Shown here piece by piece: positions 1 through 64,000 of a stretch of 64,000 nucleotides of DNA; positions within the stretch are counted from its first letter, which is position 1, and the number at the start of each line of letters is the position of its first letter. Position numbers and translations under genes: made by a program. The DNA lies in NCBI GenBank assembly GCA_002633005.1, contig NMRA01000242.1:470868-534867 (forward strand), given 5' to 3'. The stretch comes from Phoronis australis. Taxonomy: Eukaryota; Animalia; Phoronida. The notes under the pieces were generated by a model. It was not told the origin of the DNA. It ran no database searches and saw only the letters and a program-made list of their open reading frames with translations.

Positions 1-789
1 CTTTGTCACTGTTGCGACTCACAAAAACCTCTTGAGCATCTATGCGGGGTAGTATCTCTAATTCAACGACCTTTAGGCTACTCTTATTCCCATTCGACTC
101 GTCAACGTCAATGACTTGCAACTCGGGAATTTGAAAACCGATCATGTTTCGTTGGTCCTCGGGAAAACTTTCTAGAACCAACAGCCTGAAATCTTGAGCA
201 TTGCAGTCTAACGTAATACCTTTAATTACGCCGTCCGTTTGAATACCCAAGTGAACTGTGCCATTCTGAAAACTGTTCAGGCAGGCTGCAATTGTAGACA
301 CTACGTCGCTCAATACCGCCTTGTCAGTAAGACCGCCAGTGCAAGGAATAAAGCTGTGAAAATGTGCCAACATGCTGTGTTCACAATCCGACAATGGATA
401 AGTCTCGCCAAGAACATAACCTAACTTTTGTTCAGTTTGATCGCAATGTGTGGATGTTGGTATTTGAACATATTCCTGCATTTTAGGACTCGACCCAACA
501 ACAGGTGAGCAGGAACTTTGTGTGCAAGACACTTTCAATTTGTGAAATCTTTTCTCTAGTTTTAATATTTTCCCAGCTGGTAAATTGGGGTTGAAAGCTT
601 TAATGGATGAAACGCAGTTTTCCTTTTCCATTATATGACAGAACGCCTCCCCGTCTATTTCCTCTGCCTCGAATATACTTGCTTGCTTCTCATGGAGACC
701 GCATTCGTCCACAAGCCACTGTTTCACTTGCAGCGTTGTTTTGCTGCTAAACTTGTCCCACTCCGTCTCCATTGTTTCTGCTGCTGCTG
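1..789 (-). CDS. SAMD9/SAMD9L-like gene A, main exon (5' part only: SAM + AlbA_2; runs off the left edge of the window)
   Basis: Hand translation from ATG at 772 is open to base 1: METEWDKFSSKTTLQVKQWLVDECGLHEKQASIFEAEEIDGEAFCHIM... (SAM) ...LAHFHSFIPC...VLSDVVSTIAACLNSFQNGTVHLGIQTDG...ESFPEDQRNMIG...SSLKVVELEI. It is colinear with the 27803 ORF. The acceptor is a poly-T tract + G(CAG)5 at 778-804. Absent from the ORF track because there is no stop in the window. Confidence 0.93.
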
Positions 790-1879
790 CTGCAAAAAAA
801 AAAACGAAATAACACAAGGACTTGAAAGATAATGTTACACTGTAAGAAGCCTTGCATGAACATCAGGACTCATTATGTGCATTTTAACGCATGATGTTCA
901 TGTTAACTCATTATGTAAATGAAATTCGTCTCCGTTCATTTTGTGTTCGTAAACACCTGTGAAGTTCGCTATGATTCATTAGTCGTCTACATTTAAAGAT
1001 ATTATGTAAGGTTGTTTAAACATCTGTAGGCCTACAGTGGTTTATTTTAGGCTTTAATCTCAAAGCAGGTTTACATTTCACAAGAGAGATCTATTTTTTA
1101 CATCTGAATGTACTCGACTTTCAAAGAAGCACAGAATGGAACCAACTATGCTTTTCCGGTTTAATCCGCACTACTTTTATTTAAATGGATTAAGTAACGA
1201 TTGGATACATGTAATGGAGAGGGATCGCGTTTTCATGACACCAGCTTCGAAGTTTTGCTAAGGAACATTTTACTGTGACAATTCATTTCGTCAGTACCAA
1301 ATGACAATTATCTAAAACCCCCTCGACCCACGACCTCGTCGACCCATATCCCCCCAATGCACGACCCCCTCGGCCCACCACGTAATTGCACAAAGCCGGG
1401 TTCGGCTCCGTCAGGTTATCGACTCACCTTCCGCTTCGCTGGGGCTGGCTAGTATTAAGAACACTGTAGGCCTACAAACCGCAGAACCGGCACAACTGAG
1501 TAGCAGCAGACAACCACACGTTTCAAATGCACCATAAACAAGGCGTAGGCCCCTATATACTCGAAACAGGAACACTGCACCTTTTCTGAAAGAAACGGCA
1601 GACGGACCTCCGAAGCACCCAAAACAGACTGATGCTCCTTTCGTCCCATAGAAGGACAGGAACGCCGACGACGGACAGGAATCGCGAACGATTTTTCATT
1701 TTGACTACTAGGCCGGGAAGTTGGCACACGAGCTGCCACGCGCTCTGTGTGCACGAGACCTGCTGTGCGGAACCAGAGGGTACACCAATGTATTCGTACG
1801 CTGTAACAATGTCTCATGCAACAAAACTCAAAATTCGAATTTATTTCATCAAGGCATGGGCTGTGCAGCACTGAAATAA

Positions 1880-1925
1880 GTGGGGGGAGGGGGTATAGCC
1901 CCCAGCCGCCTATGGCGCGCTGCTC
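1880..1925 (-). repeat. G-rich MITE-like end (family also at ~32473-32530 and ~59352-59410)
   Basis: Shared motif CCATAGG(C/G)GGCTGG(A)GGGGCTATA..CC at three dispersed sites. Confidence 0.55.
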
Positions 1926-2369
1926 ACGCAATATTATTTTTCCAAAGGGTTAAAAATAGTTAAACATCTTTAACGACAGTCCCTACCTGACACTGAATAA
2001 TTACAATCAAGAGAAAAAATCAGCGACAATGAAGCACAAATCATGATGAAATGCCCAACGTTCAACTGAGAATTACACTCAGACTTTATCTCAGACAACA
2101 CTTCAACATTTGTGCGGAGCCTTTTCATAAAAATCTTCGATTTTCTTACGTGAATGTGTTTTTCTTTTGCTTTTATTTTCGCAAAAATATGCGATGCCAA
2201 TGATGGTCGACCTCTCTGTTCAACCACCTAACGGCACTAAGTCTTAAAGAGGAAATTGCAAGGTCCAAACCAATCTGAACAACAATATGATCTAAATTCT
2301 TGTTTATAATTATAATTGCATTTTAGCAAATCACTCAAAAAGTGTTTGGTCTCTGATTATTTGTAAACA

Positions 2370-2530
2370 GTGTGACTCAGTGGTTTGAGCTCATGAGACT
2401 CAGAGATTCGAATCCTGGCTTTCACTGGCAGACAATTGAGCATTGCAAAAAATCGTCTCCTACTTCTCTGAGACTGAACACGGTGTTACTAATGAGTGAA
2501 TACATGTATGCAACGGAATGAATGAGAATC
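2370..2530 (+). mobile_element. tRNA-derived SINE remnant
   Basis: A-box-like TGACTCAGTGG, B-box-like GATTCGAATCC, and a short GAAT-type tail. No cloverleaf. Confidence 0.45.
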
Positions 2531-3599
2531 ACTTTGGAATAATGTACTGTGAAATGTAAAGAAGAGGATGAAAGAATCGCAATTTTACAATTTAGATTTT
2601 CTGACCTCGGGTTTGGGGGGGGGGGNACAGGTTATAGAACAGGTCACTTCATTTTCAAGTCAACTCGGACCCATATCAATGTACACATGTGTACCAAAAC
2701 AGTTTTATTTTGTAAGGCGATGCTTGAAATGGAAACGACCATTCCATGTCTATGTACATTGACCCAATATTGCCGTTATTTATTAATAAAACACGGCCTG
2801 GGTACGAGTCGACTTGGGTAGGAACCACCTGGTAAAGCTTCTATAGAGTATGGAGGGCATCGATTGTATTGGTGATTGCCCATATGGAGAAGTTTTAAGA
2901 AATGTTTACTGTAATATTTCAAATATGGGCAACCCTTTAAGTGTCAACACTGCTTTTAAAATTGGTTTGCCCCATTGCCATTGTCTAGTTTGATTATGAT
3001 ATGTGAGTGTCGTTAGCGTTCAGATTGGGAGAACAGGTCTCAGGACTACTCACAAAACAGTCCCCTCCATCAATGAATCAGGGCAACTACCTTGTGTCTT
3101 AGGGTCAGCTAAAAATTAAACGACTAATGTCCATTACTATATCCCCCGGGAATGATCTACCACTGCCTCGAGTGAAGAACTATTCATTCGTATGAAAGTA
3201 AATATCTTTACTATATATGATCAATTTGTAGGAAAAATAAATAGGTTGTGATGTTTCAAAGTTTGTTTTTTGAAAACACGTTTGATTTTTGTTCTGCTGT
3301 AAACAGGTTGCTGTCAAGTGGGGTTTACTCTGAACAATCAGTTTTCTTGAAAACTGAAGTCGTATGCAGCCCACTCACTTAAATTTGGCCGAGGCACTCT
3401 TGGTAAATTTTTCAATTCGAAATTTTCATGTTTACTGAAGTAATATATTATTGTTGACACATCTTGTAGGTGCACCTGTGGCAACTGTCAGACAACCCCA
3501 GTTGTTGAAGTAAGAGTATGTTGTCAAGAGGCCAACAAGATTATTGCAAAACTTGACGAAGAAATGAAGCGTGACAACTTACACAGAAGACAAAATTGT

Positions 3600-3900
3600 T
3601 TTGTCGAGCACGAGGGGTTTAATTCTGTTTGCATCAATGGTGATGTCTGGAGACTGCGTGGCTGCAACACAATGGCATTTACGTGTAGGGGTACTAATGA
3701 AGTGATAGAAGTGGACAATGGGAATGTAGATGGACTGGTGGACAATTTTATTGAATGTAAAAAGTTCGGAAAGGTAACGGCGGAATTCGAGGGTTTGCCA
3801 GTTTAATGATTCAATCACTTCAGTGACCTATGAAGTATTGTGATATCTATTCAGGGTAAATTTTGCAGCTCGTCGCTGCACCATTTCAATCTTGCACGTC
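3600..3900 (-). mobile_element. CR1-group LINE 3' ORF2 fragment (in gene A intron)
   Basis: Translation KIEMVQRRAAKFTLNRYHNTS*VTEVIESLNWQTLEFRRYLSELFTFNKIVH matches the post-RT region typical of CR1-group LINEs; contains an in-frame stop. Confidence 0.75.
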
Positions 3901-4359
3901 TCCCATCTGGGCATGCCGATCGCAGATCGAGTACAGACACGTATACCTTTGAACGGTGTCGCTATCCTACACATTGAAGAGTAAACATGTGATATCTAAT
4001 AGAACGACTGAGGAAGATAAGACACAATCACGTAGTTCCATCTGCCAATATCTCGTAGAACTGCATGGACATTTGGCATCAGGAGGACGTGCGGACACTG
4101 GTGCTGGTGAGTCGGTTGAAAGTGGCGTAGGTGACGCGAAATCTACGGGATCAGAAATGACGGAGAGTGGAAGTAGCTGCCAAACTCTTTCCACATTGCG
4201 ATCAAGTAAGGGGTAGCCAGTATCGTTCTTCAACCAGATTGTCTGCGCGACAGAAAGGATTTCCTGAGGACGAAGCCATGCAGCGCGCGGTTTGCGGCTC
4301 AAGCACCCATAAAACATCGAGAGGGTGTCAGCAGGCACGAGGAAATAATCTCCAGAGGA

Positions 4360-4480
4360 GGCAGTGTGGCTAAATAGGATAAGAGTCCGCTTCCTTTAAT
4401 CAAGGTCGTGGGTTCGAGTCCCAGTGGAGCATACTACTAGACCCTTAAGCCAGGTCTTTAGCTCCTCAGCTGCCTTTTGA
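4360..4480 (+). mobile_element. tRNA-derived SINE
   Basis: A box TGGCTAAATAGG and B box GGTTCGAGTCCC, followed by a GACCCTTAAGCCAGGTCTTTAGC core like conserved SINE central domains. Confidence 0.6.
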
Positions 4481-4560
4481 TTATATGTCAATAAAGCATA
4501 AAATTTTTCCAAGTGATCAGTGTAATGGTCCCACCTGAGCGACGTTGCGGATGTGTATTA

Positions 4561-4596
<36 letters not shown>

Positions 4597-4625
4597 TGTG
4601 TGTCTGTGTCTGTGTGTGTGCGTGC
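4561..4625. repeat. (CA)n/(TG)n microsatellite with inverted halves
   Basis: Seen directly. Confidence 0.9.
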
Positions 4626-5270
4626 ATGTATTAGAAAACTAAAAAATAAAACGGATAAATCCCATGAGATATGCATATCTCACATTGATTACTTACATTC
4701 TGCACGTCCTGCCTTTAGGCACGGACAGTCTCGAGTGCCACTACCGTCAGCAATATCTTAAAGATGGCGCACAGGTTAACGAAAATTGAATAAGGCCTTT
4801 TCCTCTCACGAAATCGGTCCCATAACATTTCTTACCGTAAAAATATTTTATTTTCGATACCGTTTTCGAATTTCCAAGGTTGGCCAACCCCAATAACTTC
4901 TGAAGAGTTTTCTCGAGTCATCAATGGTTTCGATATTCTTCTTGGTAAAGAATACTCTAGAATCTGGATTTCACACATCGCCTCAGTTAGTTTAGTTAAC
5001 CACAACAAGACCCGAAAATGTAATTTGTATAGTCAACTGTAATTTTTGCCAATAACAATAAAGTGGCATACATAGCATATGCTATTTCGTTGATCCGTTG
5101 TTAAACCTTGACAAGGAAACAACCTCAAAATCCTTGATAAATAAGGGCCGTAAAGGGCGTTGCGCTGCTTAAAAAATCGTAATCACATAGATCTACACTC
5201 ATATGTACAAAATGGGAATGACTGTCATTAAAGTTTCTTATGCATATTTTGGTGTGACACAAATGCTCAC

Positions 5271-5565
5271 CTGTGACTTCACAAACTCTAGGAGGCGTTT
5301 CTTCAAGCTTCGTAGTCAAGTACTTGCAGTTGCCAGTTGTCGTCAGAATTTCAAGGAACTGTGAGTACGCTGTGGGGCCTCTTGTGGGCAATATCTGTAA
5401 CAATAACTCATTCTTGGCCTCTGTAGATTTTTTAGCAGATATCCTGTTCCAATCTTCCCGATAAATGACATCACTGGAGAACAACTTTTGAATTACTTCA
5501 TGTGGTATATCGTTAACGAGACTTTGATGATTGTGTTGCAGCCTCCATTGATCTTCTTCGTTCAT
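5271..5565 (-). CDS. CARD (death-fold) exon of SAMD9-like gene A
   Basis: MNEEDQWRLQHNHQSLVNDI...LFSSDVI...NRISAKKSTEAKNELLLQILPTRGPTAYSQFLEIL has the CARD pattern (L..LP.RGP.A+..F...L). Acceptor TTTTTAG lies 7 nt before the ATG; donor ACAG|GTGAGC at 5271/5270. 295 nt = phase 1, in frame with the 789 acceptor. Confidence 0.88.
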
Positions 5566-8500
5566 GGTGTTACTAAAAATACAATTCATACTAAATGTAG
5601 GTGCGCAAACAGGTTGGCATATCTAAATCTATATTTGAGGAACAGTAGCCTTAAACATTTTCTCTAGGTACAAACAATCACAGACTCGGCGTCGCATGGC
5701 ACGCATTTTTCGCGGGGATAGAAAAGGATAAAAGTCAGGAAAATACACCGACGACATGAGCTACTGCACTCGAAATCATGCTTTTATGAAAGTTTAATCG
5801 AAATTCTCCATGAAACGTACGAGGAGTTGTGAACACAAGAGTGACTGTTCCCGTTTATGGATTCATGAATATTAAGGTCAAAAGGCAAATGCTAACGATA
5901 TGTGACACGGGTATTTATTAGCATTTGGTCGAAATCTCTTGAGAAATATAGTTGCGCCAGGAACAGTATAATTCTTTCCGTTACAAACACATTTCTATTG
6001 TTCACGAACCACATACATTTTGTGAACAACGTTTTCTTTCAGTCACCGGCTTCGATGCTCAGTTAGAAATTTCCTTACATGTATAATTGGTAGCATATAG
6101 CGCATTTCGACTAACCTTAGCTAAGGTGTTAAACTTCTGCTCGGTCTTCCATGACAAGCTTAGTGGGCTACCTGGAAAGGTGTCATTCTTTAAATGCTTT
6201 GTACACTGTATGATGGAGGTCGGGCGGACTACAATATCTAAAGGAGACACGCCTGGAGAAGTCCTAAAAACGACATTCCGTCGCTATTTTTGGACACCTC
6301 AGCAGAGAGCAGGATGGAATCCTGTGCCCGCCCCGCTATATCTTCCAATGCATAACACACTTTACGGTTAGATGTTGGTATTGGCCTATTCACTTCAACA
6401 TGAGGTAAAGGTGAAGATTTGAGAACCCTACCCACTCGTAGCCAGTTTGTTTTCCCGGTGGATTTCTCCGATGTTGTCCCAACAATCATCTCAGAGCAAT
6501 CAACGGTTACGGTACCAGGGCTTGAAAAAACACTAATTTTAATTGTTTCTTCATCCTGATACACACATAGTTCAAAGTTTGATTAAGAGAATGCGACTGA
6601 ACTTTGGACAGATGCTGTTACTACTAGGGCCAGGTAAATTATGAAAGATAAACTTGTGACACGCACGTGACTTATAGATACCGAGAACCGATGCCACACA
6701 AACGAGGACTTCTGCCACACAGGAGTAAGTTCGCACGTATTGCCTGGAGGTGCAGGAAAGAGATCACCATTGTAGGTACTATAGCGCACGCATTCCGAAA
6801 GCATAGTCAGTTAGAATAGTCCTATATAGAAATCGTCATTTCTTTTGCTAGTTCGCCTTCATTTTTTCCATAAAGAACTTAAGCTTATACCACCAAATTT
6901 TGAATGATCCGTCAAAACACGCTTTCCTTATTTTTCAACAATGACTACTAGGCCACTGCGTTGACGAGGACGGCGACAACAGGACAAGGACGGCAAATAA
7001 ATCGACAACACACGAAAGCGGTAACACCTGTGAATTTGGTTCCTGCAGTATGTTAAGAACATCGCTCTGTGCCTACTAGTGTCATAAGTTGTTAGGCGTA
7101 TTGGCTTGCTTTTGTATACGTCACAGCGAACTGCGAATACTGAAAATCCACTCGCAACTGGGATCACGCGATGACTCAACATGGGCACGAAAAGGCAGCT
7201 TCACCCACTATTTGACGGGCTTACATTTGCGTGATTGAACTCACGTTTACTTATTTTACCAAGGCTTTGCTAGGACTATCTGGTTAGCCCAATACATCTA
7301 AAATAACACAATTCCGTTACAGTAAGCCTTGAAACGTACGCTTAGCCGTGGGTAAGTAAACACTCTCGAACTTGAGCCCCGCAGTGCACTGAACACGATG
7401 CTCTGTTGTTACCTACTCTATGCATATGACTTCCAAGCGTGTGACCTGTGCTCCCTTTACATGTACACCTTTCTCACTCGCACAATTAATCCCAGATGAA
7501 AAGCGACAGCTTGAAAGGTTACAACGAAGACCGCTTTCAAATATGTTTTAAAATGCAAAGGAAAAAGAATAACTTGGGTCAAAATAGCAACACCCCCTTA
7601 CGACATGTTACTGACGATGTGAAGGAGATGCACCCAACAACAAAGAGTAAGAATGAAAAGTGTTCTAGCTCAACGAATTCAGCTATAAAGCGTCACGCTT
7701 TCCATTGCGTTATGCTAAACATGAAGAAGATGCAAGTAAAATTCTTAAGTGAACATCCCCAACAGCAGCCAGTCGTTCAGCCCTTCCCAACGATTGCGAC
7801 CAGCACACGGTTCAAAGCCATTTTCATCACCAAGAATTCTTGGACATATGACACTGAAAACCAAAACACTAAGGAAATGGACTTCGGTATCGGTTATAAT
7901 TGAGAATATCTTGCATCAACCGACCATCTCGATACAATTTTGAATACACGCGACGGTGTCGCACATGGTTTGGAATAAGGTTCCCAGGAATAGGAAAATG
8001 AAGATGGAAGTAGCTGACATAAAAAGCCATGGGAAGGGCAAACGTGTTATACAAGAACCGAAATTATTCTGAGTGGGTATGTCAGTTATTGTGTCACTAG
8101 TAAGCGTGCTGATACGGAGTCAACTATATTTGTATGTAATGATTCAGTCATTGAATTTCACGTGGAAAACCTTAACTATTCATTTAAATCATGATATACT
8201 ACACGCTCTTTAGAACTCACACATGTGTCACTAAAACTTTTTTTATACATTTATTGCCCAGACAATGCAGCAAGGCTACTCTGAGAATGGGCGCCTCAGA
8301 ACTAGCCTTCACAAGACAAATTATGTAAAGTCAATATGTAAAGAACAATAAATGTAACTCAACGGGAAAAAAGGTCGAGGGAAAGACTTTCGCGTGCACC
8401 TTTCACACGCACACTCACACCCGGCCGTGTTTACATGATGAAAGAGGCTCATATGCAACGGAAATATCTATATAGGTACAAAGTTAAACATATATAAAAT

Positions 8501-9125
8501 AAACGGAAATGGATATTCTTATCTAATGCATAACATCGTGTAACATCAATATATGGACTGAATGTCTACATGGCAATATAACAAAAAAAAAAACTAACGG
8601 TTGAATTCTGTGCATTTCTAGGATAATAGCTGAGGCATGCGTGCAGATCTCTCCATTTTTTAAACATTTTTGTCCGAATTAACATTACGTGAATTATTTT
8701 ATGTTGATTGGTTTGCAATCCACATCTTTTTCTATTGGCTAATTTATCATACCCTAGTGATTACATTCCTCCTCACACAGTCAGTCAAAGTTGATGCCTG
8801 GAAATTGGAAAAAAAACTGCCGTTAAATGTTTTACGTACACAGCAGCAGCGTTAGAGGCAGAAGCAGAAATATAAACTATTATGGTTATCATTACTGTTT
8901 AAAATATCTAAATTTAAATAACATACTTCGACTTGAATTTAAGAAACCCATAAAATATACTAACTTTTATCAGTAACGATTCAAGGTTTCCTCACAATCC
9001 GCCAGTGATCAGGCTACGTGGTGCTTCACTGCCATACGCAGGCCTGAAATATGACGACAGAGTACGACTAAAGAACATGCACGAAGGGTTCGGTACTGTT
9101 ACGTCAAATTCTAATTGGCTTTCTA

Positions 9126-9283
9126 GACAACGGCGGATTTAGAGGGGGCCATGCCCCCCTTAATATTCTCCCAGATTCCATTTCGGCAGTTCGAGGGTGC
9201 GAATGCCTGACGGGCAGAAAATTCTGGCTAATACTCTGCCCTGGCCGCCCCCCACCAATTCAAAATCTTGAATCTACCCCTGC
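9126..9283. mobile_element. G/C-rich MITE inserted in gene A intron 1; related inverted copy at ~21765-22028
   Basis: Absent from the paralogous gene B intron. The core CCCAGATTCCATTTCGGCAGTTCGAGGGTGCGAATGCCTGACGGGCA reappears reverse-complemented at ~21917-21965. Confidence 0.6.
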
Positions 9284-9346
9284 TAGCTGTTGTGAAATAA
9301 TCCCTTTAGTAACTAAACCAACTACTTTCATTTATATACGACTTAC

Positions 9347-9870
9347 CTTGTGGGCTTTTCTAAGAAAAACGAAGAAGTTATCGTCCCGTTTCGTCTTGCA
9401 CCCAATTAAAGACTTCAAACGTGAAAGAAAATAATGTTGTTTACTGATGGAAGAACGAAATAGTAAAGGCGAACGCTACCATACGATATAAACGGGGTGG
9501 AATTTGATCTTGACTAATCTGTGTCGCAGCGAAAACGACCGTTTCGCCCGCGCTGCTAAGAGCAGGCTGGAAAATCCGGGGAAAACCAACCTATAAACAA
9601 TAGGGTCTCTATGGAGAGGCAGTGAGATTGTTTACCTAGTCTCGAATGCAAACTAATCGCTTAGTTCAATGCTTCACCAGCTAAAAATTGGTTAGCATTT
9701 TAGAGGCTGTTTCACAGGCCACTTTTGCGAGGTATCTTCATTGTCAGTTCTGAAAGCTGACGCCGTCAAAAATCCGTTTAAACGAACCGTGTTAGTCTCA
9801 AATAAAGCGGTCCTGGTGGCGGAGTGCGAAACTAGGTTAATGTTTGATTTCGACACTTCTAATCTACCTA
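9347..9870 (-). promoter_or_regulatory. Putative promoter + non-coding first exon of gene A
   Basis: Colinear with 29744-30250. Donor G|GTAAGT at 9347/9346. Tandem kB-like GGAAAATCC-GGGGAAAACC at 9569-9587. Invariant block AAGAACGAAATAGTAAAG at 9451-9468. Confidence 0.6.
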
Positions 9871-9986
9871 GACTTTCATATTCTCTCTACTGTCCGAATA
9901 AGTGTCCCTTAGGCTACATCAAACAAGCAACAAATGGGCTTGTACACAGATAATTCGCGAATTTCTTCCACTATGTCCATACATTC

Positions 9987-10756
9987 GAACATTAGACTAA
10001 TTGTCTCAGAAAAACCCGAGCCAAATGCCCCGGCAAACAGACATAAAGTGGCTCTTAACGGTAAAGACATGTCCAGTTCTGTATATGTTTTCCAAATACC
10101 AAATAGTGCTAGGTATGTCTGGATTACATTGATCACTCTGAGTAAATTCAAGGTATCCTAAGGATTTTCCCCTGCTCACTGTGTTAAATGTCTTTACCGT
10201 TATTTGTCGAAAGTAGAGTTTGATGAAAACAAAGCCTTATTTTTATCAGAAAAATTCATGGCTTTGAATTTTAATTTTGAAGTACTTATAAACTGCCAAA
10301 ATATGTTTTTTCAGTAAGGAGGATGTTAAGTAAGATTTTCAAAAATTTCTTGAACATTAGACTAATTGTCTTAGAGAAACCAGAGCCAAATGGCCTGGCA
10401 AACAGACATAAAATGGCCCGTAACGGTAAAGACATGGCCAGTTCTGCATACGTTTTCCAAATACCAAATAGTGCCAAGTATGCCTGGATTACGTATGTTT
10501 ATCACTCAGAGAAAATTCATCGTTAAGGTATCCCCTTGCTCACTGTGTTAAATGTCTTTACTGTTACCTGTCCAAAGTAGAGTTTGATAAAAACAAAGCC
10601 TTGTGTTTATTAATAGCTTTGAATTTTAATTTTGAAGTACTTATAACGGAGTAAACTGCCAAAATAACGGCTTTTTTCAATAAGGAGAATGTTATTTTTA
10701 GAGTAGGATTTTCAAGAATGTCTTGCATTTAATGTCAGCCATGTCTTTACCGTTAC
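9987..10756. repeat. ~365-bp tandem duplication with repeated, inverted ATGTCTTTACCGTTA motifs (likely non-autonomous DNA-transposon subterminal region)
   Basis: Units start AACATTAGACTAATTGTC at ~9988 and ~10352; the 15-mer occurs 5 times in both orientations. Confidence 0.7.
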
Positions 10757-13448
10757 CGTAAATATACTAGGCAGTCGCAATTGCACGAGATGTCACTGTT
10801 TGAAGAAAGACAAGGATGCAAGGAAGCCATTTTGACAGTTTGGTTGTGCAGGAAACTTTTCATTCTATGTTTTAGTGAATGGTAAGTATCGAAATCACCC
10901 CGGTCGCATTTATTCTTAGTCTTCCCCGACCTTAAACACACAAAGAATGCAATAGCATAGGTGATTATTTTTCACCCTTAGAGGGTACTTATTTGTTATG
11001 TTTTGCATTTTACTATGAAAAACATGGCACCCATTTTGTGCTTTCTGAGGCTCTTGGTATAAATATTGAATAGTTATTTTTTGTTAATTTGATGAATATT
11101 TTTCTTCTACTTTATTTTGATGCCCCATGTTATGTCAGTGAGGTCAGTGACGCAATTCGATCTTTTCAAAACCGTACCAATTGCAAGATCAGGAGTGGAG
11201 TAGACGGTCGGTAAAGCTAAGTCACATTTAGGTCTCTCCAAGTTGTCGGGTCTGCGAAAAGCTCTCAAGGAGCATAATAGAAAAAAGAGAGAGATATCCT
11301 TGGTATGACCACTAACAAACTAAATTATAGTTTTTCATGAGAGGCGAGGTTAGCACACCATCAGCAAGTAAATAACAAGCAGTTACAATATCTGGGGACA
11401 GGCGGCAAAATAGTCTGTTAAGTGACACCTTACAGAACCTGTACAAGGCGTTCAAGCTTAATGATCCCATTACGAAGGGTTCTTAAAACGAGTAACGTCT
11501 TGCTTGTTGAAATATGCTTAATCCAACGGATTGTTTTGCTTAATCTACGGTACGCTTAGTTAATCTACGAGTACATTTGTTTTTTAAACGATCATCGTTC
11601 TGCTCTTAATCTATTGATTTGAGAGCACGGGCGTGAGTGGACTATATGAACTGATTAAAACTACGCGTAGATTATGCCCATTTTAACTCGTAGAAGTGTA
11701 CTGGTTAAGAACCATTTGACGCTTCATACGATTGCTTCATTCACGGAGAAATGTTGGTATTAAACCCGTGATTTATCAAGGTTTTATTATTTAGCAATTC
11801 CATATAAAAACTAGATGGTGGACTAAATATGCAAAATCATCGACCCTTCTGAATCTTAGCACATCAGCTGGCCTCCACAAAAGAAACCTGAGTTTTTAAC
11901 CCTTTCTTCAACCACTTTGATTTTTTTCTTAAAAATCGCAAATATAGTACTGGGAAGTAGATGAATTTCGTCAGTATCAACACATCATTGTTTCACACTA
12001 TAACAAAAATAACGACATAGCAAAAAGAGGAAATTATAAAATACAAAAATAGCTTGATGGAGTTGTTAAATTCTTATGTTGTCCCATTTTAGCCTACAAA
12101 GATGTAATTTTCACTTTATTTTTAAGGCTATTTTACTCATTTTTATCGCATTCCCAAATCTCTCGCAAATTTTTGTAACATGAACTAACTTCCACCTGTT
12201 TTCACTATATTTCAATATTGTTTAAATTATCAATAGGTTTTGAGTAAAAGCATTACTAGAGATAACGACTTCGCGAGCGACCAGTGGGAGCGTCGCCTAA
12301 GGACTACACGTGAAATATCAGGTCACGTAACCACATATGTGTTGACGAAAACTCTTTTTGTCACCAAAGGCGGTTTCTGTTGTCACTTTTAAAAAATGGC
12401 AGAGAGCAGTGGAAGCCGCCGTTACAATTTGCATTGTTAACAAAGACATTACATATACTTCCAAAGTTCCCCAAGCAGAGAGGTAGGCTGGCCGAGCAGG
12501 GGCGTGAAAATAAATCGTCCCTTCTACCAGTGGGCCTGTAAAAGGACTCAAAGGAATGCAAAATTCAAACATGACTATTGTGTGACTGTAACCATTAGTA
12601 ACCTTCCTGAGCGGACTGAAAAAAGGCGGTCAGATAGTTGAAAATTCTCCCTTCGATTTTTTCTTTCAAATTTTCAGTCGCAGCATAAGAAGTTCATCGT
12701 CGACAGTTACTGAAAACATCCGTATGCGTTGTCTCTTCTTATAAAAAAAAACCTAACCAGACTTTGTTTGAGTCGTTTTTTATAAAATCAGCATGTTCAA
12801 CATGAGATAGCCAACCCCCGTTTTCATTGCTCAAGCCAGTGTTTGCGTGTACCAGTAAAGTAACAAAACGACGCATCAGGCCTTCCAGTCTTCTGTCAGT
12901 TAACAACGATATGACCATTGACACATTTGGATTAGATTTTAGTTCTGCTAATTTAATTTTAAGTGGATATTCGCTTTGCAAATGGACTCTGCGCTCAGCA
13001 CTTCGCCTGAGATAAACTTAATGTTGTCGGTCAACTTGTTCCTCATGACTCGCGTCGAGACGACCAAGCACAAACCCCGCAATATTCCAAATATCCAGCA
13101 CAGACAGGAACTGAAGTTGAAAATAAAACGTCCAGGGCAGATTGCAAAGTCGTCCCAGTCTCTCAATCACGTTTTTCATTCCCAACATTTGGCGAGCTGA
13201 CGAGGTATGACATCTGACGTATTTTGATTTAAAAATAAACCACAAACTCGTTCTTCCCGGCGTCGTCCGCGGCTTTTACTCCTTGAAAAAAAAAACTGGC
13301 GGTGTCAACTCTCAAACACTATTTGGCCAGACAAATGATGCGTTAAACATTGCCAATGTTAGTAATGAAGTCAGAGAGAATATGAAAATAATACATTTAA
13401 ACCTTGAAGTCATATTGCATGTTTGAGACAGCTCAGCTTAGTTCAGTT

Positions 13449-15988
13449 CAGGAACTACAAATTCCTCCCATTTACGACAAGGTGGTACTTCCAACTCAAC
13501 AACGCCGGGAACAGGTGAACAAGGGCCTGAGTTGCAGCCTCGAAACGTTATGCTTACCTAACTTATAGTATTCTAGTAAGTACCTTCTCTCCTTTTTACC
13601 ACCATGACAGAAGACGATGATGAATTCTGAACACTTTTAAGGCGAACATGGACATGATGTCCTCAAAACCCTTTGTAAACTCGAAAACATTACCAAGACG
13701 TTAGCGACTTGGAAAAATCATAGCAATTTCAACATCCGTTGTTCCCGCTGTAAACTCATTCCGAACTGTATCCGTCTAACATCTACGGTCAAAGGATTTC
13801 GTGCCAAAATCCTTCGCAAGTCTGAGACGAAATTATTCCAAATTTGCATAAGTCAGTGCAATTTCACCATCAATCAGCTGAATTTCGAAAAGGAAAAACT
13901 AAGATCTCAGAAGGGAAGTGACATCATTTCTTCAGACTGCGCATGAATACACATTTTTCTCCTCAAAACAACAACAACGTGAAAAGTTTGACCAGTTGGT
14001 GTCTCGACAAGTTCCCTCAAAGATCGACAATGAAACCCGTCAGAATTTTGCTGAGAAGTGGGTTGTTAATATCCCAGATCACCAGCTCACCAAACCACAA
14101 CGATCTATACTCAAAAAAGGTTTGAATTTCCCTGTCACTCCCACGCGTGCACGGAAAATGCCGCTGGTCGATTACCACCCGTCGAAGCAGCCCAGCTTCG
14201 TAACGCTGTCACCCGTATCGTTAGGTATGCCAAACCTCCCAAGCCCAATGCCACCTCAGCTGAGAGGAAAGCCATCTCTGAGGTTCGTTCCAACCACAAC
14301 AGCAAGATACTCCCAGATGGCAAGAGAAAAGCCACTGTAGTTATTAAACACTTCGATGTATCAGGAGAAGATTGGGGACCTGTTATCGGACTCCAATCAC
14401 CAACAAACCACTTTCCAAAGATCCCACCAGCAAGTACTTTAGTCAATTAGTGAATATCCTACCATTAGTGATAGATTGTATTGAGAACTATATCCTGCCT
14501 CGGAGGATCCACCAAAGATGTATGGTTCACCGAAAATACATAAGCCCAACACCTTTCTGAGACCTATTGTGTCGTGCTGTGGCAGTATGACCTACACGAC
14601 TGCTAAATATTTAGCTAAGATACTTTCTCCCCTTCATGGTAACAACCCTCACAGCGTCAATAACAGCCAAGACATAGTCGACAAACCTCAAGATCTGGTT
14701 GTCACCCCTGGCAATAAATTCATTTCGTACGACGTCAGCGCACTATTCACGAATGTTGCAGTCCACAAGGCCCTTACCATCATACGACAACGTCTAGAAA
14801 AGGACTCTTTGTTACATTTACGCACCGAACTTTTCGTCAATCAGGTTTGCCAACTCCTTGGGTTTTGCCTCAATACCACGTATTTCCAAAGCTATGACAA
14901 CTTCTGCCAACAATATCATGGTGCAGCCATGGGTTCAACTGTGTCCCCGATTGTCTGTGGCATCCACATGGAGGATTTCGAGGAGAAAGCTCTCGCCACT
15001 GCTTCGTCTCGACCTTTATGGTTAAGGTATGTTGATGAGACGTTCGTGTTACTGCCTGAGTATGACATTGACAGCTTTACACATCACATTAGCAGTTCAT
15101 ACGATAACATATTTTTACCATGGAAGCTGAGGCTGCCGATTGCCCTTCCTAGACCTATGTGTGCACGTGAAAGACGATGGTTCTACCAAGTTGACAGTAC
15201 ATCGCAAACCTACCCACACCGACCAATATTTGAACTTCAAGTCCAACCACCTTGTTCAATACAAACAGTCTCTTGTGAGAACACTACTGAACCGTGCAGA
15301 AAGATACATCACTGAGGACAAGGACAGGAAGAGTGAACTTCAACACATACACCGTGCTTTGAAAGCCAACGACTATGAGGTATGGGCAATGAGACTTAGT
15401 CATAATCGCAAATCTACCAGCACTAGTGATGACAGACATAGGATAATCGGTAAGATACTGTATATCCTGGTTTGTCCGAAGAGCTACTCCGCGCTTTTAG
15501 AAGACGTGAAGTCAATACTTATTTTAAACCCATCAACACTCTCCGCAGTCAACTGGTTAAACCTAAGGAAGTCACCCTACTTGAGAAGCAGTTGTGTGTT
15601 GTTTATCAGATCCAAAGTGACCAGGATCCTTCCCACACATACGTCAGTGAGACCAAACGTACTCTCGGCACTGGCTTTGCTGAACATAAAAAACTGGACA
15701 AACCCGCTGCTATCGGAGACCACTTGCTTTCTTCTGAACCACACCGTCAATGTCTGCAACACTAGAGTTCTATCCAGGGGGGAACATTGGCACTCCCGCA
15801 AGATCAAAGAGGCCATTTACATTAAACAATGCAACTCCCACTCAACAGCGACCAGGGATTACAACTTCCTCCCATTTACGACAAGGTGTTACTGCGGGTG
15901 TTACAAGGTGTTACAACGGCGGGAAGATCAGTCATGCGAACAAAGGCCTGAGTTGTAGCCTCGAACCGTTATGCTTACCTAACTTATA
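13449..15988 (+). mobile_element. Penelope-like retroelement (RT + GIY-YIG), near full-length but frameshifted, flanked by direct pseudo-LTRs
   Basis: [54 protein letters not shown] and a decayed GIY-YIG (VVYQI...YVSETKR...EH). The 3' end is repeated at 13449-13567 and 15853-15988. Confidence 0.92.
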
Positions 15989-16465
15989 TGTGCTGTTTGT
16001 CTATTCTGTATTTCTTAGCTGAGTATAGATGGCGCTGTATGTTCAGTGTTGTAACAAGTTGTCAGGGAGTACTCTATTAGTTCGATTTTCTCAGTACACG
16101 TGTCTTGCCACGAGACCTGTTTGTCTCCTCTCTAATTAAATCCCACGTACATAACATGTAGACCGGGATCCCAGAGCTTTTTTCAAAGGCTGGTTATCGG
16201 GAATGATTTGGGCCGTAAAAGTTTCCGCGTTTTTTGTCATTGGTCATTCCAAGCCCTGATTAAATTAAGCACCATGTGCATACGTGATCTGGAAATATGT
16301 TCAATTTTATCACAAGTCTGAAAACCAGTTTGAGCGATAACTAAAGATCAACCATTTCACTTTTTCTAATCTCATTTTTGTTGACGTTAATTCAATTGGC
16401 AGTAGCATTTTTTTATTGTGTCGCCCCCCTTCTGTCAAGTAACAGTCCTTACTATACATTGCCAG

Positions 16466-18183
16466 TGCTGTGTTGGCTTCTAAGCTGTTCAAAGAGAGAC
16501 TGAACCTGATTGGTAAGGTGGGCTGTGGCCTGTGTGTGGTGGGATCTACTGTAGTGGTGATACACGCGCCCAAGGAGTCGGAGGTAGAGAACATGCAGGC
16601 ACTTGCTGATAGGATGAAGGACGCAGGTACAGTTCACTACCGCATGGTCACACTTGCTCTTAATAATGGGATTTCCCACAATTTTAGTGCCGTTCTTGAG
16701 GTTCCATGTACCCCTAATTGTTGTCTTCCTGTTAGTAACCAGTAGCTCAGCCCATAAAGGTATGTATTTTTGAAACTATGAGGCGGATTTTTCATGCCTT
16801 TCACGATGCTGCTACTCTTGTGATGGTATGGTCATGCATTTGTCAAAACTATATCTGCACTAAAATTTGATAAAAAGACTCAAAGACCTTTTCAGTGTTT
16901 CCCCATAAATTGAGATGAGTGACGTCGGTGTTTGCATTAGCGAACGATTTCGACTTAGATTGTTTTAGATGTTAGGACTTCCCTTATTAAAAGTGGTTCC
17001 ACTTTTTAATTCACCATGCTTCTCTAGAGACAGTTACTTTGGGAAACATGTTTAACCTTGTGCATTTAGGATTCAAAGTAGGGTATTTGTAAACGTAATT
17101 TAACTTGTTCTATCAGCTCAGAGATGCTTCCTTGAATTTTCTCAGAGCTTGGTTGTACACCCAAACTTAATGAGCTTACATGAGTTGTGTTTTCCATATT
17201 CAACTATGTGTTTTGTAGTAAGGTTTGAAAATATGCTTGTTTTTGAATGGAGCCAATTGAAATGTTGTCAGTCATTGGCGTCAGTTGTGAATTGTTTCTC
17301 CAACCTAGCAGTGTGAGAAGTGTTCCAGCGTATGGTGAGGGGTGTGTCTGTAAAATATCGAGGTGTGCCAGCGTGTGGTGAGGGGTGTGTCAGTAAAATA
17401 TCGAGGTGTGCCAGTGTGATGGACGTGCCTGTGCAGTGTCAAGGGTGTGACAGTGTTGTGCTGTGCTGTTTTTTGATAGTTAGTGATTAGCGCTGGTGGT
17501 ACATAGTGTATTATAGCTGTGATTTGTCTTGTTCTGCAGGCTTCATTACTTATGTGTTCATCGTGGCCATCGTCAGTGTCGTGCTCATCTTCTATTACAG
17601 TCCTCGCTACGGCACGTCCAATGTGCTCATCTAAGTCTCCATCTGCTCTGTCATTGGTTCGCTTTCTGTCCAGGGTTGTAAGGGCCTTGGCATGGCCATC
17701 AAGCAGACATTCGCGGGTGAGCAGCAGTTTACCAACTGGCTGACCTACCTATTCCTGTTCCAAGTTGTATTCTGTGTCTCTATATAGATCAACTACCTGA
17801 ACCGAGCACTCGACGTCTTCAACACGTCAGTGGTGACACCTATCTACTATGTATTCTTCACTACATTCGTAATCATCGCTTCTGCAATTCTTTTCAAGGA
17901 GTGGGGCAACATGAGTGTTATTAACATTATGGGGACCATATCTGGATTTCTGACTATTGTCTGTGCAATATTTTTGATTAATGCATTTAAAGACATGGAC
18001 GTATCTCTGCGTAACTTACCAAAGGCTAGGAAATCAGAATCACCCATTGTAAACTCTACGTCAAATGGGGGAGTGTCATATTCCAGACACGATGAGACTA
18101 GTTTACTAGTGACCTCTGGTGGCGAGGAAGAAGAGGAAATCAGTGGTATAGAAACGTCATTTAGTGTTGTTCAAAGGAGATGA
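16466..18183 (+). pseudogene. NIPA2: NIPA-family Mg2+ transporter (NIPA2-like), last two exons only (16466-16626, 17540-18183), with two premature stops
   Basis: ERLNLIGKVGC..GSTVVVIHAPKE and [26 protein letters not shown]...AILFKEW are NIPA signatures. Canonical GT-AG phase-1 intron. TAA at 17632-17634 and TAG at 17785-17787 replace conserved Tyr and Gln. No upstream NIPA exons recognised. Confidence 0.9.
17320..17415. repeat. ~43-bp intronic tandem repeat (2+ copies)
   Basis: GTGCCAGCGT(A/G)TGGTGAGGGGTGTGTC(T/A)GTAAAATATCGAGGT repeated. Confidence 0.8.
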
Positions 18184-19179
18184 CATATTAGTTCAATATT
18201 GATTGTTGTACGGATTTGTAAATTGTACAGAATATATTTTTAATCGTACAGTGTACAGTCTGCACATATCAGGGTGACATTTTGAACTGATGTATTTGTT
18301 ATAATGTGAAATTGTTTCTCTACTCCTGGAAACATGTAATCAAAATGCCTGCGGGGTTCAATTTATGTTCTGCTACTAATGGTTGATGAATGATTAACTG
18401 TTGCTTCTACAACTGCCTCATTCACATTGGGAGCAGGATCAGCCCTGGGGTGTCGCACCTGACAATTTCATAGGTGTGGAAGAAAAGTACCACATGTCAA
18501 ACACTACTACCACAAATCCGTGGATATTTCACAGGCGACATTGCTGAATTTGGGATAGTTATAGCTACTCCATTTGAGATGTATTTTTAACTTTCATTGT
18601 CAAGTTCTACAGAAACGAAATGAGTAAGAGCAGGAATTCTTGAAATTGGAAATAATAATGGTCTTCTGTGAGCTAGTAAAGTCTCATACCCTGTGCCTAG
18701 TCAGTTGAATTGTTGCATTAATTTATTATCCACTTGTGGCATCATTTCTTAAGTCAAATGTCAAATTGTTGTGGACCTGAGCTGGGACTAGAGTCTAGAA
18801 GTCATGGATGTCTCGGCCATGGAGTATGTAGTCATCAGAATCTAAATTTAGAGAACACAACTTACAGTCGGAACTGCAGACGTTTTCTGAGTGCGTTCAC
18901 TGAGTCTCATTTTCGGTTTAAACAGGTTATATCCAACTATCATTGAAACTTGTATAAAAAAGGCTCAAAATCCTTCTTGTGGTAAGTAAAATATGTCATG
19001 CTTATAAAAAAAAACACCTTCTAAAGGTAACATTTCTAATTTGAGGAAAGGATATTACATTCTACATGAGGTTCATTGGTAGTAATATTTTTTTGTAAAC
19101 TGTAAAAATGTGATGTCAAAATAATTTATGTAATGTTCGTGTGTAAATTTTATCATCTGTCAATCGGACATAATTCTGG

Positions 19180-20760
19180 TTTACATGAAGGTATCCTTTC
19201 TGAAAATGTTGATGGTGCAGTGGGAGACTTTCAAATAGCAACTTGGGGAATGGCCACATGGGACCGGATACCAGTGACCTCTAGAGGACGGGAAGGCACT
19301 TAAAAACTTTTGTTCAGAACACATCACACTAAATCCCGTTGTGGGATAGATTTCACGTATATCATGAAATTTAGTAAATCGGTTTCTATTTAGGAAAGAC
19401 AGCATTTTCTCATTTTATGCACCACTCGGTGGCCATTTTGGTTTTTTGAGTATGTTTTTGTCATCTCCCTCTCCATTCATCAAACCGCTTGAAGTATTTT
19501 CAAATACTCTACCCCCTAGTGGATTATTTTTTGTTCCACGGGTGTATCTCCCCTACCCTTTGCAAGATCTTTCTGAAATTTTGCAGATGTGTTCCTAAGG
19601 AGATGACATCAGATGACGACCAGTTTCATACCATTCCAACTACAGCTGTGCTCCCTAGTGGCAATTTTATTTTTTCATGTTTGCCTCTGTAACTTCCTTG
19701 AGTTCCATGATACTTTTCATAATGTTGAACAAACAAATTTTTAAGATGAAGAGGACAGCATCTTTCCTTTTTGTGTTGGATTACACGCATTCTGCACCAA
19801 CTAGTGGCCATTTTAATTCTTTTTTAGTCAGTTCCGAATTTTCGAGTCAATGTTTTGGAGTCAGTGTTTTGGCGTCCGCTTTACTATCTGCCAAACCGCT
19901 TGAAGGATCATTCAGAAAGTTAGCGGGTGTATTCCTAATGAGGAGACCAAAGCTCACTTTCGAACTACTCTGGCACCCCCTAGTAGTAATTAATTTAGTC
20001 TTGTTTTTGTCGTCTGCTTCTGTATCTGCCTAACCGGGAAGAGGATCACTGTGAAAATTGGCAGATGTGTTCCTACTGACAAGAGCATAACTGACGTGGA
20101 TTTTCGGGTCCAACTACTGTGGTGCCCCCTAGTGATGTTTCATCGACTGTATTGTTGCGCGTTTCTTGCTCAATTTCAAGATCGAGTTTGCGTGAATTTG
20201 GAATACACGAGGAAACTTGACAAGTTCACTCAAATCACGTTCACGTTGATAAAAATTTGCACTGCACTAAATCAAACTACATCTTAATAAAATAACGCAT
20301 ATTTTAACCAATCCTTATGCAACTATTGGCGATCTTATCCACCAAACAATAATCGATTTAACCAATTACATATTCCTCTGACTCTTTGACACAAGTTATG
20401 CTAAAGGAGAAAATGGATGACCATGAAGCCAATAATCACAAAAATTCTTTACACTGAATAAAAAATTCACCTGATTGCCCAAATGAATATTCAGTTCCAA
20501 GTTTACGCATACGCGATCGTAAGATTAAGCAGGATATTAAGTTCATGCACAGCAGTACCTCCTCAACCACATGCAAGTTGTTTTTAAAATTTTGCAATCG
20601 TAAGCCTAACTTGACGGCAGATGGACGGATTCGACCACTGCTGTGGTTCCTAGTGGCACTTGACGTTTGTCGTATCTTTGGATTTCTTTGACCGATTTTC
20701 ATGAAATTTGGCGAATAATTTTGGTAGACGACGACACCTTCTCCTTTTTGGATGGGTTCA
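19180..20760. repeat. Degenerate tandem array of Helentron-type (HINE-like) internal repeats
   Basis: Recurrent CCCCCTAGTGG, GAAATTT(T)GCAGATGTGTTCC and TTTTCATGAAATTTGG motifs, shared with the 59868-60252 element. Confidence 0.5.
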
Positions 20761-22775
20761 ATGTAATCTGTACCGGTACCTTCTAATGGCCATTTTTATG
20801 ATAGAAATAAATACCCTTTGAAGCACACCGTCTGCGGTGCAGTCGCGGGCGCATGTCAACGCTCCGCGTTGCTTTTGAATGTAACTAATGAAAATGTGAC
20901 CCTTGGGGTCAAAAAGTAATGCTGCGGGTCATCATCAGAGTCTTGTTTAATATATGCCATGGCATAGTATACATTCGGTCATTTTTCAAGAGGCAGTGGT
21001 AAGCAGCGGAGTCTACTTGAGGGAGCACTACATCGAGGTGGTAGAGCGCCAAATCCGACGTTGACCCGTCCACATGACCAACCACCATCGCTTTTTATTC
21101 TGTCCATCAGTTCTGCTATGTTTTTCTACAAAAATACTTCAAACATCCTATATTATAAACACTCTGTCTATCTCTGTATACGTGTAGCCTCTCGATCATT
21201 TCATATTACAATGGCGTCTGGCATACCCCTCAACTGCATTCCTGAGGATATCTTCAAAGTCGGGTTGCATGAGACACTGCCTAAAATGGCGTCGATCACA
21301 GGGGCTTTACCTCCTTTACCTCTTCTTCTTTTTTCCTTAAACGGAAAAAGCAGTAATTTATTCATGTCGCCAGTTAAACGAGTTTACACACAGTGACAAC
21401 ATCGCACGTGCAAGTCGTCATTACAAACTAGCATTGGTATCGTGACGTGTACTTGGCCGCGGTACGCCTTTTTGACTCGGTTGTAAGACTAGTGAGGCAC
21501 ACGAAATGATACTAATATTTTCATTAAGGAGCGTAGCTTCGCAAGCTGATATCAAACCATTTTTTGTTCAGGTAATCGGCGTATTTCCCTCCATTATGTT
21601 TTCGCGGCCTACAATGATAAAACTGCCAACTCAGACAGCGAGTTTAATCTCCAGTAACAACTATTCATCAGTTTTACCCACGAACCGGAAATATTGCATG
21701 TAAGTTACAAGTTGAAACCAATACTATATTGTGGTAAGTGGTCTGCAGGGACGAGTCCAGGATTTTGAGTTGGGGTATTTGCCAGGAATGCGGTGATTTG
21801 TCCCCATGAGTCATAATCAGGTGATTAGTTTAATGGGCCTGGCCTTGTGGCCTAACCACGCCTGATGTACCGCAAAAGGCATCAGGCCACCTGCACCTTT
21901 TTTTTAGTTAGGACTTTGCCCGTCAGGCATTCGCATCCACGAACTGCCGAATGGGATCTGGGAAAAATTAGGCGGGGGGGGGGGGTTTAGGGGCATGGCC
22001 ACCTTGGCCCCCCTATATGCGCCACTGGTCTGATTGAAAAGTTCTATTGGTGTTTTTTTATATTGAAACGTGTCTAGTGCATAACGGCTTGATCTTTACA
22101 ACGGAAACTTCACGTCATTGTCGTTCGCAGACAGGTCACGCCACCTACGAAATTCATCATGGTGACGCAATTGTCCCAGAAATTTGTGTGAAGCTTCGTC
22201 AAAATAGCGTAACCAGTTTACGTCACAGACTGATCGTGTGTCTACGCTTTAAAAAGGCATTGGCCGTTGTTTAGCTGCCCATGACGAATTCATAACGGGG
22301 GCTTTAAATGATAATGAACACGTACGCCTGATATTGAATTGTTGCTGATGACACGGGTGACGCTTGCTTACGCCATTTTCAGGGCTTGAAATTTTCCTCT
22401 TTTAAGATGATTTCCTCTTTTTTGATTTCACTTTCCTCTTATTTGATTTCCAGTTTCCTCTGTTTGTCTTTTTATCATTATTTTAACACCATTCATGCAA
22501 AAATGTTCATTTCAATTACATTTTACAAAACAAAAACATTTCTATCACACAAGCCTATTTATTTGTGGAACGATAATCACGTGCAAAAATTTCCTCTTTT
22601 TTGTCATTGGTCCCGATTCCTGATTTTCGAATTCACTGCCGACCTCTATAAAATTTTGAGCGTTTTCTTGAATCATTGGTGGTTTCGATGTTCTTGTTAC
22701 TAATGGGAATGGAATCTTACCAAGTCCTGACTTTATGAGAGCAAAATGTCCAATTCGATTTCCATTTTAGTCATC

Positions 22776-25700
22776 TTAACAGGGCAAATGCAGTTTCAAA
22801 TGGAAGTCACGGAAACAATTTGCTTTAATTTCATAATGCTTTGTTCTCTGAGAGATTGAGAAAATTCGTGTTTTGACTTCATGAAACATACCGTGTTCAA
22901 CAGCGAGTGAGTCCTTGTGTGTTTGGTTAACTGAAGTGAACACGGAACTGAGCAAGATGTTCTGAGGCGTGTACATACTTTCACTATTGTTGCAGACACA
23001 GCAGTGAAATTCTCTTGCGATTGTATTAAGGGTTTTACTGGTGCTGCATATAACCCAACACAACTGAATTGTAGTAGCCATAAGTGCTGACGCAAACCTA
23101 CCTTTCCGACCACGTTTAGCCTGCGGATGTTGATCTTTTTTTGGAGTCGACGACGTCTGGTGCGAACAAGAACTTGTAGATCGTGAGCTCGATGCTGTAG
23201 GATTGGCTTGATGTTCAGCCCGTGGGGATGCACCTCCGACTACCTGACAAAACGGTTCGCCAGACCTTGCTTCGCAAATGGGTGTCTCTTCTGCGGAAGA
23301 ACTCACGCTTGACGAGGATGGTTTCAATATACCGTAAGCTACGGGACCGGACCATGTGATTCCGATGTAAAATTTCACTCTCTTATGACGCCACGTATCG
23401 AAAGAAACTGGCACTGCCGAAGGTATCTTTAAAATCTGGTCGCGAAATGTTCCATAAAAGAACTCGACACTGTCCAATTTGTCGGTCATTCTTCCTTCGA
23501 ACTGATTAAGTAGATCTTTAACTTCACCAGATACCCAGAAGTTCTGTCCATGGTAATTGGTTTTAAATTTGGAATGGTGAACAAAACGTTCGATTCCATC
23601 ACCCTTTGCAAGGAAAAATACAGTTTTCTGTTTTATTCCGTAGAATTGGTGCTTGCTTTTCGGTGGATATTTCTTGTCATAATCGTTTTTCCAGTATTCT
23701 ATCACACGATTTAATGGTGTAGGTAGTCGCTGCTTGTCTTTGTCACCAAGGCTTGGCCAGTTTAGCATCACGTAGAACAAGTATGGTTCCAGATATATTC
23801 CACACTGAGAGATGGTTGTTCTTTGCTCAAATAAGTCATGGCTCCATTTTACCAACACGTCGTAGCTGGGTTTTAAGGTGTTCAAACTTGTTTCCAATAT
23901 ACACGCGCGAGTGATGTATGCGCCCAATAGAATCAATAGATCCATAGAATTTTTGAATTCTGATTTCCAGTTGTCGGACATCAGTTGACACACGTCTCGC
24001 AAAACATTGTTTGCCTCGACTTCTTTAGTTTTGGACATTTGTACCATAGCGGAAAAGGAGTTACCACAAAGTCTGAGCGCCCGCCTTCTCCTGTATTCGG
24101 ATTTTCCCAACTCTTCAAGCGAATCCGGTACTTCATTTTTGTCTTCACCAAAATAGTATTGCAGATTTTCCTTCACTTTCGCAATTTCCATTTGCATGGA
24201 CTTTTTCTGGGCAAGCTGTACGTTATCAAGATACTCCTCTCGAACTTGAGTTTGAAGTTCTTCTACAACTACAAGCGTCTCTTGGACGGTTTGTCCCAAC
24301 ACCTTCAGTTTTTGGACTAGTTCATGATTTGAGTTTTGCCAGCATTGTACCGAATCCGGATAATAGTCATGTTGAAAAAAGAACTTCCGCAAGTCTTCGT
24401 CACACAATTCCGGGATATTCTGCAAAAACTTGAGCAGTCTGTTGATAGTATCAAGCTCGCCATGATATCCCGCCATGTTGGTAACACCTTGATAACTGCC
24501 CGGCAGGCTGTACCGTTGAGCTTCTTTGAATGCAGTTATGGCATCAAATGCACATCGTATAACATCCAAAGCAGGTGCTATCGTGTGATCAGATTCTCTT
24601 TGAACCTTTAAGGCCTTTACCAGTTGTTGTTTATAAACTTGACCGTATGTGTCATGCAAATACGAACTTTCTGGTCTTTGCTCCAGGCCAGCCTTGGCAT
24701 AATATAATGCTCTCTGATGATTATGATCATTGTAGCTATCTGTCTCGGAATACATAAAAAACCTTGCTATCTGTTGAGCAATGAATGGATCGTTAAAAAT
24801 CTTGTAGCCTTTCTCGAGAAGATCGGCAGCGATCTGATGCGACTCTGCGTTCATCACGTGGTCAATCAGTGGTGCATACTTAGATTTGTGGTCCAAACCT
24901 TCTTCCTGGACACGCTTTTTAAGAACATCCCGCACTATGTCGTGCAACGGTTTCATAAAGTAAGTAGACTTCTGTGTAATCTCAGTGCAGTCAAGTAGTT
25001 CGTTGCAAATTTCACTCACTGTTTGTTTCTGTGTAAAGGTGTCAAGAATTTGTTTCGCTAGAATTCTGTTGCACGCAGTTATCCCTTTGTAATTGTTGCA
25101 GCGCGTTTTGCTCACTAACAACTTCCAAGACTCACTAGCTGTTCTTTCCCACTGAGGCTGACTTGAAAGATGGGATCGTTGACGCCTAGGAACCGTTACA
25201 CCAAAGCTATAACTATTTGGTTTATGATTGTAAGACATGATTTGATCAAAGGCACACACAGGGACAGGTCTGAAGTCTTGATCAAAATAATTCAGTAGGG
25301 ACACGTATTTGAGTATCATACGTTCCGCTGTGTCTGTCATGTTACCGAGAAGATTTTCAACGGTGCCCTTGATTGCATCCTTGTTAAAGCTAGTCTTCAT
25401 AATGTTGAAAGAAAACAAATACCTTGGATCGAAACCTCCTCTGTTTTTGTACTCTAGTTCAAGCTCTTCATATTTCTTTCCAAACCAATCCAATTCTTCT
25501 TTGTACAACTGATGTCGGAGTGCAAAACTTTCACCTGCCGGAATTGTGGTTTGGCGTCTACATATCAGTAGAACCACACTGAATCTGTTAAATGAACTTT
25601 CTTCGAAGTTTTCATCTTCTCGTTGGTTTTCTCTCTCCTCCCATTGTTGACGTTTTGCTAAAGTTTCCAGTTCTGTCCTAAGTTGTCTGATGTTCTCAGG

Positions 25701-27811
25701 ATCTTCATTGTCCAACAGCACAAGAACTGGCCGTGTTTGACTTTCCCGTTCTTCTCCAAAAGTTCGCAGTCTGAAGACATGCTCGCTTGTCTTAGAGGGA
25801 GATATTTCTTTCGCCACTGCACACCGATACCTTTTTCGGAGTTCCCATAATACATGACGACTGCTAGTTGTAGCTCCCGCACCCGGCTGATGATAAAAGT
25901 TGATTATTCCAACACAATCTCCGTCAACATTGTCGGATGGCTTCCCTCCCAACGTCTCTTCAACGAATTTAAACAATTTCGAGTGAATGTGACGTTGACA
26001 AACATGTTCATAGGCAAAATTTTGCCAACTAACTTTCCCTCCTTTAAAAAAGCGAGTCTCTTCTTGTCTCTTCCAGTAACTGACGTCTTTGACTTTTGTC
26101 AATTTTTTTAACTGTTCTTCACATTCATCCATTCCTACAACTTCTAAAGAAGTAAGGTCATTCTGTTCCTGAAACGTGATTGCCCCTCGCGAAGACGGTA
26201 TTTTGCAGATCACATTTAGCTTGGGCTCATGCAGCAGTTTTACATATTCTGAAAACAGATGCCAGGGAATTCCCGCGATGCTTTTACGAAGTACAACCCC
26301 TTCCTTTTGATACTTTCTGTTAATCACTTCCTTATTCCACCTGTCGAGCAGTTCCTCATCTTCGCAAACAACACACCAATGGTTTGGAAATGCCCTGTCA
26401 AGTTCGGTGAAAATTTCCAGCATGATCTCAAAATTTGTTGACAACAGCGCGATTATAACCATGGCGCGAGTGCTAGGGACTTCTTTTTGCAAGACACTGA
26501 TGATATTTCTGAGTCCGTCTGTGTATTGTCTTCTCCACTGTACCGGTTCCTCTATCCCCGTTTCTTCGTAGCCGTTCATAAATGTCCACGGAGTATAATT
26601 TGAGGCCAGTATATGAATATCGTCGCGATCAATGTCGCCAATCTTTTTGATAGAAATTGATTCGCCTTTGCACATGAGATATTTGCAAATCTCAGCGCGG
26701 TTATCGAAGTCAAAAACTGCAGACCACTGGATCGCGTCAACAAACGAGTATCGGTCGGCTACTTCCTCAGACGATGGCCTTGTGTCCGGTAAGGAATTAG
26801 CAACAAGTATAGGGAACATTCCGTCATCAATATGATCATTACCTAAAGTCATAAAATCAGCTAGTTCGCTAAATTTTTCTGAGAAAAACGATGGAGGTCT
26901 TCTGTCTCCCCCCTTTAAGGCCATTTCCCTAGCTTTACGCCAAACAAATCTTTCCTTTAAAAATTTTTTTTGTTTAACTGAAACAAGTTGTTCAACTTTA
27001 CCGCTTTCCAAAACAAAAAAAATCGAACTCTTGTCTTGCTCGAAAGTGACGAATATTTCTTGATTGTCCACGCTTGGTGTGATCCCCAGTTCTATAACTT
27101 TCAGACTACTAACGTTTGCCTCTGAGTCCTCCACGTCGATAAAAACTAGCTGGGAGATTTGCGCACCAATCATCTTTCGCTGGTCTTCTGGAAAACTTTC
27201 CAGAATTCGTTGTCGTAAACAATATACATCGCTCTCTAACTGAATACCATTGACTGTACCATTGGTATGAACACCCAAATGAATTATGCCATTCTGAAAA
27301 GCGTTTAGACAAGCCGCAATTGTAGAAACCACTTCTTTCAAAACCGTTGCGTCATTAAACCCGTCTGCACAGGAATTGAAGTAGTGAAAATCTGCCAATA
27401 AATCATTTTCAGGGACCTCAGGCAGAGAATAACGTTTGTTATGTACGTATCTTGAATCTTTTCCAGATTTGCCTCGTTGACGAAAACTCGGAACTTTACC
27501 ACGTTCCACGTGTTTGCGAGCAGGTTCCACAGCTTGTAAAGGGGAGTTAGTAGACTTTGCCACCAGCAACTTACTGAACTCGTCGTCTAGGTTCAGTATT
27601 TTTCCTGCAGTTAAATTGGGACTAACAAACTGTTTAATGAAAGCATCACGGTTTTCCCTTTTCATCAGTCTACAGAGAGCTTTTCCGCTTATCTCCTGAG
27701 ACTCGAAATCCTGTGCTTGTTCCTCACTGAACTCACAAGTGTCTATTAGCCATTGTTTCACTTCAAGAGGAGTTTTTGTCGCGAAGTCACACTCGGTTTC
27801 CATCGAGTCAC
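22776..27811 (-). CDS. SAMD9/SAMD9L-like gene B main exon: SAM - AlbA_2 - SIR2-like - STAND P-loop NTPase - TPR - OB fold (1675-aa ORF from ATG 27803)
   Basis: SAM (EVKQWL...FESQEISGKAL); AlbA (AACLN..NGIIHLGV); SIR2-like (PILVAN..WSAVFDFD, WTFMNG); Walker A YHQPGAGATT..HVLWELRKRYRCAV; Walker B PVLVLLDNE; TPR (PFIAQQIAR, SYLHDTYGQVYK); C-terminal KVKFYIGITWSGPVAYGI-type motif. All match SAMD9 family motifs as I recall them. Acceptor TTACAG|CAG|GTGACTCG-ATG. Confidence 0.96.
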
Positions 27812-29082
27812 CTGCTGTAACAGACGGTGTGACACATTGACATTAAAATCAACGATACTGCTACTTCTACTGCTACTACAAGTACTGCTACTGCTGCTGT
27901 TATTGCAAAATGATATTAATAATAGTAACAGTAGCAATAACAGTGATAATATTACTTACCATATGAAGCAATGAAAAAAGGAAAGCGCTCTGAAAAGCGA
28001 CACTTGGTGAAAGAAATTAAAAATTTAAAGGTGATGTCGACGACAAACCAAGAACATAAACAATCATGACCCCTACACTAATACGATATGAATCGTGATC
28101 TGGAGTGTGCGAACAAAGAAGCAAACACAAAAAAAAAAAACAAAAAACAAAAGTGCATCAAAAATCAGTCATCAAAGGAACAGCGTCACGAGAACATTCC
28201 GAATAATAAAAAAAGAGATGTCCTGGCGAAAAATGAAAGACATCTTCTGAAAGCCCGCTCAAAACTCTATCGGAGTAATTTAAAAAATCCACACAATTTT
28301 CGAAAAATTTCAAGTTTTGCATTTTTTTAAAGTGAAAGTCAAATAATTAAAAACTGATGTCTAAGAAAAAATTGTTGGTGTTCATTTGAAAGGGTATACC
28401 TTATAGTATTAAAATGCAAAAAATACGTCATTTACTCTTCCTGTTCAAAATAGCACCCCAGCACGATTTGAAAAATAATGAAAATGCCTCAGATCCGCCA
28501 TTTTGAAAACAGGTTCCAGTCAAGCAGCATTTGACAAGAGCTACTGAGCTAAAACTAATACATGGACATTTTGGAAGCAGAGTCTCCAGTATTTGTGAAC
28601 AATTAATTAAGGCATGCCACAATGTTCCACAATGATTTTACATATAACGTCGGACTAAATTACAACAATCATTTTCGAAATATCGTCTACTGACCGCACA
28701 TTCGAAAGCAAATGGATTGCACAAATAACCTAGGCCATTTTTTCTACAAACGAGAACGGTAAGCCTACCCTCTAATCCATATTATAAATCTGTTATGCCA
28801 GGTGTGCTAAGCTCTGTCTCGAACTGCTAAAACTAAACTATTAGGTCATGATAAGTGCTGTCTCTGAGGACGGAATAGCAATTCCTCCAGGATGGGATTA
28901 CTTACCAATCTAGATACACTACATAGAAGGACCCTGAAAGAAATTTACTTTCAGTGCCTCGAAATCTGTTGAAGCAATTTATTTCGTAGCAGATATCGAA
29001 CACTTAAACACCTACCACAGGAACAGCAATGGTCGATAATATTGTGTTCCAGTCAACATTTCTTTCTGTGTCACACACTCAC

Positions 29083-29374
29083 CTATTTTTTCACAAACTT
29101 TCGCAGGAGTTTTGTCAAGCAGGTCACCCAGGTACTTGCAGTTGCGGATGGTCAGAATCTGCCGAAAGTTGAGATATGCACTGGGGCCTCTGGTAGGCAA
29201 TATTTGCAACAACAGCTTGTTTTTGTCCTCAGTGGCGTTTTTAGCAGAAATTCTATTCAGGTCGTCCCTATTAATAGTACCCTTAGAGAACAACTCTTGG
29301 ATAACTTCGTCAGGGATGTCGGAGATAAGGATTTGGTGATTATGCTGCAGCTTCCATTGCTCTTCTTCGTTCAT
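29083..29374 (-). CDS. CARD exon of SAMD9-like gene B
   Basis: MNEEEQWKLQHNHQILISDI...LLLQILPTRGPSAYLNFRQIL. Acceptor TTTCAG lies 7 nt before the ATG (same spacing as gene A); donor ATAG|GTGAGT at 29083/29082. 292 nt = phase 1, joining in frame to 27811 (or 27814). Confidence 0.9.
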
Positions 29375-29743
29375 GTTGTTGCTGAAATTAAGAAGATCGA
29401 AAGCATCAGTAATTTAAGAACACCCTTCAAGGTTTTGCTTACCTTTGCAATAGGAAATGAGAGTTCCAATCTTAGTACACTGATACGTGTAACGTTGAAA
29501 TGTCACTGGACAATTATATGAATTATAAGGGACTCTTAAAATCGACTAACCTTTATCCGTACCCGCATTAAAGTTTCCTCCGTCGAATTGCGCCACTGGT
29601 AGGGTTACCTATGATTACAGGCCTAAGTATGACGACAAAGCATGACTAGCGAACATGCATGGAGGGTCCGGTACTGATTGTCTTTCCTATTCTGAAATGA
29701 CCCTTTCAGAGAAATCAGCTAATTTCATTGATCTGTGACTTAC

Positions 29744-30250
29744 CGAGAGGGGTTTTCTAAGAAATACGCAGAAGTTTTCGACCCGTTCTATCTCGCGCCT
29801 GATTAGGTTTGACATGTGAAAGAAATTAAGGTTGTGTACTATTAGAAGAACGAAATAGTAAAGAGGAACGCCTCTATACGATATAAAAGGGGTCGAATTA
29901 GTTCTAGACTAAACTGCGTTTCCTCAAATACGACCGTTTCGCCTTCCCTGCAAACAACAGGCTGGGAAAATCCGGGGAAAACCGACCCAGTGGTAATTCA
30001 GTGGTTATTTGCCTAGTCTCGAAACCAAACTAATCGCTTAGTTCAGTGCTTTACCCTGTCAAAACTAGTTTACATTTTAAAGGCTCTTTGCACAGGCCTC
30101 TTTTGTGAGGCATCCTGATTGTCAGTTCTGAAACCTGATGTCGTCAAAAATCCGTTTAACCGTTTAAATAGACCATGTTAGTCTCCACACACAAAGCAGT
30201 CCTGGTGGCGGGGAGCGGAACTATCTGACGAATTTCGACTCTTAATCTAC
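29744..30250 (-). promoter_or_regulatory. Putative promoter + non-coding first exon of gene B
   Basis: Donor G|GTAAGT at 29744/29743; GGGAAAATCC-GGGGAAAACC at 29964-29983; conserved with 9347-9870. Confidence 0.6.
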
Positions 30251-33200
30251 ACCACGGCCAACCCGCGATCGAGAACGCCCGGAAGACTATCGAGAACGAA
30301 ATTTGGCGCGAGAAGCGAAGCCAGGCAAGGTGAGTAAATTTGATGAATTTTCGTTGTTTTTACTTCAAATGTGAAAACAGAGACATGAGTTCAAGGCGTA
30401 ACACATTGAGGAGGGGCAGGTAGACGTTTAGGCTAGTGTCTCTTCCAGTCATAAGAGAAAAGTTACGTTAACCGAGGCATCCCATGAGCCGAAGGTGATT
30501 TGTATGCCATTTTGGCAAATGGCAGTTAATTTTGGCACTAAATCAATAAATTGACCATGAAGTTATGAAGAAATGACGTGTAAAAATATAACGCAATGCT
30601 TGTTTTTTGTAGCTTTGTCAGGATCTCTGATTTTTCGAAGCTTTTCTGTTGAAAGATAAGCGATCGAGAACGCAAATTTGTGTTTCGTTTATGCGATCGA
30701 GAACGCATCGTGGTGTGTCGAACAATAATGAACTTTTTACCTATAAAACGTGAAAAAGTTACAAAATAAATGTTGTGCAATGAATTAATCACATTTTGCG
30801 TCCTTACTGTGTTACTGATCAACAGCATAGCATATTTCCATTAAATTGCCATGAGCACTACATGTACATGAAGCATAATTTTAGTTTCACAAATGAATTT
30901 ATTTTCATTTCAGGAAACAAGTTCAATGTTATTGTGAGGCGAGCTTCAACGAACATGTTACCCACGACGTGAAGGTACACCTCTCCAGGGTTTTGAAATA
31001 CAGACATTACTTTTATTGGAAACGACTGAGAACAAAGGGTTCTAAACTGAAGACTCACCCAGGAATTGTTACATGTGGCCTGTCAGACAGGGGTAAACAA
31101 ATTGTTGCAGCAGATGAAAGTATAGAATCTTCTTGTAAAAATGTGACAGCAAAAGGAAAAAACAAATAGCCAGTGAAGTCAAAGAATGATGATGTGCTTG
31201 TCCATGGGGAGCGGGAGGAGTGTGGCAACACCATGCACGAGATGATTCAAAGATTCCCATTCATAAACGTCTGGGATCTAAAAATTGGTCAGAAGTTGTG
31301 TAAACTGATGTGCTGATAAAATGGGGAGATTTCACTTGATGTCTTACTGATAACATCCATACAGAGATGAACAGATTGACTTGTGGCATCCGTGTGGCTT
31401 GAATACCTGTGTACGTTTGTGTTTGACTCTTCTGTTTTATTCTTTTGGTCCAAGTTCACCTGCATCATCAGTTCATGATCTCCAGTTCATGTGACATTGA
31501 AAACGATTGAGACAGGTATATATAATACATGTACTATAGTATGATTTTCTCAAAACGTAGTGAACATGTCGTCATTAAGGTCACTTGAACTACACACTGT
31601 ACAGGCCCGTAGCCGGGGGGGGGGGGGGGGGGGNGTTCGATCGAACCCCTCCCGCGAAAAAGGTCCAGCCCCAGCATATCCATTACGGTAAGGATATATG
31701 TCAATTAAATCAGTTTTTGGCCACAGTAATATTAAAAAACTGGACAATAGCCGCACAGATAAAAAAGTTCATGTTCAATTCAATGTTTCGTCTTTATCAT
31801 TAGACACCATCAGGATCATATTTACAACAATTTAGGACAACAAGTGCCAACATACAGCTCAGGTAACATCCAAAAAGTGAAGTGAGAGATACAGAGAATA
31901 TAGTCAGTAGCTGGTCATCACCATAGTTGCAGGGTCACTGAGCTCTGCATGTTATTCAGAGAATCAGTGGCATGCTGGTTCTGAATGGCCAATGACTCTT
32001 TAATGTACAGTAACTCCTTATTAGGTTCTCTACAGATAATACCAACTGAATTACCTTGGTGATTGTTGCTAACAAGAAAGAAGACATTTCACAACCGTGT
32101 GTTCGTGTACTGAGAAAATCCAGCCGACGAGCACATTCACATTTTTTCATATTATTTGGAAAATGTAAGTTTAGACCTAATAAAAACCGTTGGTCAATGA
32201 ATAAGTCTCCTCGTTTAAACTGTTGTCAATAGCGCACGACCTTGCACACTTCATACGAGCTGCAAACATGATGGGATTTGTAAGGTTACATGTCACTACG
32301 CAGAAGGTTCACTACAACTCCAAAGGTTCTCTGCTCCGAAGGTCTACTACTCCGAATGTTCACCATTCCGAAACCAGTTTCCATCTCCAACAGTTAATTA
32401 CTATGAATGTCTACTAGTGAAGCAGAACTGACATGCATAAAATGTTATATTTGTGTCCATTTAGTAACCATGCATGGGCGGGGCTCCATAGGGGGCTGGG
32501 GGGCTATACACCCACTTTTTTCAGTGGTGCGCCGCCCGTGTGAAAAAATTGAATGGGTCTTAAAACATTGATTGTATTGTATCTAAAACGACTCGTACTC
32601 AAACAGGGACATCTGGGGCACGGGGATATTTTATTTCACGGATGCTACGACTAATGGGCGGCTTTAAATTTGAGGACACCGAATGTGACTCTCTGACACG
32701 GTAAAGACTTCCACGGATAGGGTAGTCTACTGCATTTATTTTCGACCCCGCAGTCATGCACGTAGTTCCGGTGCGGCGGGTGAAGTAGTGGATAAATTTC
32801 TCAGTCTCGCTGTGAAACGATCATGGACAGCGCCCGGGAAACGCCACTTACTTCAGTCCTGCGCCGCACATGAGATGGGATCTTGACATGGATGTTTAAA
32901 TGCATCGTGGTTGATAATTCATCAGTATTCCTACTTCATATTCTTTTAAATATGCAATTACGTATTAATATTTTTGTATTAATAAAATAAGAAACCCAAA
33001 TTTTGTGTATTAGTACCCGGGCGTTGTTACACCGGCCACTGCGTCAAATAACCGAAATATCGTCTATTTTACATATGTAAGCAAAAAAATTACACCTGAG
33101 TCTGAAATTTCATATATTTTTGGAGTTGTGAACCTTCTGAGTAGTGATTTTTCGGAGTAGCGGGCTGATCCCATTTCCAACATGGTGCAGAATTCTGAAA

Positions 33201-33925
33201 AAAATTTCGTCAAGTCATTCTCCGACTAAATATTTTCTTCCGATCATGGAGTTTAATAACTCATTTAAGCATGCATGGTTCGATAGTTTGTCAAAGGGTA
33301 ACGCCCAGTAAAAAGAGAACTTTCTGGATCACATTAGATCGGAGTTTGGAACTCGTCTTTTACGAGTAATCGCCATGGCATCCTCGCTTTTGGGATAGGC
33401 TTGCGGATATCGTCTCATCCCAGGAAAACGGAGCTGAGAGTCATCGTCGTGTATACGAATTTCCCTTCTGCCGAGTTTAGCTGCGTAAGGGCGCTACAGA
33501 AAAATCTACATTGCCAACGTTTGCGAAATATTATCAAAAGGTCCACCGTTTTAGAAATTCGAACCACTCCCCACACAATGCTGGCTACGGGTCTGCTGTA
33601 GTGATTTACACAGGAAATCAACAATATTATAGCATTTCTATTATACTATTAATCTTTTATCTCACATCTCAAAATTGGTCATACAAAAACATATAAAATA
33701 TTGCTTTAGGGGAAATCAACATTACAAATTCATTGAACATTTCCTACGAATTACTTTTTGAATGTATTGGACTGAATCATCACTGAATCCTAGACAATGT
33801 ATTTAGAACTGATTGATAGTATAACAGTCTCTCACAGGAAATCAACAACAATATGAAAGCAATTTCTACAATATTCATAGACATATATTTTCTCTTAGCA
33901 TACTAATTGGTCACAACAATTGTAT

Positions 33926-35240
33926 GTAAGTAAGTAAGTAATTTTTTATTATAGTGACATGTGTTCAAATGAATTTAAACAATGAATACGTCACAAACAC
34001 CAGGAACACCCAGCCCTCCACGGGCCTTATAAGTCACTTTAGATACATGATACAAAAAAGAAAAGACAAGTGTACGCACATTGCAAGAGGACCAGAAAGA
34101 GAAGGCCGAGATAAAAGTGATCATAAATAAATGTAATTTTTCCTTACTTCAAAAATATTTTTGATGAAAACTGAAGTTTTTCTAATAACATCTTTTTGCA
34201 TGATTGTAATTAATTTACTTTCACAGCTTTCTGCACGGAATCGTGGATATTTAATCTCAACTTAACAATAAAAGGTGTTTCTGGCATCTAAGAAAAACGG
34301 ACACTCAAACAGGAAATGTAATTCAGTTTCGACCTGACCAGTATGACAAAGACAGCAAATTCTGTCATCAAAATCTAGAGAACGAAAACGCCCAACCTCA
34401 ACCAATAGCTGTAGGGTTCCGGTTCTTATTTGAGCAAGAATTGACCTACTAGGCCGAGTTAAGTCTAAATGCACGTAAGGCTCAACTTCAAAGACATTCT
34501 TCATCAAAACATAGGTTCTTAACTTTGGTTTCGAACGGCTTTCAAACAACCACCTATTACATGCTAAATCATGCAAAATATTCTCACAGTGAGACAGATT
34601 AACTGAACGAAAGTCATGAAAACAATCCGAAATCCCTAATTCTTCAAAACTGCTCAAGACTTCAGACGACCAATTATTAGTACAAGTAGTGTAGTCCCAC
34701 CAAAATATTCGGTATGTTAGTCTATTATCCTCGAAATTAATATTACGATTCCACATTCTCAAAAGCTCAATTTTCCGCCTAACACTGGGGAATTCCCACC
34801 CCATGTCACCCACAACAGCATGATTAGGAGCGAATTTGTGAACGCCCAAGAAAAATCGCGCGGCTCTATTCTGTATAACATCAGAATCCTGTAGACTAGA
34901 GCCGCCCAGACAACTACGCAATAATCTCTAACATACACAACACAAGCACTGAATAATGTAGTGAACGTTCTGCACCTCATATTTTTATTCTTTTTAAATT
35001 TATTAATTAAAGCGCCCAAAGCTCTTCCGGCAGATTCGGATAGAGTTTTAGCAGTTTCAGAAAACTTCAAATGTTCATTTATAATTATTCCTAAATATTT
35101 ATATTTGGGTACATATTCTAGGTCTAGGCGACCCAACCGAAATGGATATAAACTACGCGAGACATGCTTGGATCTGAAGTGAATAACATTAGTTTTTTCC
35201 TGATTGACAATTAGCCTCCATTTAGAGCACCGAAGCATTT
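33926..35240 (-). mobile_element. 5'-truncated LINE (RTEX-like) with C-terminal CCHC region and (TTAC)n tail
   Basis: KWRLIVNQEKT, YKYLGI, SKPKLRTY, GR...RICCLC..VETELHFLFEC; one frameshift; AATAAA then (TTAC)4 at 33926-33950. Confidence 0.8.
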
Positions 35241-35579
35241 CTATTATACTATTTTAATAGTATAATTGGGCAATACTTACATACTTAAAAGTATGTAAGT
35301 ATTGCCCAATGACAAGTAGTATGGCCATTTAAATCTACCTAAATATTACAAAATGATCCTTTTGAAATAACACAAATATAGAAAGAAACTTGAGGAAAAA
35401 GGGTTCAAAACAATATGTCAAAGTACTTATCACATCAGACAACTACCAAGCTTAAACTCTGTAAATCTTAATACTGAAACTATAGTGACTTGACAACCTT
35501 CACCACTGAACTTAATGATTTCATTCATGACGTTTCTGCTTGCTATGCCTGTAGAAATAGGCATACTGTTTGCATAACA

Positions 35580-36360
35580 TGCCACATTCACCACAAAAAG
35601 GAGTGTCCTCGTGCTGCGTCGCAGAGGAAACGGCGCTACCACCTCAAGCGGCTTTTTACAGCAGTTTGAAAGGGGAGGCGATAAGCGACGACGATTACGC
35701 CCTCTGTCTGTAGGCATGGAAAGACAACAATATGAAGAGTCTGACAGATTTTTTGGTGTGGTACAATAAAAAAGACATCGGACCCATGCTGGAAGCCGTC
35801 GATACCATGGCGGCATTCTACAGGGAAAAGGGCGTTGACCTCTTCAAGGATGGCATAAGCGTGTCCGGACTGACCATGAAGATTCTCTTCAAAAATGTCG
35901 GTAACGTATTCTTTACGCTCTTTGAGGAAAAACACAGACTTGTATTATACCTTCAAACAGAATATCGTAGGAGGTCCTAGTATTGTTTTCCACAGATACC
36001 ACGAAAAGAGAAAGACGTTTATACGCCAAAGGGAGATGAAGAAAGTGGGAAATACCAAAGACGGTGTCAAAGATCCTGGGTTTCGATGTAAATGCTCTTT
36101 ACCTCCGCAGCATCATGAACGAGCAATCGACCGGACCATTTATTCGTCGAAGGCAAGAAAACAATTTCCGAAGACAATTTTCCCACCCTAAGGCGCGAAA
36201 GGCAACGGCTTGGTTGGATTACGTAGAGTGGCAACGAGGAATCAGCATTCGTCACCAGTTCAACGGGGTTGAAAAAAGGGTGGGTCAGCGTCGTATTCCA
36301 GTGGACGGTTTCTGTCGTCAGTCGCATAAAGTGTTTCAATTCCAAGGATTACGATTGTAG
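35580..36360 (+). mobile_element. Polinton/Maverick (adintovirus-like) protein-primed DNA polymerase B fragment, frameshifted
   Basis: LPPQAAFYSSL...YNKKDI (exo III), NIVGGPSIVFHRYHE, GFDVNALY (motif A), and IRHQFNG.EKRVG..IPVDGF...QFQG (inserted nuclease-like segment). Confidence 0.85.
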
Positions 36361-38409
36361 GGCACCGGTGATCCACACGATGCAATATTTGTTGATTTCA
36401 AAAATACCGTAGCCCGTCTCACACTTTCGTTCTCATTTCACGTAAGGCGCTCGAGCTAGAGACGCTTTGTTAAGTCTTCCTAATTAGTTAATCAAATACG
36501 TTAGTGAAATTTAGCTGTCGTCGTTAAAAACACTTAGCGCGTCTCGAACAAATATCAGAAACCAAGAAGAGAGTTCAGTGACCCAATTTGGAAATGCAGA
36601 CCTTGAAATCGACTTTTGTCAAAATCTTTTTTCTGCAGATTTTGAAACCAAGTCTGAATTGGCAGGATTTTGGTAAGACTTTGTGTTCGCTGTGGCTCTG
36701 TTCTTATTCTGTTTTGTCTGTCAGTATCTTCCAAGTAAGTTACAACAGTAGACTACTGAGACAGTGCTATAACAAAACAACGTCGCAAGCAAGTAGGTCG
36801 ATTTTTACCTAGCGCAATCACTGGGTTAAAAATTGAGTCTATAAAAAGCATATGCATTTAGCTCAGGGGCCCGTTCCAAGAACCTTAAATTAATTTTTGA
36901 ATAAGTTTTAGATTCATCTATGCTGGGGTCATCACGTGCAGATTAGGATTAGACTTGGATTCATATAACCCATAATGCACATAGCAAAAAATAATAGATT
37001 CCTAAATTGAGGTTGTAGAAAAGTAAAATGAAATATAATTAAAAAATATTTCCGAGTTCGATTTCGAGTGTAAAAGGTAACACACCGGGTCCAGGATGTG
37101 GAAAACATAACTTTGTAAAACTGAGTGGAGTGTCTATGCATAGATGCGAATTCGTGGTGTAAGACTGTGTGTCTCCCCTAAGTGTCTGCCCAGCATGTAT
37201 TTGAGCTGAGCGTGCAGGCATTCACAAGAAAACAGTCACGTGGGTTGACATTAGATAGCCAGCCAGCTAGCCTTGGTACAAAGCTGTACATAAATATACA
37301 GCTTTGCACCGATGCGGGTAGAAAAGTGGTAAGATAAAATCTGACACAAAATTAGCGTCATTAAAAACTACAGTCTTCCTTGAGTAATTTAAATTATTTA
37401 ACGGTGTTGGCAAAAATGGCGTTCTACCGTCATTCTGCTGCTAAAGTTGTGGAGCGATCTTTAGCGACCACTTTCGGCGCCATGAAATTTTGCGTCACCT
37501 ATTGGCCAGTTTCTTTTTTCGCCGATTCTTCAATCAACTGTTGTTCTTTCACGAGGTTGCGTACACGTCACAACAAAGTATCAGAACTGGTTTCACCTCA
37601 TTAAAAGTTTTTAGAATTTTGGTACCGAATTGAATTTTGATGATTTATTGGAGTAAAATGATGAATTTAAGCGATAAGCTGACACTAGTAAGTGTCTTCT
37701 GAACTGCTTGGCAGACTGTGTTAAAACCTGGACGTCATTGGTTAATTTCAGCACATCTATTTGCCGTCTGTTGCCAGGTAAAAGAACCGAACTTGTTGTT
37801 ATCGAATGAAACTATTCGATCTAAATTGATACAAAATACGTTGTTTTTTGATGGCATTCTCCTTTAACTCTTCCTCCTGTTTTGTTTACAGATCAGATAC
37901 TTGGTTTAACGGAAACACTTGTGCTAGGAAAGAATGGTTCCATCGGATGTTATCTGCGAGGACACCAGGTACGTATATCCGATCACTGAAAGGAAAATAA
38001 GAACCCTTTCACGGAAGTAACGAGACCGATTGTATGAGCATACAAAGTCTAAATCTTTTTTCTTTTATGTTACAATATTTTATGGACAGAAGTGACATTT
38101 GGGTTTTGAATGTTTGCTCTTCAAGTATTCGCTTTGTAGAAAATGGCAAATTTCGGTTAAAGATTTTGGAGTCTTTATTGTCCAGTCACAGATGTGTACT
38201 GCATGCTGGCCTTGTTCCTTTAGGCCTGAAGGCTCCCTACCGTGTGCTAAATTCACACTCCCTGCTGTCACCGTTTCACTTCCACATTCATTTCACCTTT
38301 TGCATGATGATGACACATAAAAAATCGGAAATAGAAACTATTTTAACTCCTGTGTATGTTGTGTCTCTTTGTGTTTTAATTCATAACTGCACGTCTGACA
38401 ATAGGAGAA

Positions 38410-38760
38410 TGTAAAGACACTACGTGCCAGTACACAAGCCGATATTGTAAAGGGAATAAACATGCACAGGAATTTTATTCCATTATTGCTGTTGAAATTA
38501 GTCCAGCAATGAAGGAACTCGTGCTCTTGCCAATACGATTAGTAGATGCCGATGTCAACATTCGAAAGGAGTTGCTAGAAAGCTGTCCTTGTGGTACTGT
38601 GGATATAACGAGCAAAAACGTAGCTGAATGCATTATGGATAGGCTCGGTATCGACATTGCCAACTGCAGAGTAAAAGAATATGATGGCGCGGCTAGTACG
38701 GGACACATACACACGTCAGTCACACAGTGCTTGCCCCTCCCAGGTCAATGTCAAGTGTGC
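38410..38760 (+). mobile_element. hAT-superfamily transposase fragment (ZMYM1/THAP12-like DUF4371 region)
   Basis: FYSIIAVE...IRLVD...IRKELL...LGIDIANCRVKEYDGAA resembles the FSIIADE...CRGQ.YDGA motif. Confidence 0.75.
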
Positions 38761-39173
38761 AGTATATACATGTGACCGTGAATGGATAACTTAGTCAGCA
38801 AAGATAGATTCCCACGATTTCCAAAATTCCTGTAGTTCATTTGGATTTTTTACTTATACCAAGGAGTGTACGAAGAATAGGGCAGTTCATTCCGCCATCT
38901 TGCCATTCGCCGCAATAGTTATCGGTCGAAAAACTAGTGCCCCAAGCGACGAATAAGCAACACTAATTTAGCAGCGCAGTCTGAACCATGTGAGAACTGA
39001 TAAAATCATACTTTAATGACGTTCGACTTGCAATAAATACATAAAACGTAACGAGAGTGGCGTATATTAGGTAATATAACACGAGATATTATTCCGCGTA
39101 TCGACCGAGACCGAAGGGGAATAATACCGAATGAGACATTACTTCATGTACGCCAATCGAGGTACGTTTTGTA

Positions 39174-39776
39174 TTTATCCCGTACGCTTCGAATTCCTAA
39201 GTTTCTTTCATTTTTCGGCAGATTTTTTTAAATACTTCACCCAGATTGTTCACGTGGCGGATCACATCCTATGTGTATGTACTTGTGCGTCAGGTTGCAA
39301 GTTTTCTCTATCAAAAGAAACAGTTTTAAATGTAACAATTTATTACTTGAAGAAATGAAAAGATGAAAACAACGGTAACTGAGCATTGAACTTGTAACAT
39401 CTTCTGAAAATAGTTAAATAAGAACAATATTTAATATTGTAGTTACCGAGGAATCGACGCCTGAGTTGTAGACGATATGATTATTAGCAATAGAAAACTA
39501 AGACAGAATTGTCATACAATTAACAGTCCTGTTGCAGATGTTATGATTGGGACCCGATTGTCTGTTGAGTGTTATTTACAGTGCTGCAATTGTATTAATT
39601 TAAACTATTTTTGAAAATTTTGATGCTCAAACCGGTGACGACATCGAGTAGACATTGACGTACCTTTTGAACTTTCCATGCCAGAGGTCACTGTTGAAGA
39701 GGTGCGGGAGCTGAATATGGAAAACATTATAACATGGCAGTAGTGCACTAGATTGATTCAACGCGTATGGGATAAA
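39174..39776. mobile_element. Small element with 14-bp inverted ends (possibly Crypton-derived)
   Basis: TTTATCCCGTACGC at 39174 versus GCGTATGGGATAAA ending at 39776; GACCGAAGG-type motif just upstream. The family call is tentative. Confidence 0.4.
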
Positions 39777-42700
39777 ATTACTGTGTGATTCAAAATGGGT
39801 AAAATACGTAAACTAAGATCCACTTATAACCGAATGAGAATGAAAATGTTTTTTAATCAATATTAAAGTGTATTTGCTTTCATTCCCTTGAAGGTCCCTT
39901 CAAAATCCATCATGGTTTTGTTTCATATTTGAGTTTTTAATAAGGCAAATTACAATTCCTCACATTTCATACCTCCATGTACTACATAAGTTTAGTGATT
40001 GCTAGTGTGGGTTCGGAGGGAGTTGCCCCCAGGTGCAAGGGAGGAGTGTAAACCAGGAGAGCACCAAATGGGTGTTGAGCCCCTCCCACGACGGTACATG
40101 GGAGGAGTGCTAAACATGTAAAAACCAATCAGGTATGCCACATGAGTGTCGAGTCCCTCTCATTTTAACAAATTTTTGTTGTTTCCCTGACCACTGACAA
40201 CATGTGATGAGGTGGTGATAAGAGTTGGCCCTCGTTTTGAGCATGACACCAAGAACTTTTGCTTAGTGTTCATCATGCCCCAGCACCATCCTGGGTGTTT
40301 TCCAGCTTTTCATTACAAAGTTCTCTCAGCTCACTGCAAGTTTTATGTCCACCCAACAATTTTGAATGTGTTCCCCAGTGAATACGTCAGGATGCTACCA
40401 ATGCGGACAATTGGTTTGTCTGCAGTGGTGTAACACAAGTAAGCAGAAGAAAGCAAGACAATTAATTCATCACTACCACAACACTGTATTCCATTCTAAT
40501 GCTCCCTCACATATAATTGTAATAGACGTACATTGACAACAAGGTATCTGGAGAAGGCAGAGCGTAGCCTACATTGCAGACGAAAAAGGCACCGGAACTG
40601 CGATGCGACGACTTGTCTTCCAACCGTGAACGGAACACACAAAATGAAAGACAATCTATCATAATATAGAAAAACAAACAATCCTTACATTTCTGGGTGA
40701 TTATGAAACGTAAAAAATGGCGGTTTTCGTGGATGAATTAGTGCACTGCAAAATGCCCCCTTCCCCATTGTCCTCGCGCTTCCAACTTGACCGTTGCCCA
40801 TTCACCACTTGGCGGCGCTAGTAGTAGCGAATGAGCTCACAAGTGAACTGTCCTTTTGTACTACAGTCCTTGCTTATACCTCTGCAATAAAATTTATTCT
40901 CAAATGATTAATAGAAATATTTAAAGTTAAGGCGTTGTTATAATTTTTAAAGGGTATATGTAATACTTCGTGTGCAATAAAAACAAAATTGGGTACTTTA
41001 TTTTCTTTTTTAAACGGGGTTCCAATAGTATTGTCTTTTGTTTTCCAAATGCAGTTCATAGTCTACCATTGCTGACAACAGGCTCTCAATATTGCGCCAA
41101 AACAGCGCGTGACACAATGGTCTAGAAACAAATGTTCGATTGTCTCACATTCGTTCTTACAGGAAGTACAAGATAATAATCAACATAATTGATTTTAAAT
41201 AAACAAGCGTTTTTAGGAATGATCCTATGCAGCACTTTGGATTGAAACTGGCATATCTTACATCGTGTACACTTAAAGATATTATTTCCTTTACTTTCAC
41301 GTACTTAGAACACAGAATGATTTTCATTAGTCGAACGATATCGTTGAAATTAACACTTTTCGTAAATCAGAACCATGTATGTACACCCGTTATTTTACCA
41401 TTAACTTTTAAAAATTTATAAAATGTGGGCCGACCTGCAGCGAAACCTCATCATTTATGCAGCGCTGCCGGTGGAGTGATTACCCATACTGCACACGTAT
41501 CAGCTGACGGAAGAAAAACATATCAAACAGCGAGGTGAGTTAGGTGTTTGGCACTTGTTGTCAGTAAAACACAAGGAATCAGAATGCACTAACATCTGCA
41601 AATCAGAGTGCTTACTTCCAATTCGTAAACAACAAGGTTAATTTACTCGGAATCTCAGTTATCTCAACGATTTATGTCACTATCCCGAATCAATCGAAGT
41701 CAAAGGGTACGTGGCAGTGTCCTATGTAAACCTGAGACTGAGTTTTTCAGTTTTAGTCAGTTTTAGTGCCTCATGGCTTCGTCGACCTTTATTGTCACCT
41801 TTTCCTCTTCGAGGAGATTTTATACAACAAGTATAGGCACACGATTCTTGACAATCGACGATACCAGTTGCTTACGAGAAATAAGTTTCCAGCGTGACAT
41901 TGTGATATTCAACATCTTGCCTATAATTATCAAATTTACAATAGAGTACTATGGTAGGGGTAGAAACGCTTCCATGGCTGCATCTCTAAATTACAGCTAC
42001 GATTCTCCAAACTCCAGTCCTAGACTAGCAGATAGGAAACCTAAAATACAAATCCCTATGCCGGGCCACGCCACTTAACTCATCATATGTGTCAAAAATG
42101 CTCCATACACACACAACCAAACCCCTGCATCAAGCAGATTCCTCTCCGTTCACACAGTCAACGCCTCTGGATTAGTTGTACTTCAAGTATAGAAGATTTC
42201 TGTGGGTAATTAAAATTATATGATCCGTTTTAAAAACACCATGAATCTGCACAAAAACCATTGAAACGTCTCTCTGATACTTAATTAGAACTTTTCGTAA
42301 GTATGAGGTCGATCTACTGCCTGTGCATATTTTTTCTTTTATTTATTATTTTCTTAACATCTGCGTGATCAAAACAAACAAATGTTACCCATAATGCTGT
42401 GCGGTGTGACTTTTGGGACACTCCAGACAAATAGACAGCTGTTTCCGGTACTGCTTCGAAGAAGAGAAGTTCGCCTTAGCTAAAATTTTGATGACGACGT
42501 TGCTCCCTGTATTAGCTGAACACTCTAACTATTACGCTTAGAGTTAGATGAAACCATTACCTGGGGGGAAATTTATTTACTTACTGATTGAAATTGATGG
42601 CAATCATTGTGCTCGAGTGTAGCCTAGGTCTATCAATGTTGTGACTGAAACTGAGAGTAATGTTATTGTGGTTTGATAGCCTATTTGTCACTCAATGAAT

Positions 42701-42968
42701 TTCTGTCTGCTGGCATTTTTCAGACATCGAACTTGAATTGCAAAATCATTCGTGGATTTTCATTACCATAATAAAAGCATCGTCTATTAACCAGGGACTC
42801 TATACTCTAGCAGTCATCTAGCTAGTTCACTTGAACAAAAAACAGTGGATGAGCTATAACAGCCAAAGGTTGAATGGAAGCAAACTTGGGTAGTGTTGGT
42901 AGACCGAAGCTGGTTGTGAGAAAAGTGAGATCACACAAAACCATGCGTGGGAGTGGGAGGCAACAAAT

Positions 42969-45900
42969 GGGGCTATTCGGAAAATCTACAATAACTAGAG
43001 GGCGCGCGTGTACTAGTGGTGATTAACAGCCTCGATTTCGTGAGCCCTTTAAATACATGGTGAAATGGCTTGCAGCCGTGCCAACTGAATCTGAGATTGC
43101 ATGAAAAGGGTGCTTCTATGAGAGGAAGTAAGCGCGACCTTATACAAAGGTAAGTTTGTGATTATTTTAACGATTATGCCATGCTTATTCTACCGTTGCC
43201 TGTTAACTGAGGTACTCGCCGATGTCGACTTCGCGGCAGTCGCCAGTCGGGTTAACCTTTGTTTGTTGTATGTGATACGATATTTGACGTAGCAATCGGG
43301 ATCTTTTCGTACATCAAAGCATTATTATTGTTTGGAATGATTTCTAACAGTTTATCAGTGACAGTTACATCAATCAATGCTGAATGTTTATGCTGTCAAC
43401 TCGATACAGGTTAATGAGTTAAGATTACAATCCAAGCCCAATGGCAAAGCGGGGTACATGACAAATATCCATTGCATTAGACTATTTGTTTACTCCCTAT
43501 CATATGTCTTCTGGAAATCTATTACACGTTGAAATGGAAATCTATCACGTCTGTTTTCACGTAACCTTTGGTTTTTAGGTTTGAGGGCTTGTACCGTGCA
43601 GAGGAGATATGCATCGCTTCTGCACCGTCCCTGAATGTGCAAAAATTGGTTTTTAGCATTTGACTGCAGCTAACCAACAAGATCTTCCCATCCAGTGCAG
43701 ATCTTTTGTCAAAGCCTACTTTCAATATTGGTGGCAACGAACAAAGCCTTTGAAAAGGAACAGCTATTTTTAAAGAAACGTATGTAAGTCATTTTCTTCA
43801 TTTACTTATTCAGGTCCTTAGCGGGGGATTGGCATGGGGGGTTGGGGTTGTAATATTTGGTACAATTGAATGTGTGGAAATAAAAGGTAATACATGTTTG
43901 GGGAAAAGAGCATGGTGAGGTAATTCTTAACCTTCATGAAGTCCCTTCAAGTTGATTTCATGAAACTGTTTTGCTACTTGTATCAATTGTAAACCCATGA
44001 AAATATATTACATTTTCTGAATTCTCAGTGACTGAATAGTCTTAACTCATGCCTTGAAATGTTGCACGTCGTTATAAATTCAAATGACTGCCATTTTTGT
44101 GAAAATTGCATTTTTGATGGTGCCTTACGATTTGTAATTACTCTTAAACAACAGAAAGATTAATCATCATTTTTAAATGACCCAAGTCTTCATATCTTCT
44201 ATTAGAAGAAAAATTAAAAGTCTGAGAAACGGTTCCCTCAACCTTAGACTACAAGTATTCTTGACAGACCCATGAACCTGTAATCGGTGTTTAAAATTGC
44301 TGAAAGTATCAAAATTAAAAAGGCTTAAAAATGGGTAACAAATGTTCGAAGTTGTCTCAAAAAGCTTGAATATTTTGGAGACAAGTGATACGTTTAAAGA
44401 ATTGTTATGGCTACGAATAAAAAATAAAGACACAGTTTTATGCAATGCTTATTATATACACCCTTGGTTTCTGAAAATAGTAATTATTTAATTTTATGTG
44501 AAACTGTAGAGCAGTCACCATTATATTTTTGAACAACAGGGATAACGTTTTTGACCCAATCTGGAGTACTTAATTATTAACATTTCAATACTTGTTCCAG
44601 GTTCAGTAACATTTTAAAGCCACTTCAAGCTGTATCATAGACAAGCTTTGTTACTCCGTTCTCTTCCCACAGCACTTCCACACACCAGCAGTGCTGCATG
44701 GCACAATGTACAAGTCAGTGGCCCTGGAGAAATGTGAATCGCAGTACTAAGTTACCATAAGACAATGTGCCAGTGGACTGTCTGTGTATTCAGACGAATT
44801 ACATCTGACTGCTACACAAGTAAGCCTTGTTGGTGAGGATGCCCTTTCATAGGCAATGAGTCATGTGTGGACAATAGCTAATTTCCTTTCCTGGAAGAAA
44901 CATGAGGGACTGAAGCTAAAGACCTAGTGACACTCTGGTCTACTTCAAGGGTCTGATTTTGGGCTCAAAACGATTCAAGTGATATGCTGCTGTGTTTACC
45001 TTCAAGGGTCTAATTGTGGATGTTATTGAGGCCGAATGAGGTTACATGAAAGAAAGCCACGTGTCGAAACTGGACCTTTTTTACAAGCGCTTCCATAGGC
45101 CATTGAAACTAGATCCCAGTGAAATGAAAGCCAAAAGCTGAGTGACATTAAATTTTCCTTTCAGAAGAAAGGCTTTATACTATTGGTAAAAACTTTTCAA
45201 TTTGGTACACATTATGGGGAAATGACATTCAGTGATTGCATCGATTGTCTTATTGTATGTTTTCAATTGTAGCTAACTGGATAAGAATCTGCTATGCACA
45301 AGATTCGAGAATAAACAATTATCAGTGTATTTAAAAACAAATGGCAAACTGAAAAAGCACAGAAAGAAACAACATTGCAACGGAGTCCATAATCAGGCAT
45401 ATCAAGTGCTAATTTCTGAATTATGTTCAATTCTCTCAGGTTATTGCTGAAGGATTGCTTTTCACTTTGTCCAAAGGTAAAATAGATGGTCCGGCGGTTG
45501 GTTTCAGTTGTTTTCGCTCACCTGTAACAGAATAGTCGGAGAAATATTAGCAAATTGTAAAGGAAAAGACAAGACAAAACTACTTTTGTAAGGCAGAACA
45601 TACTTGACGTTTCATGTTCATGTTTATGTGTAGAAACTAATAACCTTTGTACCCAAGTCTTATTTAATATCTGAATTAAGATATGTGGAACAGGCTAAAA
45701 GTGATTTACCAATGTGTATTTTTCATGACACTTAAAATGTGCTTCTGATCTCAACAAGTAAAATTCACTCTAGGTGTCAATTTTTCTTCTAATACAATGT
45801 TACGACATTTACTGAATTAAGGCTTATTCATGTTGATTCGATAACTGATCTGGTAGTCCTGGGGGTGGAGTCCGTGATAAAATAAGGAAACTCACACATC

Positions 45901-46500
45901 AAGAGAATTTTATTGGAAACAGCATAGTTTTGAAGAGAAACTGCTGTGAAAAAGTCACCCTTGACTTCCATGCATCACGTACCATACACCTCTTATTTTG
46001 GGAGCACTCCAACCCAGGACAATATGAATATGTGCTGCTAGCCGCTACCCGGCATCGGATGAGTTTCCTAAAATAAACACTAGTTCCACTCAATAAACTT
46101 GTTATTCAGTGGGGGTAACTGGTGGGGATAACATCACCGAACGATGTCGATAGAAACTTGATTGGTAAAAACTTACCAAGTAATATCTGTAGTCTCCGAA
46201 CAGAACTGCATAGTCATAGAGCAAACACGGGGCTTCAGCATCCACATACTTTTTGTCAATTAGTTGACCCTTTTGACCGCAATTGTACACGAATATAGTA
46301 ACCTTAGGTCTTTTGGGAATTGATGGCCACCTGTCGAAAACTTGCACCAGGGAAATTAGCAGTAATGAGGCTTAGCGCGACGACGTATTTTGATAATTCC
46401 ATCTTTTACCAGTTGTTTACATGCAGACAGCTACACATGCGCAATTCAATCACCACTAGTACAGCAGCGACACCGCGAGGAGAATTCTCCGAATAGCCCC
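42969..46500. mobile_element. Decayed two-ORF DNA transposon, ISL2EU/PIF-Harbinger-like: SAP-domain gene on +, THAP gene on -
   Basis: 13-bp perfect TIR GGGGCTATTCGGA. Plus-strand exon QLNLRLHEKGASMRGSKRDLIQR|gtaagt (SAP) and a TSKPCW motif near 44815. Minus strand HYC*FPWC..HQFPKD...AVKR...W....RVCS (THAP) at 46200-46370. Confidence 0.65.
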
Positions 46501-49500
46501 TTTTGATGTCTGTTATTCAGTGAAAAAATCTGGTTCTCAAACTGCAGAACCGTGGCCATACTATTATTACACGGCAGAGTACTATGAATGGGACCTCTTC
46601 AAAGGCAAGGGGGTATAGCCAAAGACAGATCAGTTGGAGTATTAATACAGGTTGAACAGATTACAGCACAAGTGACTGGGTATTTTGACTTTGTATTATC
46701 TGTGGTGTGGTCATATTAAAATATCTGAAGATGAGACATTGTATACAGCTTGATGTGTCCGTGCTCACTGGGTGGTGGTGGGTACCACCAGCTGTGATGT
46801 ACCTGTGGCAGATGCTGAGAAGTGTCAACTACAGTGAAAAGATTTATAAGAAGCAACCCGTCACCTGCATTTTGCTCATGCCTGACATGAATATTCATTA
46901 AAGGCAGTCTATGGATTATTGGCAGGTTCATAATAAGGTCCGATTCAGGCAAACTAAACAAAAAACAAAATCTCCATTATTTGACAGTTTCGCTAAAAGT
47001 GTTGGTATGAAAATTAAGTAAAACACCAAACCAGCCATGAAAATGGATTGCCAACAGCACATTCTATCAGGTATTCAACTGTTGAAGTTCACTACACAAT
47101 GAAAGATTTTTTCTCTTATATATGGCAATGAAGAAAATGCGATTCTTACTTTTGATTCATGACTTTTGGTTTCTTTGTCATATATGGGTAATTGGCAAGA
47201 GTCTACTATAATAATATGCTGGCCTTCAACGAAGGTACTGACTACAACAAGTGGCGCCTACCCCAACATATTTTGGCAATACAAGAGTTATGTCACAATC
47301 CTTACCGCTTTATCTACATTTCTTGGACTCAAACAGATAACGTTATTTACTCAGGCTCAGAACTTTATGTGTCTAATGCATATATTGGTTTTGCCTACCA
47401 CTTAGTACTCAGATAAAAGTGATTTCTTCATTGTACTAATAAACAAAATTTGTGCTTAATACCATTTCCTAGTTTCATTGTGAATATCGGATGAGGACTT
47501 AATTGTAATGCAACAGAATTATTAAAGCTGCTACGAACCCACGTTTCATCAATAATAAACATTTGATTTACACCATTTTCTGCATCAAACATCCTTGTTG
47601 GTGGTGCAATCAGAATAATGTCTTATTTCAAAGTTTTCATTGGTTTGGGAAGACTGGAAAAAGTGCTATCGTTGATAATAATCTACAAACTCGGTTTTGT
47701 AATCATAGAATGAACATAATACATAAAAACATTTCTAATACTATAGGTAATCATTTCAATTCCAAAAAAAACACAATCTTCAAGATCTTTCTGTACAAAT
47801 AAAAGAAAAACTCCAACACCCCAGTACCCCTCATAGACTCAAAAGAGAACAATATTGGATAGACAAGCTCAGTACACTAGAACCTCATGAATTAAACATA
47901 AAAACTTCTTAAATTATATTATTTAATTATTTCCGCAACAATGTATCATATTCATTACGCCACATCTTAAATGTCAATTGTCATATAGTGTTTGATTTTA
48001 CTTTATTTCTGTTTCTGTTGACAAAGGACGTTATTATATCCGAAAATTTCATTTGATCCATTCTTGTTGTTTTATTTATCTATATATATTCTGCGTTTCG
48101 TGAAACAATAGTATCCTTAAGAGGATATGAATCGCCTTATTTAGTTTTAGATTTATTTTCTACGTTTTTTATTAGTCAATTCCCACCACCACGCGGATCA
48201 ACAAAAGCAGATGATGCTGGACCACGTTACATGGACACTTTAATTACAAAGCAGGTACTGTAACACAGTGATCAAGTATTGCTGGTTTACTTACATAAAA
48301 TTAAAATGTCAGACTTCTATACTGTACGGTAAGCGGATTAAATAAAAAATAGTGTCGTGTCCTGTTATATTGACTACAGTCTATATCCACGTCAAGCTAA
48401 TGTGCAAAAGTAACGTTAAACATAGTTTCAAGTGTTCACTGAAGCACTGATAGCTTCTGTGGAAAGATCAGTTAACATTTGTTGCCATTTCAAGACCATT
48501 GACCTCAAGACAATGGGCTGGGTGGTCCCTGGAAGTCACTGTCAAGTTTGTGCACGCTTTGTTTTTCTGTCAAACATCTGTTAATTATGGAGGCCAGTGG
48601 CTGTGGAGTATTAGTATAAACCTTTCTTAGTCTTTGACTGGATGCTTCATGGATTTCTTAGTGAAGTACCTGTGTAGCATGTATGTGTATAAAATTGTGA
48701 AAAGTTAGAATGTAATTGAGCACTGAAACACTAAGACCAAAGATAGAGTGCAAAGAAAACCACCGTTGGGTACAAGTAATAATGGTGTTGCTAGGTGGGG
48801 AGCAGTCCAGGGGATGACATAAAATTAGTTGAGATAACTATACCTATGCCACTGACAGAATGCTAGTATCAACAAGTGTGAGACATTGCAAGTTGAAAAG
48901 ATGATGCAAGAACTAATGCACATGTTGCCATTTGACTCTTGGTATAAATCTTCATCGCATCATATCTTTTGTAAGTGCCGACGCACTCTGTGTTAGAAGT
49001 TTAACTTTATTAGCCATCTGTTGGCGGTTTATGTGTTTGCTATACAGCTTCTACCGCGTCTATTTTCCACGCGACTAATTTTTCAATAGAATTTTGCATA
49101 TGTAAGACTGTTTGGCAAACCATGGTATATAGCTGTAACGCGCCAATTTGGCGCATTTGTATATAAACGTCCTCACCGATGAGTTTAGTATGTTCCAGTT
49201 TAGTCGTGATTTATGCCGCAAATTGGTGTAAGTGTGTTGAACTTAGTTTTAACTCGTATTCTGTACCTTTAATTAGCGTTGCCTCAAGTAGTTTGAAGTT
49301 TGTTTGAATAAGTATATATGCAAAGTTAAACATTAGTATTGTAACTTTGTAAACGATCATCGCATTTTTCAATTGTCTCATAGAACGTTTTTTGTATGTT
49401 ACAGTTGAAGTGAGCAACTACAAGTAAGAAACGAAATAATTTTTTTCAACGCATCTCATGCTCGCGTTCATCCACGTGGCTCTAAAGATTTTCGCGCCCA

Positions 49501-52035
49501 CAACTTTTGATGGCCATTGCAAAACACTTGATCGTTTATATGGATCCTAGAGCTCGAAGACTAGAAACTGAAGCCATGGCAACACGGTTATGTCCCAAGT
49601 GCTGAGCCATGTCAGGTGAATAAAATGGCATGCTGTGGCAAGTTAACCTATAGAAACTGTCTCAAGAAGTAACAAACTGTAAGAAAATTTTAAGCCTAAA
49701 ATTCACACCGATTTTTATTAAGGAATATTTCGAGATCTATATCATACTTATGATACCTTGTCTAAATGAAAAGTTGGTTTCCATGACAGAAGGCAGGTTT
49801 AAATAAATACTATAAATGCAAATATAGCATAGAGTCTTTACAAGAGCAATTACAAACTTTTGATGCTGATTGTGAGGATGTAGGTGACAAAGACCACAAG
49901 GACAATGGTGAACAACAGCTCTGAATCCCTTCAAGATGACAATAGTGAAATTAGTAAGAAGGTGTTCAGTTTAAAATTCATTCCGAGGCCTCTATACTGA
50001 TAAATCAGACATGTATATATGAATTTGAAATAGGGACATTGAATGGACAGATATAAGCATACAAACGCGAATTTAGGAAAAGAGGGGACTCAGGTCCCAT
50101 TATGGAATTGGAAGGGGTGACTAGGCAAAACAGTGGCTTACAATATGCCGATGGTTGCCAATCATGGGTGTTGATGGTTGTAAATCATGGGTGTCATAGG
50201 CACACACAGTATGCCTTTTTAAAATTGACATGCAAGTGCAGTGAAATTAGTTCTTTGTGAAGCTTGTTCTTGGCCATGCAATATCCCAGTTGCCCTATGT
50301 AAGTAAACACGAGGTAACAAAGGGTTTGTGGTCCTGGCTGAGAAAATGATTGTGTTATTACGCCTATGAGTGTTCAATAGCCAAGCCTGAAATGCTGCAT
50401 TATGAGTGTGATAATAAATTGTTTTAGAGCAATCAAAATAAGATCTTTAGAAGTCGTGATTTCTCCCCACGCCAAAACGATCCACAGAATTTCAACCAGC
50501 AACTGGAGTTATATTGCAGTTAGACTACAGTTGTAAACCAGTTGAAAAATTTCACATGCAAATTAGTAACTTAACAACTGTTCTTTGCTTGATTGTTCAC
50601 CCTCCAAAGCACTGATAAGTTAGAGTAAAAACATCACACTGATATGATCGAAGTAGGGTTTACACAAATTTAATACATATAACTCAAATTTAATACTGTT
50701 TCCTGATTTTCAAAGTGCATTTTATTGTTTTAATATTTAACAGCAGTGACACATGTTGCCAAAATATATACCATACATCGTCTCTAATCGTTCAAAAATT
50801 ATTTGTTTGGTAAGCTGCTTGGCTGTTTTAGTAAATTCAGACGCAGAAGTCTAGGTTCAAACATTTTTTAGAAAAAAAAACTCAGAGATATAAATGCCTC
50901 GGTCTACGTATTTTTTGTAAAAAAATCATTGTGTGTGTGTGCGTGTGAGGGGGAAGTGCTGGTGAATGGTGTTGGTGGCATTGTTAGGGTTTCAGCCCAT
51001 AAATGCGCTAGCCCGCCAGGCCAGTTACTTGAATATGTGATCACACTCACATAGGGCTTATTTGCGAAAGTTTACTGGCCTGGCCGCAAATCCACGGGTC
51101 CCAGGGCACCGTGTATTTCGAACGCTGGGTGGGGGAAACGTGTCGTTGGAATCATGAACACCTTGAAGTATTGGGAACCCCATTTTGGACACCCTATTTT
51201 TGAAATCCTGTATGAATCAGTAGGTAAAATTTGCAGGTGAGACAGGCACATTCTAACCTGACAGCAACATAACAGACTTATAATGTAACATTAATATTAA
51301 CAAAAATTCAGGCTTACATTAGAGCCCGTCGCCTAATCTCTGTATTAGCTACACAACTTGGAAATGGAGCAAGTCCATGACATGAGCAAACTTAAGATTT
51401 GTACTCCAATCATGCGACTTGATTGGCTAATTTTCTGAGGTTGTGAGTTCAAGTAATGTGCTTGGACAGCGCAGGTAGCATGCAACAAGCATTTTTTCCT
51501 AACCTGCACAGTCTAAGATGGAAATACAGAGAAAATGTGGCTCTCATTAACTAAATAAGCTTCAGTTTAGCACACTTATTCTTTTTTAAACTAAATCTAA
51601 TAAGACAGATCAACTAACGGTTGCATGGGCATGTGTAGGTGCTCAGTGCTCTCATAACTGGAAAAATAAAGCAAAACTAATTAGATATTCTCAAGCACAG
51701 CCATGTTGACCAAGACTCGCCACCCAGTTGTACTCACTAGGACCAACAGGGGTATGATCTTTCTTATAAAGTTATTGGCATGGCCAGGTGAGAGGGAGTG
51801 GGCACCATGTCCCCAACACGCCCTAGAAACTTCTCCCGAGGACAATTCTTTACACCAACTGCTACACTGTTTCGCTTGTTAAAATATATCTAAGACTGCA
51901 AATATAATTCATTAATCTGGGCCTGCGTGAATCAGTATTAGGTAGTTTAAAAAACGCCTGTGGCAACAAATCGCAGGACAAAAACTGAACAGCTGATCGA
52001 ATCGTCTCTATTCAAAATGATACGAGTCTGAGATA

Positions 52036-53370
52036 TAGACCGGGATCCCAGAGCTTTTTTGGGCATGAAAAGGTAACCAATTTTCTTTGGTGCCACAGTG
52101 CTCTATGGGTATCCTGATGCTTGGAAATGGCCGTCTGGCAGGTTCGCTCTGGTGGGTGTGGTCAGGGGAGCCAAGAGAATTACACTAAAAAATTGAGCTA
52201 GATCAACTTTTCTGGTAACCACTTAAAACTGTCTTCAATACCTGTTACGTCATCCATTGTATCAAAATTGGTCACTGCCAGACAATTTCAGTGGTGGGGA
52301 GTGCCCGCCAGACGAACATACACAGGGTGCAAAAATTGAGCTAGATCAATCCAAGAGGTAACCGCTTGAAACCAGTCTCAAAATATTCACCGTAAGCACA
52401 GGTATCACGAATGAACACTGCCAGACAAATCTAGTGGTGGGTTATCCCCGGCAGACACGACCAAATACCAGAATTGAGCTAGATCAACCCATCAGGTAAC
52501 CGTGTGAAACCAATTGCACGATGTTCAGCATCACTGAACATGGCACAACAGTTAGATGCCAGACAATGTCAGTGGTGGGGTGGTCCTGCCAGACGATTAT
52601 CAAAAAGGGTTAAAAATTGAGCTAGATCAACCCAAGAGGTAACCGCCTAAGTCCAGCTCCAAAATATTCACCGTAAGCCAAGGTATCACGAATAAACACT
52701 GCCAGACAAATCTAGTGGTGGGTTAGCCCCGCCAGACACGTCCAAATACATGAATTGAGCTAGATCAACCCAAGAGGTAACCGCATGAAACCAGTTGCAA
52801 AATATTCGCCGTAAGCCCAGGTATCAAGAATAAATAGTGCCAGACAAATCTAGTCGTGGGTTATCCCCGCCAGACACGCCCAACATCGTGCAATTGGTTT
52901 CAAACGGTTATCTGATGGGTTGATCTAGCTCAATTCTGGTATTTGGGCGTGTCTGGCGGGGGTAACCCACCACTAGATTTGTCTGGCAGTGTTCATTCGT
53001 GATACCTGTGCTTACGATGAATATTTTGCGACTGGTTTCAAACGGTTACCTCTTGGATTGATCTAGCTCAATTTTTGTACCCTGTATATGTTCGTCTGGC
53101 GGGTACTCCCCACCACTGAAATTGTCTGGCAGTGACCAATTTTGATACAATGGATGACGTAACAGGTATTGAAGGCAGTTTTAAGTGGTTAGCAGAAAAG
53201 TTGATCTAGCTCAATTTTTAGTGCAATTCTCTTGGCTCCCCTGACCCCACCCACCAGAGCGAACCTGCCAGACGGCCATTTCCAAGCATCAGGATACCCA
53301 TAGAGCACTGTGGCACCAAAGAAAATTGGTTACCTTTTCATGCCCAAAAAAGCTTTGGGATCCTGGTCTA
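52036..53370. mobile_element. Foldback element: ~490-bp near-perfect inverted arms built from ~140-bp tandem units
   Basis: Ends TAGACCGGGATCCCAGAGCTTTTTTGGGC... / ...GCCCAAAAAAGCTTTGGGATCCTGGTCTA. AATTGAGCTAGATCAA occurs 5x forward and 3x reverse. The same terminus occurs at 16159-16183. Confidence 0.9.
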
Positions 53371-53899
53371 GTATGCCGCCTGAGATCTGTTACCCAGTGA
53401 ATGCTCTAAGCGTGTCTTCATTGTTTCCCACCTTTCGAACGAGTCGTTTATGTACATGGTTTGTTAGTAATGCCACTTTTTGTACTGACTAAATCGTCTT
53501 TTTTCCGATTCTGGCTCAGCAGGACGATTAGCTGCGTTTCACCTTCGGCAGTTCACGACCAGTCTCCCCCATTTGTATTTCCGTTGACCTCTGTAGCTGC
53601 GCATGGGTTGTTGTGCTATATTTTGTATTTTAATGACTACCCTTTCTCATTCGATGTAGACATTTCATTCCTTCGTAGTATTAAAAACATTTTTTGGCAT
53701 TTTTTGCACGTGGTGTTCAGAGTTAATAACTTTTTGAACTTCATGCCATACCAAAATTTGCTAAATTGACGTTAAGAGTTTTTTGTTTGCAATTTGGACC
53801 ATAGGCTTTTAAACAAGATAAGGGGTTAATTACGCATAAGGGAAATTAGGGATGAAAATCAATAATAGACACACATATTATTCTCAGCACTAGATAATT

Positions 53900-54740
53900 T
53901 AGTGAATGAAAAGGAAGTTACTAGGAGTTAAAAAATTTTGGGATTGAACATTTTGATGGTGATGGGGAGTTCATCCCAAGCTAGAGTTCTGTTAAAATGA
54001 AATGACGCCAAGACTCACTAAAACGAGTTTGGAGTGAGCCAACACTATTGCAAGTGTTGTATCTGTGATATGAGGGAGTTAATGTAAAGCAAGTATGGAG
54101 GAGCGGAGGCATGGAAAATGGTATACATCAAGCGAAGTTTAAGAAAAGTTGCTCTCGAAGAAAAGGGGAGAATGACTTTGTTTGCTTGTAGTTATACAGA
54201 CGCTCCAATATGAGTTTTAGGGTGAAGGTTCAGCAGGAACCTAATAATTTTACTTTGACAGCGCTGAAATTCGTCTTTATTTGCTTTGGACAATCCTGAA
54301 CACCATGAACAGCAAGCGTAGTCGAAATGACACAGAATGAAAGTAGAAACTGACATAAGTTTAGTATAGTAACGATTTCTAAATGGTTACAGTGGCGGTA
54401 TAAAAACTTTTAAGACTTAAAAGTCTATAGCTTTATTAAGAATATTTTCAGCAACTATTTTACCTGAGAGCGACTGGTCATGGTGAACCAGATATTAAGT
54501 AGATGAGACAGATTTAATAATCTCTGCGTCACATGTGATAGCAGTACCTTTGGTTTGGAACAGTTTAATTTTAGAGCTAAAAAGAATGCTCTCTGTCTTA
54601 GTGGTACACGATTTTTGTTTTACCAGACGCCCCCTGTTTGACGATCTTCAATATCAGTGAAATTCTTCGCAAAGTAAAGTAATGCTGAATCATCAACGTA
54701 GAGAAAATGCTTACAATCGACTGCTTTGTGCATGTCATTA
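53900..54740 (-). mobile_element. L2/Crack-like LINE RT fragment
   Basis: NDMHKAVDCKHFLYVDDSALL, KTESILF and ILCHFDYACCSW motifs; decayed. Confidence 0.75.
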
Positions 54741-55804
54741 AAGGCCTATGGTTGGAGTTATAGAAAAACCTCTTAACGCAGTTTTAGCCATTTTTTGGTG
54801 TGACATAAAGCTCTTATTTATTAAGTTTGAACAGGTGAAAAAATCGCTGTAAATACTACGAAGGAATGAAATGTTTACAAGGAATAAAAGGATAGTCATT
54901 AAAATACACACAAATATTACAACAACGCATGCTCAGCCACAGAGGTCAACAGAAATACAAATGACGGTGACTGGTAGTGAATGAGATAAATATTGTTTAT
55001 TGGGTAATGTACGACCGAAGGCCAAAGGCGGTCGTCCTGCTCTACGAGATTTGGAAAAAAGATAAGTTAGTGAGAACAATTTGCGGCATTAACAACAAAC
55101 CGTGTACCTAAGCGACTCGTTACTTTCGAAAGGTGTCAAATGTTCAGTGATTCGTATATACGCCTACAGCATTCACTGGATAACTGATCTCAATCGGCAT
55201 GCATCAGACCCGAATCATTTTGAAGAGAGGTAATTCTATCAGCTGTTCAGTTTTTGTTCTGCGATTTGTTGCCTCATGGATACTTCCGCTTACTAACTAT
55301 CCAATACGGATTCACGCTGGCTCAGATTAGTAGTTTACACTTGCGAGTGTTAGATTGATTTTAACAAGCAGTGTAGCAGTTGGTGTAATGAATTGCCCTG
55401 GAGGGGGGGGGGGGGGTTTGTAGGGCGTGTTACGGACATGCTGCCTACTCTCCCTCATCTGGCCATACCAATATCTTTATTAGAAAGCTCATATCCACGA
55501 TGGTCGTAGTGAGTACACTAGGTGTCGAGTCTTGGTCAGCATAGCTATACTTGAGAGTTCATGTATCAATTTAATTTTGCTTCATTTTTTCAGTTATGAG
55601 AGGACTGAGCACCGGATTGTTCTGAAACCCCCCCGACCACCACACCTCTCGACCCACGATCCCTTGAAACTCACAACCCCCTCGAACCACGACCCACGAC
55701 CCTTGATCCCATCGACTCACGACCAAGAATCCCGTCGATCCTGTCTACACCACAGGCGTCCTCAGCTTCTGATCGTCCCCAATAGTCAATACACTATATA
55801 TACT

Positions 55805-56010
55805 ACAAGGTATGACACTCCGGACTAGAAATTCCACGGGTGCTTCACTTCAGCCGTCCATAGCAAACATAAAACTCAATAAATTTACACAAAACAGAGG
55901 TTCAACAAACCATGAAGAATTGTTCTTTCTCCCAATATCATTTACGTTGTCCAGATCTACCGAGTTCGCAAGGAATTTGAGGTCAAAGCACAAAAATCTT
56001 CCCAAAAAGC
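55805..56010. repeat. Dispersed repeat; inverted copy at 58385-58555 interrupts the Gypsy fragment
   Basis: GGTATGACACTCCGGAC.AGAAATTCCACGGGTGCTTCACTTCAGCCGTCCATAGCAAAC is reverse-complemented near 58493-58551. It is preceded by CGACCCACGACCC micro-repeats also seen at 1316-1380. Confidence 0.75.
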
Positions 56011-58049
56011 TCGTCCGGAGCAACTCCTTGGTCCCACGCGCAGGGTACGGAATTATCCGATGAGTTACGGATGAACGGCAATTGCCGAGTTATCGATGCC
56101 GTGACTTTACATGGCGAGCCGTTATCCCCCGTTATGTACGTAGAGCCCGAGTGGATTTTGGAGAATTCTAAAAAATCCACGAGGTATAATTCGATTTATT
56201 ACATGTCATAAAGCAACTCATGTTTGCACGTACATTTATGTATTGTTGAGAACTACTGAAGTGAAAGGCATTTGATATTGTGCACGCCAAACTTCGGCAC
56301 AGAAAATCCATTTTGTTCGTTAATGTGATTACGTCATTGCTGTTAAACCTGCTACAAAGCTGCCTTCCTTCAAATAAACCAACTCTTGATTTTGACCATT
56401 TGTTGTCTCGGCCCATTCATTACTCAATGTACAGGCGATTCCTGGAATTAGAAAGAACTGACAATTCGTTATAGCTCAAGCCTCAGCTTATCAAGTTGGC
56501 TTGAAACCGTTGTCATTGTTTCTAGGTCAATCATCTGTAATCCAACAAACCCATCCTCACCTGGGTAAAGAAACTTACTGAAAGGAAGTTTGACGTGGAA
56601 AATGGTCTAAATCAAAAGTTATGTGATTATTGATGTAATGTGGGTTTGTAGCAGCTTTCATAATTCTGTTGCATTACACTTAAAAGTCCTCATCCGATTT
56701 TCAGAATGAAACCTGGAAATGGTATTAGGCATAAATTTTGTTTATTCGTACTATCATAATGAAATCACATTGATCTGAGTACTAAGTATTATGCAAAACG
56801 AATACATGCATTAGACACATATAGCACTGAATCTGAGTAAATGACATCACGTTTGATAATTACAAGCAAAGTAGATGAATCAGTACGATTTGTGACATAA
56901 CCCTTGTATTGCGAAAGTATGTTGCGGTAGGCGCCTGTTGTTGTAGTCAATACCTTTGTCGAAGGCCAGAACATCATTGCAGTAGACTCCTGCCAATTCC
57001 TCATTTATGAGAAGGAAACCAAAAGTTCTGAATCAAAAATAAAAATAAAATTTCTTCATTGCCATAAAAAGAGGAAAAAATCAGCCATTGCCCAGTGTAC
57101 TGCAACAGCTGAATACATTATAGAAGGTATTGTTGGCAATGCATTGTCATGGCTGTTTTGGTTATTCCAAACGTCATGTCAGCAGTGTTTTCTTTCACAG
57201 TCACATGTATGCATAGTGAAGGTGCTTAACTGGATTTCGAAAACTGTCTTTGTAAGAAATACTCACAGGCATGGGCAAAATACATGTGACGGGTTGCTTC
57301 TTAAAGTTCTTTTCATTGTAGCAGACACTTCGCAGCATCTGCCACAGGCACACCATGATGAAAATCACAGCTACTGATACCCACCACCACCCAGTGAGCA
57401 TGGACACGTCAACTTGAAAACAATGCTTTCACCCTGAGATATACTTATGTGAAGCTGAAAAAAACAAACCACATTATTTTTGAGTTGAAGTTGAAACATG
57501 ACCTCAACATGAAGAGGAATGCTGTTTTCAACAACATTCTTGTGGGTGTCAGCATACCTGCAAACTGGACAGTTGTTGTTCTTCAAAAAGCCAGTGGTCC
57601 ATTTTAATGAAGATTTAAGTCTTCATAATTTTCAGCATTTCATGTGGCCCATTTTTAGTGATAGTTAGAAATGTATTTTATTAAAGATTTTCAGTTTAAT
57701 TTCCTATTGAGCTTGTGTTATTACTGACGAAAGAAAACAAGAGGCACTCGATAACACAAAGGTTATATAGAAATCGGTTCTATTGTTTAACGAAACGAGA
57801 GTGTTTCTTGCCTTGAATTCAAAGCATACCTGCATGAGAAGAGACCCAACATCAATTGCCATCCAAGCCTATTCCTCTGCACATGGCTCAGTACTCTAAT
57901 TATGTTGTCACTGTTGCATTTGTCGTGTTGTTTGTTGCTGGTGCAGTGGTGATGCACATTACGATGACCCTTTTTACATTACAATGCTACAAAATGCCAG
58001 TCTGAGGAGTACATGGGTAACATTGATCAATACATTACATAGGATACAC

Positions 58050-58910
58050 ATTTATACTGGAACCGTGATCTCGTTCAATTTACGAAAACGTAAGCAAAAT
58101 CGCAACGCTACAGATGTCTTACGCACTAAGACAATACTAGAAGCATATGGACTAGTGGACGGTCTGATAACCCCCAGTTGCAACATATCCTTTAAGTGAG
58201 CTCTAACTTCATCCAACATGTTAGGAGGAATAGAGCTGTGTTGGTGTTTAAAAGGAGCATCGCTTGTCAAACGTATCTTATGCAGAACCTGAGTAACATG
58301 ACCAAGACCCAAATCATTCTCCGCAAAAATATCGGATGTTCATTGAGTAAGTTTACCACTCGGGGGTGCTTCTCAATACCTAAATCTGGGAAGATTTTTG
58401 TGCTTTGACCGCGAATTTATTGCGAACTCGGTGGAGCTGGACACTGTAAATGGTATTGTTGAACCTCTGTTTTTTGAAAATTGAGTTTTGTGTTTGCTAT
58501 GGACGGCTGAAGTGAAGCACCCGTGGAATTTCTGGTCCGGAGTGTCATACCATGTACGCTTTTTATTGCCCATCTTTCCAGAGATTATTATTTTATCTTT
58601 ATGTTATTTGTATACTCATATTTCTGTACCTTATCAGTCATAATAAATGACCTTACATCGCCTATACACGGTCTCCTTTGTAGCTCTGGAAACCGGAGCT
58701 TGCGACGGACCAATTATTTTCGGGACATAATCCGAACATAAATATTTAGTGTATTGGGGATGATCAGAAGCTGAGGACGCCTGTGTCTGAAATAGGCAGC
58801 ACAGAAAAACCACAATATGCTGACACAAGCTCTCAGAGATCGTACTTACTCGGGAACCTGTATCGAGTAAACATACACATCTCGCATTTGCAGTCATGAA
58901 TTCCATTTCA
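58050..58910 (-). mobile_element. Gypsy/Ty3 LTR retrotransposon pol fragments (protease + RT N-terminus)
   Basis: CLLDTGSRVSTISES (aspartic protease); HKIRL...EVRAHLKDMLQLGVIRPSTSPYASSIVLVRK..LRFC..FRKLN (RT). Confidence 0.85.
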
Positions 58911-59867
58911 AAGGACTCTCCTACTTAGGCAATGACCATCGCCTCTGCTGGCCCTACCAGTTGAGGCGATGAAGCTCCTATAGGGGCTCCATACACCGAA
59001 CGCTTTTCGGCGAATTATGCCTCGCGGCACCGACTAAAACATCAAAGTCACGTTGTTATAAATACCTTTTGCGCATAGAGGGACACCTTACGAGGTTGTC
59101 GATGAGTTTAATTCCTTCCAACTCAAACAAATATTCCCGTTAACAAACTTTTTCTTCGAGCAGTACCTCGTTCAGTTCCCAAAATCGTGAACTCACCATT
59201 TTCACTCAGCGCACGCCAAGAGACATGACCTCATTCTTTTAACCAGGCCGAAGGTAAGAAGTTGCGGTCCTACCGGCGAACTTTGAAAGCTGAAGTCCCG
59301 GCCCATTGCGTGCTGCCGGGAACCAGTCGTACATTTGAAAGTGTTGTTAAGACGTGGGCGGCGCACCATAGGGGCTGGAGGGGGCTATAGCCCTCACTTT
59401 TTCAGTGCTGTGCCACCCATAAAAGAACAATTAATTTTGCTGAAGGCTCGATCGACAAATTTCGCGGTCATAGTACCGGTTTTGTTATCCGTTAACAGGC
59501 CCAGGAGGAAGGAAAAAAATTGGGGGTGGGGGGGGGGCACAAAACAATTTCAGTTCGCCAACCTACCCCCTTGCTTTTGCCACTTTCTCCATCCACTCAC
59601 CCCTGCGTTCTCTGTATGTCACAAAATTTATACCATAGGTGGAGGTAATACCGAGGATGCAGCCGTGAGGATTTGAGTAACCGTGAACCAACAAAGTTTC
59701 ACGGAGAGTAAGAATGGGTCTAGGTCCTGGGCACTGACGGGTATAGCTAGGAGCTGCCTGAAGTGACTATATGTGGGTTCCAGCAGTGGATTCGTACCCA
59801 TTCTTCAATTCTGGGTTGAAGGTCGAGGTTTGCTTTATTATGATCCAGTTTCGGTGAAAACTTCATT

Positions 59868-60252
59868 TTATTATGCGCCCACATATTTATATGTGGACGC
59901 ATTATGCCGTCATCTCCGTCCGTCCGTCCGTCCGTCCGTCCGTCCGTCCGGGCGGCGTCCGGCGTCTGGCGTCCGGCGTCCGCTGCTCTATCTCCAAAAC
60001 CCTTTGACATACGTTCATGAAATTTGGCACATATGTTCCATTCATGAATGGGACGGCATGTGCGAACTTTCGGACGGATCCGACTACCGGTGTGCCCCCT
60101 AGTGGCAATTTTAGTTTTTTACGCTTACCTTTGTATCTTCAAAAGTCCTGAACGGATTTTCATGAAATTTGGTATGTAGGCACCTAGTAGTGAGATGACG
60201 CTATCCTGCCGTTTTCAGATGGATTCGACATAGTTTGCGCCACCTAGTGGCC
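59868..60252 (+). mobile_element. Helentron-associated interspersed element (HINE/DINE-1-like) 5' end
   Basis: TTATTATGCGCCCACATAT-TT-ATATGTGGACGCAT hairpin, then a (CCGT)n microsatellite, then ATGAAATTTGG-containing internal repeats running into the gap. Confidence 0.7.
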
Positions 60253-60594
60253 NNNNNNNNNNNNNNNNNNNNNNNNNNNNNNNNNNNNNNNNNNNNNNNN
60301 NNNNNNNNNNNNNNNNNNNNNNNNNNNNNNNNNNNNNNNNNNNNNNNNNNNNNNNNNNNNNNNNNNNNNNNNNNNNNNNNNNNNNNNNNNNNNNNNNNNN
60401 NNNNNNNNNNNNNNNNNNNNNNNNNNNNNNNNNNNNNNNNNNNNNNNNNNNNNNNNNNNNNNNNNNNNNNNNNNNNNNNNNNNNNNNNNNNNNNNNNNNN
60501 NNNNNNNNNNNNNNNNNNNNNNNNNNNNNNNNNNNNNNNNNNNNNNNNNNNNNNNNNNNNNNNNNNNNNNNNNNNNNNNNNNNNNNNNNNNNNN
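60253..60594. other. Assembly gap (342 N)
   Basis: Seen directly. Confidence 1.
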
Positions 60595-61559
60595 CTATGC
60601 TAATCTCGTATGTTGGTAAATTTGTTTTTATTCTATGTTTCTGTGGTGCTTTAAGCAACTGGTGTATAGGATGTGCTTGTATTATGAAGATTACTCACAT
60701 TTTGCCCCTAGCCTATTGAGGAGACAATGACCATGCCTTTCCATTTTGCTAAGTACAACATACTACATATATGCTCTCTACTGGCCACTTTGTGGTACCA
60801 ATAAACAACCCTAGAAGGATACCGTATGCGGTGCAATTGTGGGCGCATTTCAACGCTCTGCGTTGCTCTTGTTATGGGAATTCTTTGAAGTAATTTTCCG
60901 GAAAGTTGAGGTTCCGAGGTGCCTGGTATGAGTGCCTTTGTGGCCGTTTTAGAATCCCTTGATGAAACACGGCCGGTAGTCCAGTTTCTGATTGCTGGGG
61001 GAAAAGATACAGAGTGTGTCCCAAAAATTTCACACTTCAACGTCTGGAGTTCAAATTCAGTTCCCGTGGGTAACTGAGAGTCTACGCAGGCCTACCGCAT
61101 GGTTATACCTTATTTTTAACGCGGGTATGCTATGCATGCGCGCACCCAGGGGGGTGGCTCGGGGGGCTCAAAAGTGGGAAGAAAGGTCCGCCTCAAAGAA
61201 ACACAAAATCCGAGAAAAACGAGACAAATCAACTAAGGAAGGAATTCGGCGTATGCACAATTCATAGCCCTAAACTAACCCCGTATTCCGTTTTTTCTTT
61301 AGTAAAAGGTCCACATCCTCAAGCAAAAGATTCCGTTTTGAAGAACAAAAATTCAATGCGCAATACTACTGGAAACAAAACATCAAGGGTGTGCAAAGAA
61401 AACCTTTCCAATTTGATGATCAATGAGTTTAAGTACTTTTAAGTACATCGAAAAAAAAGTTTAAAAACTTTTTTTTCGATGTACAGTTTGTTAACTTAAA
61501 CCCAGTACATCTAGTTCCTAAGCCAATAAAAAATTAATGTCATTTGAATTGTAAGAACA

Positions 61560-62180
61560 TTTTGGGACACTTTCTAGAGCTGAACGAAATTCATCAATTT
61601 CCTTGAGACTTATTTCAGATAGATAAAACTCGTTTAGTGTACTTTTATATTTGGGGATCTGATGTCGAATTCTCCTAAAGTTGGCCTGCAACTAAGTTCA
61701 TTGGAGCATTGTCATTTCTTACAAGATTAGCTCCTAATTGTCAAAAAGTTACCTCTCAGTCAGTTCATTTTCATAGATACATAAATGTTTAAATCAGAAA
61801 CCAGCAATCAAATCCATGAGCAATGCATTTACCTAGATTTAATGACTTAATTCCTTTTTAATCCCCTGTTAATGAGTTTAAACAACAAATCTTGTACCGA
61901 ATTTAAAAAGCAATGCATTTATTGTCATTTGTATTTTGAGTAAATTTTTGGGAAGTGTCCAAATTTCACCAATGTCTTTGAGACTTAGTTTTAGATAGGC
62001 AAAAAGCGTCTAAATGCACTTTACTATTTAGTGATCGGATAATAGAGTTTTTTCCTATTCAGGCTTCAAATTAATTCCCTGGATCGTAATCATTTCTTAC
62101 AAGATTAGCTTGTAATTGCCAACAATCCACTATTAACCTGTCGGTTTTCGTAGATACACAAACTTGTAAATCAGAAACCA
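61560..62180. repeat. Diverged ~380-bp direct duplication
   Basis: TTGAGACTTA, TCATTTCTTACAAGATTAGCT and TAAATCAGAAACCA each occur twice in the same order. Confidence 0.65.
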
Positions 62181-63019
62181 ACGAATTTGTTGATCAAAAC
62201 GGAATGTTAAAGGCATTGTCCCCATGCTCGCAGATTTTTGACGGGTAACCGGGGGAAAATGGGAGATTAGGGGTAAGGTGTACTTTTGGTCCTTTCCGTG
62301 GTACCTATAACGGTTCACAAGTTGAACTTGAGCTAAAAAAAGCTGAAAATTTTGTTTATTATTGCGAGTATATGAGTACATTCGTTCGACATGTACATTG
62401 TCAACCCAATGGTAGTCTCGACAGTAGTGTTTTACACATGTGGGAAATCCTTGCCAACAACTCAGAGTAACCATTTTCAAAAGAGACACTATTCTACTGA
62501 TGCTATGGAAAACAATAACATTATTCTATAACTAACCATCGGAAATAGGCCTTTTTATGCAATTCGCAAATAACAGTCTTCAAGTTCTTCAAAATTCCAC
62601 GCTTTCGGAAGCGGTCAATCCTATTGTATTTTTTCACATTTTTGGTTGTTTGGGTGGAATGTCTTGCTACTGCTGTGCTGTTCACGAATCCTGTGTTTTT
62701 GATGAATTTGGAATCTTAACTTCTCTCGTGAATACTTGGCAGTGTCGGATTTACATGAATAGAGGGTCAAAGGGAACTATCTCCGAACTGCTCCACCGAG
62801 GGAGGGTCCCGTCTGAAATGGGACACTTTAATTATGAAAGGCTAAGCATCATTAAGTTTGGAAAATAGTGACAGTTCTTTCCACCGTCGTGTGGTCACAA
62901 GACGGTACAGGAAGTGATCTTCTTCAACATAAAAGTGGGTTGCACGACTTCACAAAAAAACAGGAAACTAGACGTAATCGAGTCCAACTTTGGGCCCTCT
63001 ATCCGTGGTTAAACATGAC

Positions 63020-63890
63020 AATATTTTTCTGGGCTTTATCTTAAATTTTATAGTTTTGTGCCTATCCAGTACAAGACAGGTCTAGTCAATTGCTTGTTAC
63101 ACCGTGCCTGGAGAATCTGCTCCACCAATTTAAATTTTGATAGTGACGTAGCTATGATTTTCCAGTTATTGCGTTCCAATAGTTACCCTCTGAATTTTCT
63201 GAATAGCTGTAAAAGGCACTTTCTTTCAAAAATGAATGAGGCGGATAAGATAGCTGTTATTGGACCCGAGAAAAAGAAAGTTTTCTTTTCTCTTGGTTAC
63301 ACCGGGCCAAGTAGTATAAAACTGAAAGTCAATTATTTCGCATTATTCATTGTTTATACCCAGCAGTTGAACAGATAGTTGTTTTCAAACCCCTTCGGAA
63401 ACCTTCCAATATGTTGTGTAAACTGAAGTCACCCATCCCTTTATTGAACAAGAGCAATGTTGTGTATAAGGTTGAATGTGACAACTGTAAGGAATTCTAT
63501 ATAGGACTCACACAGAGACGCCTCTGTGACAGGTTGAAAGAACATCACACCTCAGAGAAAAGTAACATGTATAGGCATTGTATTAGATACAATCACCAAG
63601 CCAACTCTGTTAGTATTATCTGCAGAGAACCTAATAAGGAGTTACTGTACATTAAAGAGTCATTGGCCATTCAGAACCAGTATGCCACTGATTCTCTGAA
63701 TAACATGCAGAGCTCAGTGACCCTGCAGCTATGGTGATGACCAGCTACTGACCATATTCTATGTATCTCTCACTTCAGTTTATGGATGTTACCTGAGCTG
63801 TATGTTGGCACTTGTTATCCTATAGTAAATTGTTGTAAATATGATCCTGATGATATCTAATGAAAAGACGAAACGTTGCATTGAAAATTA
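63020..63890 (+). mobile_element. 5'-truncated Penelope-like element (thumb + GIY-YIG) with a 3' hammerhead-like motif
   Basis: GLYL.F.SFVPIQYK.GLV..LLHRA..ICS; NVVYKVECDNCKEFYIGLTQRRLCDRLKEH (GIY-YIG); one frameshift; CTGATGA...GAAACGTT at 63847-63877. Confidence 0.88.
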
Positions 63891-64000
63891 ACTTTTTTTA
63901 TTTTTGCGGCGATCGTCCGGTTTTTGATCACTTTGGTCTCGTACCTGATGTACACCGATACCTAGCTAATACTCGTGTGATCTAAGTAGCTTTCATGTAT

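What the first reader, a model, noticed from the sequence alone, without database searches (positions are those of the whole stretch)
22776..29374. CARD-SAMD9 fusion: a SAMD9-type STAND sensor with an N-terminal caspase-recruitment domain
Seen: a 292-nt CARD exon (ATG 29374, donor AG|GTGAGT) joins in phase 1 to the acceptor 8 nt before the SAMD9 ORF ATG, reading ...KI-G-D-S-M-E-T-E-C. Gene A has the same exon layout, splice phase and ATG spacing. Known: vertebrate SAMD9/9L start at SAM and act through the AlbA_2 tRNA nuclease, whereas CARD+STAND is the layout of NLRs and Apaf-1, which oligomerise to recruit caspases or adaptors. Inference: a ~1770-aa CARD-SAM-AlbA-SIR2-STAND-TPR-OB receptor that couples SAMD9-type pathogen sensing to caspase or NF-kB signalling (an inflammasome/apoptosome-like SAMD9). 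I do not know of this architecture being characterised, but I cannot search to confirm novelty.
Basis: partly seen in the sequence, partly recalled or inferred. Interest (0 to 1): 0.92.

Follow-up and report, generated by a model that had tools for sequence, protein, structure and literature searches.

The report
CARD-tipped, nuclease-dead SAMD9 immune receptor
An animal gene splices a caspase-recruitment (CARD) exon onto a relative of the human antiviral protein SAMD9 whose RNA-cutting site has lost key residues, so it likely signals through protein partners instead of cutting tRNA; the fusion itself was described in 2017 and is common in molluscs.

Summary
The fusion is real. The 292-nt exon is a CARD (Pfam E 1.9e-8). 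RNA-seq joins 29083 to 27814, not 27811 (5 reads, 1 of 4 runs). Exon 2 folds like human SAMD9 (E 2e-40). The fusion is not new: Mekhedov et al. 2017 (PMC5445408) list a Lingula CARD-AlbA_2-SIR2-STAND-TPR-OB protein and propose the apoptosome-like role. CARD-SAM-AlbA_2 occurs in 18 of the 150 best relatives, the named ones all molluscs, and in an annelid model. What this work adds: the AlbA_2 domain looks catalytically dead (E196, D241, K198, K214, R221 lost). A tree splits the family into a vertebrate-type clade (18 of 23 with all four acidic residues, no CARD detected) and a group with all CARD-bearers (0 of 85 intact). Six paper searches showed no report of this. Best reading: the CARD has replaced the tRNase as output; untested. 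The C-terminus is probably spliced at 23102, so the length is uncertain. No earlier scan note held both SAMD9 and CARD.

The parts
29083..29374 (-). Gene B coding exon 1: CARD (97 codons plus 1 nt, phase-1 donor)
   Evidence: Pfam CARD E 1.9e-8; nearest solved sequence RAIDD CARD, E 6.6e-5; stranded RNA reads
27815..29082 (-). Intron, 1268 nt, GT..AG
   Evidence: 5 junction reads from 4 starts in run X2
27588..27782 (-). SAM domain (exon-2 residues about 8-72)
   Evidence: local SAM profile E 6e-9; helical domain with pLDDT mostly 75-95. Pfam itself does not report it
26920..27500 (-). AlbA_2 (tRNase-SA-like) domain with a degenerate active site: E184 and E218 kept; E196, D241, K198, K214 and R221 replaced (Y, T, N, T, S)
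   Evidence: Pfam AlbA_2 E 0.006, below cut-off; alignment to 7ksp and 9o0d; Foldseek TM 0.75 to 7ksp by target length; positions
23102..26919 (-). SIR2-like, STAND NTPase (Walker A His at 25892, Walker B Asp at 25712), TPR and OB region, then a low-complexity tail
   Evidence: model of exon-2 residues 1-1200, pLDDT 85.6; Foldseek to human SAMD9 9zjr E 2.3e-40. The OB part was not modelled; it rests on tblastn of P0027 to 23328 and the terminal motif at 23363
22776..23101 (-). Read-through end of the ORF, probably the start of an intron; the downstream exon was not found
   Evidence: donor-like AG|GTAGGT, contig break and depth drop in X3, none in X2
29576..29950 (-). Likely 5' untranslated exon(s) of gene B; an acceptor-like site lies just before 29381
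   Evidence: stranded reads in X2 and X3, none at 29475-29575, no joint listed; sequence
5271..5565 (-). Gene A (paralogue) CARD exon, 295 nt, phase 1
   Evidence: Pfam CARD E 1.9e-10; 67% identical to the gene B CARD; junction not tested
2..789 (-). Gene A exon 2 start: SAM and degenerate AlbA_2; runs off the window

Best explanation
This is a spliced, expressed SAMD9-family gene with an N-terminal CARD and a degenerate AlbA_2 nuclease site, and it likely works as a cytosolic immune receptor that clusters its CARDs to recruit a caspase or adaptor instead of cutting tRNA. Shown: the splice, the domain order, the SAMD9 fold, the kept ATP-site residues and the lost tRNase residues. Inferred from human SAMD9 (PMC13600222): an ATP-bound closed state that opens on a pathogen or stress cue and oligomerises through SIR2/SIR2 and OB/SIR2 contacts. 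Inferred here: oligomerisation gathers CARDs where human SAMD9 gathers tRNase domains; the partner is likely a caspase-2/CED-3-type initiator caspase or a RAIDD-like adaptor; the AlbA_2 fold is kept as a scaffold or ligand-binding module.
For: Splice seen in reads. SAMD9 fold over about 930 columns. ATP site kept: His and Thr of the SAMD9-type Walker A and the first Walker B Asp. Human E184, E196, E218 and D241 are each needed for cleavage, and K198, K214, R221 for tRNA binding; gene B keeps 2 of the 4 and 0 of the 3, and gene A has lost E196 and K198 too. Tree of 161 cores: one split with support 1.0. Vertebrate-type side: E196 in 22 of 23 scored AlbA_2 domains, all four acidic residues in 18 of 23, CARD in 0 of 60. 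Other side: E196 in 7 of 85, all four in 0 of 85, CARD in 24 of 101, and 0 of those 24 intact. Flanking structural residues are kept on both sides. A separate parallel: 11 of 11 fish hits with a PYD label have no detectable AlbA_2. The CARD's nearest solved sequence is RAIDD.
Against: No partner, oligomer or activity was shown, and no caspase of this species was in hand. The CARD/dead-nuclease link rests on one deep split, so it is one event and not 24. 77 of the 100 database sequences on the degenerate side show no CARD; some are single-exon gene calls, but annotated CARD-less isoforms exist (Ostrea P0189 and P0190). 15 SAM-SIR2-STAND proteins on the vertebrate-type side lack both AlbA_2 and CARD, so nuclease loss does not need a CARD. 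E218 persists in 52 of 85, two proteins keep E196, E218 and D241, and a looser search finds an acidic residue within one position of D241 in 42 of 81. Rabbit SAMD9 stays active after losing R221, and D241 is Asn in some mammalian SAMD9L. Human SAMD9 has been seen only as monomers and dimers, not as an Apaf-1-like wheel. The RAIDD match is one weak hit over 51 residues.
Confidence: 0.5

Rival explanations
1. The CARD is an input or decoy. It docks the protein on an upstream CARD platform (RLR/MAVS-like or a caspase) or baits a pathogen effector, and the output comes from the STAND core or another partner.
For: CARD is common but not universal on the degenerate side (24 of 101); CARD-less isoforms are annotated; relatives also carry HEPN_DZIP3 or AIG1 domains, as integrated domains would.
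Against: An N-terminal death fold on a STAND protein is the effector position in Apaf-1, CED-4, NOD1/2 and NLRC4 (established knowledge). With the tRNase site lost, no other effector is evident in gene B.
Confidence: 0.2
2. These expanded, nuclease-dead paralogues are sensors or regulators that act through a nuclease-active SAMD9 in the same cell (a sensor-helper pair), with the CARD as an accessory.
For: Oysters have both types: an intact-site member in a Crassostrea cluster (P0128) and a CARD-bearing degenerate one in Ostrea (P0045). Human SAMD9 activates through asymmetric dimers. The window holds tandem paralogues.
Against: The two oyster examples are different genera. No intact SAMD9 was seen in this window and no genome is held. 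The two types are only about 22-25% identical.
Confidence: 0.15
3. The AlbA_2 domain is still a nuclease with a rewired site or a new substrate, and the CARD only localises or regulates it.
For: The fold is well kept (TM 0.75 to 7ksp); E184 and E218 remain; rabbit SAMD9 shows that the site tolerates change.
Against: The catalytic columns vary freely on the degenerate side (E196 column: R, K, N, Y, H), with no conserved replacement seen at the seven positions scored. E196 is strictly conserved in about 370 mammalian proteins.
Confidence: 0.12
4. The CARD-bearing transcript is a minor or non-functional splice form, and the working protein starts at the exon-2 ATG.
For: The junction was listed in only 1 of 4 runs; exon 2 has its own in-frame ATG before the SAM domain.
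Against: In X2 the junction count (5) matches the depth on both flanks (3-4). Both paralogues keep an open CARD exon in the same phase, and full gene models in molluscs and an annelid have the same fusion.
Confidence: 0.03

Closest known systems
CARD-bearing invertebrate SAMD9 proteins of Mekhedov, Makarova and Koonin 2017 (PMC5445408), e.g. Lingula anatina XP_013415988.1
   Same: N-terminal CARD, then AlbA_2, SIR2-like, Apaf-1-like NTPase, TPR and OB; the same proposed apoptosome/inflammasome-like role.
   Different: The text says death folds occur instead of SAM and the Lingula rows list no SAM; here CARD and SAM are both present (Fig. 1 of the paper was not seen). The paper predates the tRNase work and does not address the active site. 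It is computational only.
Mollusc and annelid SAMD9-like database proteins (Potamilus KAK3591479.1, Mytilus VDI65140.1, Argopecten XP_069113691.1, Ostrea XP_056004003.1, Haliotis XP_067662871.1, Littorina XP_070195880.1, Ridgeia KAK2174874.1)
   Same: CARD-SAM-AlbA_2 order, a degenerate tRNase site, and 28-33% identity to gene B for those scored (Ridgeia judged through its cluster-mate P0030).
   Different: 16 of 18 have a 97-148 aa linker between CARD and SAM; gene B has about 15-20 aa, like P0103 and P0123. No functional study turned up in my searches.
Human SAMD9/SAMD9L (tRNA-Phe anticodon nuclease; PDB 9zjr, 7ksp)
   Same: SAM-AlbA_2-SIR2-STAND-TPR-OB order and fold, and a Lys-less Walker A with an upstream His.
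   Different: No CARD. Needs E184, E196, E218, D241 and K198, K214, R221, of which gene B keeps two. Second Walker B Asp is Asn here, as in 56 of 68 aligned sequences.
Apaf-1/CED-4 apoptosome, NOD1/2 and NLRC4, and the PIDD-RAIDD-caspase-2 platform
   Same: CARD on a STAND core; the CARD is closest to RAIDD among solved sequences.
   Different: No NB-ARC or NACHT Pfam hit, no WD40 or LRR; extra SAM, AlbA_2, SIR2 and OB domains; wheel formation not shown for any SAMD9.

Membership tests
SAMD9 family (Mekhedov 2017 core) | AlbA_2 domain | tested here: met
   Pfam E 0.006, below cut-off; model matches 7ksp with E 1.1e-6, TM 0.75 by target
SAMD9 family (Mekhedov 2017 core) | SIR2-like, STAND NTPase and TPR core | tested here: met
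   Foldseek to 9zjr E 2.3e-40 over 933 columns; family profile to 9zjr E 1e-256
SAMD9 family (Mekhedov 2017 core) | Lys-less Walker A (GGT/S) with an upstream His | tested here: met
   His638, Gly643 and Thr645 of exon 2 kept; the middle Gly is Ala, as in 9 of 68 aligned sequences
SAMD9 family (Mekhedov 2017 core) | C-terminal OB fold | tested here: inconclusive
   Not in the folded part and no Pfam hit; tblastn of P0027 runs to 23328 and the motif at 23363 resembles the human C-terminal stretch printed
tRNase SA (human SAMD9/9L anticodon nuclease) | Acidic residues E184, E196, E218, D241 | tested here: not met
   E, Y, E, T in gene B
tRNase SA (human SAMD9/9L anticodon nuclease) | Basic tRNA-binding residues K198, K214, R221 | tested here: not met
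   N, T, S in gene B
tRNase SA (human SAMD9/9L anticodon nuclease) | Cleavage of tRNA-Phe | not testable with these tools
   needs a bench assay
CARD (death-fold superfamily) | PF00619 above the curated cut-off | tested here: met
   34.6 bits (gene B) and 41 bits (gene A) against 23.9
CARD (death-fold superfamily) | Six-helix bundle | tested here: inconclusive
   Single-sequence model forms four helices; top matches are CARDs with probability up to 0.99 but E >= 0.4
NLR / Apaf-1-type receptors | NACHT or NB-ARC domain with canonical GKT/S | tested here: not met
   no such Pfam hit up to E 0.1; the Walker A lacks Lys
NLR / Apaf-1-type receptors | Ligand-driven oligomer that recruits a caspase or adaptor by CARD-CARD contact | not testable with these tools
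   no partner sequence of this species in hand; needs a bench test

The most novel reading that the evidence does not exclude
The animal SAMD9 family split early into a tRNase-active branch and a large, mainly mollusc and annelid branch whose nuclease died and whose output moved to a RAIDD-type CARD. These would be an unstudied class of invertebrate caspase-activating receptors, and fish PYD-SAMD9 proteins would be an independent repeat of the same effector swap.
Probability: 0.4. Interest if true: 0.68.

Novelty: new member of a known kind. Interest (0 to 1): 0.42.

Why it matters
The architecture and the apoptosome idea date from 2017, so the fusion alone would not surprise a specialist. The 2017 idea appears untested, and since 2023 SAMD9 has been read as a tRNase. 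The split found here (intact site without CARD against degenerate site with CARD) gives a sharp test of whether one sensor chassis drives either translation shutdown or caspase signalling. It also points to a large candidate receptor family in molluscs and annelids, and this locus gives an RNA-supported gene model to start from.

Tried and rejected
No genome is held, so paralogues, an intact SAMD9 or caspases of this species could not be sought. The run search listed no RNA holder by index; three raw-read runs came by species label and were laid. The first lay (12 kb, likeness 88) was swamped by repeats and did not list the junction; a narrower lay did, which left gene A untested. The word-based protein search gave mostly fish proteins (26 hits). 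A search with the CARD exon among longer proteins found nothing at E <= 0.001, so a single origin of the CARD fusion is not established; the window CARD does match the CARDs of 11 relatives at E < 0.01 in a local search of 175 proteins. tblastn of 48 relatives' C-terminal tails found no downstream exon in 1-23330. The D192 column was not used, because the lungfish reference has Glu there. Support values printed after midpoint rooting were shifted on some nodes, so they were re-read from the unrooted tree; gene B's place within the 101-sequence group is weakly supported (0.22), so the organism's phylum was not fixed. No complex prediction was sent: no partner was in hand. Rejected: chance adjacency (junction reads, two paralogues, many full gene models) and a categorically new architecture (published).
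Full report
Observation. The window has one long minus-strand ORF, 27842-22776, of 1688 codons stop to stop. A 292-nt exon from ATG 29374 to 29083 ends in AG|GTGAGT and joins it in frame at either of two tandem acceptors, 27811 or 27814. The exon is a Pfam CARD above the cut-off, as is the matching exon of gene A at 5565-5271. A model folded without an alignment forms four helices, and 9 of its 10 top PDB matches are natural CARD chains, none at E <= 0.001. Among solved sequences the best match is the RAIDD CARD, E 6.6e-5 over residues 23-73.

Splicing. Four public runs were laid on gene B: three raw RNA-seq runs from one study, read at 18-19%, and one contig set. Gene-body reads in X2 and X3 all lie in one orientation, as expected for minus-strand RNA in a stranded library. 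On 26950-29950, X2 shows 5 reads from 4 start points that skip 1268 nt between 29083 and 27814; the other three runs list no joint. That length is doubtful. A donor-like site lies at 23102/23101, an X1 contig matches only 23101-23212 in the pieces shown (171 pieces were hidden), and X3 depth drops from 5.9 to 0.2 there while X2 does not drop. The next exon was not found. Gene A has the same phase and an in-frame join, but was not tested with reads.

Anatomy. Exon-2 residues 1-1200, folded with a 68-sequence alignment, give pLDDT 85.6. The model matches human SAMD9 (9zjr, E 2.3e-40) and, separately, the tRNase domain (7ksp, 9o0d). SAM is found by a local profile (E 6e-9) but not by Pfam. The OB end was not folded and rests on sequence matches. 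The ATP site keeps the upstream His, the Walker A Thr and the first Walker B Asp that the human structure paper names. I assigned these positions, and a likely Sensor-1 Arg, by motif resemblance and not by a direct alignment to the human chain; the position I take for the WHD His is Asn here.

How common. A search of 1.84 billion representatives gave 518 hits, of which the best 150 were listed. Of 29 top hits scanned (4 skipped from that range), 9 carry an N-terminal Pfam CARD. A profile built from these and the two window CARDs calls a CARD in 24 of the 150, and 18 of the 150 have the order CARD-SAM-AlbA_2. Pfam confirms 18 of the 24; 4 were scanned and not confirmed, 2 were not scanned. The CARD-bearing hits with names are bivalves and gastropods. 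An annelid full model (Ridgeia, P0195) has CARD and SAM, while two unnamed members of its cluster start at SAM. Single-exon gene calls therefore hide the CARD, and 24 is a lower bound. The window's organism was not fixed; its closest relatives suggest an invertebrate (inference).

Literature. Mekhedov et al. 2017 (PMC5445408; parts 1-2 of 4 of the text and supplement 1 read whole, supplements 2-3 only as search hits, Fig. 1 not seen) state that SAMD9 proteins from other animals carry CARD, Death, Pyrin or FIIND domains. They predict apoptosome- or inflammasome-like particles and list Lingula XP_013415988.1 as CARD 78-162, AlbA_2, SIR2, Apaf-1-like NTPase, TPR and OB. Passages were read in PMC10246899 (tRNase residues), PMC12331169 (their conservation in mammals), PMC13600222 (structures), PMC12680541 and PMC13245274. 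Six searches (listings only for other papers) showed no functional study of a CARD-bearing SAMD9 and no report of a degenerate site in invertebrates. The library lacks most subscription papers, and unseen figures or supplements, above all the alignments of PMC12680541 and Additional file 3 of PMC5445408, could bear on this.

What is added. Human E184, E196, E218 and D241 are each required for tRNA cleavage, and K198, K214 and R221 for binding. Aligned to 7ksp and 9o0d, gene B has E, Y, E, T and N, T, S at these places. Human numbers were set from the 7ksp chain by one offset, which puts six of these seven residues on the right letters; E184 was read from the rabbit alignment. In a 113-sequence AlbA_2 alignment, with lungfish P0004 as reference, gene A has also lost E196 and K198. 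A FastTree tree of 161 SIR2-to-TPR cores (160 of 175 database proteins plus gene B; 15 dropped by the length filters, listed) has one split with support 1.0. The side with vertebrate, amphioxus, hemichordate and one oyster cluster has 60 sequences: 23 with a scored AlbA_2, 18 with all four acidic residues, and no CARD detected. The other side has 101: 85 with AlbA_2, none with all four, and 24 with a CARD. Structural positions around the site are kept on both sides. Inside the vertebrate-type side, 11 of 11 fish proteins labelled PYD have no detectable AlbA_2.

Against this reading. It is one split, not many independent pairs. Most sequences on the degenerate side show no CARD (77 of 100), CARD-less isoforms are annotated, and 15 proteins on the other side lack both domains. 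My CARD profile would miss Death or DED domains on the intact side. D241 loss is not clean when a one-residue shift is allowed (42 of 81 keep an acidic residue nearby, though gene B does not), two proteins keep three acidic residues, and rabbit SAMD9 shows that the site can tolerate change. Human SAMD9 has been seen as monomers and dimers only; higher-order assembly is a model.

Mechanism and verdict. The most likely reading (0.5) is a SAMD9-type switch that, once opened, clusters its CARDs and recruits a caspase-2/CED-3-type caspase or a RAIDD-like adaptor, with AlbA_2 kept as a non-catalytic module. Rivals are the CARD as input or decoy (0.2), a sensor-helper pairing with an active SAMD9 (0.15), a rewired nuclease (0.12) and a minor isoform (0.03). 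It belongs to the SAMD9 family, fails the tRNase test, and would work like an NLR or Apaf-1 without being one. It is a new member of a described but apparently untested kind: interest 0.42, rising to about 0.68 if the effector swap is shown. Earlier scan notes held no finding with both SAMD9 and CARD and no look-alike stretch; 8 of 32 SAMD9 notes were shown.

Noticed in passing
window 16443-16700 and 17791-18180 (+): Exons of a NIPA-type magnesium transporter gene (Pfam PF05653, E 1.5e-17 and 1.4e-26) lie on the opposite strand between the two SAMD9-like genes.
   Followed up: partly
window 14485-15958 (+) and 34262-35253 (-): Broken retroelement remnants (RVT_1 E 2e-6; weak zf-RVT).
   Followed up: no
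window 23102 (-): Probable 3' splice donor after the low-complexity tail of gene B; the downstream exon, and so the true C-terminus, is unknown.
   Followed up: partly
window 780-792 and 27811-27814 (-): Both genes have tandem CAG acceptors (several in gene A, two in gene B); only the upstream one was seen in gene B reads.
   Followed up: partly
window 30327-30912: A 584-nt GT..AG joint in reads of the opposite orientation to gene B (X2 6, X3 2, X4 12 reads), suggesting a + strand transcript head-to-head with gene B, or a transcribed repeat.
   Followed up: no
proteins P0124, P0157, P0068, P0113, P0138, P0005: Further add-on domains in SAMD9-like relatives: HEPN_DZIP3 in front of the CARD (P0124, weaker in P0157), a C-terminal AIG1 GTPase (P0068), ubiquitin-like domains (P0113, P0138), and a CARD label on a carp protein (P0005).
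   Followed up: no
proteins P0007-P0024 (11 fish hits): SAM-PYD SAMD9-like proteins with no detectable AlbA_2, a possible second case of death-fold gain with nuclease loss.
   Followed up: partly
window, about 60250-60595: An assembly gap (344 N in the window), 31 kb from the finding.
   Followed up: no
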